From Mobula hypostoma (taxonomy: Eukaryota), in contig NC_086108.1 in assembly GCF_963921235.1 (NCBI RefSeq), positions 3,968,001 to 4,032,000 on the forward strand: a stretch of DNA of 64,000 bases, read 5' to 3'. Positions 1 through 64,000 of the stretch are shown piece after piece. Under the pieces are notes generated by a model. That model was not told the origin of the DNA. It searched no databases and saw nothing but the letters and a program-made list of their open reading frames with translations. A program made the translations under genes and the position numbers. The first letter of the stretch is position 1. Each line of letters starts with the position of its first letter.

Positions 1-516
1 ATCAGAGTATACAGTGAAATGCATTGTTTGCATCAGTGGCCATACGATCGGAGGATGTGCCAGGGCAGCCCGCAAGTGGCACCAACATAGCATGCCCACG
101 ACTTTCTCACCTTAACTTTTACACCTCTGGAACTCGGGAAGAAACCGAAGTATCGGGAGGAAACCCACACGGCCGTGGAGAATGCACAGGCAGTGGCAGG
201 AACTGATCCCCAATCACTAGCGTAGCCTAGTCACGGGACAATTTACAATCACCAATTAACTTCCCAACCAGTACTTCTTTGTACTGTGAGAGGAATCTGG
301 AGGAAAACCATATGGTCATAGGGAGAGCTCCTTACAGAGAGCATCAGGAACTGAACTTTAATCAGTGACTGCTGGCATTTTAAAACAGTGCTAACCACGA
401 TACTACTATGCTGCAGTTAGCCTACCCTCATTTCACTGCCGTTTCTAGGATGCAGGCTATGGTGTTTCACGTACAACCCCACCTTCTAAATTACATATCT
501 TCCTGTCTTTAAAATA

Positions 517-1684
517 CAGTGGAATCTGATTAATTGGGACACGTGGGGATCAGTACATTTTGGCCCAATTTAGTGGCTGCCCCAATTAGATGAAGCCAAA
601 GTAGTTGAAAGGTAAATAGAAAAGGCAAACTACTGTTTAACTTAGTAACAAATTATGTATTTAAATGAAATACAGAACAAATTAGAACACTACAAATACT
701 ACTACTCATCATCATCAATCATGGTGACCATGATTGTTCTTGACAAATTTTTCTACAGAAATGGTTTACCATTGCCTTTTTCTGTGCACAGTGTCTTTAT
801 GAGATGGGTGACCCTAGCCATTATCAATACTCTTTAGATACTGTCTGATTGGTGTTAGTGGTCACATAACCAGGACTTGTGATATGCACCAGCTGCTCAT
901 ATGACCATCCACCACCTGCTCCCATGGCTGCATGTGACCATGATCTTGGTCCAAGGGTGACCTGCAGCTGAGGGGAGGGAAGGAGTGCCTTACACCTCCT
1001 TTGGTGGAGACACATCTCCACCCTGACACCCATACAAAGGCTATTACAGTACTATAAAACTATATTAATTCTTAATATTTAGCAATGGGGAAATGCATCC
1101 AGTGTATGATGCTATGTCCTTTTGATTGACTGGGAGTGAACAAAATCAGTGCAGGCACCTCATGCAGATAATAGACTGCTTTTGTACAATGCTTTTGCTG
1201 ATTGTATCCTCCAAATTTTAATTTTCATTATAACATTCAAGATGATTGCTGATACCTTAATTCTTCGTAGTTCCGATCTTGTTCCGATCTTGTTGAAGTA
1301 GCAAAATCATTTCCTTTTTGCTCCTGTCCATTTCTGGTATATCCAATTCTGAAAGTTTGAAACCATAGTGAGTAAATCAGATTTGGTTTGTCTTGCGGCT
1401 TATTTCTCATCAACTGCTGGTAACAAAAATCACAACTTTTTGAACATAAGTGCATGCAAATGATGCTATTTTAAAAACTGTTCACTCTAGGCACAGTGAA
1501 CACTGTTGACAACCACAGAAGTACATGCAGCTAATGCCAGTTAAATAACTGTGCAGCAACAGTCTCCTGTCCTAATTAAAGGGCATAATGTCCCAAATAA
1601 ACAAAGGGAATCCTGGCTATTTTTTCCATTAGTTTTGAGGAGTTGTCCAAACAAACAGCTGTCCCAATTAACCAGAATCGACAA
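517..1684. mobile_element. Old Tc1/mariner (pogo/Tigger-like) non-autonomous DNA element, interrupted by a SINE-like repeat
   Basis: TA followed by CAGTGGAATCTGATTAATTGGG on the left; imperfect inverted CCCAATTAACCAGAATCGACA on the right. Confidence 0.5.
705..1032 (-). mobile_element. RTE-related SINE-like repeat (other copies at about 1983-2266, 21680-22055, 28375-28825, 32270-32480)
   Basis: Mutually alignable ~350-bp repeat with a GGCAATGGCAAACCACTTCTGTAG-type motif (Bov-A/RTE-like) and a (TGA)n tail. Confidence 0.6.
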
Positions 1685-2274
1685 TCTATTCTGATTCATT
1701 CATTGTTACTAGATCTCCCTTACCAGCCACACCATGGGAGCACCTTCACCACAGAGACTACAGCGTCCATCATTAAGGACTCCCATCACTCAGGACATGC
1801 CCTCTTCTCATTGTTACCATCAGGAAGGAGGTACAGAAGCCTGAAGACACACACTCAATGATTCAGGAACAGCTTCTTCCCCTGTGCCATTGATTTCTGT
1901 ATGGACTTTGAACCCAAGAACGCTACGTCACTACTTTTTAATTTTTTGCCTCTCCTTTTGAACTACTTAATTTATTTTTATATCATCATCATTATGTGCT
2001 GTGTCATATGACATCATCATTCTGTGCCGTGTTGTATGACATGGATGATCATAGTCTTTGACAATGATTGTTCTTGGCAAATTTTCCTACAGAGGTGGTT
2101 TGCCATTGCCGCCTTCTGGGGCAGTGTCTTTACAATACCCTTCAGAGATTGCCTGGCATCAGTGGTTGCATACCTGGACTTGTGATATGCTAAGCAGGTG
2201 CTACACCTTGCCCAAGGGTGACCTGCAGACTAGAAGAGGGAAGGAGCATCTTACACCTCCTTTGGGTGTAAGAC

Positions 2275-4116
2275 TAGGGTTGCCAACTGTCCCGTATTAG
2301 CCGGGACATCCCGTATATTGGGCTAAATTGGTTTGTCCCATACGGGACCGCCCTTGTTCCGTATTTCCCCCGCTAAGGTAGAGCGTTCCTATGAAACCTT
2401 TCGTGCCAAAATGGTGTAAAGCGAAGAAGCAATTACCATTAATTTATATGGGAAAAATTTCTGAGCGTTCCCAGACCCAAAAAAAACCCTACCAAATCAT
2501 ACCAAATAACACATGAAACCTAAAATAACACTAAGATATAGAACATAGAATAGTACAGCACAGTACAGGCTCTTCAGCCCACAATGTTGTGCCGACCCTC
2601 AAACCCTACCTCCCATATAAGCCCCCACCTTAGATTCCTCCATATACCTGTCTAGTAGTCTCTTAAACTTCACTAGTGTATCTGCCTCCACCACTGACTC
2701 AGGCAGTGCATTCCACGCACCAACCACTCTCTGAGTAAAAAACCTTCCTCTAATATCCCCCTTGAACTTCCCACCCCTTACCTTAAAGCCATGTCCTCTT
2801 GTATTGAGCAGTGGTGCCCTGGGGAAGAGGCGCTGGCTATCCACTCTATCTATTCCTCTACACCTCTATCATGTCTCCTGTCATCCTCCTTCTCTCCAAA
2901 GAGTAAAGCCCAAGCTCCCTTAATCTCTGATCATAATGCATACTTTCTAAACCAGGCAGCATCCTGGTAAATCTCCTCTGTACCTTTTCCAATGCTTCCA
3001 CATCCTTCCTATAGTGAGGTGACCAGAACTGGACACAATACTCCAAGTGTGGCCTAACCAAAGTTTTATAGAGCTGCATCATTACATCACGACTCTTAAA
3101 CTCTATCCCTCGACTTATGAAAGCTAACACCCCATAAGCTTTCTTAACTACCTTATCCACCTGTGAGGCAACTTTCAGGGATATGTGGACATGTACCCCA
3201 AGATCCCTCTGCTCCTCCACACTACCAAGTATCCTGCCATTTACTTTGTACTCTGCCTTGGAGTTTGTCCTTCCAAAGTTTACCACCTCACACTTCTCTG
3301 GGTTGAACTCCATCTGCCACTTCTCAGCCCACTTCTGCATCCTATCAATGTCTCTCTGCAATCTTTGACAATCCTCTACACTATCTACAAAACCACCAAC
3401 CTTTGTGTCATCTGCAAACTTGCCAACCCACCCTTCTACCCTCACATCCAGGTTGTTAATAAAAATCACGAAAAGTAGAGGTCCCAGAACAGATCCTTGT
3501 GGGACACCACTAGTCACAATCCTCCAATCTGAATGTACTCCCTCCACCACAACCCTCTGCCTTCTGCAGGCAAGCAAATTCTGAATCCACCTGGCCAAAC
3601 TTCCCTGGATCCCATGCCTTCTAACTTTCTGAATAAGCCTACCATGTGGAACCTTGTCAAATGCCTTACTAAAATCCATATAGATCACATCCACTGTACT
3701 ACCCTCATCTATATGCTTGGTCACCTCCTCAAAGAACTCTATCAGGCTTGTTAGACACGATCTGCCCTTCACAAAGCCATGCTGACTGTCCCTGATCAGA
3801 CCATGATTCTCTAAATGCCTATAGATCCTATCTCTAAGAATCTTTTTAGTAAAAGCAGGAATGATATGATAAATCATTTATATATATATATATACAGCCT
3901 ATATAAAGTAGAAATAATGTGTGTACAGTGTAATTTCACTGAACAGAATCGCCAAAACCAATTTGTAGAAAAAAATCGGCACGTACACGCATGCGCACAC
4001 AGGTGCCCATGCAAGGCTTCATGGTCATGGTTGTCTTTCTCGGGGTAAACACAAGTGTCCTGTATTTGACTGCTACTTTTGTCCCTTATTTGGGAGTGAG
4101 AAAGTTGGCAACCCTA
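2275..4116. mobile_element. hAT (Blackjack-like) non-autonomous element carrying a CR1 insertion
   Basis: TIRs TAGGGTTGCCAAC / GTTGGCAACCCTA; perfect 8-bp TSD TGTAAGAC at 2267-2274 and 4117-4124. Confidence 0.9.
2540..3847 (-). mobile_element. CR1 LINE, 5'-truncated, RT domain largely open
   Basis: ORF 2858-3877: QHGFVKGRSCLT, DFSKAFDKVPH, GVPQGSVLGP, KFADDTK, RPHLEYCVQFWSP; CR1 3' tail near 2540. Confidence 0.95.
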
Positions 4117-4580
4117 TGTAAGACAGTGGTTGTTGGGACGAGAGCCGATTTCACTCATCTTCTGAGATGGTCAGCTCCATGGCGCTGAGGCTGTGAAGAC
4201 TGCCCCGGCTGCTGTGCTCTGTGACTGCTGATATGAACTGATAAGCAAAGTTTTGGGCCTACTCAATGGCTGTGTATCTGAGGATTCATTTTTGGTTCAA
4301 AATGCTGTTGTTCATTTCAATTGCATGATTTGTGTTTTTTTCCTTTCTCTCGTGCACCGAGTATTGGTCTTTCACATTTTTAAAATTTAATTGGGTTCTT
4401 TTTTCTTTTGGGTTTCTTGCTTTGTGGCTACCTGTGAGCAAGCAAATGTCAAGGTGGTTTAATTTATACGTACTCTGATAATGAACTTGAATCTTAAATG
4501 TGCATGCACGTGTGCGAGCACACACGTACATATATGTGTATATACGTGTGTATGTATATGTGTGTGTGTGTGTGTATATA

Positions 4581-5274
4581 TGTAGCCCCCCTGGCCACCC
4601 TCAGGGTCGCTCGGCTCGCTGTCGTCTAGGGAAACAGCCTCAGCCCCGCCAAACTGGGTAATTAGTTGGTGTGGATGCTGTGTGAGGTACCCCACCCCGC
4701 CCAAATAACAGACAATACACCAGATGCAATTAAATGATATACAGTTTATAGATATTACTGGAACTATATAATTAAAAGAGAATAAAATATAAAAGGAAAA
4801 TAAAAGGCGCCACACTTATCAAAGTTCAATCTCTTCATGCACAAAACCGTTGGAGCTCAAGGACCTTCTTCTTCACCCTGCGACCCCCTCGGACCACCTC
4901 GACCGGCCGCCTGGGACCAACAACGGTGGTCGACCAGACGCTCCACACGAGCCCGTCTCCGTCTCCTCGCCGAACGTCCCGCTCGGGGTCCGACCCCGTT
5001 AGCGGACTCACAGCACCTCGTCCATCCTCTGTCTCGCTCTCCCGCCTTCTGCCCCAAAACCCCGCGCATACAGTATCTTCAAATACACCAAAACCATAAC
5101 AACTATTCCAATTGGTTAATAACGTATTTCTTATCACCCTCTAAACCACAACAAGCTGCTAGCGCAAACTTTCTCAGCGTTTAAGACAACAAAGCCGCAT
5201 TCCCCAGATTTACATAACAAAGACGCCATTTTAATTAGCTTCCGCAGTAACATAAAAATCGAAACCTCCTTACA
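4581..5274 (-). repeat. 3' LTR
   Basis: Direct repeat of 7955-8648; preceded on the - strand by a polypurine tract (5275-5289). Confidence 0.95.
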
Positions 5275-5806
5275 CTCCTCCCCCCCACCAAATAAAGTCA
5301 TGTCCTCATGACTTCTAATTAACTCGCCACCCAGTCCTACAGACACACAACACACACATACACAGATACACACAGTGACAGTGCTCCCCAAACAGTGGAC
5401 CTTACTCCCGTCCCATGGGCGCTAAATAGGCCAACCTATCTGGGATTGAGACCTCCGTACCCTCTCACCTAAACCCAAAAGGCTCAGACACTACTAGGGA
5501 TACCTCGGGCCTGTTTGCCAACTCCTCTCTCACTCAGGCCACTGCTACAGCTCGGAGCCCCCAGTCCCATGTCCAGGGCCCCGCCTCTCCTCCTTCCCAA
5601 TCCTGCCGCAACTCAGACTGCCCACAGCTAGCCCTCCCCACTACACCTGACTCAGTGGGAGAAGGGCCAAAGGTCTCTTCCTCAATCACGGGGAAGTTAG
5701 CGAAAGGCAGCATGTTCCACATGTGCAGCACATCATCCTTCGAATCCGTATCCTTCCTCATTCCCTCGATTGATAGCTACTGGTTAAGTTTCTCCAAACT
5801 GAAACA

Positions 5807-7474
5807 TTAAGCCGGGGCTACCCCTTCAGCCTCCTGCAGTCGAGACGTCAGCTCCTTCGGGGACTCCTTCAACTCTCGCCACAGCCTCAGCAGTTCTGAC
5901 TCAGGGTTCCTGGCCATCTCAATCTGGGACGCAGTTACCCCACCAGCTTCTTCCACCCTGACCTGAAAAGCAGCAGATAAAGAATGTTCAGCCTCCGGTT
6001 GTTTCTTCCTCAGGACGTCTTCCAGGTCAACGTTCAGTTTTTCCACATCATTTAAACTCGCGATAGTCATCTTCAGGTTCCTTACAAGCCTCCGCCTCCC
6101 TTTTCCGAGATCTGTCCTCCATTTTTTCACCTCCTCGGGAGTGTAGTCAAACTCCCCTCCCTGGGCTCTCGGTTTTCTGTTGACCTTAGTCAGAACACTT
6201 CCTTGATCTTCCCCAACTTGTAAGTCTTCCAATCTGTTCTGAATCGATGTCTTGAGTTTCTGCTGATCCCTTCGAAGGCGGGTCATTGTTTCTTCTCGCT
6301 GGATTAATTCGTCAGTATATGACCGCAGTGCGGTGCAAATCTCCTCTCTTCCCTGTGTCTCATTCAGATTGACGACCTGGGTTTCCATCCCCCGGTCCAC
6401 CACTGTCTGTCCCAACACCAGGAAGTTCAACTGGTATGTCGGGTCATTTTCCTCACATTGCACCAAACTCCTCCGGCCAAAAACTCCTCCACATTTGACA
6501 CTTCGCTTCGGTCGCCCGAGCTCAGCCACTCGCCTCGCCTCATAGTCCCCCCAGGCGAATCCAAGCTCTAGGCGGTCATCCACATACGTCAAAACTCCAC
6601 ACACCTTCACTTCCCCCATGGTCTTCCTCATGCCCCGCAGGAAGGATGCAGGGGCTCCGGATATGCCCTTGGGCGTCTTTTCGGATCGGAAGAATCCTAG
6701 GGAACTAGTAACAGCCATCTTCAGCTCAACAGCCGCACTCCTCAGGATCTGGCAACATCCACCCCTCAGATGCAGCACATTAAACCACATCGCATCATCC
6801 CTACACACGCTGCCTTCATCTTCCATGCCGCCAGGGTCCAGTTGCCGTGACCTCTCTCTCACTGAGGTGTCTTCAGCGGTCAACTCCCCTCCCTCGTGGT
6901 GGTTCGGAGCATCTACTAAGAGGGTCTCACCCTCAGCTACTTTCCCCAAGCCGTACCACCACTGGGTCTCGTTTAAATTCGGTACCGGCTCAAGGCTGCT
7001 GCACACGTCCTCAGAAGCAACTCGACATGCTGGGTGCCCAGACAATGCCCCCATGAACTCCAGGGTCATTAACCAATCATCGTCTTCTGGATAACTACTG
7101 CCACTAGTACCCAAAATCTCCGATGCCCTTGCAGTTGTCAAGGATAAATGCTTCAGACACCGGTTGTAAAATGAACTGTACAACAACTTGATCTGTGCCC
7201 CGGGGTCGAGGATAGCTTTAGCATCGCTTCCCTCTATCCATAACGACACCCTGGGGTGTGGTCCCTCTAAGCCTTCAGGAATAGGGTCTTTTCCTTGCGG
7301 AAGTTCAGTGGCACATTGCTGGGAACGTGCTTCCCCAGAGACCCCAAGCCTTTCCCCCACTGGGCCTCCACTAAGTTTCCCGACACCTCTCTGATCAGCT
7401 GAACAACTGATCCCCTGAAATGATCCCCCTGGCACTGCAAGCAATTTAGCCGCCCTCCTAGCCAGAGAAGACAC
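5807..7474 (-). CDS. 555-aa chimeric ORF: degenerate Gypsy protease and RT fragments fused to a myosin heavy-chain rod-like segment
   Basis: AILDPGAQI (protease-like, D[ST]G changed to DPG); WFNVLHLRGGCCQI, PKGISGAPASF and LTYVDD (RT); then LEDLQVGEDQ..LTK, LKMTIASLNDVEK and VEEAGGVTASQIE (myosin tail-like). Start codon and expression are uncertain. Confidence 0.6.
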   Translation of the reverse strand: MSSLARRAAKLLAVPGGSFQGISCSADQRGVGKLSGGPVGERLGVSGEARSQQCATELPQGKDPIPEGLEGPHPRVSLWIEGSDAKAILDPGAQIKLLYSSFYNRCLKHLSLTTARASEILGTSGSSYPEDDDWLMTLEFMGALSGHPACRVASEDVCSSLEPVPNLNETQWWYGLGKVAEGETLLVDAPNHHEGGELTAEDTSVRERSRQLDPGGMEDEGSVCRDDAMWFNVLHLRGGCCQILRSAAVELKMAVTSSLGFFRSEKTPKGISGAPASFLRGMRKTMGEVKVCGVLTYVDDRLELGFAWGDYEARRVAELGRPKRSVKCGGVFGRRSLVQCEENDPTYQLNFLVLGQTVVDRGMETQVVNLNETQGREEICTALRSYTDELIQREETMTRLRRDQQKLKTSIQNRLEDLQVGEDQGSVLTKVNRKPRAQGGEFDYTPEEVKKWRTDLGKGRRRLVRNLKMTIASLNDVEKLNVDLEDVLRKKQPEAEHSLSAAFQVRVEEAGGVTASQIEMARNPESELLRLWRELKESPKELTSRLQEAEGVAPA

Positions 7475-7539
7475 ACTGAAAACTTTCCCCCCTCTTTCAG
7501 ATAACTGACAGCTGTCACTACGGTGTAAGTGAACCTGAC

Positions 7540-7695
7540 AGCTCTAACGCTGTCACCAGCCCGCCTACTCAAACTTTCAACCAATCCCTGTCACTCTCCC
7601 TCAACCGAGCACTGCCACTCATCTAACAACTGAGAGATCTGCTCCGCCCACGTCTCACACGCCTCCGCCCCTCCTGGGGTGGACACTATCCCAAG
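7540..7695 (-). pseudogene. PNMA-like Gypsy gag remnant
   Basis: Manual translation GIVSTPGGAEACETWAEQISQLLDEWQCSVEGE*QGLVESLSRRAG; one in-frame TGA. Confidence 0.7.
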
Positions 7696-7933
7696 TGCCA
7701 GGCGGAGCTAGAACATTTATTCGCAGACTCTACCTCCAAATCAGACCACTCTTTCCTCTCTCTCCCAACTGCATGGACAGCCCCGAGTTCCACCTCCAAC
7801 TCGTCAATGCTAGTCTGAACTCGAACAAAGACCTCACCCACAACACATACAGCAATCACCAGCAAATAACCCACAGAGACACACATTACAGATTTAAACA
7901 GGGCACCCACACAGCATACCAACAGACTCAAGC

Positions 7934-7951
7934 ATCCCGGACAAGCCCCCA
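7934..7951 (-). promoter_or_regulatory. Primer-binding site complementary to tRNA-Pro
   Basis: The - strand reads TGGGGGCTTGTCCGGGAT, 3 nt after the 5' LTR; one mismatch to the canonical tRNA-Pro PBS TGGGGGCTCGTCCGGGAT. Confidence 0.85.
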
Positions 7952-7954
7952 CAA

Positions 7955-8648
7955 TGTAGCCCCCCTGGCCACCCTCAGGGTCACTGGGCTCGCTGTCGTC
8001 TAGGGAAACAGCCTCGGCCCCGCCAAACTGGGTAATTAGTTGGTGTGGATGCTGTGTGAGGTACCCCACCCCGCCCAAGTAACAGACAATACACCAGATG
8101 CAATTAAATGATATACAGTTTATAGATATTACTGGAACTATATAATTAAAAGAGAATAAAATATAAAAGGAAAATAAAAGGTGCCACACTTATCAAAGTT
8201 CAATCTCTTCGTGCACAAAACCGTTGGAGCTCAAGGACCTTCTTCTTCACCCTGCGACCCCCTCGGACCACCTCGACCGGCCGCCTGGGACCAACAACGG
8301 TGGTCGACCAGACGCTCCACACGAGTCCGTCTCCGTCTCCTCGCCGAACATCCCGCTCGGGGTCCGACCCCATTAGCGGACTCACAGCACCTCGTCCAGC
8401 CTCTGTCTCGCTCTCCCACCTTCTGCCCCAAAACCCCCTCGCAAACAGTATCTTCAAATACACCAAAACCATAACAACTATCCCAATTGGTTAATAACGT
8501 ATTTCTTATCACCCTCTAAACCACAACAAGCTGCTAGCGCAAACTTTCTCAGCGTTTAAGACAACAAAGCCGCATTCCCCAGATTACATAACAAAGACGC
8601 CATTTTAATTAGCCTCTGCAGTAACATAAAAATCGAAACCTCCTTACA
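7955..8648 (-). repeat. 5' LTR
   Basis: Direct repeat of 4581-5274; about 18 differences in 694 bp by manual count, many at CpG; adjacent to the PBS. Confidence 0.95.
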
Positions 8649-9060
8649 TATATATATGTGTGTGTGTGTGTATGTGTATGTATATATATATATATATACA
8701 CACACACTCACATTAATTTCTTATTGTAATTTATAGGTTTTTTTAAATTATGTATTGCATTGTACTGCTTCTGAAAAGCAACATTTTTCACGGCATTTGC
8801 CAGTGATGTTAAACCTGATTTTAATTCTGAAATTTAGGTCATTTGTTCTTGCCACTGCGGTTATAATAGTGACACACTTCTGACTTAGTGACTGTTCTCT
8901 CTTCCCACTCTGGATAATGGACAACTTTCCTTGCACTCTTATCAGAATCATGTTTAACATCACCAGTGCATGTTGTGAAATATGTTAACTTTACGGCAGT
9001 AGTACAATGAAATACATGATAAGTACAGTAACATACAGAAAAAATAGGGTAAGTATATAT

Positions 9061-9495
9061 CTAGAACACTAGATACTAGAATACTACAGCACAGTACAGG
9101 CCCTTTGGCCCTCGATGTTCTGCTGACCCATATATTCCTTAAAAAAAAGTGCTAAACCCACACTACCCCGTAACCCTCTATTTTTCTTTCATCCATGTGC
9201 CTGTCCAAGAGGTTCTTAAATACCCCTAATGTTTTAGCCTCCACCACCATCCCTCGCAAGTCATTCCAGGCACCCACAACCCTCTGTGTAAAAAACTTAC
9301 CCCTGATGTCTCCCCTGAACTTCTCTCCCTTAACTTTGTACATATGCCCTCTGGTGTTTGCTATTCATGCCCTGGGAAACAAGTACTGGCTATCCACCCT
9401 ATCTATGCCTCTCATAATCTTGTCAACCTCTATCAAGTCCCCTCTCATCCTTCTATGCTGCAAAGAGAAAAGTCCCAGCTCTGCTAACCTTGTCT
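9061..9495 (-). mobile_element. CR1 3' fragment
   Basis: GEKFRGDIRGKFFTQRVVGAWN plus CR1 3' tail. Confidence 0.85.
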
Positions 9496-9544
9496 CATTA
9501 AATAGTTATGTTAAAATAAGTAGTAAAAGACAAATAAATTTTTA

Positions 9545-10470
9545 AAAAGTAGTGAGGGTTTCATGGGTTCAATGGCCATTCAGAAATCAGATGGCAGAGG
9601 GGAAGAAGCTGTTCCTGAATTGTTGAGTGTGTGTCTTCAGGCTTCTGTACCTCCTCCCTGGTGGTAACACTGAGAAGAGGGCATACCCTGGGTGATTGGG
9701 GTCCTTAATGATGGATGGTGCCTTCGTAAGGCACTGCCCTTGAAGATTTCTTGGTTACTATGGAGACAAGTACCCAAGATGGAGCTTGCTTCAATCTTGT
9801 GCAGTAGGCCCCCCTCCTCCCCCATACTAGACAGTGATGCAGCCAGTCAGAATGCTCTCCACGGAATATTTGTAGAAATTTCCGTGTGTTTTAGTTGACA
9901 AATCAGATCTCCTCAAACTCCTAATGAAGTATTGCTGCTGTCTTGCCTTTTTTATAGCTGCATCAATATGTTGTGTTCTCAGAGATATTGACACACAACA
10001 ACTTAAAATTGCTCACTCTTTCCACTTCTGATCGCCCTATGAGGATTGATTTGTGTTCCCTCGTCTTACCCTTTCTGAAGTTCTCAAACAGCTCTTCGGT
10101 TTTGCTGACGTTGAGTGCCAGGTTTCTGCTGCAACACCACTCAACTAACTGGTATATCTCGCTCCTGTACACTCTTTCATCACCATCTGAAATTCTGCCA
10201 ACAATGGTTGTATCATCAGCAAATTTATAGATGCCATTTGAGCTATGCCTAGCCACACGTCATGGGTGTAGACAGAATAGTACAGTGAACTAAGCACACA
10301 TCCCTGAGGTACGCCAGTGTTGATTGTCAGTGCGATGGAAATGTTATTTGCAATCCACACAGATTGTGCTCTTCCGGTTAGGAAGTCAAGGATCCAGTTG
10401 CAGAAGGAGGTACAGAGGCCTAGGACTGTGGGAATGATGGTGTTAAATGCTGAGCTATAGTCAATAAGCA
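9545..10470 (-). mobile_element. Rex1/Babar-type LINE fragment
   Basis: [33 protein letters not shown] motifs with frameshifts. Confidence 0.8.
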
Positions 10471-11229
10471 ACTTCCTGACATAGGTTTAACACTTGCTTT
10501 GCCTAGTAGCATGATCTCGGGGGTGGTAACCCCACTGCCCGGCCAAACTTTAGAACTCCCGGCCGGCTCCCTTTCACGCTCTCCAGCTAACAAAAAAAAA
10601 CCTGGAGAGGGATGGGCTCCACCAGGTTTCAGATGCCCAAAACATGCCGTATGATGAGCGTACCAAAAGCTTGTCATGATGGCATGCACGTACGTGTATA
10701 CACACACACACACACGTTTTTGAGTCTGGTGGTCCTGGCGTGGATACTACGTAGAGTGGCACAAACAGTCCATGAGCAGAGTGGGAGGAATCCTTCATGT
10801 TGTTATTGGCCTTTTTCCAGCATCTTTCTGTGTATATATCCTGGATGGTGAGTAGCCTGCTGCTGGTGATTCTTTCGGCAGTTTTGACGACCTGTTGTAG
10901 AGCATTACAGAGGATTCCTAAACCATAAAGATATTTGCTGTTGGTCAAAAGAATCTTGTTAAATGTCACTTATCTACTGCCATTTGTAAATAGATTTCAC
11001 TGACTGTTGTAGTACTTTATTGGATCAGACCACTTTCGGTGTATAAACAGATATTTATCTGCTGTTAAATATCCTTGGACTGTGATTTCTGCTACAGTCT
11101 CCCTCCTGCTTCCAGCACCTTGTGCTGTTTGGAGAGAAGGGAGACTGCAGGAAAAGTCACTAGAAAACGTCGAGCTGGTTGGGTCATGACTAGCGAACTG
11201 AACCAACCTCTTCAATATTCTTTTCTCAG

Positions 11230-11370
11230 AGAGTCCTAGACACGGAGCTGGGCCCAAACTGGCGCGACAAGTTGGCGGTGTTTGAGGAGAAGCCATTTGC
11301 CGCTGCTTCGATCGGACAAGTACATCACGGAGAACTGAAGGACGGCCGAGAGGTAGCCATTAAGATCCAG
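11230..11370 (+). CDS. COQ8B: COQ8B (ADCK4) coding exon, A-rich loop and VAIK lysine ([47 protein letters not shown])
   Basis: ttttctcag| acceptor and cag|gt donor; 141 nt, phase 0-0; UbiB-family AAASxG motif. Upstream exons were not found in the window. Confidence 0.95.
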
Positions 11371-11715
11371 GTACCTCCATTTCCCTTGCTGAGAGTCCAA
11401 CTCTCATTTGGATGACGAGATTCCATCTCTTCAAAGTTCAAACTAAATGTTATTATCAAAGTACATCTATATACAATCCTGAGATTCATTTTCTTGTGGG
11501 CATATCCAATAAATCTATAAAATAATAACCCCAACAGAATCAATGAAAAACCGCCGACTAGGGCTTTCAACCAGAGTGCAAAAGACAACAAACTGTGCAA
11601 ATACAAAAAGAAAAAATAATAATAATAAATAAATAAGCAATAAGTATTGAAAGCATGAGACAAAGAGTTCTTGAAAGTGAATCCATGGTTTGTGGAAATA
11701 TTTCAGAGATAGTCT

Positions 11716-13935
11716 CACGGCTGTAGAAAAGGAGGAGGTCTTGGAGGGATTGTCTACTGAGTTTCTGTGAGTGGAAGTTAGGAACGGGAAGGGTTTAATA
11801 ACTCTACTGGGTGTTTCTTAAACCACCCAATAGTAACAGGGATATCGAGGAGCAGATAGGGAGACAGATTCTGGAAGGGTGTAATAATAACAGGGTTGTC
11901 GTGGGAGATTTTAATTTCCCAGGTATTGATTAGCATCTCCCTAGAGCAAGAGGTGGCGTTTGTTAGGTGTATTCAGGAAGGTTTCCTGACACAATATGTA
12001 GATAAGCCTACAAGAGGAGAGGCTGTACTTGATCTGGTATTGGGAAATTAACCTGGTTAGGTGTCAGGTCTCTCAGTGGGAGAGCATTTTGGAGATAGTG
12101 ATCACAATTCTATTTCCTTTGCCACAGCATTGGAGAGGAATAGGAACAAACAGGTTAGGAAAGCGTTGAATTGGAGTAAAGGGAAATATGAAAATATGAA
12201 GCTATCAGGCAGGAACTTGGAAGCATAAATTGGGAAGAGATGTTCTCAGGGAAATGTACGGCAGAAATGTGGCAAATGTTCAGGGGATATTTAGGTGGTG
12301 TTCTGCATAAGTACGTTCCAGTGAGACAGGGAAAGGATGGTAGGGTACAGGAACCGTGGTGTACAAAAGCTGCTGAAAATCTAGTCAAGAGGAAAAGAAA
12401 AGCTTACAAAGGGTTCAAAAAAGTAAGTAATGATAGAGATCTAGAAAATTATAAGGCTAGCAGGAAGGAGCCATGAGAAGGGCTTGGCAAGCAGGATAAA
12501 GGAAAACCCCAAAGCATTCTACAAGTATGTGAAGAGCAAGAGGATAAGATGTGAGAGAATAGAACCAATCAAGTGTGACAGTGGAAAAGTGTTTATGGAA
12601 CCGGAGGAGATAGCGGAGGTAGTTAATGAATACTTTGCTTCAGTATTCACTACGGAAAAGGATCTTGGTGATTGTAGGGATAACTTACAGTGATTTGAAA
12701 AACTTGAGCATATAGACATTAAGAAAGAGGGTGTGTTGGAGCTTTTGGAAAGCATCAAGTTGGATAAGTCACCGGGATCGGACAAGATGTATCCCAGGCT
12801 ACTTTGGGAGGCGAGGGAGGAGATTGCCAATCCTCTGGCAATGATCTTTGTGTCATCAACGAGGATGGGAGAGGTTCCAGAGGATTGGAGGGTTACAGAT
12901 GTTATTCCCTTATTCAAGAAAGGGAGTAGAGATAGTCCTGGAAATTTAGGACCAGTGAGTCTTACTTCATTAGTTAGTAAGTTGATGGAGAAGATCCTAA
13001 GAGGCAGGAGTTATGAACATTTGGAGAGGCATAATGTGATTAGGAATAGTCAGCATGATTTTGTGAAAGGCAGGTCATGCCTTACAAACCTGATTGAATT
13101 TTTTGAGGATGTGACTAAACACATTGATGAAGGTAGAGCAGTAGATGTAGTGTATATGGATTTCAGCAAGGCATTTGATAAGGTACCCCATGAAAGGCTT
13201 ATTGAGAAAGTAAGGAGACATGGGATCCAAGAGGACCTTGCTTTGTGGATCCTGAATTGTCTTGCCCACAGAAGGCAAAGAGTGGTCGTAGACAGGTCAT
13301 ATTCTGCATGGAGGTCAGTCACCAGTGGTGTGCCTCAGGGATCTGTTCTGGTACCTCTCCTCCATTATTGGGGTATTGTTGCAGCTGTATAGGATCCTGG
13401 TCAGATCCCACCTGGAGTACTCTGCTCAGTTCTGGTCACCTCACTACAGGAAGGATGTGGAAACTATAGAAAGGGTGCAGAGGAGATTTACAAGGATGTT
13501 GCCTGGATTGGGGAGCATGCCTTATGAGAATAGGTTGAGTGAACTTGGCCTTTTCTCCTTGGAGTGACGGAGGATGGGAGGTGACCTGATAGAGGAGTAT
13601 AAGGTGATGAGAGGCATTGATCATGTGGATAGTCAGAGGCTTTTTCCTAGGGCTGAAATGGCTAACACGAGAGGGCACAGTTTTAAGATGCTTAGGTACA
13701 GAGGGGATGTCAGGGGTAAGTTTATTATGTACAGAGTGGTGAGTGTGTGGAATGGGCTGCCGGCGATGGTGGTGGAGGTGGATACTAAAGGGTCGTTTAA
13801 GGGACTCCTGGATAGGTACAGGGAGATTAGAAAAATAGAGGGCTATGGGTAACCCTAGGTAATTTCTAAGGTAGGGACATGTTCGGCACAGCATTGTGGT
13901 CCGAAGGGCCTGTATTGTGCTGTAGGTTTTCTGTG
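11716..13935 (+). mobile_element. CR1 LINE, degenerate, with internal deletions
   Basis: RIKENPKAFYKY, KSPGSD..YPRLL, DFSKAFDKVPH, GVPQGSVL, then jumps directly to RSHLEY..FWSP; 3' tail near 13930. Confidence 0.92.
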
Positions 13936-13939
13936 TTTC

Positions 13940-14850
13940 AATGATGGGCAAGTGAAGTTAAATGAAGTTAGCCCATTTGGTTCAAGAGCCTGATGATTGA
14001 AGGGTAGTAACTGTTCCTGAACCTGGTGGTGTGAGCCAAGAGGCTCTTGTACCTTCTTCCTGATGGCAGCAGTGAGAAGAGAGCACATCTGGTGGTGTGG
14101 ATCCTTGATAGTGGATGCTGCTGTCTGGCGACAGCATTTCACGTAGATGTGCTCAGTGGTTGGGAGGGCTCTACTCATGAAGGACTGGGCTGAATCCACT
14201 ACCTTTTGTAGGATTTTTCCGTTCAAGGGTGTTGGTGTTTCCATACCATGTTGTGATGTAGCTGGTCAATATACTCTCCACCACACACCTATAGAAGCTT
14301 GTCAGAGTTTTAGAAGTCATGCCGAGTCTTTGCAAACTCCTAAGGAAATAGAGGCGATGCCATGTTTTCTTTGTAATCACGTTTACATGGATGGGCCCAG
14401 GACAGGTCCTCTGAAATCATGACACCAAGGAATTTAATGTCCACCTTTGACCCCCCACTGAGGACTGGCAGATGGACCACCAGTTTCCTCCTCCTGAAGT
14501 CAATGATCAGCTCCTTGGTCTTGCTGACATTGAGCAGGAGGTTGTTGTGGCACCACTCAGCCAGATTTTCAATCTCCCTCCTGTGTGCTGATTTGTCACC
14601 ACCTTTGATTCAGCCTATAACAGTGATGTTGTAAGGAAACTTAAAAATGACATTGGAGTTGTGCTTAGCCACACAGTCACAAGTGTAAAGTGAGTGAGAA
14701 GAGCAGGGGCTGAGCACACAGCCTTGTGGTGCACCTGTGCTGATGGAGATGTTGTTGTCAATCTGAACTGACCAGGGTCTACAAGTAAGGAAATTCAGAA
14801 TCCAATTGCACAGGTACTGAGGCCAAGGTCTTGGAGCTTATTGATGAGTT
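13940..14850 (-). mobile_element. Rex1/Babar-type LINE fragment
   Basis: HRLYFLRSL, FYRCVVESILT motifs. Confidence 0.75.
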
Positions 14851-17800
14851 TATATTGGTGTGCTAAGTAGACAGATCACCAGAGCCCTCACCATCCAGGA
14901 TGTCACACACAAAATGCTGGAAGAACTCAGCAGATCAGGCAACATCTTTTTTTTCAATATTTTTATTGATTTCTTACATAAAATAATACAGAGTACAGTA
15001 AGGTATATAATATATATCGATTACAATATATTGCAATCACATATATAGTTTCATTACCTCATATCCGTATACATTGAATTTAAACATAATATTGAAAAGA
15101 TATACTTTGTTATACAAAAAAAATCTAAACCCACTACCAGAAAAAAAACCAGCTGTTTGGTTAAAAAGAAAGAAAAGGAAAAAGTCCTTATCATATAATA
15201 AAACATACTGTTAGCCAACATCTGTGCTTAAGAGCAAATCAAAGATTTTGAAAATAATTCAAAAAAGGTCCCCACAATGTTAAAAAACCTTGTCTAGGTT
15301 CAGAAATTGAACACTGGATATTCTCTAAATGTAAACATGACACAACATCATGTAACCAGTGAGTATGAGTAGGTGGAGAGGCATCCTTCCACTTCAGCAA
15401 CAATGTCCTCCTGGCTATAAGAGAAATAAAGGCCAAAATATGCAAATCATGTGTCTCCAGCATAATATCATTTCCTCCAATGATACCAAATAAGGCAGTC
15501 AAAGGATTAGGTTTAAAATTTACTTTAAAAAGCACCAAAAAAGTTTGGAACACTTCCTTCCAACATTTTCCAAGACTCGGACAAGACCAGAACATATGGA
15601 TTAGTGAAGCTTCTCCATTGTTACATCTATCACAATAGGGAGATGTATCCGAATAAAAACCAGACAGCTTATTTTTAGCCACTTTAAATTGTAGAAGGGA
15701 ATGACGGGCACATAGCGATGAGGTATTAACCAATTTAAAAATTTTATTCCAAGTATCCTCAGAAATTGGAATCTGTGAATCTTGTTCCCAGAGATTTTCA
15801 ATTTTGTCTAAAGGAATATTTCTCATTCCGAACAACATTCCATAAATATTAGATATAAATCCATTATGGAAGGGTTTCAAATTAAAAATTGTGTCAAGTA
15901 AATTCTTATCTGGGCTTTTAGGAAATGTATGTACTTGAGAATGCAAAAAGTCTCTAATTTGTAAGTATCGAAAGAAATGGGTTTTGGGTAAGCTATACTT
16001 AGCTGACAATTGTTTAAATGAAGAGAGACTATCTCTAACAAAGAAATCCTGAAAACAATGAATACCCAATCTATTCCACTCTTTAACAACTACATCAGTC
16101 ATAGAAGGTTTAAAAAAAAGTTAGAAAATATGGGATTTGAAAGTGAAAAACTCAATAAACCAGAATTTTTCTAAATTGTACCCAAATCCTCAAGGTGTGT
16201 TTAACTACAAAATTATCAGTTCAGTTACTTAAGGATAAAGGAATTGAGGATCCGAGAAGAGAAATGATAGAAAATTTATTAACAGAATTAGCTTCTTCTA
16301 AAGAAACCCAGACTGGACAGTCCTCTCGATTAATATAATATAACCAAAACGTAAGATTCCGTATATTGACTGCCCAGTAATAAAACCTAAAATTGGGTAA
16401 AGTTAAACCTCCTTTCTTTTTAGCTTTTTGAAGATGAACTTTACTTAATCGAGAAATTTTATTTTTCCATATATACGAAGATATAATAGAATCCAAACAA
16501 TCAAAAAAAGGATTTAGGAATAAAAGCAAGTACGGCCTGAAATAAATATAAAAATTTAGGCAAAATATTCATTTTAATAGAATTAATTCGGCCAATCAAC
16601 GATAAAGAGAGGGGTGACTAATTTGATGGTGCTTTCTTAACATAATTCAGAAGTGTAAAAAACTTGAAATTAAAACTAAATATGATCTGCTTTTAACTTA
16701 TCCAATTGAAACTCAACTTTTAAAAGATAAAAGTCAGTTTTATGTTCATGGGGATAAAACGGCTAAACTATTGGCTAACCAATTAAAGACCTTTATAGTT
16801 AAACGCCAACTTAAGGAAATTTGTAAAGCTAATGGTGATAAAACATCTGATCACTTAGAAATAAATGATACTTTTAGAGAGTTCTATTCTAAACTTTATC
16901 GTTCTGATCCTCCTAAAGATAATACTGTAATGAATAATTTTTTAGATCAATTAAACATTCCTACACTTTCTGATGATAATTGAAAATTGCTGGATCAACC
17001 CATTTCTTATGAGGAAATTGCCGAGGTTGTTCACTCTTTGCACTCGGGGAAGGCTGCAGGTCCTGATGGATTTTCTAGAGAGTTTTATAAGGCTTTTTCC
17101 TCTTTGCTTATACCTCACTTATAAGGGCCTTAATTCAATTTCTTAATATAATTGAATATCTTATTACGTTTCACAAGATGGTTTAACCCTTTCACATTAA
17201 AACTAAGTAAATTAAAAATATGGTCCATTTTAAATATTGCTTAAAGGAGATGTTTGAATAAAGACCACTGGAATATATATTAAATCCAAACAATGAGCTT
17301 TAAGAAAAAGTAACCAAGCAATAAATGAAGCTAAGAGAACCAAACAGCTGATAGAAAAAAAGAAAAACACCCACCACCCAAAGAGAGAAACTCGACCAAA
17401 GGGCAGTAGACAGCTAAACCTACCATCCCTCCTAAAACAAGCTACTGGCTGAGCTCCAAAAAAAAAAAAATTTTTCAAGGCAAAACTGCATTCCAACAAG
17501 ACACAACAGAAAAACAGCAAAATTAAACATATTTTAAAAAACTTATAAAAAATTATAGTATCGAAATATTAGAAAGAAATATGAAAGTTCAAAGCATATT
17601 AACGTAGAAAGTTTTAACTCAAAGAAAACTTACTAATATCAAGTCCTTAATTTTTTAAACAAGGAAATAAAAGTACAAAAAAATTAGATATGAAAGTATG
17701 CCAAAAGTAAAAAAAAACGATTGTTCATAAAAGAAAGTAATGAACAGTTAGACTGCTGATTCTAAAAAAACGATCCATCAGGCAGACGCAACATAAATTT

Positions 17801-18289
17801 GTGTAAAGAGTTATTGAACTTCTGAAATTGATTCGGCAGTCAAGAAATCCTGCACCTCTTGACGGTCGAGCAAAACCATCTCTGAGAACCACTTTTCAAG
17901 GTGATTCTAAGATGAGCGGGGTGACAAAGAGAGGGTTTAAAACCTTTATTGTACAGCTCAGACATGACTTTCTTAAACTTGAAGTGTTCATTCAACAGCT
18001 CGGGTGAAAAATCTTCTGCAATTCTGAACTTCTGGTCTTCATAATCAATCATACCTTTCTAACAAGATTCACGAATTAAAAGTTCCTTTGTTTGAAAGTT
18101 GTGAAGACAAATTATCACAGAGCGGGATCGTCCTCCCAGAGGAGGTCTTGGTACAGGCGATCTGTGAGCTCGATCTACTTTAGGTGGAGATTTTAAAATA
18201 TTCAGAAATAAATTAGCCAGAAGGTTTGCAAAAAATTCCGAAGGCTGATTGCCTTCCGATGACTCTTTAAAACCCAGAATGTCTGCCTG

Positions 18290-19605
18290 TCTACTATAAG
18301 CCTACTGACTCTCACAGCTATCTGGACTATTCCTCTTCTCACCCTGTCTCTTGCAAAAACGCCATCCCCTTCTCGCAATTCCTCCGTCTCCACCGCATCT
18401 GCTCTCAGGATGAGGCTTTTCATTCTAGGACGAGGGAGATGTCTTCCTTTTTTAAAGAAAGGGGCTTCCCTTCCTCCACTATCAACTCTGCTCTTAAACG
18501 TATCTCCCCCATTTCACGTACATCTGCTCTCACTCCATCCTCCCACCACCCCACTAGGAATAGGGTTCCCCTGGTCCTCACCTACCACCCCACCAGCCTC
18601 CGGGTCCAACATATTATTCTCCGTAACTTCCGCCACCTCCAACGGGATCCCACCACTAAGCACATCTTTCCCTCCCCCCCTCTCTCTGCATTCCGCAGGG
18701 ATCGCTCCCTACACAACTCCCTTGTCCATTCGTCCCCCCCATCCCTCCCCACTGATCTCCCTCCTGGCACTTATCCGTGTAAGCGGAACAAGTGCTACAC
18801 ATGCCCTTACACTTCCTCCCTTACCACCATTCAGGGCCCCAAACAGTCCTTCCAGGTGAGGCATCACTTCACCTGTGAGTCGACTGGGGTGATATACTGC
18901 GTCCGGTGCTCCCGATGTGGCCTTTTATATATTGGTGAGACCCGACGCAGACTGGGAGACCGCTTTGCTGAACATCTATGCTCTGTCCGCCAGAGAAAGC
19001 AGGATCTCCCAGTGGCCACACATTTTAATTCCACATCCCATTCCCATTCTGACATGTCTATCCACGGCCTCCTCTACTGTGGAGATGAAGCCACACTCAG
19101 GTTGGAGGAACAACACCTTATATTCCGTCTGGGTAGCCTCCAACCTGATGGCATGAACATTGACTTCTCTAACTTCCGCTAAGGCCCCACCTCCCCCTCG
19201 TACCCCATCTGTTACTCATTTTTATGCACACATTCTTTCTCTCACTCTCCTTTTTCTCCCTCTGTCCCTCTGAATATACCACTTGCCCATCCTCTGGGTC
19301 CCCCTCCCCCGTCTTTCTTCCCGGACCTCCTGTCCCATGATCCTCTCGTATCCCCTTTTGCCAATCACCTGTCCAGCTCTCGGCTCTATCCCTTCCCCTC
19401 CTGTCTTCTCCTATCATTTTGCATCTCCCCCTCCCCCTCCAACTTTCAAATCCCTTACTCACTCATCCTTCAGTTAGTCCTGACGAAGGGTCTCGGCCTG
19501 AAACGTCGACTGCACCTCTTCCTATAGATGCTGCTTGGCCTGCTGCGTTCACCAGCAACTTTGATGTATGTTGCTTGAATTTCCAGCATCTGCAGAATTC
19601 CTGAT
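18290..19605 (+). mobile_element. Penelope-like element (Neptune-type), 5'-truncated, with GIY-YIG endonuclease
   Basis: YYKPTDSHSYL RT C-terminus, C-x4-C-x2-C linker, GVIYCVRCSRCGLLYIGET and open reading frame to 19182; pyrimidine-rich 3' UTR. Confidence 0.92.
19475..19512 (+). ncRNA. Minimal type-I hammerhead ribozyme motif in the Penelope 3' repeat
   Basis: TAGTC-CTGACGA-AGG(GTCTCGG)CCT-GAAA-CGTC-GACTG: intact CUGANGA/GAAA core, GUC site, stem I TAGTC/GACTG, palindromic ACGU stem III. Confidence 0.85.
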
Positions 19606-22129
19606 GTCTGTCTGTCTGTCTAGGTACCATATCCAATGCAGACTTTGGTGACCTTGGTTTTCCATATAGATCTATCCTTCGTTTTTTGGATGACTTCCAT
19701 TTCCTCGATGTGTAACCACCTGGCTAGGCTTTTGATGTACATAAGCCGAGGTCTTCCTCTAGGTTTGCTCCCCTCAATCTTTCCAGGGAATATAAGTTTT
19801 TCTAGTTCATCTTTCCGAATGATGTGTCCTAGGAACCTGAGTTGTCTTTCTCTTATTGTTGGTATGAGTGATCGAACTGCTTGGGCTCTTCTGAAAACTT
19901 CTTCATTTGATGTGTGTGTGGTCCATGATATTTTTAACATTCTCCTGTAGAACCATAATTCAGCTGCTTCTAGTCTCTTTTCCATTGCTGGAGAAATGGT
20001 CCAGCATTCATTTCCATAAGTCAGGATAGAATAAATGTAGCACTGCAGTGTTTTGTTTTTAGTGTGCATACTCATCTTTCTGTCTGTTAATATGGTCTTC
20101 ATTTTTTGGAAAGCTTCTTTCGCCATTGCTATTCTGTATTTGATATCTATGTCGCACCTGCCATTACTTGTTATTAGGCTGCCAAGATATCTGAATTTGG
20201 TGACTTGTATGATGTTTGTATTTCCGATCACAAAACCCAGAATACGTAGATTATTTCTTCGGTTTCTATTTTCTAAGTCGATAATCTTCTGTCTTAATGT
20301 TTCATTAACCTTTAACTGTTTCTCGCTGATCTGTGCCAGGTCGTCAATCTTCGCGTCGAACGTCATCAAAATATCTCCGTTCTCTTTTATCCGTTTATCG
20401 TGTTCACTTAAAGTTTTTTGAATAGAATACAATTTTCCATCCATCGGTTTAAATTCAGTGCTGAGTTGCTGTAACTCCTCCGAAAGTTCATTTTTATGTC
20501 GCCGAAGTGTCACCATAATAGATTCCAAAGTTACCAGAGGGTCCTCTTCTTTTTTAGTAGCTTAGAACAACTCATCATAAAGCAATACTGCGTTTAAAAG
20601 TAAGTTTTCAAAACAAGTTGGAAGCAGTAAATTAAAAAGAGTAAGAGCACCTATAAAAGTGTTGCTACTCCATCAACAACCAGTAGGATCTGTTCAGGCA
20701 ACATCTATGGAGAGAAATAATCTATGAACGTTTTGCCCAAAATATCAGGAGCCTGATAGTTACAGGGTAATAACTGCTCCTGAATGTGGTGGTGTGGGAC
20801 CTAAGGCTCCTGTATCTCCTGCAAAATGTTAGCAATGAGAAGAGAGCATGGCTGGATGCTGGAGGTCATTGATGATGGATGCTGCTTTCTTGTGACAGCG
20901 CTCCTTGTATGTGTGCTCAGTAGTGGAGAGGGTTTTGTCTGTGATGGACTGGGCTCTATCCATTGTAGACTTTTCTGTTTCTGGGCATTACTGTTTCCAT
21001 ACCAGGCCATGAAATAACCAGTTAGCATACCCTTTACTGTGTATCAGTAGAAGTTTGCCAAAGTTTAAGATGGCTTGCCAAATTTACATAACCTTCTAAG
21101 GAAGTACTGGCACTGTCGTGCCTTCTTTGTGATGGCACTACCTGCTGGCCCCTGTGAGTGCACTTCAGCTGATATAACACCACTGAGCGAGACTCCCGGA
21201 GGACGGACAAACTTGTGTTCAAAGTGCAGACCAATGGCAGCCTATGGACTGTATTGGATCAATTGCGAAAATGTGGCAGAATGATCGCACAATGAATTGA
21301 TCTGACCAACACGTGGAGGGCTCTCGCGCTGGTTTTCAAGTACACACGCTTTTGGATTGGCAAGCCCTGGTTTGTGGCTCCTACACTGTCAGTTGCCCAG
21401 GATGTGCCATTACTAACGTGACTCAGTAAAATGTTTTATTCTACTACTACGGTGTCGTTTTTGCTCCGTGTAGACAAACAGCCCGGAGGCTCCTTTGTCC
21501 CACAAGACTTGTGACTGGGCCGGTGATGCTACCTCATGGAAGGTGACTTCTTGGTCCTGAAAGCAGTTTGAATTGCTCTCCAACATAAATAAACATGTAA
21601 ACAAAACAGAAGTTTTTTTTGTGTGGAGCCTGGAGCCAAGATTTTTCTTTATGAACCCATATTACGACCAGTGGTGACTGTGTAGAGAAACGTCTTTACC
21701 GAAGGAGGTGTAAGTGCTCCTACCCTCTGCTAGCCTGCAGACCACTCTTGGGAAAGGTGTAGCACCTGCTTAGCCTCTCCCCCCGCCGATTAGGGTCACG
21801 TGAAGCCATGTGAGGAGGAGGTGGTGGATGATCGTATGAGCAACTGGTGCATATCACAAGCCCTGGTTATGTGACCACTGACACCAGGCGGACAATCTCT
21901 GAAGAGTATTGATCATGGCTAAGATCACTTGTCTTGTAAAGGCACTGCCCAAAAGTAGGCAATGGCAAACAACTTCTGTAGAAAAATTTGCCCGTAACAA
22001 TCATGGTCATGAGATCATGATTGCCCACGTCATACAACACGGCATGTAATGATGATTACAACCATGGGTTTGCTGGATATTTCCAACTCCTACCACAGCT
22101 CTCTGACCCATGAACACAAGACATTGGGG

Positions 22130-22425
22130 AGGCACAGTAACAGGGCTACTGCGCTGACGACAAGGGTTCAGTGCCTGCTGCTGTCTTTAAGGAGTTTGTA
22201 CGTTCTCCCCATGACTATGTGGGTTTCCTCCAGGTGCTCTGGTTTCCTCCCACATTTCAAAGACGTACAGATTAGGATTAGTAAATTGTGAGTATGTTAC
22301 GTTAGCGTCAGAAGCACGGTGACACTTGTGGGCTGCCCCCAGCACGTCCTCACACTATGCTGATTGTTGATGTGAACAACGTATTTTATGGTATTTTCCA
22401 ATATATGCTTAACAAATAAAGCTAA
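22130..22425 (+). mobile_element. V-domain (HE1-like) SINE (other copies at about 60-420, 37620-37735, 47060-47260, 47600-47850, 48660-48925, 50060-50255, 58650-58890, 60660-60850)
   Basis: Shared core GTTCTCCCCxTGAC..GTGGGTTTCCTCCxGGTGCTCxGGTTTCCTCCCACA. Confidence 0.75.
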
Positions 22426-22779
22426 TGTCTTTTCACCTTTCACCCTTAACTCATGACCTCTCGTAATCCAACCTAACCTCAGTGGAAAAAGCCTGCTTGC
22501 ATTTACCCTATCTATACCCCTCAGAATTTTGTGTACCTCTATCAAAAGGTCTTGGACCAGAGGGCACAGCCTCAGAATTTTTGGGACGAGGTTTGATAGC
22601 CCAATTTACATGTGACCAATGAAGCTAATTTTTATCTTTAAAATAGTCGTGCTTTGATTCACTGAAGAAGAGTACAGTTGTCTTTGAGCTAGGAGACCAA
22701 AAAAATGCTCATTTGCAGTTCTCTTTGAGCTAGGACAGCGAAAACATGCTCATTTATTGTGCTTGTTCTGTTTTGTCAG

Positions 22780-22861
22780 TATCCAGGGATAGCTCAAAGC
22801 ATCAAGAGTGATGTTGAGAACCTCCTGTCTGTGCTGAAGATGAGCATCCCCCTGCCTGAAG
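22780..22861 (+). CDS. COQ8B: COQ8B coding exon ([28 protein letters not shown])
   Basis: ttttgtcag| acceptor and g|gtaaaa donor; 82 nt; completes KIQ-YPG with the previous exon. GIAQSI..LKMS looks closer to COQ8B than COQ8A (from recall). Confidence 0.95.
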
Positions 22862-22958
22862 GTAAAACAGAGATGGCGAAGTCCTTTCACCTGCTCGTTG
22901 TTCAGAAACAGGGCCCATTCTAATCCGTCACTGCCTCTTTTCCCACCCTCCCTTGTAG

Positions 22959-23052
22959 GTTTGTTTGCTGAGAGCGCCATTGTGGTACTGAGGCGTGAGC
23001 TGGAATGGGAGTGCGACTACATTCGGGAGGCTACCTGTGCCAAGAGATTCAG
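22959..23052 (+). CDS. COQ8B: COQ8B coding exon ([32 protein letters not shown])
   Basis: ccttgtag| acceptor and ag|gtac donor; 94 nt, phase 1-2; ExDY motif; follows a 97-nt intron. Confidence 0.95.
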
Positions 23053-23354
23053 GTACGACCAACCATCATTGAGGAAAATGCACTCCACAATAGAGCCTTC
23101 ATTTTAATTGCACTATTCATGAAATAACAAGGCACTTCGCTAGTGAGTAAACAGGCAGATGTTGGATCTGTGGAATTTACTTACACAAGATAGCTGTGGA
23201 GGCCAAGTCATTGGGTATATTTATAGCAGAGGTTGATAGGTTCTTGATTAGTCAGGGCATCAAAGGTTACGGGTGAAGGCAGGAGAAGGGTGTTGAAAGG
23301 GATAATAAATTAATCATGACAGAAAGGCAGAGTAAACAAGGTGGGCTGAATGGT

Positions 23355-24115
23355 TCAACGTTCCATTTAATCTCAGAGAATTTAAACAGTATACACCTTG
23401 AAATTCTTACTCTTCACAGTCATCTACAAATCAAGAAAAACCCCAAAGAGTGAATGGCAGAAAAACATTAGAACCCCAAAGCCTAGCCACCTCCTCCCTT
23501 CACACAAGCAGCAGTAGCAAAGCATCAATCCTCCGCCCTCCCCCCACCTGCCTCAGCAAAAAACATCAGCCCCCCACCACCACCACCCACCATGCAACGT
23601 TGACAAAGATACCATGATCTAAAGTCCATCCAAAACTACTGTTCACCTCAACAGTTTGAGATGCCTGGGGCTCTCTCTCTCCTCCTAGTGAGGGAGAGAG
23701 AGATATCACTCCTGCCACAGTGAGAGGGAGACCAACAGCTGGCTGCTTCGATGTTATAGTCTGCAGCGTTGCTTATTTCGACAGCCGCGTACACTGTTGT
23801 CTCGATGTTCTGATCTCCCACCGTGCTTCCGTCAGTAACAGTGGCGTGGAATTGGTTCGTCCACAGGCCACAGGGCCGCACCCCGAAGGTGCCAATCTTC
23901 TAGGCCACTCCTGGAGATAGCGAATTCACTAGTCCGCTTGGTGAGCTCCAAGAATGGGAGCCCACCTCCGTGAAAAAGTGCAGTTTGAGGGCAGCTGTAC
24001 ATCACAGACTCTGACAGGACCCCAGCCACCTTGAGAAGGGGAAAAGAAACATTAGAAGAGTTATAAACTGTTTCACAGATGGACTGACACATGTCACTCT
24101 CTGGCACCATCTTTA
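23355..24115 (-). mobile_element. Non-autonomous LINE-derived repeat of about 0.8 kb (related copy at 45565-46370)
   Basis: The two copies share the tail ..TCAGAGAA..TATACA..TGAAATTC..CCCCAAAGA.TGAATG.CAG and a GGCACCAT end. Confidence 0.55.
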
Positions 24116-24805
24116 GCTCCTCCAAAAATGGCCTAATTCTGCTCTAATAGTTTATAGTCTTATGATGACAGTTAGCCAAGGACAAAGATATTGGGACATG
24201 TGAGCATAAGTTTGGTCCAACAGATTAGATATTCTATTCAAATTCAGTTTCATTTATTTATCACAAGTACATCAAGGAGTCAAAGTGCATTCATCATACA
24301 GAAATTCATCCTCCTGTAGGCAGCCACAAAATAAAGAAGCACTATGAAACCTGTCAAGGAAATGTCAAACACCCAACCCGCAGAAAAGGAGAATGAACAG
24401 CACATAGAATATCAAACATCAAACTAGTGATATTCAGTTTAGTTCAGTTCAGTGCCATGCTGCTAACCAGTGCAGGCCATAGAACCATTCCCTAGAACCA
24501 TAGAATTACCATTCTCTGCTAAAGCATTCCAGTCTGCATCGATCAAACTGCTCAAAAATAGCAAACTAAAGAGTAACCAGAATCCTGGATCATATCATGT
24601 GCAACATAAATCTCGAAGTTACCCAAACGAGTTCACAGCCTCTCTGATTGATCCTAGCAATGTGGATCCCAAGACTCTTGCACTTTCCTCTGATGGCAGC
24701 TAGCGAGAGGAGATGAAGACCGGTCAAATGCAGATGGACAGTGCTGAGCACCCATCTGTCCTCTGCTGTCCTCTCATCAGCCTTGCTCGACGCCTCATTC
24801 AGGGA

Positions 24806-24972
24806 GGAGCAATGGGGACAATCATGGGCTCATACCCTCCACATCTCAATCGGAGAGAAGTAATGGAGTTGATCATTGGCTCGCACCCTCCACATCTCAA
24901 TCGAAGAGAAGCAATGGAGTCGATCACAGGCTCGCACCCTCGATGCCTCAGTCGGAGAGAAGCAATGGAGTG
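24806..24972. repeat. 51-bp tandem repeat, about 3.2 copies
   Basis: AG(C/T)AATGG recurs at 24808, 24859, 24910 and 24961. Confidence 0.9.
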
Positions 24973-26337
24973 AACCCATGATACCAGGCCTCCAGGCCGC
25001 ACAATCCACTCGAAACCTCACTGAACTCCCTTGAAGACAGCAAAGCACCAGATCACTTAATTGGCCCAAAAACACATCATCAAAATGTAAATCACAGGTG
25101 CCAATTACACGCAGCGTAGTAGTAGAATCATATTTGAAAGTGTACTTATCAAAACGTTAACTGAAATCTGTCTTTTTCGTTAACAACCAACACAACTTAC
25201 GAAGTGCTGGGACAGCCCACAATGCTTCGCAACATCAGCAGCAAGAGCCAACAAAATAACAACAGCAAAACGTCCTTCCTCCCAGTGACACACTCAGACA
25301 TTCCTCGACCCCAGCACAGGCCACCAGCGTGCTTCCAGCCTCCAGTAGACTTAGTGGGGAGAGAGGCTGAAAGACGTCTTAGAGCGTGGTTAGCAACTGC
25401 AGGCAAGCCCACCAAAGATACAATCAAAATCAGGTTCAATATCACTGGCATATCTTGTTAAATTTTTTGTGAAAAACTAGGAATTACAGGAAGAAATATA
25501 TATATATATATATATAAGTAGTGAGGTAATGTTCATGGATGCGTTGTCCATTTAGAAATTGGATGGCAGAGGGGAAGAAGCTTTTCCTGAATTGCTGAGT
25601 ATGTGCCTTCAGGCTTCTGTATCTCCTCCTCAAAGATAGCAATGAGAAGAGGGTACGTCCTGGATGTTGGCCGTCACTGCCTTTTTGAAGCACTGCTGGA
25701 TGCTGGGGAGGCTAGTGCCCATGATGGAGCTGACTGAGTTTACAACTTTCTGGAGCTTACTTTGACCTTGTGCAGTAGCCCCACCTCTCCCCTACCCCCA
25801 TACCAGATGGTGATGCAGCCAGTTAGAATGCTTCTCACGGTACATCTGCAGAAATTTGCAAGTGTCTTTGATGACATACCAAATCTCCTCAAACTCCTAA
25901 TGAAATATACAGCCACTGTCGTGCCTTCTTTGTAACTGCATCAATATGTTGGGGCCAGGATCCTCAGAGACATTGACACCCAGGAACTTGATTAAATTCT
26001 GAAAATAGTGTAAGTATATTTTGTTATTTTAAATTACTAGTCCTCTATGGCAGGGTTCCACACAAAAAAAATACTGGAGGATCTTCAGGCAATGTTCATC
26101 ATCAAAGACCTCCCCACCAAATCACCATCAGGTCCGTGCCCTCTTCTCGCAGCTACCATCAGGCAGAGAAGCCTGAAGTCCCACGTAGGCAGGTTCAAGA
26201 ACAGCTACGCCTCTTCAACCATTCTTAAACCCAACCTGCATAACCCTCATCAAAGTCAAGCTGACTGTCATCTGCACAAGTGCAATGAAAAACTTACTTG
26301 CAGCAGATATGCGTCATTCACGTTAAAAAAAACATAA

Positions 26338-27136
26338 TGTTGGAGAACAAAGATTTTGCTTCCTGAATAATTTTGGGTGTATCTTATGGATTTTGGGCTG
26401 CTGATCATGAAAATCACCATGAAAATTTCCCTGTCACACCATATTTTAAAAATTGCTTGTATTTGTTATTTCAATCCATAATTCAAGTCAGAAGAACTTG
26501 AAGCCAAGATTAAGGAACACATTTTTGTGGGTCCACAAATCAAACAGGTCATCAATGACAGGCAATTTGAAGAACTTCTAGTGGAACCAGAGAAAATCAC
26601 ATGGAAGGCGTTCAAGGATGTTGAAAATTTTCTTGGCATCTACAGAGCAACAAACTACGTGCAGCTGGTTGACAACATGCTTCAAGCATGCAAAACCACA
26701 AAGTGCAACGTCACTAAAGATTCATTTTCTGCATTCCCATTTAGACTTGTTCGGTGCAAATCTTGGCACTGTCAGTGATGAGCATGGTGAAAGGTTTCAC
26801 CAGGACATTGCGGTCATGGAGGAATGGTATCAGGGCAACTGGAATCCATCAATGCTGGCTGATTATTGTTGGACACTTAAGCAAAAAGCCTCAGACACTG
26901 AGCACAAATGAAAATCATCAACAAAATATTTTTAGCTTAGTTAAACTATTGCAAAGTGTCAGTGCCATTATGCAATTAAACACATTATATTCAACAAAAG
27001 TTAATTTCTTGTTTCTTCAAATTCCAAAATGATATAAATAGTCCGAAATTATATTTGTGTTCAGCTTCAAGCAGTGTATCATAAACAAAGAAAAGTTTCT
27101 GAGGAAACAACACTTTTGAAAAAAATTGTCCAGTAT
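26338..27136 (+). mobile_element. CMC/Chapaev3-type DNA transposon, deletion derivative with transposase C-terminus
   Basis: KIKEHIFVGPQIK, then SLKIHFLHSHLD..NLGTVSDEHGERFHQDI..ME..YQG.WNPSMLADYCWTLK; frameshifted; ends approximate. Confidence 0.75.
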
Positions 27137-27518
27137 CATACACAAGTTTTACAAGAACGAAGACAATTTGAACTAAAACAAAAACCAAGTCCTTTTGCGT
27201 GCAAAGTGCTAAATGTCGATTAGAGTTGTATCGAACAGTTCAAAAACCGAGTGAATGAAGAGACACAGCAGTTCTTGAACTTGGTGATGTGGCACTTCAG
27301 ACTTCTGTACCTCCTGCCCAATGGAAGATGCAGGAAAATGGCATGGCCCTGAGGGTGGGGATCTTTGATGAGGCAGTGCCTCCTGTAGGTAGGGGGTGGT
27401 GGTGGTGGGATGTCCCCATGATGTTCTGGGATGAGTCCACTATTCTCTGCACATTTGAATTGCCATACCAGACCACGATGCAACCAGTCAGGGAATTTTC
27501 AGCAGTATATCTGTAGAC

Positions 27519-27598
27519 CAGGGGTTCCCAATCTTTCTTATAACATGCACCAGTACCATTAAGCAAGGGGTCCATGGACCCCAGGTTGGCAACCCCTG
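27519..27598. mobile_element. 80-bp hAT (Charlie-like) MITE; relatives at about 49134-49208 and 60449-60500
   Basis: TIRs CAGGGGTTCCCAA / TTGGCAACCCCTG; 8-bp TSD CTGTAGAC / CTGTAGAT. Confidence 0.8.
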
Positions 27599-30447
27599 CT
27601 GTAGATGTTTATGAGAACGTTCAATGACAATCTGCCTTCACCTCCTAAGAAAGATGTTAGCATTCACTCTCCCTTCTCTCTTTTTCTATTCCTGATTCTG
27701 GTTCCATTCTCGCTCCTCCTCACCTGCCCATCACCTCCACCTTCCCTTTCTCTCATGGTCCACTATCCTCACCTATCAGATTCCAGCCTTTTACCACTTC
27801 CATCTATCACCTGCCAGCTTCTTATTTCATTCTCTCTTCCCACCTGCCTACATTCCCTCTCACCTTGTCTCACCTGTCACTTGTCACCTTCTTATTCTGG
27901 TTTCTGCCTTCTTCCTTTCCTGTCCCAGTAGAATCATAGAAAAATACAGCACAGAAACAGGCCCTTCAGCCCATCTAGTCCATTTAAACAGCTTACTCCC
28001 ATCAACCTTCACGTGGACCACAGCCCTACCATGCATGCTGGCAGCTCATTCCATACTCTCATGACCCTCCGAGAGAAGTGTCCCCTCATGTTTCCCTTAA
28101 ACTTTTCACCTTTCACCCTTAACCCATGACCTCTAGTCGTAGTCTCAACCTGAAACGCTGACCATTTCATCCTCTCCATAGATGCTGCCTGACAGGCTGA
28201 GTTCCTGCAGCATTTTCATGTGTGTGTTGCTCTGGTTTTCCAGTATCTGCAGAATCTCTTGTGCTTTTATGCTGTCCTTGTGGTTGTAAAGCAGATGATA
28301 AGGAATTACTTTGCTCCTGTGTCACCTGAGTCTGTGGAAGTAAAAGTTGGTAATCGGGAAATGTGAAACAGGCGGGGTGGAGATATGTCTCTACCAAAAG
28401 AAGCGTAAGGTGCACCTTCCCTCCACTAGCCTGTGGGTCATCCTTGGGCAAGGTGTAGAGAGTGCTTAGCCACCTCCCCCCCCCCCACCTGATCAGGGTC
28501 ATGTTAAGTCATGGGAGCAGGTTTGGATGGTTGCACATATCACAAGTCCTGGTTATGCCACCACTGACACTAGGCAGACAATCTCTGAAGAGTATTGATA
28601 ATGGCTGAGTGGCAGGGGGTTGTGTAATGGCTGTCTGTAAAAACATTACCCAGAAGAAGACAATGGAAAGCCACTTGTGTAGAAAAATTTGCTCAGAACA
28701 ATTGTGGTCATGGATAAAGAGAGGAATCAGAATGGCAGCATGGGGAGGCGGGTGGTGGGAGTCTTCCCCACAGGCAGATTAGGGATGAATGGAAGACCAT
28801 GATCGCCACGTCATAACGATGATGAAAGCAGGTTATGTATCCTCACTTGCTGCTAGCAATCTGTGATACCTTCAGGGAGAGTTAAAAACCAAGAGAATTC
28901 ACATCATTTCCCCAGGGCAGTGACTGTAAGTCAGCACTCTGCCACTGGGTGGGGCCATTGTCTCAGTTTACCAGGTTCCTTTGCCAGGCGTCTGTGTCTT
29001 TAACAACACTGGCGTGCTCACTCACTCACAATCCTGCAGTACCTTGATCTGTAAAATTGTTTACAGATCCATCCATGGCTTTGACCCACCCAGTATCCGT
29101 AATCAGCAGCCCTGCAACCCTGAGGTGGTGAATCCAAGCCTCTTTAACTCCTGGAGTAAAAGAAAGGTTTGCCTTGTCCTGAGTGGCAAAAGTATCCTTA
29201 CACGGTTCATTGTCACCGATGTGCGTGACAGGAAATTTGCAGTACAAAGATGTAAAATTACTATAAATTGCAAAAATAAATCGTCCAGAAAGAATAAGGA
29301 ATAATAACATAAGTTCATGGGCTGTTCAGAAATCTAATGGTGGAAGCGAAGAAAATGTTCCTGAATCGTTGAAAGCAACACACATAAAAACCTGGAGGAA
29401 CTCAGCAGGTCAGGCAGCATCCATGGAAATAAATAAACAGTCGACATTTTGGGCCGAGATCCTTCTTCAGGACTGTATGTGTGCCTTTAGGCTCCTGTGC
29501 CTCCTCCCAGATAGTAGGAATGAAAAGAGGGCATGTCTGGATGGTGAGGGTCCTTGATGATGGATGCCGCCTTCTTGAGGCATCGCCTTTGAAGACGTCC
29601 TCAATGGTGAGGAGGCTCGTGCCTGTGACGCAGCTGACTGAGTCTTTTACCGATCCATGCATTGGCCCCTTCATGCCAGACGGTCAGAATGGTCTCCACA
29701 GTCCATCTGTAGATATTTGCTGGTGTCTTTGGTCGTTCCTCACTCTCAGATTTGGGCTCTGCCACTTCAGTACGACCTGTACCTCACCTTTCCAATTCAG
29801 CTTGGCTCTTAAATGGGCCAGACCTTGGACCTCTCCTCGCCTCCCCTTGCCTCGGCTCCACTGCATCTTATTTCCTCCAAGTCCACTCTAGCTCGGACAT
29901 GCTGCAACCATCCTGCCTCAACGAGACTCCGGCCACTCCTTAAAAACGCCAGATCAAACAGGCGATTCTTCTCAACTCCAACTGGGAAGCCACAGGCTCC
30001 CGTCGCAAAGATCGTTTACCAGAAAAAGAGCGAGTAACAAAGTATTTGAGACCTCGTTAAGAGATTGGGGTCCAGTGATATAAAACTGAGGTCTCTGGAA
30101 TTTTCCAGACAGATGAGCTTTGGAGGTTGGATCATTGGGGGCGTTTGAGGAGGGAGGCAAATGAAAGATTTGGGGATTGAGGAGTATGCACAGGAGAGGA
30201 ACAAAGAACAGCTCAGGCCCTTCGGCCTGCGTGTTGTGCTTCCACTTTAACCTACTCTATGGTCAACCCTTCCCTCTGACATAGCCCTCCAGTTTTCTTC
30301 CATCCATGTGTCTTCCAAATGTCCATAATGCATCTGTCTCTACCACCCACCACACTCTGTGTAAAGAAAAAACTACCTCAGGCATTTCCACCCTGGGAAA
30401 GAGTCTGTGGCTGCCCACTCAATCCATGCCTCATTTCATCTTGTATA

Positions 30448-32068
30448 CAGTGGCATGCAAAGGTTTGGGCACCCTGGTTAAAATTCCTGTTACTGTGAAT
30501 AGTTAAGTGAGCAGAAGATGAACTAATCTCCAGAAGTCATAAAGTTAAAGATGAAACATTCTTTTCAACACTTTAAGCAAGATTAGTGTATTATTTTTGT
30601 TTTGTACAATTTTAGAATGAAGAAAAGGAAAGGAGCACCATGCAAAAGTTTGGGTACCCGAAGAGATTTGATCCTTCAGATAACTTTTACCAAGGTCTCA
30701 GACCTTAATTAGCTTGTTAGGGCTATGGCTTTTTCACAGTCATCATTAGGAAAGGCCAGGTGACTCAAATTTCAAAGCTTCATAAATACCTTGACTTCCC
30801 AAACCTTGTCCCAACAATCAGCAGCGATGGGCTCCTCTAAGCAGCTTCCTAGCACTCTGAAAATTAAAATAAATGATGCCCACAAAGCAGGAGAAGGCTA
30901 TAAGAAGATAGCAAAGCGTTTTCAGGTAGCCGTTTCCTCAGTTCATAATGTAATTAAGAAACAGCAGTTAACAGGAACGGTGGAGGGCAAGTTGAGGTCT
31001 GGAAGACCAGGAAAACTTTCTGAGAGAACTGCTCGTAGGATTGCTAGAAAGGCAAATCAAAACCCCCGTTTGACTGCAAAAGACCTTCAGGAAGATTTAG
31101 CAGACTCTGGAGTGGTGGTGCACTGTTCTACTGTGCAGCAACACCTGCACAAATATGACCTTCATGGAAGAGTCATCAGAAGAAAACCTCTCCTGCGTCC
31201 TCACCACAAAATTCAGCGTCAGAAGTTTGCAAAGGAACACCTAAACAAGCCTGATGCATTTTGGAAACAGGTCCTGTGGACTGATGAAGTTAAAATAGAA
31301 CTTTTTGGCCACAATGAACAAAGGTATGTTTGGAGAAAAAAGGGTGCAGAATTTCATGAAAAGAACAACTCTCCAACTGTTAAGCATGGGGGTGGATCGA
31401 TCATGCTTTGGGCTTGTGTTGCAGCCAATGGCACGGGGAACATTTCACTGGTAGAGGGAAGAATGAATTCAATTAAATACCAGCAAATTCTGGAAGCAAA
31501 CATCACACCGTCTGTAAAAAAAACTAAAGATGAAAAGAGGATGGCTTCTACAACAGGATAATATCCTAAACACACCTCAAAATCCGCAATGGACTACCTC
31601 AAGAGGTGCAAGCTGAAGGTTCTGCCATGGCCCTCACAGTCCCCTGACCTAAACATCATTAGGAATCTGTGGATAGACCTCAAAAGAGCAGTGCATACAA
31701 GACGGCCCGAGAATCTCACAGAACTAGAAGCCTTTTGCAAGGAAGAATGGGCGAAAATCCCCCAAACAAGAATTGAAAGACTCTTAGCTGGCTACAGGAA
31801 GCGTTTACAAGCTGTGATACTTGCCAAAGGGGGTGTTACTAAGTACTGCTATGCAGGGTGCCCAAACTTTTGCCTCAGGCCCTTTTCCTTTTTTGTTATT
31901 TTGAAACTGTTAAAGATGGAAATAAAAAAGTAATCTTGCCTAAAATATTAAAGAAATGTGTCATCTTTAACTTGATGCCTTTTGGAAATCAGGTCATCTT
32001 TTACTCGCTTAGCTATTCACAGTAACAGAACTTTTGACCAGGGGTGCCCAAACTTCTGCATGCCATTG
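30448..32068 (+). mobile_element. Full-length Tc1-like transposon (IR/DR type), inserted in a CR1 fragment
   Basis: TA at 30446-47 and 32069-70; about 210-bp imperfect inverted repeats with inner and outer GCAAAxGTTTGGGxACCC direct repeats; 1621 bp. Confidence 0.95.
30827..31850 (+). pseudogene. Tc1 transposase, disrupted
   Basis: MGSSKQL..GYKKIAK, GRP, VLWTDEVK, KHGGGSIMLW, QQDN, WPSQSPDLN; frameshifts around 31515-31565; catalytic E replaced (LNIIRNLW). Confidence 0.9.
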
Positions 32069-32479
32069 TACCTCTCATCTTCCTCCACTGCAAAGGGAAA
32101 TACCCTAGCTTGCTCAAGCTATACTCATCAGAAATGCTTTTTAATCCAGACAGCATCCTGCTGAATCTCTGTAGTCTCTCTAAAGCTTCCACATCCTTCC
32201 TAAAATGTGTCCAGAACTGAACACAGTACTTCAAGTGTAGTCTAACCAGAGTTTTATAGAGCTGCTGGGAGGCGCGCTGGAGATATGTCTCTAACAAGGA
32301 AGGTGTAAAGCACTCTTTTCCCCGGCTAGCCTGCAGGTCACCCTTTGGCAAGGTGTAGCATCTGCATATTACCCCCCCCCCTCCCCGGGATTAGAGTCAC
32401 ATTAAGCCATTGGAGCAGGTGGTGGATGGCCGTATGAGCAGCCGGCGCCTGTCGCATGTCCCGGTTATGTGACCACTGA

Positions 32480-32935
32480 CCTGGGATGTTCAGAGTGAAG
32501 GGGCTTGCCGTGTCCATTCTGGGGCAGCTCACTCACCTCCGGTCCCCACCAGACACTCAGCTCTCACCTGTAGCTGTCTGCATGCAACAACAGCCACCGT
32601 CGGGTACACCACTTCGACGGGCGGGCTAGCTAGGTGGGGGTATCCGGCGAGCCTCGTACCCTGGTGAGATAGGGACATGCCTATCCAGTGGAATGGGTGG
32701 ATGAGATCTGCAGTGAGGGAGCAAAAGACATGACAAGCGTAGAAGACGTCATGGTTATCCACTGCAACCAAGAAAGACCCCGGTTGTGACGATTACTCGT
32801 TCCACTGGACCCAGATTTCCGAGGTCGAGAGAGTGGAACTGCCCAGTGCAATGGGTTTTCCACTTTAAACACTCTCCCTCACAGGTTTCCTGTCATTGTT
32901 GGACACAGTGGACAACCACCATCACAATTACCACA
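32480..32935 (+). mobile_element. Unclassified interspersed-repeat-like insertion following an RTE-related SINE
   Basis: GC-rich block that begins where the SINE at 32270-32480 breaks off; ends in short (CA/CCA)-rich repeats; only one copy in the window. Confidence 0.3.
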
Positions 32936-34309
32936 ACCCCTCTGTCCAACGCAGGCAGTGGTAAATTTTTTAAATTAATGAATTAGATTGTTATTGTTAC
33001 ATGCACCGAGGTATAATGGAAAAATGCCATCCATGCAAACCCTTACAATACTGTGCTGAGATAGAACAAGGGAAGACAATACCAGAATGCAGAATGAAGT
33101 GTTGCAGTTCCAGAGAAAGTGCAGTGCAAGAAAACAATAAGGTCCAAGGCCACGACAAGGTAGATTGTGAGGTCAAGGGTTCATTAGACCATCAGGCATA
33201 GGAGCAAAATTAGGCTGTTCGCTCCCTTGAGTCTCCTCCATCATTCCATCATTTAATGTCCCTTTCAACCCATATCTCCCCTCACCCCGGATTGAGTCAC
33301 GTTAAGCCTGCCTCCTCCCTATAACCTTTGATGCCCTTACTAATCAAGAACCTATCAACCTCTGCCTTAATGTTCTATCCAGCCATCTGTGGCAATGAAT
33401 TGCTCCTCATCTCTGTTCTAGTGGGACATCCTTATATTCTGAGGCTGTGTCCTGTGGTTCTAGACTCCCCCACTATAGGAAGCATCCTCTCCACATCGAG
33501 GCCTTTCAATATTCAATAGGTTTCAATGAGATCCACCCCCCCGCCCCCTTCATTCTTCTAAACTCCAGTCAGTTCAGGCCCAGAGCCATCAAACATACCT
33601 CATACGTTAACCCATTCATTCCCCAGATCATGTATCACCAGGAACATTTCAATTTGACTTCCTATTCCCATTCTGGCATGTTGGCCCATTGCTGCCTCTA
33701 CTGCCGTGATGAAGCTAAGCTCAGCTTGGAGGAGCAACGTTCAGTCTGGGTAGCATCCATCCTGGCTCAAGGACAGCTTCTAGTCTGCTGCTATAATCCT
33801 ACTGAATTATCCCCTAGTACAGTAAGATAGGTCTTGATCATTATGATCTTGCACCTTATTGCCCACCTGCACTATACTGTCTCTGTAGCTGGTACACTTT
33901 ATTCTGTTATTTTCCCTTGTACGACCTCAGTGTACTGATGGGATAACATGATCTGTATGGATGGCGTGCAAATTTTCACTGTACCTCAGTACATGTGACA
34001 GTAAAAATATATCAATTTACCGTGGTCATTGTCTCTTCTCCATTCTGCTGTCGGGCAGAAGATACAAAAGCCTGAAAGTACGTCCCACCAGTCTCTGCCA
34101 GCTTCTGCCCCACTGCTGAACATTTTACGGTACAATGATAAACTTCTAAGTGCCACAGTAAAGCAGCCAGCGTCTGCAAAGACCCCTCCCACCCCAGATA
34201 TTCATCTCCCCTCTACCATCAGGCAGAAGATACAAAAGCCTGAAAGCACATGCCACTAGCTTCTATCCCGCTGTTGAACACTCTGCAGTACGCTGATACA
34301 CTCCTAACT

Positions 34310-34670
34310 TACTGCTATTAGGACAGCATTGAAGGCCCTCCATCTCTGGGGGTGTTCAGGGCTTTCTTTATCATGTCGGTAGCTTCCTCTCAGTTTTCAC
34401 TACTGTCAGTCCTGGGTGGAGACTCAGGAATACCGTCACACTCAGGCGCAGGCGAAGGTTTCATTGCTGTTTCCATAACAGTTTTGTTTGACCAGTCAGG
34501 GTTATTAGCCTTGAGCTGAACCCCAGAACCTGGAGGACCGGCAGACCACTTTTAGTGTGGCCCCTCCCCTTTGACCTGTTTGGTATGGGTGACCCTACCA
34601 AAAGCCTTTACTCTGGCCAGCATAGCTCCTCATGAGGCACAGAAACCTCCAAACTCTACAACAAGATGGT
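34310..34670. mobile_element. Interspersed repeat (second copy at 42645-43045), probably RTE-derived
   Basis: The two loci align over about 350 bp (GTGTTCAGGGCTT..CTCAGTTTTCACTACTG..GACCAGTCAGGGTT..TTTGACCTGTTTG). Confidence 0.65.
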
Positions 34671-35289
34671 GGTTCTCGTAACAACAGGTTACAAACAGTC
34701 CACAGGAACAGAGCCCTGCTGTAAACTGGGGACGACCTGTGTAGCTTTAGAAGAGGTTGGCAGAGACCTTTGGCGATGATAGATGGCACTCTGCAGGCTG
34801 GAGAAGAATCTAAATTCTGCATTTGTTCAAATGTTGCTGCAACTGTGTGAGTTAATTTGCAAGTGATTTAATCCTGCCGAGTCAATTAAATTCAAGCAGA
34901 AAGTGCCAGTGTCCATACCGTGTAAGTAGCAACACCATTAAAGATTTAAAGAGGTTTATTCCAATCAACACTATAGCATAGCCTTGTGTGATCCTGCTAT
35001 GGTTTACAGCCATTGAAGTACTTTTCATAAAAGCACTGCTGTAGTATATAAAGACAACGTGGTGTTAGAAATCCAGGAATCTGCAAGCAGCCGTCTAGTG
35101 TGTGGCTCACTGTGGCAGGGCAATAGGCTCTGTGCTCGTGTGGTGTTGACCAACGAAGGTGTAACCCTGGTTCTGAATTACTGTTTGGACTATTGCGTTA
35201 ATGGACAGTGGACTTTCACAGACTTACAGTTTTTATATTTTGTGTTTTTCACCCATTTCTTTCTGTTTAGTTGTGCAAGAGGCAGGGTT

Positions 35290-36050
35290 TTGGGGTCGAT
35301 GTTCTTGTTCTGTTTTGTGCGGGGGAAGGGGGTTTGGGATCGATGTTCTTGTTCTGTTTTGTGCGGGGGAATGGGTTTTGGGATCGATGTTCTTGTTCTG
35401 TTTTGTGCGGGGGAATGGGTTTTGGGATCGATGTTCTTGTTCTGTTTTGTGCGGGGGAAAGGGGTTTGGGATCGATGTTCTTGTTCTGTTTTGTGCGGGG
35501 GAAGGGGGTTTTGGGATCGATGTTCTTGTTCTGTTTTGTGCGGGGGAAGGGGGTTTGGGATCGATGTTCTTGTTCTGTTTTGTGCGGGGGAAGGGGGTTT
35601 GGGATCGATGTTCTTGTTCTGTTTTGTGCGGGGGAATGGGTTTTGGGATCGATGTTCTTGTTCTGTTTTGTGCGGGGGAAGGGGGTTTGGGATCGATGTT
35701 CTTGTTCTGTTTTGTGCGGGGGAATGGGTTTTGGGATCGATGTTCTTGTTCTGTTTTGTGCGGGGGAAGGGGGTTTGGGATCGATGTTCTTGTTCTGTTT
35801 TGTGCAGGGGAAGGGGGTTTGGGATCGATGTTCTTGTTCTGTTTTGTGCAGGGGAAGGGAGTTTGGGATCGATGTTCTTGTTCCGTTTTGTGCGGGGGAA
35901 GGGGGTTTGGGGGCGATTTTGTTTTGTGGGAGGAGGGTTTGGGTGTTGATGATTGGGATGCTGTTTTTTTGTGCGGGGGAAGGGGGTTTGGGGGCGATTT
36001 TGTTTTGTGGGAGGAGGGTTTGGGTGTTGATGATTGGGATGCTGGTTTTT
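35290..36050. repeat. 43-45-bp G-rich minisatellite (14 units) followed by an ~81-bp duplication
   Basis: Unit GGGATCGATGTTCTTGTTCTGTTTTGTGCGGGGGAAGGGGGTTT with variant ..GGGGGAATGGGTTTT. Confidence 0.97.
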
Positions 36051-36441
36051 TGTGCTGGTGGGTTTGACGTTCTTTGTTTCATGGCTATCTGGGGAAGACA
36101 AATCTCAAAGTTGTATAAGGATACGTTGATAATGTACAAAATTATGAGGGGTATAGGTAAGGTCAATGCAAGCAGGCTTTTTCTACTGAAGCTGGGTGGA
36201 ACTACAACTAGAGGTCATGGGTTAAGGGTGAAAAGTGAATTTTGCATGCACCCATTTATATTTGTGTCAAAATTGCTGCTGTAAATTTTTCATTGCTCCT
36301 GTGCAGTTACGTATAAAAATCAGATTTATTATCTCTGACATGATAATAAATGTCAGAGATATGTTTCTAGTTTTGCGGCAGTAGTTCATTGCAATATATT
36401 TTTAAAAACTATAAGTTACAATAAGAAATATTTATAAATAT

Positions 36442-36511
36442 TACTGTGCAAAAGTCTTAGGCACGTACTTTATATATAGCTAGGGTTCCAAAGACCTTTG
36501 CACAGTACTGT
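36442..36511. mobile_element. ~70-bp palindromic Tc1-derived MITE; a third TIR-like copy at 36883-36910
   Basis: TACTGTGCAAAAGTCTTAGGCAC ... GTTCCAAAGACCTTTGCACAGTA. Confidence 0.6.
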
Positions 36512-37417
36512 AGTAATGTTATGTATTGCACTGTACTGCTGCCGCAAAAAACAACTCATTTCATGAGATATGTGAGTGATGATGAACCTGATTCTGATAT
36601 GGGTCTCTATTGTGGACTGAGAGTGGGAAGGGGGCAGGGAGAGGGGAATCATAGTTGGGAAAAGGGGAAGGGAGAGGGGAGGGAGCAGGAAGCACCAGAG
36701 AGACATTCCATGATGATCAATAAACCAATTGTTTGGAATTAAATGACTTTCCTTGACACTCCTTCTGTGCCACCTGTTCCACACCCCTCCTGTGGCACTC
36801 CACCCTTGCCATTCCCAACATCCTTTCCTCCCACCAGATTTACAATCTCACTCGCCACTCCACGTTGACAAATACAGTAATACAGTATTGTGCAAAAGTC
36901 TTGGGTACCCTCACTGTATATTTATCTATATAGATGGATATATCTGGGATCATTGTTCATTGTGAAATCTGTTGGCAGAGGGGAAGAAGCTGTTGCTGAA
37001 CTATTGAGTGTGTGTATCCCCTCCCTGATGGTAGCAATGAGAAGAGGCCACGTCCTGGGTGATGGGGGTCCATAATGATGGATCCGCCTTTCTGAAGCAT
37101 CGCCTTTTGACGATGTCCTGGATGGTGGGGAGGCTAGTGCCCATTTTGGATCTAGTGGAGTTTGCTGCCCTCCACAGCTTTTTCCGATACTCCATACCAG
37201 ACAGTGATGCAACCAGTTAGAGTTCTCTCCATAGTACTTGTGCACACAGTAATAAACTGTGGTCATAAAGCCCAAATAGTGATGTGTAACTGTCGGAGGC
37301 AGCAGTTGCTTCATAATGCCCAGAGTTGTCCTGTATTCCCTCTTCACGTGAATCAAAGTCTGTGAAGAGCCTGTACTTGATTCTGACCAGCATCTTGTAT
37401 CTTGGCTTGAATCACAG

Positions 37418-37559
37418 GGAGCTCCTGAAAGACGATTCTTTCCTATACGTTCCAGCGGTGATCGACGAGCTCACAACGAAGCGAGTTTTTACTGCAGAGT
37501 TGGTGTCGGGCATGCCCCTGGACAAGTGCGGCGATCTCGATCAGTGCACTCGGAATAAG
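37418..37559 (+). CDS. COQ8B: COQ8B coding exon (R-ELLKDDSFLYVPAVIDELTTKRVFTAELVSGMPLDKCGDLDQCTRNK)
   Basis: atcacag| acceptor and aag|gtatgc donor; 142 nt, phase 2-0, consistent with neighbours. Confidence 0.95.
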
Positions 37560-38218
37560 GTATGCTTGCAGTTTGTCTGTTCGTCAGGATGGTTCTGGGG
37601 AAGAGTTGGGGGGAGCAAGACAGCGTGGTAGCCCTCTGCAGCGCCAGCGATCTGGGTTCAGTTCTCATCGCTATCTGTCTGTAAGGAGCTTGCATGTTCT
37701 TCCCGTGATCAGCTGGTGTTCCAGTTTCCTTTCCTGAGTGCCTTTGGTGACATACCAAACTCCTCCAACTCCTAAAGAAATGTAGCCACTGTCGTGCCTT
37801 CTTTCTACCTGACTCTAATTAAAATATTTTTCTTTATGAACGAGAGAGAAAGTTGCTAACTTCAATGGTTTCTTCACCTAAGCCAGCAATCAAAACAATC
37901 TGTCATTAGGTACGACGTACATTAGTTGCAAGTCCACCTACCATCAAACAAACTCTTTAAGGCAATGTTAGCTTTGCAACCATGACTTACTTAAGCCCAT
38001 CACCCCTGCTGGGGCACAGGTCAGCCGGTCCGCAAGAATATTGTCAATATTAAACCAGTCCGCGGTGCAAGAAAGGTTGGAGGCCCCTGCTGTAAAGCAT
38101 TGTGCTAACCACTACGCTACCGTGCTCCTTTGTCAGAAGTGATTGATTTGAATGTCATCTTTTTGTGTTTCCCTATGAATCCTGCTTTTGGGTAAATGTT
38201 CTATGTTCCGATTTTCAG

Positions 38219-38326
38219 ATTTGCTCCAGCATACTCGAGTTATGTCTCCGTGAAGTGTTTGAGTTCAGGTTCATGCAGACCGATCCAAACTGGTCCAATT
38301 TCTTTTTTGACGCAGAGAAGCAGAAG
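38219..38326 (+). CDS. COQ8B: COQ8B coding exon, catalytic loop ([36 protein letters not shown])
   Basis: attttcag| acceptor and aag|gtgagg donor; 108 nt; QTDPNWSNF catalytic motif. Confidence 0.96.
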
Positions 38327-38890
38327 GTGAGGCACATTTACTGTTCCTTCACCTCCAGTGTTGCAAAGTTCAAAGTGCATTTATTATCAATGTATGTATA
38401 TATTACACAGCCTTGAGATTTGTTTCCTTACAGGCAGCCACAAAACAAAGAAACCCAAAAGAATCTATTAAAAAAAAGACTGTCAAACATCCAATGTGCA
38501 GAGAGAAAAAAACAAATTGTGCAAACAATAAAAGTAAGCAAATATCATTCAGGACTGAAGGTTATGAAAAAGAGTTCATCCACAGACACTGAGCCACAGC
38601 CTCAGTTTAGCGCAGAGCCGAGTAACCGTCGTGGAGCAGCAAGCTGAACCGCAACAACTTGGACTTCCATGATTATTTTCTTCTCTCTTGGTCCCAGATC
38701 CCAGTGCCATGACACGGACCAGGATAAATAGAACTTATCCTACGAGAGGTGGGACACAAGGGTAGTTAATGGAACAGAGGGACTGTAATATGGAAGATTA
38801 ACTTATTTGCCGAATGAAAATTGTTCTAAGAGCCACTTCCTCCCTGCTGGTTAATGATGGGCCTGTTCAAGGTATGTATCTGCCTTCCCA

Positions 38891-39887
38891 TTAGATTAGA
38901 TTCAACTTTATTGTCATTGTGCCGAGTACAGATACAAAGCCAATGAAATGCATTTAGCATCTGACCGGAAATGCAAAGAATAGTGTTATTTACAAAATAA
39001 CTATGAATAAAAAAAGTGCTTACAGCACACAAATATAAAAGTACTGAGGCAGTACAATACGGATGCAATACTGCTTAGCGCTGTGATGAGAGGTTCAGCA
39101 GGGTCACAGCCTCAGGGAAGAAGCTCTTCCTGTGCCTGCTGGTGCGGGAGCGGAGGCTCCTGTAGCGCCTACCGGATGGGAGGAGAGTAAAAAGTCCATG
39201 GTTAGGATGAGATGCATCCCTGATAATGCTTTTCACCCGCCCAGGCAGCGTTTATGGTAGATGTTCTCAATGGTGGGCAATTGGGTGCCAATAATCTGCT
39301 GGGCAGTTTTCACCACACGCTGGAGTGCTTTGTGGACCGATACGGGACAATTGCTATACCACACTGAGATGCAGTTGGTGAGTATGCTCTCAATGGTACA
39401 GCAGTAAAAATCCGTCAGTATCCTGGGACAGAGGTGAGATTTCTTGATGCTTCGCAGGAAATAAAGGTTCTGTTCCGCCTTTTTGATCCAGATGGAGGAG
39501 TTCAGGGACCAGGTGAGATCCTCGGAAATGTGGACACCAAGGAATTTGAAGCTTGATACACGCTCCACTACAGTTCCGTTGATGTAGATGGGGACGTGAG
39601 TGTGACTCCTGGCATGCCTAAAGTCCACAATGATCTCCTTGGTCTTCTGGGTGTTAAGAGCCAGGTTGTTGTCGGCACACCATGCGGCCAGGTGCTGGAC
39701 CTCGTCCCTGTAGGCCGTCTCATCATCCCCTCTGATCAGACCAACCACTGTGGTGTCGTCTACGAACTTGATTATGGAGTTAGAACCATGTACAGGAATG
39801 CAGTCATAGGTGAAAAGGGAGTACAGAAGAGGGCTCAGCACACAGCCTTGAGGCATGCTGGTGTTCAGGGTGAGAGTGGAGGAGGAG
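38891..39887 (-). mobile_element. Rex1/Babar-type LINE, 5'-truncated, relatively well preserved
   Basis: ORF 39233-39856: [39 protein letters not shown]; (AATCT)n 3' tail. Confidence 0.88.
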
Positions 39888-41139
39888 AGGTTGCTCCTGC
39901 TCCTGTGCCCTGTGGCACTGGTTTCTGGTCCTAGACCATGTGCTGTGATTACATTGACTGGCTTCTAGTTCTCAGGTGTATAAAGGTGAACACACATGCG
40001 CGCATCTCCCTCTTGACCCTGAGCTACTCCGGGCTGAGAGCCACAGGCAGTGCTAGAGAAACCATTTGGAAAGTGTGTTACAGTTAATAGGGGGAGGGTC
40101 TCGTATTTTGGGTGGACACATAGTTAAGTAGATGTTTATTGCTTGTTTAATCTTGTTGTGCAAATTGGAGAGATTTAACAAGTGTATTGAGAGCTTAGTG
40201 TTGTAGTTTCTATAGTTTATGTGGAACTATATCTGTAACCCTGGTCTTTATGAATTTGTAACTTTTGTAAAATGTAACGTGACAAATTTGAACCTGTGTG
40301 GCCCCAGAGTGTGTTGTTAGTTCATTAGGATGGGAGGCTTACAAGAAGTGTTTGTGTGTTTTATAGCATGGGTGTATTTATGATGAGGAATGTTTTGGTA
40401 ACCGAGAAAAACAGGATACAGCTTTTATTGGGGGGAGTGGTGGTGGTGGAGAAGAAGCCACAAAAGACAAATGGACTGATTGTGCTACAGATGCTAGGAT
40501 GTCATTATCAGATGGAATGATCTCAAGCAGATGAAGTTAAATTACTGGTCTCTGTAAAAAAATATAAAAATGGTTTGTTCTGAGCTCTAAGATTGAAGCT
40601 ACTTTCCAGTGACAACGAATGGAGGTAGACATTCCCTTTCAAGTAATAAATGTGCTTATAATTTGATCCACTCTGAAACTGTTGTTGTCTGTTACTCTAT
40701 ATCAGAGGACCTAACTGAATGGTGCACAGACATTTGGGTGACTTAGATGAGCGCTTGTTTGATGTACAGGCGTGTACAGTGTTTCATTGCTTGCTTGTGA
40801 ATAAACAGTTGCTGTACTTACCCACAATCAGCGTCTGCTGTTTCACTTACCGAACCCGCAAATCTCCTTCTGTATGACGGAGCACAGAGCACTGGAGCAT
40901 AGTTCATTGAAAGCAGCATCACAGTAGACCAAGTGATGAGAGAGGTGTTCAGCATGCTGGCCTTCATCAGTCAGGGCTCTGTGTACAGGAGTTGTTGTAC
41001 CATAGCAGATCGATTGCGAGAACGTGGCAAGTGGCTGATCGATGACCCAGTGAATCGATTAGGCCTTCCTCACATGGAGAACTCTCTTTTGGGCACAGGT
41101 GCTTGAGTGCCCAGGTTTTTGTCCTGGTGGACCTGGATG

Positions 41140-41630
41140 GAAAGATGTAAATAAGGTTGACAGAGTACAGAGAAAATTTACAAGGATGTTGCTGGGTCTG
41201 GAGGACCTGAGCTGTTAAGGAAAGATTGAATAGGTCTGGACTTTATTCCTCGGAACATAGAAGATTGAGAGAAGATTTGATAGAGGAATACAAAATTATG
41301 AGGGCCATAGATAGGATAAATGCAAGCAGGCTTTTCACTGAGGTTGGGTGGGATTACAACTAGAGGTCATGAGTTAAGGGTGAAAGATGAAAAGTTTAAG
41401 GTGAATCTGAGGGAAAACTTCATTCAGAGGGTGGTAAGAGTGTGGAACAAGTCGCCAGCGCAAGTGGTGCATGAGAGCTCAATTTCAAAGTTGAAGAGAA
41501 GTTTGGATGGGTACATGGATGGGAGGCGTTTGGAGGGTTATGGTCCTGGTGCAGGTTGATGGGAGTAGGCAGTTTATATTGTTCAGCATGGTCTGAATGG
41601 GCCAAGGGCCTATCTCTGCTGTATTTTTCT
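41140..41630 (+). mobile_element. CR1 3' fragment
   Basis: TRGHELRVK..QRVVRVWN motif and 3' tail. Confidence 0.8.
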
Positions 41631-42452
41631 AAGACTCAGTCCTGACAACATCCTTATAAATCTCCTGTGCACTTTTTCCAGTTTAATAACATTTTTACCC
41701 ATAGTGGGGTAACTAAAGGCTAAGTCAATCCTCAATGGAAGTTAACATAATGAGAGGTAACCTTATTCCATGGAATCTCAACGAGATGTTTTCCCTGATG
41801 GTGAATTGTAGAATTAGGGAGCTTAATTACAGAATACAGGGTTGTCTGTTTAAGGTAGAGATGAAGTCATTCTCAGAATTCTCTATCCCAGAAAGCTTCA
41901 AAGACTGAATGTCTTCAAAGCCAGGCTGGATATCTGATAGTCAGGGGAGGTTTGTTTTTGCAAAGATCTAGCCAGAAATTGAAGTTGTGGCCAAAGAGAG
42001 CCTGTCTGAGACACCAGAGTGTTAGGATGGACTGTATTTTTAATGGTCTTCAGATCACTGTCTCTTTGGGTTTTTGCTGGTGGTTGGGGGGAGGAGGAGT
42101 GGAGGGGGAGAGTTGATGCTTTTGCTACTGCTTGTGTGTCAGAGGGGGAGCAGGAGCTTTGTGGGTCTGACATTCCTGTCATTCATTCTTTGGGGGTTTT
42201 TCTGTATCATGGATGTCTGTGAAGAGTAAGAATTTCAGATTGTATACTGTCTGCATTCTCTGATATTAAATCGAAGCATTTGAACCATTGAAAGATCCAA
42301 TTAATGCTGATCCTATTAAATGGCAGAACAGGCTCAAGGGTTGTATGTTCTTTCACAATGTCTTAAGAACACAAGATATCTCGTCGTGCGATGCTGCCTT
42401 TTATCCTGTGAGTTTAACAGCAAGATTTAATTTTGTATTTCTTGCCCAACAG

Positions 42453-42518
42453 TTAACATTATTGGATTTTGGAGCAAGCAGGGAATATGGTAAAGAATTT
42501 ACGGATAACTACATTGAG
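42453..42518 (+). CDS. COQ8B: COQ8B coding exon, DFG motif ([22 protein letters not shown])
   Basis: ccaacag| acceptor and gag|gtaggt donor; 66 nt; DFG motif. Confidence 0.95.
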
Positions 42519-43276
42519 GTAGGTGGAAAGTATCCATGCTATTCTTGTTAAATGTAAAGCACGTTAGTGCCGATGTTGGAGGACGAGATATCTCAGCTCA
42601 CCAGGTGAGCACTTTACACAGTGACTGAGTGGGTACTTACTGCCTGTTACCTTGCTGGTGTTTAGGACAGCAGTGAAGTTTCTCTGGCAGTGTTCAGGGC
42701 TTCCGTCATCGTGTTAGTAACTCAGTTTTCACTACTGACAGTCATGTAAGGCCAGGGTGGAGCCTCAAGACTACCGTCTCACTCAGGTGAAGAAGGATTC
42801 TTCATTGCTGTTTCCATAACAATTTTGTTTGACCAGTCAGGGTTGTCAGTCCTGAGCTGAACCCCTGAACCTGGAGGGCTGGTGGATCACTCTTGGTCTG
42901 GCCTCTACTCTTTGACCTGTTTGACATGGGTGACCCTACCATGAGCCAAAGCATAAAGCCGTGATTTCCAGCCAGCATAGCTCTCCGGGTCATTAGGGCA
43001 CGCAAGCCTCCAAACCCTACAATAAGGTTGTGGTCCTCTTAGATGGACTTAGCGGATATCCTTCCTCAAAGTTAAAAGCAAATTTTTATTATCAAAGTAC
43101 GTAAATCTCACCAAATACTACCTTGCAGGCATTCACAGAGGAACAAAGAAGTACAATAGAATCAGTGGAAAACTACACAAAGACTGACAAATTATGCAAA
43201 TACAAAAAAGAAGCACGTCATAATAAATAAATAAATAATGTGGAAAATGTGCAAGTCCGACAGTCAAAGGTTGCAC

Positions 43277-43549
43277 CGAGTTGTTCTCCGATCTTGGCAA
43301 TTTACTTGCAAACGTTTCATCACCATACGGGGAGACATCATCAGTGCGCTGTTGATTGTGGAGTGTCCCCGAATGCTTGGCCTTTATATACTTATCAATA
43401 TAAGGTACAATACGACCAATCAGCTGATGGATAAGTATATAAAGGCTAAGCATTTGGAAGACACACCACAATCAACAGCGCACTGCCAATGTCCCCTCGT
43501 ATGGTGATGAAACTTTGCAGATAAGTTGCCAAGATTGGAGAACAACTCG
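43277..43549. repeat. Palindrome of two inverted Penelope-type terminal repeats (120-bp arms, 33-nt spacer)
   Basis: 43277-43396 is the imperfect reverse complement of 43430-43549. Confidence 0.9.
43308..43347 (-). ncRNA. Minimal hammerhead ribozyme motif in the left arm of the palindrome
   Basis: The - strand reads GCA-CTGATGA-TGTCTCCCCGTATGGTGAT-GAAA-CGTT-TGC: intact core, GUU site, ACGU palindrome. Confidence 0.72.
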
Positions 43550-43984
43550 ACCCAATACGTACATACATAGTCGGACAGGCAGGTAGACAAACAAACAGAG
43601 AACGTGAGTTGTGGAGCTTGTGAAAGTGAATACAAAGATGTGTCAGTGATCATTTCTGTGTTGTGGTGAGTGAAGTTATCCACACCAGTTCTGGAGCCTG
43701 ATGGTTGAAGGGTAATAACTGTTCCTGCCAGCCAATCTGAAGGTTGCAGGTTCTAACCCAATCTCAAGCCTATAGCTGCTATTGCAATATGCAGAAATGT
43801 ATCCATTTAGGAACAGCAAGAGCCCACGCACAGATATATCTGCATTCCCTTTATCTCTTTCACCAATCAACTTCCCAGCTCCTTACTTAACCCTCCCCCC
43901 ACCCAGTTTCACCTATCACCCTCCACCTTGTACTTCTTCCTCCCCTCCCCCCACCTTCCTATTCTGACTTCACCTCTTCACTTC

Positions 43985-44022
43985 CAGTCCTGAAGAAGGG
44001 TCTCAGCCTGAAACATCGACTG
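43985..44022 (+). ncRNA. Hammerhead motif in an isolated Penelope 3'-tail copy
   Basis: CAGTC-CTGAAGA-AGGGTCTCAGCCT-GAAA-CATC-GACTG; core present, stem III palindrome lost. Confidence 0.6.
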
Positions 44023-44499
44023 TTTATTCTTCTCCATAGATGCTGTTTAGCCTGCTGAGTTCCTGAGATTTTATATGTATGTGTTGCTTTGGATTTCCAG
44101 CATCTGCAGATATTTTCACATTTGCTGTCTTTAAAATGTATGATAAGATGGGCTCTTGACCTCATAGTCTACCTCATCAAGGCCTTGTACCCTATTGCCT
44201 GCCTGCACTACACTTTCTCCATAACTGTAACACTTTATTTAGACTGATGAGATGAGGTGATGACATGCAAAACAAAGTTTTTCACTGTACCTTGATGCAT
44301 GCAACAGTAGTAAACTAATTTACCCATTTTAAATCGTAATCACAAGAGATTCTGCAGATGCTGGGCATCACGCTCAAAATGCTGGAGGAACTCGCCTGGT
44401 CTCACCTATCACCTGTCAGCTTGGATTTCTTCCATTCCCACCACCTTTTTATTCTTGCTTCTGCACCCTTCCTGATCAGAAACCTGAGAGAGAGAGACC

Positions 44500-44972
44500 C
44501 TGTTGGTCAGGGTCAACAATGGATGTTGCATCCTGGCTGTCTAGATACACAAGCCAGGGCAGTACGATTCGGAGAGCAAGCTGTTACCCATGTAGCAAGC
44601 TCCCCTCTCCACACATCTGATGTCAGTCAGCATTGATGTCAGGACTGCTTTAGGGACTCCAGCTCCAGATTTTTCCTTCAGAGTTTACTCCCGAAACCTT
44701 TCCCATGAGCAGCTATAGCTGCAAGCCAGTGGAGGTTTGAGATCAGAGTTTTCCTTCTCCTAGATGAGCTGCCAACCACAGCTGACAAGTGCCATCTGCC
44801 TAAAGCGACTGGTTTTAAGGTGCCAGTAATCTGCCCTTGCCCCTTTTCATGTCAGTAGAAACAGCTCCTCTGGGCTTGGGAGGCTGTTTGAGATGCACAT
44901 CATTGGGAGCATTGGCTAGGTAGTGGGAGCTTATCCCCATTACCACCCCTGGCTATAACAACCTTAAGGAAC
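44500..44972. mobile_element. Interspersed repeat (second copy at 61175-61767)
   Basis: Shared GGAGAGCAAGCTGTT.CCCATGTAGCAAGCTCCCC..GAGGTTTGAGATCAGAGTTTTCCTT..GGCTATAACAACCTTAAGGAAC. Confidence 0.7.
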
Positions 44973-45199
44973 TAAGTCTGCTTATCCACTCCATAGATGC
45001 TGCCTGACCTGCTGAGTTTTGTGTGTGTTGCTCAAGATTTCCACCTTCTGTATTTTTTGTGTCTCGTGTTTAGAAATAATGAAGTAGTGTTCATGAGTTC
45101 AAGGACTGTTCAAAAGGGGGGAAGAGGCTGTTTCCGTAACACTCCTTAGATGTCCTGGCTCCAAGCTCCAGCAGTCTTATTTTCCCTTTCTCCCCCCAG

Positions 45200-45286
45200 G
45201 TGATCCGAGCAGCTGCCGACGGTGACCGAGGGAAAGTGCTGCAGAAATCGCGGGATTTGAAATTTCTAACTGGATATGAGACAAAG
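45200..45286 (+). CDS. COQ8B: COQ8B penultimate coding exon ([29 protein letters not shown])
   Basis: Polypyrimidine tract and cccag| acceptor; 87 nt; donor is non-canonical [29 protein letters not shown] matches COQ8B as recalled. Confidence 0.93.
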
Positions 45287-45394
45287 GCAAGTCTGAGATT
45301 AGATTTGTGGGCGGGGAAGACAAACAGGACAGGTAGATCCAGTCAGGAGTCTGTCGAACACATCCACGCAAAAGGCGGAGAAAGGGAATTTTCT

Positions 45395-46880
45395 TTCTAC
45401 CGACGCATAAACTCTTCTCGGGCTTCCAGCTGGGCCCAGTTGTCGATTTTAATGATCGTCTCGATGACAAATTCCGCATCTTCATCAGGAATGATTCCTA
45501 AGTATGTCTAGACCAGTGGTATATATACTCAACTCCCATCGTCTGTCCCTCCTATTGGTTACTTTCAAAGTTTCAAAGGTACATTTAATGTCAGAGAAAT
45601 GTATACAATATACATCCTGAAATTCTTTTTCTTTGCAACCATCCACGAAAACAGAGGAGTGCCCCAAAGAATGAATGACAGTTAAATGTTAGAACCTCAA
45701 AGCCCCCCCCAGCTCCCCCCCCACACACAAGCAGCAGCAAAGCAACAATCCCCCCTCCCCACCAGCAAAAATAGCATTGGTGCCCACCTTTGAGCACTCA
45801 AGTATACAGCAAAGCATCAATAAAGACACAGACTTGCAGTACCCCAAAGACTACTCATTCACCCAGTATTCAACATACCACGGGCTCTCTCTCTGTCTCT
45901 CCCTAATAAGGGAAAAAAAGAGGTGTCACAGTTTCATTGAGAGAGGGGAGGTATAATAATCAACTCACTGATTTATGATGTTAAATGTCCGTTGCATCGC
46001 TTTTTTCCGAGGTCTGTGTCCAAAGAACTCGGATCTCTGGGCACACAGCTAGAGATCTTCCATCTCCCAAACACACTGATTTCCTGAAGAGGGACCAACC
46101 TCGAGCCCGCCCGCCTCCAGAGACACAAAATCCTGAAACTCCAAAGTTGTGCTAATCTCCTAGGCCATATCCTCGGTATATCAAATAACGGCCAGTCATG
46201 AGACCCCAAGAGCGGGTCCCATTCCTGCAAAGAACGAAAGTCAGCATGTAACTCCAGGTCAGGGTCTTCAAAAGAACCCTGAAAGAGAAAAATCGAGATA
46301 TTAAAGATAGAAATAGAAACGTTCCCAAAGATGCAAGCAAATGAGTCGCTGTTAGGCACCATTGTCTCTTCAACCAATCAGGTTTCTGCTGCCCCACCTT
46401 GTTTGAGATCATATTCCAGTTCTTACCTAGAGCGAGACCTTCCTCCTTATTAAAATTGTTATTCTCTAGTCTTAGTTCAAAGGTTTCCTTCACCAGGCAG
46501 TCCCAAAAGTCATTGGCGCGGCTCACTACTTTTGTGCTGTTGAAGTCAATCCTGTGGTTATTGTGAATGCAGTGTTCTGCTGCTGCAGATTTCTCTGGGT
46601 AACCCAAATGGATACACCTCCTGTGCTCCTGTACACCTCAGTGGAATATGATTTTAAACAAGGTGGGACAGCAGAAACCTGATTGGCTGAGAATTAATCA
46701 ATCAGGAGGGACAGATGACTGGAGATGTGTATATATACCACCTGACTAGACATGCCTAGCCATCATCCCTGATGAAGATGGTGGAGTCTGTCATCGAAAA
46801 ATCAGTAAAAATTGATACCTGTACCTGGCTGGAAGCCCGAGAAGTGTTTATTCATCATATATGCCAGGAAAGCACTAAGT
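45395..46880 (-). mobile_element. Second Penelope family remnant with inverted terminal repeat, split by an ~0.8-kb insertion
   Basis: 46372-46630 (-) encodes a GIY-YIG C-terminus (KSAAAEHCIHNNHRIDF..E..NNFNKEEG). Its 3' repeat continues at 45395-45562 (-) and is duplicated in inverted orientation at 46644-46870 (+). Confidence 0.75.
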
Positions 46881-49386
46881 GCTTTGTCCTTCCACTCAGC
46901 ATTAACCTTAAAGGGTTAGGGATAAATCTGATGGAAATTCGCAAACTGCTAATGTTGAGTGCAACAACATATCATCACGTCATACAGCTCAGAATCAGAC
47001 CATCAACCAATCCCCCTCTCCAGTCAGTCACACTGATCCCACAAATTATTTCTCCGCACATTCTCCTCTTCCTAATACTCACCCACTCATTCAGGGCGAT
47101 TTACAGAGGCAAATCAGCCAACCAACCTGCAGGTCTGCTTGGACGTGGGAGGCAACTAGAGTACCCACAGGGTGACAAGAAGAGAATGTAAACTCCGCAT
47201 GGACAGCACTGGGGTCGGGGCTGAACCCAGATCTCTGGTGTGGTGAAGCTGCAGCTTGGTGAGCCAAGCCATTGTGTGAGCCCTTGACCTCAAGTGGCAT
47301 GGAGCTGGGGGGGAAGAAAATCTGAAAAAAACCTGCAGATGCTGAAACACCTAAAATAAAAACAGAAAATGAAGGAAACCCTCAGCAGTTCAGGCAGCAT
47401 CTGTGAAAGAGAATATGTTCACGCTTCAGGTTAATGACTTTTCCTTTCTCTATAAGGTGTCACCTGACATGCTGAGTTTTTCCATATCTGTTGTTAGGTT
47501 TTTTTTGGCAAAGGAACCAAGTTGAGAGGTAGATAATCTATAATGTAATTTAGTGTCTGAACGGCTCAGAAGGGCTGACTGGCCAGTCAGTAGTATAGAA
47601 GTCAGCACGATACAGTTACAGCTCAGGGCATCAGAGTTCGGAGTTCATCTCCTGCTGCTGCCTTGAGGAGTTGTACGTTCTCCCTGCGAACGCATGAATT
47701 TCCTCTGGTTTCCTCCCACAGTCCAAGGACAGACGGTAAATTGTCCCGTGTAGGCTAGGGGTTAAATAGGTCGGTTGCTGGGTGGTGCAGATCAGTAGGC
47801 CAGAAGGGGCTGACTGGCGCTGTATTGCTAAAACACAAGTAAATAAATCATGGTTCTGTTACGATATGTAGGTTATGACCAAAATTGCTGGGGTCACTCA
47901 GCACTACAGTGCATGTGTGCCTTAAGTGCATCAAAAATTAAACCTACAGAAATGAACAAAAACAGTGAAAAGAAAACTGCCAATATATACAAAAAGACAG
48001 ATACCAGAAAATACAATAACAGCTCCATATTTTGTCCTAGAAGCCTCAATCTCGCTCTACCACTGAAAGAAATCTGCCCCGTTTTTGAGGCAAAAGGACA
48101 TTCCATCTTTAATTACTCACAAAGTTAACGTAAGACTACACATGAATCAGAATATGATGCACCCCACGATCATATTACAATATAGGCAGAAGTGTCTATC
48201 TTAAATACAGTGTACAAACAACATATACATACTTCCATCCCCATCACTAAAGAAGTGGAATACTCTGCCATGTATGGTAGAAAGGCACCATAAAGCCGAT
48301 TGGGGAAGACATCGAAGTGCAACAACAGCAGATTGACAATGCAACGGTAGTGTGTGGCTGTGTGTAAGAGCACATGTGTACTGAGCACTTTCCGTCCCAG
48401 GCTCAGTGTCCTGTGCGCTGCTGTCCCAAGCACAGTTCATGCATCATCTGGTGACATGATGGCAGTTTGTCACCACATTGGCAACTCATTATGGGGCTGG
48501 AGTGAGATTGGGGGTAAATTATTGTGTTGAGTTTTAGCGGGTTTGCCCTTCTGATGCCCCTCCTGGGGTGGTTTGATAGCAGGGAGTTCTCGGGGTTGGA
48601 TTATTCCATCCCAGAGATACCTCACGTACTGACAGCTGGAGGGAGGGTTTCAATCCGTTTGTTTATTTATTTATTGAGCTAAGGCACAGAATAGGCCCTT
48701 CCAGCCTTTCGAGCCGCACTGCCCAGCAACCCTGATTTAATCCTAGCCTAATCACAGGACAATTACAATGACCACTTGATCTACCATCCGGTACATCTTT
48801 GGACTGTGGGAGGAAACCTAGCACCCAGAAGAGACCTACGCAGACACAGGGATAACGTACAAACTCCTTACAGGCAGCGGTGGGAATTGAACCTGGGACG
48901 CTGGTACCATAAGGCGTTGTGCTGACTGTGCACCTTTATTATGAACATGACCATCTTATGTCTGCTTTACAGCCACTGAGCTGCTTAACGACTGTGAGTG
49001 AGAATGATCCCAGGAATGAAAGGAAAGGGTTAGCGTATGAGGAGCGTTTGATGACTCTCAGTCTGTACTCACTGGAGTTTAGAAGAACAAGGGAGGACCT
49101 CATTGAAACCAACCGAACATTGGAGGGCCTAGTTCAGGGCTTCCTAACCTGGGGTCCCTGCAACCTGCAATGGGATTGGTCTGACATAAAAAAGGCTGGG
49201 TACCCCTGGCTAGATAGAGTGGGCATGGAGAGGATGTTTCCAACAGTGGAGAAGTGTAGGACCAGAGGGCACAGACTGAGAATAGGAGAAAGAGAACATT
49301 GGTGGTATGATTGCATGAACTTGCAGGGATGGGAGATTACTGTGCCCCAGTTCTCTGATCAAGTCAATTTGTTGTGCTGTTTCCAG

Positions 49387-49701
49387 GTCTTCGAGGATGC
49401 TCACGTTGATGCTGTGATGACTCTCGGGGAGGCATTTGCTCAGACCCAGTCCTTCGACTTTGGGTCCCAGGACACCACACGTCGAATCCAGAGGCTGATC
49501 CCAGTGATGCTGAAGCATAGGCTGACACCCCCTCCCGAGGAATCGTACTCGCTCCACCGTAAAGTGGCTGGCTCCTTCCTCATCTGTTCCAAACTGCAGG
49601 CAAACATCCCTTGCAAGGAGATGTTTGACAAGATCTATGCTGAGTACTTCAACCAACTGGAGGAGGAGCCATTTCAGATGCAGCGTCCTTCGGTGGCCTA
49701 G
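49387..49701 (+). CDS. COQ8B: COQ8B terminal coding exon ([17 protein letters not shown]...[24 protein letters not shown]...QRPSVA*)
   Basis: tttccag| acceptor; 315 nt ending in TAG; PPPEExYSLHRK motif. The 8 exons total 1035 nt in one open frame. Confidence 0.95.
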
Positions 49702-49962
49702 GTTCAGAAGAACGGTTTGGGAGCTAGGACACTGATTAAATGTATTCTTTACAGATGACATTCCTATTGGTGGATTCTGAGCACTGTAAGTGGAACCTGA
49801 CCAATCACGTTCCTTCCACTGTGACCCTCGTCCAATGGAGTGTTCACCTGCAGGTGGTGGCTTGGTTTATTGTTTACTTCCTCTCTAGCCCTGAAAACTC
49901 CTCCAATGTGTACGTGAACATTGACCACCAAGTTCATGAGTCTGCAGGAATGCTATTTTTAA

Positions 49963-49968
49963 AATAAA
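49963..49968 (+). promoter_or_regulatory. Candidate poly(A) signal of COQ8B
   Basis: AATAAA about 260 nt after the stop codon with T/GT-rich sequence downstream; an ATTAAA also lies at 49735-49740. Confidence 0.5.
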
Positions 49969-50264
49969 TTTGTCATATGTGGGAACTAATATTACTTTGG
50001 AATATTTGTACTATCAAACAGGAGAGTATTCATTGCCTTGGGATGTCGTTTTTATTATTTATTACATGTACGTCAGAACATTAAAACATACCAGTGAAGT
50101 GCATCATTTTGCGTAAAATCAAATCCGCGAGGATTCTGCTGGGGCAGCCCGAATAGCATGCCCACAGGTTATTAACCCTCACCCCAACCTTTACGTATGT
50201 CTTTGGTCCGTGGAGAGAAAACTGGACCACTCGGAGGAAACTTGCGTGATCACGGGGAGAACAT

Positions 50265-52570
50265 CAGAATCAGGTTTAATATCACCAGCATATGTCGTGA
50301 AGTTTGTTGTCTTTGTGAAAACAATACAATGCAATACATAATAATAGAGAAAAAAACCTGTGAATTACAGTAAGTATATTTAGTTAAGTAAGTATAGCAA
50401 AAATGGAAATTAAAAATAAATAGTGAGGTAGTGTTCATGGGTTCAGCATGCATTCAGAAATCAGATGGCAGAGGGGAAGAAGCTGTTCCTGAATCTTTGA
50501 ATGTGTGCCTTTAGGCTCCTGTACCTCCTCCCTGATGGTAACAGTGAGAAAAGGGCAGGTTCTGGGTGATGGGGGTCCTTAATGATGGACGCCACCTTTT
50601 TGAGGGATTGCTCTTTGAAGGTGTCCTGGATACTTACAGAGGCTAGTGCCCATGATGAAGCTAAGTTTACAACTCTCAGTAGCTTATTTCAATCCTGTGT
50701 AGAAGCACCCCCTCCCAATCCCAGATGGTGATGCAGCCAGTTAGAATGCTTTGCATGGTACATCTATAGAAATTTGCAAGTGTCATTGGTGACATCCCAA
50801 ATTTCCTCAAATTCATAATGAAGTATGGCTGCTGTCGTGCCTCCTTTGTAACTGCATCGATATGTTGGGTCCAGTTTAGGTCTTCAGAGGTATTGACACC
50901 CAGAAATTTAAAATTGCTCACTCTCTCCACTTCTGATCCCTCTGAGGTTGCTTTGTGTTCCTTCATCTTACCCTTTCTGAAGTCCACAATCAGCTCTTTT
51001 GATGTTGCGTGCAAAGTTGTTGCTGCGACAGCACTCAACTGGCTGATGTATCTCACTCCTGTACACCCTCTCGTCACCATCTGAACTTCTGCCAACAATA
51101 ATTGTGACATCAGCAAATTTATAGATGGCATTTGAGCAGTGCCTAGCTAGAAAGTCGTGGTTGTTGAGAAAATAGAACAATGGGCTGAGCACATATCCCT
51201 GAGGTGCGCCAGTGTTAACTGTCAGCAAGGTGGAGATGTTATTTTCAATACACAAGCTGTGGTCTTCCATTTAGGAGGTCGAGGATCCAGTTGCAGAGGG
51301 AAGTACAGAGGCCCAGGTTTTGAAGCTTTTCCATCAGAACTGTAGGAATGATTGTGTTAAACACTGAGCTGTAATCAGTAAACAGTTGACATGGGTATTA
51401 GTATTGTCCAGGTGATCCAAGGCCAAGTTACAATCCAGTCAGATCATATCCGCTGTAGACCTATTGTGGTGATAGGCAAATTGCAGTGGGTCCAGCTCTG
51501 TGCTGAAACAGGAGTTAATTCTAGCCATAACCAACCTCTGAAAGTACTTCATCACCGTAGATGTGAGTGCTACTGGACGATGGTCGTTAAGGCAGCTCAC
51601 CCTGCTCTTCTTGGGAACTGGTATGATTGTCGCCCCTTTGAAGCAGGTGGGAACTTCCGACAGTAGCAGTGAGAGGTTGAAAATGTCTTTGAATACCCCC
51701 GCCAGTTGGTTGGCACAGGTTTTCAGAGCCTTACCAGGTAACCATCAGATCCTGCCACCTTGCGAGGGTTCACCCTCTTGAAAGACAGCCTGATATCGAC
51801 CTCCGAGACTGAGATCATGGTCACTGGGTGCTGTAGGCACCCTTTCAAAGCGAGGATAATAGGCATTGAGCTGATCTGGAAATGAAGCATCACTGCCAAT
51901 CATGACGTTGGGTTTTGCTTAGTATGAAGTAATGGCCTACAAACCCTGCCAAAGTTGACATGTATCCGATTCCACCTCCAACCTCATTCAGAGTTGTTTC
52001 TTTGCTCTTGAGATAAACCTCTGTAAGTTGTACATTGTTTTCTTGTATAGTCCTGGGTCAGCAGACTACAAACCTCCAGGTTCATCCACAGCTTTTGGTT
52101 TGGGAATGTACAGTATGTCTTTGTAGGCACATACTCATCCACACAGGTTTTAATGAAGTTGGTAACAACTGCAGCATACTCATTCAGATTCGAAGATGAA
52201 TCACTGATTACAGTCCAGTCGACTGATTCAAAGCAGTCCTGTAGGCACTCCTGTGCTTCCCTTGTCCATACCTTCTAGGTCCTCACTACTGGTGGTGCAG
52301 TCTTCAGTCTCTGCCTATACTCAGAGAGGAGTACAGCCAGGTGATCAGACTTCCCGAAGTGTGGGCATGGGTTAGTACGGTAGGCACTCTTGATGGTGGT
52401 GTAACAGTGGTCCAGTGTGTTATTTCCTCAGGTACTGCAGGTGATGTGGTGTTGATAATTATTTAGTGACTTTATCAAGCTGGCCTGGTTAAAGTTCCCT
52501 AAAATGATGAGGCAGGCGTCAGAATGTGTTGTTTCATGCCTGTTGATTACGTTGCTCAGTTCGACTAGAG
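50265..52570 (-). mobile_element. Rex1/Babar-type LINE, long degenerate copy
   Basis: NTGAPQGYVLSP, YKFADVTIIVGR, KELIVDFRK, FYRCTMQSILT motifs; upstream endonuclease-like remnants. Confidence 0.8.
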
Positions 52571-54799
52571 CCTTGCTTGCGGACAATGGTGAGAATTGAA
52601 TCCTGATTGCTGGTACTGTGATAGCACCACACTATCCGTGCCACCCAGATTAATAACCAGATATTGGTAATCGTTTAAGCCATTGACAGTCAGACTAGAG
52701 GGAATTCTGAAATGGAAATGCATAAGTATTGGAAACGCTCAATGGGTCAGGCAACATCTGAGGAGGGAGAAGCAGTTATTGCTTCACGCTGGTGACCACC
52801 CAAAGAGAAACCCTTACTGCTGTTTTTCGGGATCCTGTGCCTGGGGTTTCGAGGAATGGCGGGGGGTGGGGGGTGGAATCTCATTGAAATACATTGAATA
52901 TTCAAAGGCTTCAAAAGAGTGGACACGGAGAGTAAGTTTCCTATGATGGAGGAGACTAGGACCAGAGGGCACAGCCTCAGAATAGAAGGACATACCTTCA
53001 GAACAGATAAGAAGCATTATCTTTTGACAGAAAGTGGTGAATCTGTGGAATTCATTGCCACAGATGACTGGAGGCCAAGTCATGAGGTATACATAAAGCA
53101 GAGATGGGAAGGATCTTGATTAGTAAGGGCATCTAAGGTTATGGGAAGATGTAACAGAGATTGATAGGTTCTTGATTTGTAAGAGAGTCAAAGGTTATGG
53201 GGAGAAGGCAAGAGGGATAATAAATCAGCCGTGATAGAATGGTAGAGCAGACTCGATGGGCTGAATAGTCTGCTCGGTTCCTATGTCTTATTGTCTTTGG
53301 CCTTATGTAGAGCCAAGTCATTGGGTAGATCTAAAGTGGAGCTTGATAGGTTCTTCATTAGACAAGGTATCAAATGCTGCAGGAAGAAGAATGCGGTTGA
53401 CAGGGCAAATGAAGCGGCCATGTACAAATAGCGGAGCAGACACTATGGGCAGCTCCTATGTCTTATGGCCTTACGAAGAGCAGGAGCTAAAAGACTGCCC
53501 CTAAACATCAGAGAGCCCATCTCCCAGCCTCATCGGATGAACCAGCGAGGATTATGCACTCTTCTCTTTGAATTAGGAGGCACGAGAGAGATTCTGCAGA
53601 TACTGGAAATCCAGAGCAACACACTCAGAATGCTGAAGGCACCCAGCAGGACATCAGCAACTACGGAGAGGAATAAACAGTTGACATTTCAGGTTGGAAA
53701 GGAAAAGGGGTGATGGCCGGTATGAAGAATTATGGATGGGGAAGGAGTGGAGCAAGAACTGGTGGGTGATAGGTGGGTCCATGTGAGGAAGAGTACGAGA
53801 TAGGCAGGTGGGGAGAGGAGAATAGAAATAAAGATGAACGAGAAGACATGATGAGGCCGGTGGGATAAGGGAATAAAGGGGACAGAGATGAGTGGTTACC
53901 AGAAGGAAAATGGAGGGTCTATGTTAGATTGATCTTGGAGTAAGTTAAAGGGTTAGCACAGTACTGTGGGCCAAAGGGCTGTGCTGTCCTATGTTCATGC
54001 TGTGAATTAGGACCGGCTAGCTCTGAGCTCTGGTTGACAGGCCACACATGATTCAGTAGCGTAACTGCATGGTGGGGAGGGGGTGGCTGTGAGTGAGTGA
54101 ATGAATGTGCCACAGCCTGTTTCAGCCTGGAGAGATTTTTATTAAAATACTCCTGATCTTGCAGAAGCCTGTCATCCTCCCCATCTGCACATTAATGCTC
54201 TTCCCTTCCAGTTAATAAACCTCCCCTTGTCCGTTTGGAGATGAAAGCATAGACTCTCCATTTTCTCCGTCACACTGTTAAAACTGCATTAAGATCCCAC
54301 TGATTTCACACTCGAGGAGGCAGAATAATTGCAAATCTGTAGTGAACAGCAAATCCTGGAAACACTCAGCAGGTCAGGCAAGATATTACAAAATATTAAC
54401 ACATTGGCTAATCTTTGGATGCATTTTCAGTGGCCACTTTACTAGGTACACCTGTGCACCTGCTCGTTAATGCAAATATTTAATCCGCCAATCATGTGGC
54501 ATCAATTCAATGCATAAAAGGCATGCAGGCTTGCTCAAGAGGTTCAAAGGATTCAAAGTACATTTATTGTCAAATTATGTATGCAGTATACAACCCTGAG
54601 ATTAAAAAGACTATGAGAACAGTCGAGAGAACCACAGGGGTCTCCCAACCGTCCATCAGGGTCATTTATCAGGAGTATTGCATTTGCAGAGCCCGTAGAA
54701 TTATCAAGGATCCCACTCATACATCCAGCATCCTCTTTGACTTTCTATCATCAGGAAAGGAGACTGCGATGCACAAAAACAAGAATGGTCAGGATGGAA

Positions 54800-57700
54800 A
54801 ACCATAGGACCATAAGATATAGGAGCAGAATTAGGCCATTTAGCCCATTGAGTCTGCTCTGCTATTTCATCATGGTTGATTTTCCTCCCAGCCCCAATCT
54901 CCTAGCTTCTCCCTGTATCCCTTCATGCCCTGACCAACCAAGAATCTATCAACCTTTACCTTAAATATACGTTAAGACTTGGCCTCCACCGCTGCCTGTG
55001 GAAAAGAATTCCACAGATTCACTCCTCGCTGGCTAAAGAAATTCCTCCTCATCTCTGTTCTAAAAGGACAGCCCTCTTTTCTGAGGCTGTGTCCTCTGGA
55101 TGTAGACAGTTCCACCACAGGAAACATCTTCCACATCCACACTATCAAGGCTTTGCACCATTCAATAGGTTTCAATTAGGTCACCCCTCATTCTTCTGAA
55201 TTCCAGTGAATAAAGGCACAGAGCCCTCAAATGGCCTATGACAAGCTGTTTAATCCTGGAATTATTTTCGTGAAACTCCTCTGAACCCTCTCCAGTTTCA
55301 GTACATCCTTTCTAAGAAAAGCGGCCCAAACATTCTCACAATACTCCAAGCGAGGCCTCACCAGTGCTTTATAAAGTCTCAACATTACATCCTTGCTTTT
55401 ATATTCTAGTCCTCTTGAAATGAATGCTAACATTGCATTTGCTTTCCTCACCCCAGACCAATCCTACAAATTAACCTTTAGGGAATCCTGCACAAGGACT
55501 CCCAAATCCCTTTGTGCCTCAAATTTTTGTATTTGCTCTCTATTTAGAAAATAATCAACCCTTTCATTTCTGCTACCAAAGTACATGACCATACACTTCC
55601 CAATACTGTACTCCATCTGCCACTTCTTTGCCTATTCTAATCTGTCTGTCCTTCTGTCACCTCTGTTTCCTCAAAGTTACCTGCCCCTCCACCTATCTTT
55701 GTATTGTATGCAAACTTTGCAACAAAGCGATCAATTCCAAATCATTGACATAACTTAAAAAGAATCTGTCGCATCACAGACCCCTGTGGAACACCACAAG
55801 TCACCGGCAGCCAACCAGAAAAGGCTCCCTTTATTCCCACTCTTTGCCTCCTGCCAATCAGCCACTGTTGATTTTATCCATGCTAGATTCTTTTTCGTGA
55901 CAGCACGGGCTCATTGCTTGATAAGCTGCTTCATGTGTGGCACCTTGTCAAAGGCCTTCTGAAAATCCAAGTACACAACGTCAACCAATTCTCCTTTGTC
56001 TATCTGCTTGTTATTTCTTCAAAGAATTCCAACAGATTTGTCAGGCAAGATTGTCCCTTGAGGAAACCATGTTAACTCCAGCCTATTTTATCATGTGCAT
56101 CCAAGTACCCCAAAACCCCCATCCTTAACAATTGACTCCAACATCTTTACAACCACTGAGGTCAGACTAACTGGCCGATAATTTCCTTTCTTCTGCTTCT
56201 CTTCCTTCTTGAAGAGTGTAGTGACATATGCAATCTCCCAGTCGACTGGAACTAGTGATTCTTGAAATATCATTACTAGTACCTCCACAACCTCTTGATC
56301 CACCTCTTTCTGAACCCTGGAGTGCACTTCATCTAGTTCAGGTGACTTATCTACCTTCAGGTTTTTCAGTTTCACAAGAACCTGCTCTCTAGTTATGGTA
56401 ACCACACACTTCATGCCCCCTGTCACCTGAAACTTCCACCATACTGTTAGTGTCTTCCATAGTGAAGACTGATGCAAAATACTTATTCAGTTTGTCTGCC
56501 ATTTCCTTGTCCCATTACTACCGCTCCAGCATCATTTTCCAGTGGTCTGATATGCACTCTCACCTCTCTTTTACACTTTGTGCATCTGAAGAGGCCTTTG
56601 GTATCCTCTTTAATATTATTAGCTACCTTTGTAGTCCATCTTTTCCTACTTTGTGATTTTTTTTGTTGCCTTCTGTTGGTTTTTAAAAGCCTCCCAATCC
56701 TCTAACTTCCCACTGATTTTTGCTCTATTATAATGCCCCCTCTTTGGCTTTTATGTTGGTGTTGACTTCCCTTGTTAGAAAACTTCTTCCTCTTATGGAT
56801 GTATATATCCTGTGCCTTCTGAATGGCTTCCACAAATTCCAGCCATTGCTGCTCTGCTGTCATCCCTGCCAGTGTTCTTTTCCAATGAATTCTGGCCAAC
56901 TCCACTCTCATGCCTCTGTAATTCCCTTTACTCCACTATAATACTGATACATATGACTTTAGCTTCTATTTCTCAAATTTCAGGGTAAATTTGATCATAT
57001 TATAATCACTTGTCCCTAAGTGTTCTTTTACCTTAAGCTCTCTAATCAATTCTGGTTCATTGCACAACACCCAATTCAGAACAGCAGATCTCCTAGTGGG
57101 CTTAACCATGTGCTGCTCCAAAAAGCCATCTTGTAGGCACTCTAGAAACTCCCCCTCTTGGAATCCTGCACCAAACTGATTTTCCTAATCTGCCTATATT
57201 GAAATACCCTTGACTATTGTAACATTGCCCTTTCAGTATGCATTTTCTATCTCCCGTTGTAATTTGTAGAACACATCCTCACTACTGTTTGGGGTCTGTA
57301 TACAACTCCCATCAGGGTCTTTTTACCCTTACAGTTCCTTAGCTCTATCCAAAATGATTCAATACCTTCCAACCCTATGTCACCTCTTTCTAATGATTTA
57401 ATTTCATTTTTTACCAACAGAACCAGGCCACCTGCCTGTCCTTTAGATACAATATGTATCCTTGGACATGAAGCTCCCAGCTATAATCTTCTTTCAACCA
57501 TGATTCAGTGATGCCTACAACATCATACTTGCCAATCTGTAACTGTACACGTTCATTGATTTATTCCATATATTGTGAGGATTAAAATATAATGTCTTCA
57601 GTCTTGTATTCATCCTTTTCGATTTTTGTCCACCTTTTACGTTGCAACTCATCCTGTTGACTGTAATTTTGTCCTGTCATCAACCTCTCCTTGCTGGGAG

Positions 57701-58640
57701 TCTTAGTACACATTGCCTCTGTTTGTACACCAACTACCTCTTCTTCAGCACATCACACCGGTTCCCTGCCCCCTGCCACATTAGATTAAACCCAATCTGC
57801 CTGGAAGGATATTGGACCCCCCTCCAAAAACTTGGGTTCAGGTGTAATCTGTCCCTTTTGTATTGGTCATAATTTCCCCAGGAGAGATCCCAAGGATCCA
57901 TAAATTTGCACCAGTTCCTCAGCCACGCATTCACCCGCCAAATCATCCTATTCTTACCCTCACTGGCAATTGGCACAGGCAGCAGTCCAGAGGTTACTAT
58001 CCTGGAGGTCCTGTTTCTCAACTTTCTACCCAGCTCCCTAAGTCTTCAGGATCTCCTCACCCTGTCCACCTATGTCATTGGTGCCAATATTTACCAGGAC
58101 TTCTGGCTGCTCACCTTCGTCCTTGAGAATGCCATGGACACCATCTGAGACATACCTGATCCTGGCACCAGGGAAGCAACATACCACTCAGGGTCTCTAT
58201 TGCACCCACAGGACCCGTCTCTGTCCCTCTGGTTAAAGAATCTCCTATCAACACTGCAGTCCTCTTCACCTCCCTGCTCTTCAGAGCCACAGCACCAGAC
58301 TCAGTGCCAGAGACCCGGTTGCTGTGGCTCCCCCCGATAGGTCACCCCCCTCCATAATATCTAAAGTTATATACCTATTACTGAGGGAATGGCCACAGGC
58401 GTAGTTCGCACTGGCTGTCCATTCCCCCTCCTTCTCCTGACAGTGGCCCAGTTACCTATCTCCTGCAGCCTAGGTATGACTATCTCCTGTCTGTCATCTC
58501 CTCAGTCTCCCGTATGAGTCAAAGGTTATCGGGCTGCAGCTCCAGTTCTTTGAAACGTTCTCTCAGGATCTGCAGCTCAGTACATCTGGTGCAGGTGTGT
58601 TTATCTGGGAGACTGGAGGTTGCCCAGTTTCCCACAATAC
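54800..58640 (-). mobile_element. CR1 LINE, long degenerate copy (ORF1 and ORF2 remnants)
   Basis: GNYRPVSLTSVV, AFISRGLEYKSK, RPRLEYC, FFSQRGVNLWNS; ORF1 esterase-like NAWLRNWC..YKRDRLHLN. Confidence 0.85.
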
Positions 58641-59794
58641 TTTTTAGTACAGGACTGATGACCCGGATTCAATTCCCACTGCTGACTGTAAGGAGTTTGT
58701 ACGTTCTCCCGATGACCGTGTGGGTTTCCTCCGGGTGCTCTGGTTTCCTCCCACAGTCCAAAGATGCACTGGTTGGTGGGTTAATTGGTCATTGTAAATT
58801 GTCCCGCGATTAGGCAGGAGTTAAATCGGGGGATTCTGGGCAGCACAACTTGAAGGGCCGGAAGGGCCTATTCCACGCTGAATCTCAATAATTAATTTAT
58901 GCACTTTGTTTATTTATGCATAATTCATTTATAGATTTAATTCTTACTTTCCTAAGTTATTGTGTGTTATGTGTACTATTGTGCTTTCCCAGAGAAACGT
59001 TTTCTCATTTTGCAGAATTCATGGATATAGCTAAATGGCAATGAACTTGACTTGACTTGAAGATGCTTATCCTCTTCCACCTTCCCATTTAACTTGTTGG
59101 CCTAAATCCACATCCCTTTGTCAAGCAGTGAATGGGCCAACATAGAAATCTGTTGCTTATTATTACTTGACCCTTCTCGGGCATGGGAAGACCCCCTTGA
59201 GTTTGCCTCCTAGGCCTTTTTAGATTTGGAGAAAATGTCCTGCGTGGTTGTCAGGAAGGGATACTTGGCTGTTGGAGGTGGTGGGGGGAGGGATTGCCTC
59301 TACTGGAAGCTGGGACATAACTCTGGGTCAAATCCAGAGAGGTGGAAATTGGTTTTGTGGGGGGCAAATTTAAAAAAAACAAGAAAGTATTGAGAAAACA
59401 AGACTGTTTTCTGTAAAGCGATCTCCTGTTTCTGGATTCTTTCCAAGGACATGAATCAATTGCAAAACAAAATGGTCGAACCTTTCAATATTTAAATACT
59501 CGGTTAAAAGCTCTCCTACCAATATAAGACCTTGGGAGAGCCACCTATGCAACTTCAGGCTTTTAAACCACTTTGAGGTATGCAGCTACCCATTCAGCCA
59601 GAGCCTGTGCATGTAGCATCAAATGTTTGCACCTGCCATCTATTACTGGAGTCAAACTGCATTAGAGACCTCGTAACCCCCCCACCCCGTTATTCTGAGT
59701 TGCTGTGTGAGTGAGCGTGATTTCCAACAGAACAGTCGGGACTGGCTAAGTAACACAGAGAGGCAACGATGTGTGGATCTGTGGTGAAGTTACG

Positions 59795-60297
59795 CTGAGT
59801 GGCCACTTTATTAGGTACCTCCCGTACCTGAGTGTACATTCGTGATCCTCTGCTGCTGTAGCCCATCTGCTTCAGCATTTGACATGTTGTGCATGCAGAG
59901 ATGCTCTTCTGCACACTACTGTTGTAACATTTGAGTTACTGTCACCTTCCTGTCGGCTTGAACCAGTCTGGCCAATCTCCTCTGACCCCTCTTATTAACA
60001 AGGCATTTTCACCCACAGAACTATCACTCACTGGATGATTTTTGTTTTTCACACCATTTTCTGCAAATTCTACAGACGACAAATTCCCAAGAGATCAGCA
60101 GTTTCTGAGATACTCAAACCACCCCATCTGGCACTAACCATCAATCCACAGCCAAAGTCACTTAGATCACATTTCTTCCTCGTTCTGATGTTTGATCTGA
60201 ACAACAACTGAACCTCTTGACCATGTCTGCATGCTTTTATGCACTGAGTTGCTGCCACATGATTGGCTGATTAGATATCTGTATTAACGAGCAGGAG
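59795..60297 (-). mobile_element. Non-autonomous Tc1 remnant of a second family (fragment also at 54428-54545)
   Basis: AGTGGCCACTTTATTAGGTAC end; KKCDLSDFGCGLMVSARWGGLSISETADLLG HTH remnant. Confidence 0.75.
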
Positions 60298-61794
60298 AGT
60301 AGCTGAGTATATGTCCTCACTTTATCAAAGGGTAAGTTTTGACAAGAAGACTCACATGGAGCTTTTGAGAGGACATTGATTGTGTGAATGCGGACAGTCA
60401 GTGTCCCGGAGTTGGGGGAATCAAGGACCAGAGGGCACAAGTTTAAGGCAGGGGTTCCCAACTTGTGGTCCACGACATAAAAAAGGGTTGGGAGCCCCTG
60501 TTTCAAGGTGAGAGGGAGAGATTTAAAAGGGATCTGAGGGGCAAGTTCTCACAGAAGGTGGTCCGCATGTGGAATAAGCTGCCAGATGAACTGGTTGAGT
60601 CATGTACATTAACAACATTTCAAAGTTACTTGGACAAGTGCGTAGATAGGGAAGGTTCATGTTTTTTTAATTTAGATATACAGCACGGGAACAGGCCTGA
60701 CGAGCCCACACCACCCTGTGACCAATTAACCTACTCACCCATACGTCTCTGGACTGTGGGCGGAAGCCAGAGCACTCGGAGGAAACCCACAGGGAGAACG
60801 TACCAATTCCTCATGTACAACGAGAGAACTGAACCCAGGTTAGGCTAACCGTGCAGAGATCAGTGGGAGAATGAGACTAGCTTAGACAGCAATCTTGGTC
60901 AGCATGTGCAAGATGGGCCAAAGGACCTGAGTCCTTGTTGTATGACTGTGTAGGGAAAAACTTTCACCAGCGCAGGGTAGATAACCATAAGGCATAGATT
61001 TATGGAGCTTCATCGCTTTTTAGTGTTCCTTGGGCACTGGAGGTGATGACGTGAATTGTTCAAAGCCTTGACTCCACTTTCTGAATCAAAATCAGAATCC
61101 GGTTTAATATCATTTGCATACTGTATGCTGTGAAGTTTGTTGTCTTGCAGCAGCAGAGTAGTGCATTGGGCCTCTGTCAGTCAGGTGGACCATGGTTGTT
61201 GTGTACCAGAATGTAGACACATGTCAGTTCTTACATACCAGCTGTCTACATGATACGCGAGCCTGGAGAGCACGATACGGAGAGCAAGCTGTTGCCCATG
61301 TAGCAAGCTCCCCCTCCCCGTGCATCTGATGAACCCAAGGGAACGACAGAGACTGATACAGTTTAGCATCAGCAGCATTGCAGGAGTTGCCAGTCAGCAT
61401 TGAATTCAACACAGGGACCCCAACTCCGGATTTTACCTTCAAGGTTTACCCCCTAGGTCTTCCCCATGAGTGGATATAACCACAAGGCAGCGGAGGTTTG
61501 AGATCAGAGTTTTCCTTCTAGATGAGCTGCCGACCACAGCTGTCGAGCCCCATCTGCCTGGAGTGACTGGTTTTAAGGTGCCAGTGACTTGCCTTCACCT
61601 GTCAGTAGACACAGCTCCACCATACTTAGTAGCTAAGCCACAGGTGAAGACCAGGAGCTGGACTTGGTTGTCAGAGGTTATTTGAAGCACACGCCATTGG
61701 GAGCATTTAATAGGTAGAGGGAGCTTATTGCCATTACCAACCCCGGCTATAACAACCTTAAGGAACCAGCGCTGTATGTATGCAGGTGGAGATT

Positions 61795-62410
61795 ATAAGA
61801 CCATAAGATCACAAGATGTATGAACAGAATTAGGCCATTTGGCCCATCGAGTCTTCTCCACCATTTCATCATGGCTGGTCCTTTTTCCCCTCAGCTTCAA
61901 TCTCCTGCCTTCTCCACATATCCCTTCATGCCCTGACTAATCAAGAATCTATCAACTTCTGCCTTAAATACACCCAATGACTAGGCCTCCACAGCCACCT
62001 GTGAAAATGAATTCCACAGATTCACCATTCTCTGGTTAAAGAAATTCCTCCCCATCTCTGTTCTAAAAGGAAACCCCTCTATTCTGAAACTGTGTCCTCT
62101 GATCTTCTCCCACCATAGGAAACATCCTCTCGATATCCACTCTGTCAAGGGCTTTCAACATTCGATAGGTTTCAATGGGGTCATTCAATTCGTTCATTCA
62201 TCTGAATTCCAGTGTGTACAGACCCAGAGCCATCAAACACTCCTCATATGACAAGACTTTCAATCCTGGAATCATTCTCATGAATCTCCTCTGAACCCTC
62301 TCCAATGCCAACACATCCTTACTTAAATAAGGGGCCCAAAACTACTCTCAATATTCCTGGTGAGGCCTCACCAATGTCATATAAAGCCACAACATCACAT
62401 CCTAGCTTCT
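61795..62410 (-). mobile_element. CR1 3' fragment
   Basis: Aligns with 54800-55400 and 33185-33630. Confidence 0.8.
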
Positions 62411-62414
62411 AATT

Positions 62415-63380
62415 AGAATCAGGTTTATTATCACCAGCATGCGTCATGAAAGTGTTAACTTAGCAGCAGCAGTTCAATTCAATACATAATATAGAAGAAA
62501 AATAATAATAAATAAGTCAATTCCAGTATATGTATATTGAATAGATTATAAATCGTGCAAAAATAGAAATAACACATACCAAAAAGTGAAGTAGTGTTTA
62601 TGGGTTTAAAGTCCATTCAGGAATCAGATGGCTGAGGGGAAGAAGCTGTTCCTGAATTGCTGAGTGTGTGCCTTCAGGCTTCTGTACCTCCTGCCTGATG
62701 GCGAAAGTGAGAAAAGGGCATGCACTGGGTGCTGGAGGTCGTTAATAATGGACGCTGCCTTTCTGAGACACCACTCCTTGAAGACTAGCACCCAAGATGG
62801 AGCCAACTAAATTTAAGTCCCTCTGCAGTTTCTTTCGGTCCTGTGCAGTAGCCCTCCCATACCAGACAGTGATGCAGTCTGTCAGAATGTTCTCCATGGT
62901 ACATCTATAGAAGTTTTTGAGTGTTTTTGTTAACATAGCAAATCTCTTCAAACTCCTAATGAAGTATAGTCATTGTCTTGCCTTCTTTGTAATTACATCG
63001 ATATGTTGGGACCAGGTTAGATCCTCAGAGATCTTGACACCCAGGAACTTGAAACTGCCCACACTCTCCACTTCTGATCCCTCTGTGAGGATTGGTGTGT
63101 GTTCCTTCGTCTTACCCTTCCTGAAATCCACAATCAGCTCTTTCGTCTTACTGATGTTGAGTGCCAGGTTGTTGCTGTGACACCACTCCACTAGTTGGCA
63201 TATCTCACTCCTGTTCGCCCTCTCGTCACCACCTGAGATTCCACCAACAATGGTTGTATCGTCAGCAAATTTGTAGATGGTATTTGAGCTGTGCCTAGCC
63301 ACACAGTCACGTATATACGGAGAGTAGAGCAGTGGGCTAAGCATCAGTGTTGATCGTCAGCGAGGAGGAGATACTATCAT
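62415..63380 (-). mobile_element. Rex1/Babar-type LINE 3' fragment
   Basis: [46 protein letters not shown] motifs. Confidence 0.85.
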
Positions 63381-63649
63381 CATCCGCCCATCACATCCCT
63401 CTGGTGCCCCTTCTCTTTCCCTTTCTTAAAGACCATCACCCCACTGAGGCATTGATCACTGACACCACCTCCCCATTGTCCTCTGTCCTGGCCCAAAGGT
63501 AGATTGGACCTGTGGTTTCCGCTTTCACTACACGCCTTAACACGTCTCCCAGGGATAGGGTCCTTGGAGCTTCTGTGGCTCTGGGTTTTTCCAGGATGGG
63601 TTCTAGCCCCATGCCCAACCCTCCTCCCCTTGCAGCAGGCTTGGGACCG

Positions 63650-63980
63650 TTGATGGTGGAGTTCCACTCTGCCCTCCTATCAGATTCCTTCTTCTTTAGC
63701 CCAGTTTCACATTTCATTCCACCCCCCCCCACCCACCTACCTTCCCCCTCACCTGTTCTCACCTGTCACCTGCCACCTGCCAGTTTGTACTACTCCACCT
63801 TTCCCCAATCTTTTTATCCTGGCTTCTTCCCCTTACTTTCCAGTCCGGATGAAGGGTCTCGATCCAAAAAGTTGACTGTTTATTCATTTCCGTAGATGCT
63901 GCCTGACCTGCTGAGTTCCTCCGGCAGATTGTGTGTATTGCTCGAGATTTCCTGCATCTGCAGAATTTCTTCTTTGTGTT
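63650..63980 (+). mobile_element. Penelope 3'-tail-derived repeat with decayed hammerhead
   Basis: Pyrimidine-rich tract then CAGTCCGGATGAAGGGTCTCGATCCAAAAAGTTGACTG..TAGATGCTGCCTGACCTGCTGAGTTCCTCC, as at 19440-19600. Confidence 0.75.
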
Positions 63981-64000
63981 TAAGTGGTAGCTCTGATGGC

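Follow-up and report, generated by a model that had tools for sequence, protein, structure and literature searches.

Introduction

That LTR retroelements can capture host messages is well established from retroviral oncogenes and from plant elements. In acutely transforming retroviruses, viral coding sequence gives way to a spliced cellular message, often fused in frame to a viral protein, and the defective genome depends on a helper. To our knowledge, such capture has rarely been documented in vertebrate germ lines. Among the described cases, the available text on crocodilian endogenous retroviruses reports capture of host mRNA for KIT-ligand and, in CrocERV31, for nectin3, with the captured ORFs under purifying selection (PMC4299795). 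In plants, non-autonomous LTR retrotransposons and other transposable elements carry and amplify fragments of host genes, according to the available parts of two reports (PMC13317346, 10.1101/777037). Gypsy-type elements with non-canonical coding sequence have been described from bdelloid rotifers (PMC5408684, available text) and for CERV of Cer1 (PMC10309623, available text).

Here, we describe an LTR element in a 64,000-nucleotide stretch of the Mobula hypostoma genome (NC_086108.1, positions 3,968,001 to 4,032,000, forward strand; hereafter the window) that carries part of the rod of a myosin heavy chain. The element adds one more case to a familiar process, the uptake of host mRNA by LTR retroelements; the literature searched contained no report of such a capture involving a myosin or a cartilaginous fish. 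The window element is very probably a decayed copy of a non-autonomous Ty3/Gypsy family that captured a spliced mRNA of the MYH16 type, a jaw-muscle-type myosin, shrank in frame, moves in trans and carries the myosin part as a passenger.

Like the crocodilian retroviruses, as far as the available text describes them, the ray element is a vertebrate LTR retroelement with an intronless copy of a host mRNA, has lost an element gene and has continued to retrotranspose (PMC4299795). Unlike them, it is not an ERV but Ty3/Gypsy (Metaviridae-type) and has a cartilaginous fish as its host, its insert is a coiled-coil rod fragment fused in frame to pol rather than a whole ORF replacing env, its family counts hundreds of copies or more, and its tests of selection are near neutral (compared with the same text, PMC4299795). 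It differs from transforming retroviruses in having no oncogene, in being fixed in the germ line and in having been amplified as a transposon family, and from the plant cases, as given in the available parts of those reports, in its animal host (PMC13317346, 10.1101/777037). The extra ORFs of the rotifer elements (PMC5408684) and of Cer1 (PMC10309623) have no identified host donor in the available texts, whereas the donor family of the ray insert is clear; CERV has a demonstrated role in RNA export (PMC10309623, available text), whereas the myosin part is a putative passenger.

Results and Discussion

Overall architecture of the element

Positions 4581–8648 of the window form, on the minus strand, one LTR element of 4,068 bp. 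Its 5′ LTR (7955–8648, minus strand, 694 bp) and 3′ LTR (4581–5274, minus strand) both run from TG to CA and are direct repeats with 97.4% identity. A primer-binding site (7934–7951, minus strand), three bases past the 5′ LTR, and a polypurine tract (5275–5289, minus strand), adjoining the 3′ LTR on its upstream side, were read from the sequence; the former we take to be a tRNA-Pro site. The identical four bases TATA lie at both ends, at 8649–8652 (upstream in element orientation) and at 4577–4580 (downstream), a target-site duplication that makes a weak single case because the flanks are a TA/CA microsatellite. With these features and with pol remnants that match Ty3/Gypsy polyproteins in phmmer searches, the element is a Ty3/Gypsy (Metaviridae-type) LTR retrotransposon, in agreement with the preliminary description. 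Having no gag, no integrase and an RT that is missing both ends, it is not an autonomous retrotransposon.

Organization of the reading frame

The open frame of the window copy (5810–7543, minus strand) comprises 578 codons from stop to stop, or 420 counted from its first ATG at codon 159 (7067–7069), and not the 555 codons first described. The frame of the family extends beyond the stop of this copy (5534–5806, minus strand) as far as a family stop at 5534–5536, and this extension is open in the relative L063 and in protein P0134. The family frame has 669 codons and ends about 260 bases before the 3′ LTR.

Remnants of protease, RT and RNase H follow one another in the window element, an order that fits Gypsy up to RNase H. 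The protease-region remnant (codons 64–170; 7034–7354, minus strand) was matched by phmmer to the protease regions of Ty3/Gypsy polyproteins (P0006 residues 3–105, P0047 residues 330–396), and tblastn with residues 11–102 of P0010 points to the same region. The RT core remnant (codons 233–344; 6512–6847, minus strand) is 37% identical to residues 406–525 of P0010, within the RVT_1 domain of that protein; it contains the YVDD motif at 6575–6586, as originally located, and both ends of the RT domain are absent. The RNase H remnant (codons 355–384; 6392–6481, minus strand) aligns to residues 697–726 of P0010 and, at the DNA level, matches RNase H of the longer relative L037. It includes the block EENDPTYQL, which had been taken for myosin but lines up with the RNase H motif region in polyproteins of the Gypsy type and in a longer relative. 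Neither the window element nor the longer relatives L037 and L040 have integrase, which the order PR-RT-RNaseH-IN would put after RNase H.

The N-terminal 400 residues of the frame matched 129 representative proteins at E<=1e-3 (phmmer). Ten hand-picked matches were scanned: RVT_1 was present in nine, a PNMA-type Gag in five and rve (integrase core) in five, four of these above the Pfam cut-off. RVT_1 itself was not reached by the window ORF (E 0.27; 11.4 bits, cut-off 29.6). Judged by its sequence, the window RT is a degraded remnant rather than a working enzyme, its homology being drawn from phmmer matches that themselves carry RVT_1.

The myosin rod fragment

The MYH16-derived part (5774–6391, minus strand) starts with GMETQ and, in the window copy, contains stops at 5807–5809 and 5777–5779. 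It corresponds to residues ~905–926, 972–1079, 1089–1098, 1141–1174 and ~1381–1415 of shark MYH16, joined in frame. The captured segment had previously been placed at 5825–6470; the part from 6391 downwards stands, whereas the upstream boundary does not, and the myosin sequence runs past the stop codon to ~5774 (minus strand). The block RLQEAE was correctly recognized and lies at about residue 1388 of myosin.

When the C-terminal 225 residues were compared with the PDB, 11 of the 12 matches were sarcomeric myosin II heavy chains (best E 8.4e-8), with colinear stretches in which query residues 52–167 correspond to myosin 977–1092 and query residues 137–209 to myosin 1111–1185. A "longer" search of a database of 5.8 billion proteins gave a skate "myosin-16-like" protein as the only non-self match (E 2.2e-12). 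Pairwise BLASTP gave an E of 1e-25, with 71 of 207 positions identical, including a 42-residue gap. These matches bear out the earlier proposal of a captured MYH16-like rod fused in frame to pol remnants. The Pfam profile Myosin_tail_1 (PF01576), which the preliminary description had suggested as a check, found no match in the window ORF at E<=1; older variants of the family matched profile positions 121–280 colinearly, with 15.5 and 18.1 bits where 38.1 is the cut-off. Since Pfam gave no useful score for RVT_1 or Myosin_tail_1, homology was established by phmmer, BLAST and the longer relatives.

The element also carries motifs specific to MYH16, such as the block DLKMTI..LNEME.LK.DLEE. Its heptad a and d positions are 53–59% hydrophobic, compared with 62–68% in real myosins and 16–24% at other positions. 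Of the four deletions in the rod, three have lengths that are not divisible by seven (45, 9 and ~206 residues) and have broken the heptad phase. A predicted complex of two copies of residues 385–578 scored 0.01 and was informative neither way.

Spliced origin and donor

The resident MYH16 gene lies on contig C36 at ~112.715–112.745 Mb, where separate exons encode skate residues 862–923, 923–953, 953–1001, 999–1031, 1050–1080 and 1080–1162. The element frame is uninterrupted across the junctions of these exons (skate ~923, 953, 1001, 1031–1050 and 1080). As the insert lacks introns where the resident gene has them, it was derived from spliced mRNA. In the tree, the element fragments and MYH16 separate from the other sarcomeric myosins with a support of 100, which upholds the original assignment to MYH16 in particular. 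Within this grouping, the fragments fall outside the MYH16 crown group, below all jawed-vertebrate MYH16. In AU tests, trees that join the fragments to batoid MYH16 (p 0.017 and 0.037) or nest them among elasmobranch MYH16 (p 0.018 and 0.037) were rejected, but a position inside chondrichthyan MYH16 was not (p 0.063 and 0.11, the latter from an incomplete constrained search). Of the earlier idea of a spliced host myosin mRNA, the spliced message is upheld, while the resident MYH16 as its donor is not, given the rejected batoid and elasmobranch placements.

The branch leading to the element has a length of 0.46–0.48 substitutions per site. Eight columns hold states derived in elasmobranchs; there, the element variants have the derived state 0–1 times and the ancestral one 2–6 times. 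Codon comparison of seven older variants with host MYH16 gave saturated pS values of 0.80–0.96 and pN values of 0.24–0.37, using a host exon map that extends into introns in places. The longest exact match between the element and the 30-kb MYH16 locus is 14–16 bases. With a match of this length, siRNA cross-talk with MYH16, as discussed for maize, is not plausible in the ray element.

Longer relatives and reduction of the element

Elsewhere in the genome, longer relatives consist of gag-PR-RT-RNaseH followed by ~250–410 colinear rod residues, 47–48% identical to shark MYH16, without integrase; PNMA-like Gag occurs in relatives of the family. L037, L038 and L040 match shark MYH16 directly after RNase H, from residue 881 to 1123, 1146 and 1133, respectively, with 43–49% identity. 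The best of the matches between longer relatives and shark MYH16 has an E of 3e-62 over 243 ungapped residues. L041 displays the junction from ~1174 to ~1381 and the block RLQEAEEAAEAAQ. Older and young variants differ by 20–25% in nucleotide sequence. Relative to the longer forms, at least six internal deletions have occurred, all of them frame-preserving; comparison with these forms and with MYH16 confirms that the insert was shortened by several such deletions. RNase H is kept upstream of the insert in the longer relatives; the insert therefore replaced integrase only, and not RNase H and integrase together as initially supposed, and RNase H was lost later.

A stepwise history is consistent with this series. 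An ancestor would have lost integrase and gained at least ~535 codons of spliced MYH16-type mRNA directly after RNase H, the captured stretch probably being rod residues ~881 to 1415 or more. Capture probably took place during reverse transcription, by template switching or read-through, in the manner of retroviral transduction. Subsequent in-frame deletions would have removed gag, both RT ends, most of RNase H and at least four rod blocks, leaving an element of 4.07 kb and one frame of 669 codons.

Copies, mobility and decay

A first look at the genome gave 845 candidate matches, and all 40 of those scored, on many contigs, were 96–100% identical over the whole 675 bases; the element belongs to a high-copy, non-autonomous family of hundreds of copies or more. 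Twenty fetched copies and the window copy (n = 21) were surveyed; the fetched ones were chosen as the best matches to the myosin segment of the window, and are a biased sample. All 20 fetched copies, at different loci, have both LTRs with the myosin segment between them, and 17 are colinear end to end. Among the 21 copies, the target duplication is an exact 4-bp repeat in 17, has one mismatch in three and is missing in one. The segment has indeed been mobilized since its capture, as the preliminary description had proposed. Among sequencing runs, 20 under four organism labels contain part of the stretch, a mere hint that it is present in other species; none of those listed is an RNA run. No autonomous partner with the LTRs of the family was identified. 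Lacking Gag and integrase and having a truncated RT, the element must be copied in trans: RNA from the 5′ LTR would be packaged and reverse-transcribed from its PBS and PPT by the proteins of an autonomous relative, whose insertion of the product would leave the 4-bp target duplications.

The 669-codon frame is intact in none of the 21 copies. These contain 29 stops at 22 positions, only three of which are shared; the stop that ends the window frame at codon 579 (5807–5809) occurs in two of the 21 copies, and that at codon 589 (5777–5779) in one. Since the lesions are mostly private, the 669-codon frame of the progenitor was open. For singletons, the ratio of nonsynonymous to synonymous changes is what the mutation spectrum of the element's non-coding part predicts (omega_rel 0.92, p 0.5); values for singletons in the myosin part and for shared variants are 0.57 (p 0.011, uncorrected) and 0.80 (p 0.21), respectively. 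Between the window copy and older variants, dN/dS (NG86) is 0.48–0.79; with this mutation spectrum, neutrality would give ~0.77. The long open frame had been read as a hint of constraint, and dN/dS among copies was proposed as a check; instead, the frame ends at a rare nonsense lesion, and the ratios lie near the neutral expectation. Most likely, inserted copies decay near-neutrally, the 578-codon window frame is a relic cut by a nonsense lesion, and the myosin part is a passenger.

Some signals suit a replicating lineage under selection better than a pure passenger: the in-frame deletions, the mostly private stops despite the divergence of older and young variants, a pS far above pN, and the omega_rel of singletons in the myosin part.

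Alternative explanations

The myosin part may have been co-opted, in the sense that the replicating lineage needed the frame or its protein open and only inserted copies decay. The protein could serve as a multimerization or assembly module in place of integrase; alternatively, a long ORF would leave a shorter 3′ UTR and protect the RNA against nonsense-mediated decay. Such co-option accords with the consistently in-frame deletions (at least six), the mostly private lesions of the 21 copies set against 20–25% divergence from older variants, and a stop share of 0.049 per mutation, at which that divergence would predict many stops. The excess of pS over pN against host MYH16 and the hydrophobic a/d positions point the same way, as do some pairs of older variants in which a/d positions change less than the others. 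However, NG86 ratios and shared variants are compatible with neutrality, identity to MYH16 is no higher at the a/d core than elsewhere (all p>0.28), three rod deletions disregard the heptad, and no surveyed copy is intact; an ascertainment bias also enters, because the family was noticed through its long ORF. On balance, we consider co-option improbable. We regard as equally improbable its fuller form, in which a stem-type MYH16 rod entered a Gypsy lineage in the distant past, or in a different host, and ~200–500 of its codons were kept in frame with pol as a working module replacing integrase; candidate roles for this module are multimerizing Pol or RNA in particles, or ensuring that translation reaches the end of the genomic RNA, which would keep it away from nonsense-mediated decay.

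The passenger reading also has to be weighed against other origins of the segment. A recent capture from the resident MYH16 of this ray lineage, given a basal appearance by fast, error-prone neutral divergence and long-branch attraction, would account for the MYH16-specific motifs; the long element branch invites such artefacts, and the chondrichthyan placement was not rejected. Yet the AU tests reject the batoid and elasmobranch placements, the eight diagnostic columns are mostly ancestral, saturated pS with far lower pN is unlike pure neutral divergence from the resident gene, and exact matches to its locus are short, so that this origin is unlikely. That the likeness to myosin merely reflects generic coiled-coil composition might be suggested by Pfam, which gives the window ORF only weak matches to unrelated coiled-coil families. 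This is refuted by the colinear myosin II rods among the PDB matches, the long ungapped alignment of the longer relatives and the fully supported grouping with MYH16; by these comparisons, the likeness far exceeds generic coiled-coil similarity. Insertion of an LTR element beside or within a processed MYH16 pseudogene, the segment being no part of the element, found no supporting point and is likewise refuted, since the segment lies between two LTRs in all 20 other copies, at separate loci with their own target duplications.

Implications

The family preserves a well-kept series, from gag-PR-RT-RNaseH-myosin forms to a 4-kb derivative, of a defective element that was whittled down in frame yet kept spreading. 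Its copies appear in a public manta-ray gene set under the label "uncharacterized protein" and, in one case, as an isoform of glutathione S-transferase; hundreds of myosin-like ORFs of this kind can mislead gene-family counts. If a coiled-coil module was indeed kept, it would have helped a gag-less 4-kb derivative to become abundant in the genome. If the frame is truly under selection, the family would help to probe why ORFs are retained in non-autonomous retroelements.

Structure of the Element and Its pol Remnants

The minus-strand element (window 4581–8648) is flanked at both ends by the target duplication TATA. Its 5′ LTR (8648–7955; 694 bp with TG...CA ends) is followed, starting 3 bases after it, by an 18-base primer-binding site (7951–7934), and a polypurine tract (5289–5275) lies before the second, 3′ LTR (5274–4581), all on the minus strand. 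The two LTRs differ by 16 substitutions (97.4% identity, K 0.023). We take the primer site to be of the tRNA-Pro type used by gamma-retroviruses, which it matches at 17 of 18 positions.

The minus-strand frame from 7543 to 5810 is open for 578 codons stop to stop, with its first ATG at codon 159; the preliminary description gave 555 codons for this ORF, and its placement of YVDD at 6575–6586 is correct. Pfam reports RVT_1 on the ORF only at E 0.27, and the window element has neither gag nor integrase. A phmmer search of ORF residues 1–400 against 1.84 billion representative proteins yielded 129 matches at E ≤ 1e-3, covering residues 64–170 (the protease region) and 242–345 (the RT core). Among ten of these, hand-picked and mostly long, a domain scan identified RVT_1 in nine (eight above cut-off), RT-linked RNase H domains in seven, PNMA-type Gag in five, and the integrase core in five (four above the Pfam cut-off). 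ORF residues 233–344 align with residues 406–525 of the Gypsy-type polyprotein P0010 at 37% identity, and ORF residues 355–384 with its residues 697–726, inside the RNase H domain; both domain ends are missing from the RT remnant. The stretch EENDPTYQL, initially read as a myosin block, aligns with this RNase H domain, and its bases match the RNase H part of L037, a longer relative of the element, at the DNA level. Therefore, it is RNase H rather than myosin.

Three other ORFs of the window match Pfam RVT_1, namely 2858–3877 (−; E 1.7e-28), 12694–13392 (+; E 2e-16), and 39233–39964 (−; E 2e-12), the last of which has an additional ALKBH8_N match. All three are parts of other retroelements, with no DNA-level match to the myosin-carrying element. 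An ORF at 30764–31561 (+) contains HTH domains of Tc1/mariner-type transposases, HTH_Tnp_Tc3_2 (E 6.4e-22) and HTH_SB, and a 303-codon frame at 18271–19182 (+), whose GIY-YIG match is weak (E 3.8e-4, below cut-off), may be a Penelope-like element. A 44-bp tandem repeat at 35285–35911 (14.2 copies, 96% match) yields ORFs on both strands.

Myosin Homology and Map of the Insert

When the last 225 ORF residues were compared with all PDB chains, 11 of 12 matches were to heavy chains of sarcomeric myosin II, with E values down to 8.4e-8, and two stretches are colinear: query 52–167 corresponds to myosin 977–1092, and query 137–209 to myosin 1111–1185. The ‘longer’ search of 5.8 billion proteins returned only an ‘uncharacterized protein [Mobula birostris]’ (95% identity) and a skate ‘myosin-16-like’ protein (E 2.2e-12). 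In the pairwise alignment with the skate protein, query 53–208 is matched to skate 894–1100 with 71 of 207 positions identical and one 42-residue gap (E 1e-25). Pfam made no Myosin_tail_1 call on the window ORF. Taken together, the PDB matches, the skate match, and the pairwise alignment show that the rod similarity noticed earlier is genuine and well above chance level.

Searching the same genome at the protein level with part of skate MYH16 yielded 2,639 first-look candidates; the 94 that were scored include less degraded myosin-like stretches without introns, and seven such loci (L036–L042) were fetched. In L037, L038, and L040, a weak PNMA-like gag, PR, RT, and RNase H are directly followed by shark MYH16 residues 881–1123, 881–1146, and 881–1133, respectively, with 43–49% identity and E values down to 3e-62; the ungapped part shows 47–48% identity, about 70% positives, and only 1–2 stops. 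No integrase was found in these three loci within the 8 kb examined per locus. This order suggests that the insert originally adjoined the 3′ side of RNase H in place of integrase, and that RNase H and gag were lost later. Hence, of the proposed replacement of RNaseH/integrase, the integrase part stands; RNase H still lies upstream of the insert in all three loci.

The rod extends to ‘RLEEAGG...ELLRLR’ in L040 and L041. L041 jumps from ~1174 to ~1381 and then clearly reads ‘KLTSRLQEAEEAAEAAQAKCSSLEKTKQQL’, and shark MYH16 has ‘RLQEAEE’ at 1388; therefore, the last block of the preliminary description, RLQEAE, was correctly assigned to myosin. On the shark MYH16 scale, the window frame contains ~905–926, 972–1079, 1089–1098, 1141–1174, and ~1381–1415. 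The in-frame losses of 45, 9, 42, and ~206 residues agree with the frame-preserving deletions envisaged there. The older variants L036–L042 match the window element over the 3′ internal region and only the first ~57 LTR bases (element positions ≤3432), with no match in the rest of the LTR; the LTR of the young family is therefore either a different one or one that has diverged fast.

On contig C36, at ~112.715–112.745 Mb, is the resident MYH16 orthologue, whose exons are 79–96% identical to skate MYH16. Skate residues 862–923, 923–953, 953–1001, 999–1031, 1050–1080, and 1080–1162 are encoded by separate exons. The element frames run uninterrupted across these junctions, which shows that the donor molecule was a spliced mRNA, as had been proposed. 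Two further loci, L011 (C18:48745523–48746731) and L012 (C50:30689110–30689772), have long Myosin_tail_1 matches without introns (profile 514–920 and 552–778, respectively), interrupted by several stops in frame; candidate explanations are processed myosin pseudogenes and a further captured fragment.

Copy Family and Mobility

For the 675-base myosin segment, a search of the genome listed 845 first-look candidates, and all 40 scored matches, the window itself included, are full length with 96–100% identity on many contigs. The copy survey used the first 20 non-self rows of this search, a small sample in which close relatives of the window copy are over-represented. Each of the 20 fetched copies has the segment enclosed by both LTRs; 17 are colinear end to end at 92–95% identity, and the other three have internal deletions. 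With the window included, 17 of 21 copies lie between exact 4-bp target duplications that differ in sequence from copy to copy; in three the duplication has a single mismatch, and one copy lacks it. Mobilisation since the capture is thereby confirmed. LTR–LTR divergence (K) among copies has a median of 0.039 (range 0.023–0.059), i.e., insertion ages of roughly 10–30 million years at an assumed, unmeasured neutral rate of 1e-9 per site per year.

In L044 (C50:41743702–41748370), the copy without a target duplication, the upstream flank resembles another copy’s polypurine end, and the 3′ part of the element recurs in the first 980 bases, which suggests two elements in tandem sharing a common LTR. 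The four annotated public proteins of the family all come from one manta-ray gene set. The public model P0256, named ‘glutathione S-transferase theta-2 isoform X1 [Mobula birostris]’, shares 91% identity with the element ORF over 420 of its 450 residues and has no Pfam GST domain; it probably represents an annotation chimera modelled on a copy of the element.

Donor of the Myosin Fragment

The tree was built from 24 proteins hand-picked from 120 listed, host exons, and element fragments; five rows, empty or identical to another, were left out, and in the window row the part ahead of residue 972, which BLAST had placed in the wrong register, was masked. All element fragments fall into a single clade (support 100), which together with MYH16 is split from the other sarcomeric myosins (support 100), in line with the MYH16 type suggested initially. 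This clade splits off before the crown group of all jawed-vertebrate MYH16, with a branch length of 0.46 substitutions per site. Constraining the fragments with batoid MYH16 gave AU p values of 0.017 (all fragments, fast searches) and 0.037 (older variants only), and within elasmobranch MYH16, 0.018 and 0.037; within chondrichthyan MYH16, the values were 0.063 and 0.11, the latter from an incomplete constrained search. In eight columns where elasmobranchs carry a derived state, the fragments show it 0–1 times and the ancestral state 2–6 times. The tree, the AU tests, and these columns indicate that the insert is MYH16-type but need not stem from the lineage’s present gene. An old capture, a lost paralogue, and a foreign donor are each possible sources, and the basal placement itself is possibly a long-branch artefact.

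At least eight similar myosin-tail exon matches (L023–L027, L029, L030, and L032) lie tens of kb apart on C68 at ~15.31–15.89 Mb, and L028 and L031 on other contigs are similar. The L023 exon groups with non-MYH16 sarcomeric myosins, and the C68 loci look like a tandem cluster of sarcomeric MYH genes.

Reading Frame and Selection

The 578 codons of the window are unbroken in two of 21 copies. The terminal stop (codon 579) occurs in two copies and a second stop ten codons later in one; the frame continues past the window stop in the related copy L063 and the public protein P0134. The family frame comprises 669 codons, ending at window 5534–5536, and no copy has it free of stops and frameshifts. 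Among 29 stops at 22 positions, only codons 102 (six copies), 579 (two), and 588 (two) are positions shared between copies. The codon 102 stop (window 7238–7240) either marks a subfamily or has arisen by recurrent mutation. Since the window stop is rare, no copy is intact, and the stops are mostly private, the long window ORF is a truncated relic and not, as had been suggested, evidence of constraint on this copy.

The neutral model, taken from the singleton spectrum of non-coding parts of the 21 aligned copies, predicts a non-synonymous fraction of 0.718. Over the whole ORF, singletons (N 229, S 98) gave an omega_rel of 0.92 (p 0.50) and shared variants (N 104, S 51) 0.80 (p 0.21). In the myosin part, the values were 0.57 for singletons (N 55, S 38; p 0.011, one of six tests, uncorrected) and 0.73 for shared variants (N 26, S 14; p 0.38). 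NG86 dN/dS between the window and seven older variants is 0.48–0.79, the neutral baseline for this spectrum being ~0.77 (an expected N/S of 2.55 divided by the site ratio, 3.29). Heptad a/d positions are 53–59% hydrophobic in the element and 62–68% in myosins, and MYH16 identity was no higher at a/d positions than elsewhere. Against resident MYH16, on an imperfect host exon map, synonymous sites are saturated (pS 0.80–0.96; pN 0.24–0.37). Overall, inserted copies decay neutrally, and these tests do not show selection on the coiled-coil sequence itself. In the replicating lineage, none of the deletions closed the frame, nor did considerable divergence, a hint that keeping it open was selected for.

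Mechanism and Known Parallels

The PBS, PPT, LTRs, and 4-bp duplications demonstrate a retroviral-type cycle for the element. The best reading is that it is non-autonomous and would be copied in trans by an autonomous Gypsy relative; no such helper was found. By analogy with known retroviral transduction, a co-packaged mRNA may have been captured through template switching or read-through. Host-message capture has classical parallels in plant LTR elements and retroviral oncogenes. The nearest documented cases come from crocodilians, whose ERVs took up KIT-ligand and nectin3 mRNAs; the paper on them (PMC4299795) describes such capture as ‘relatively uncommon’. Literature searches turned up no description of this family, and none of a retrotransposon with a fragment of myosin or MYH16. 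The capture process is already known, and the element family is a new instance of it.
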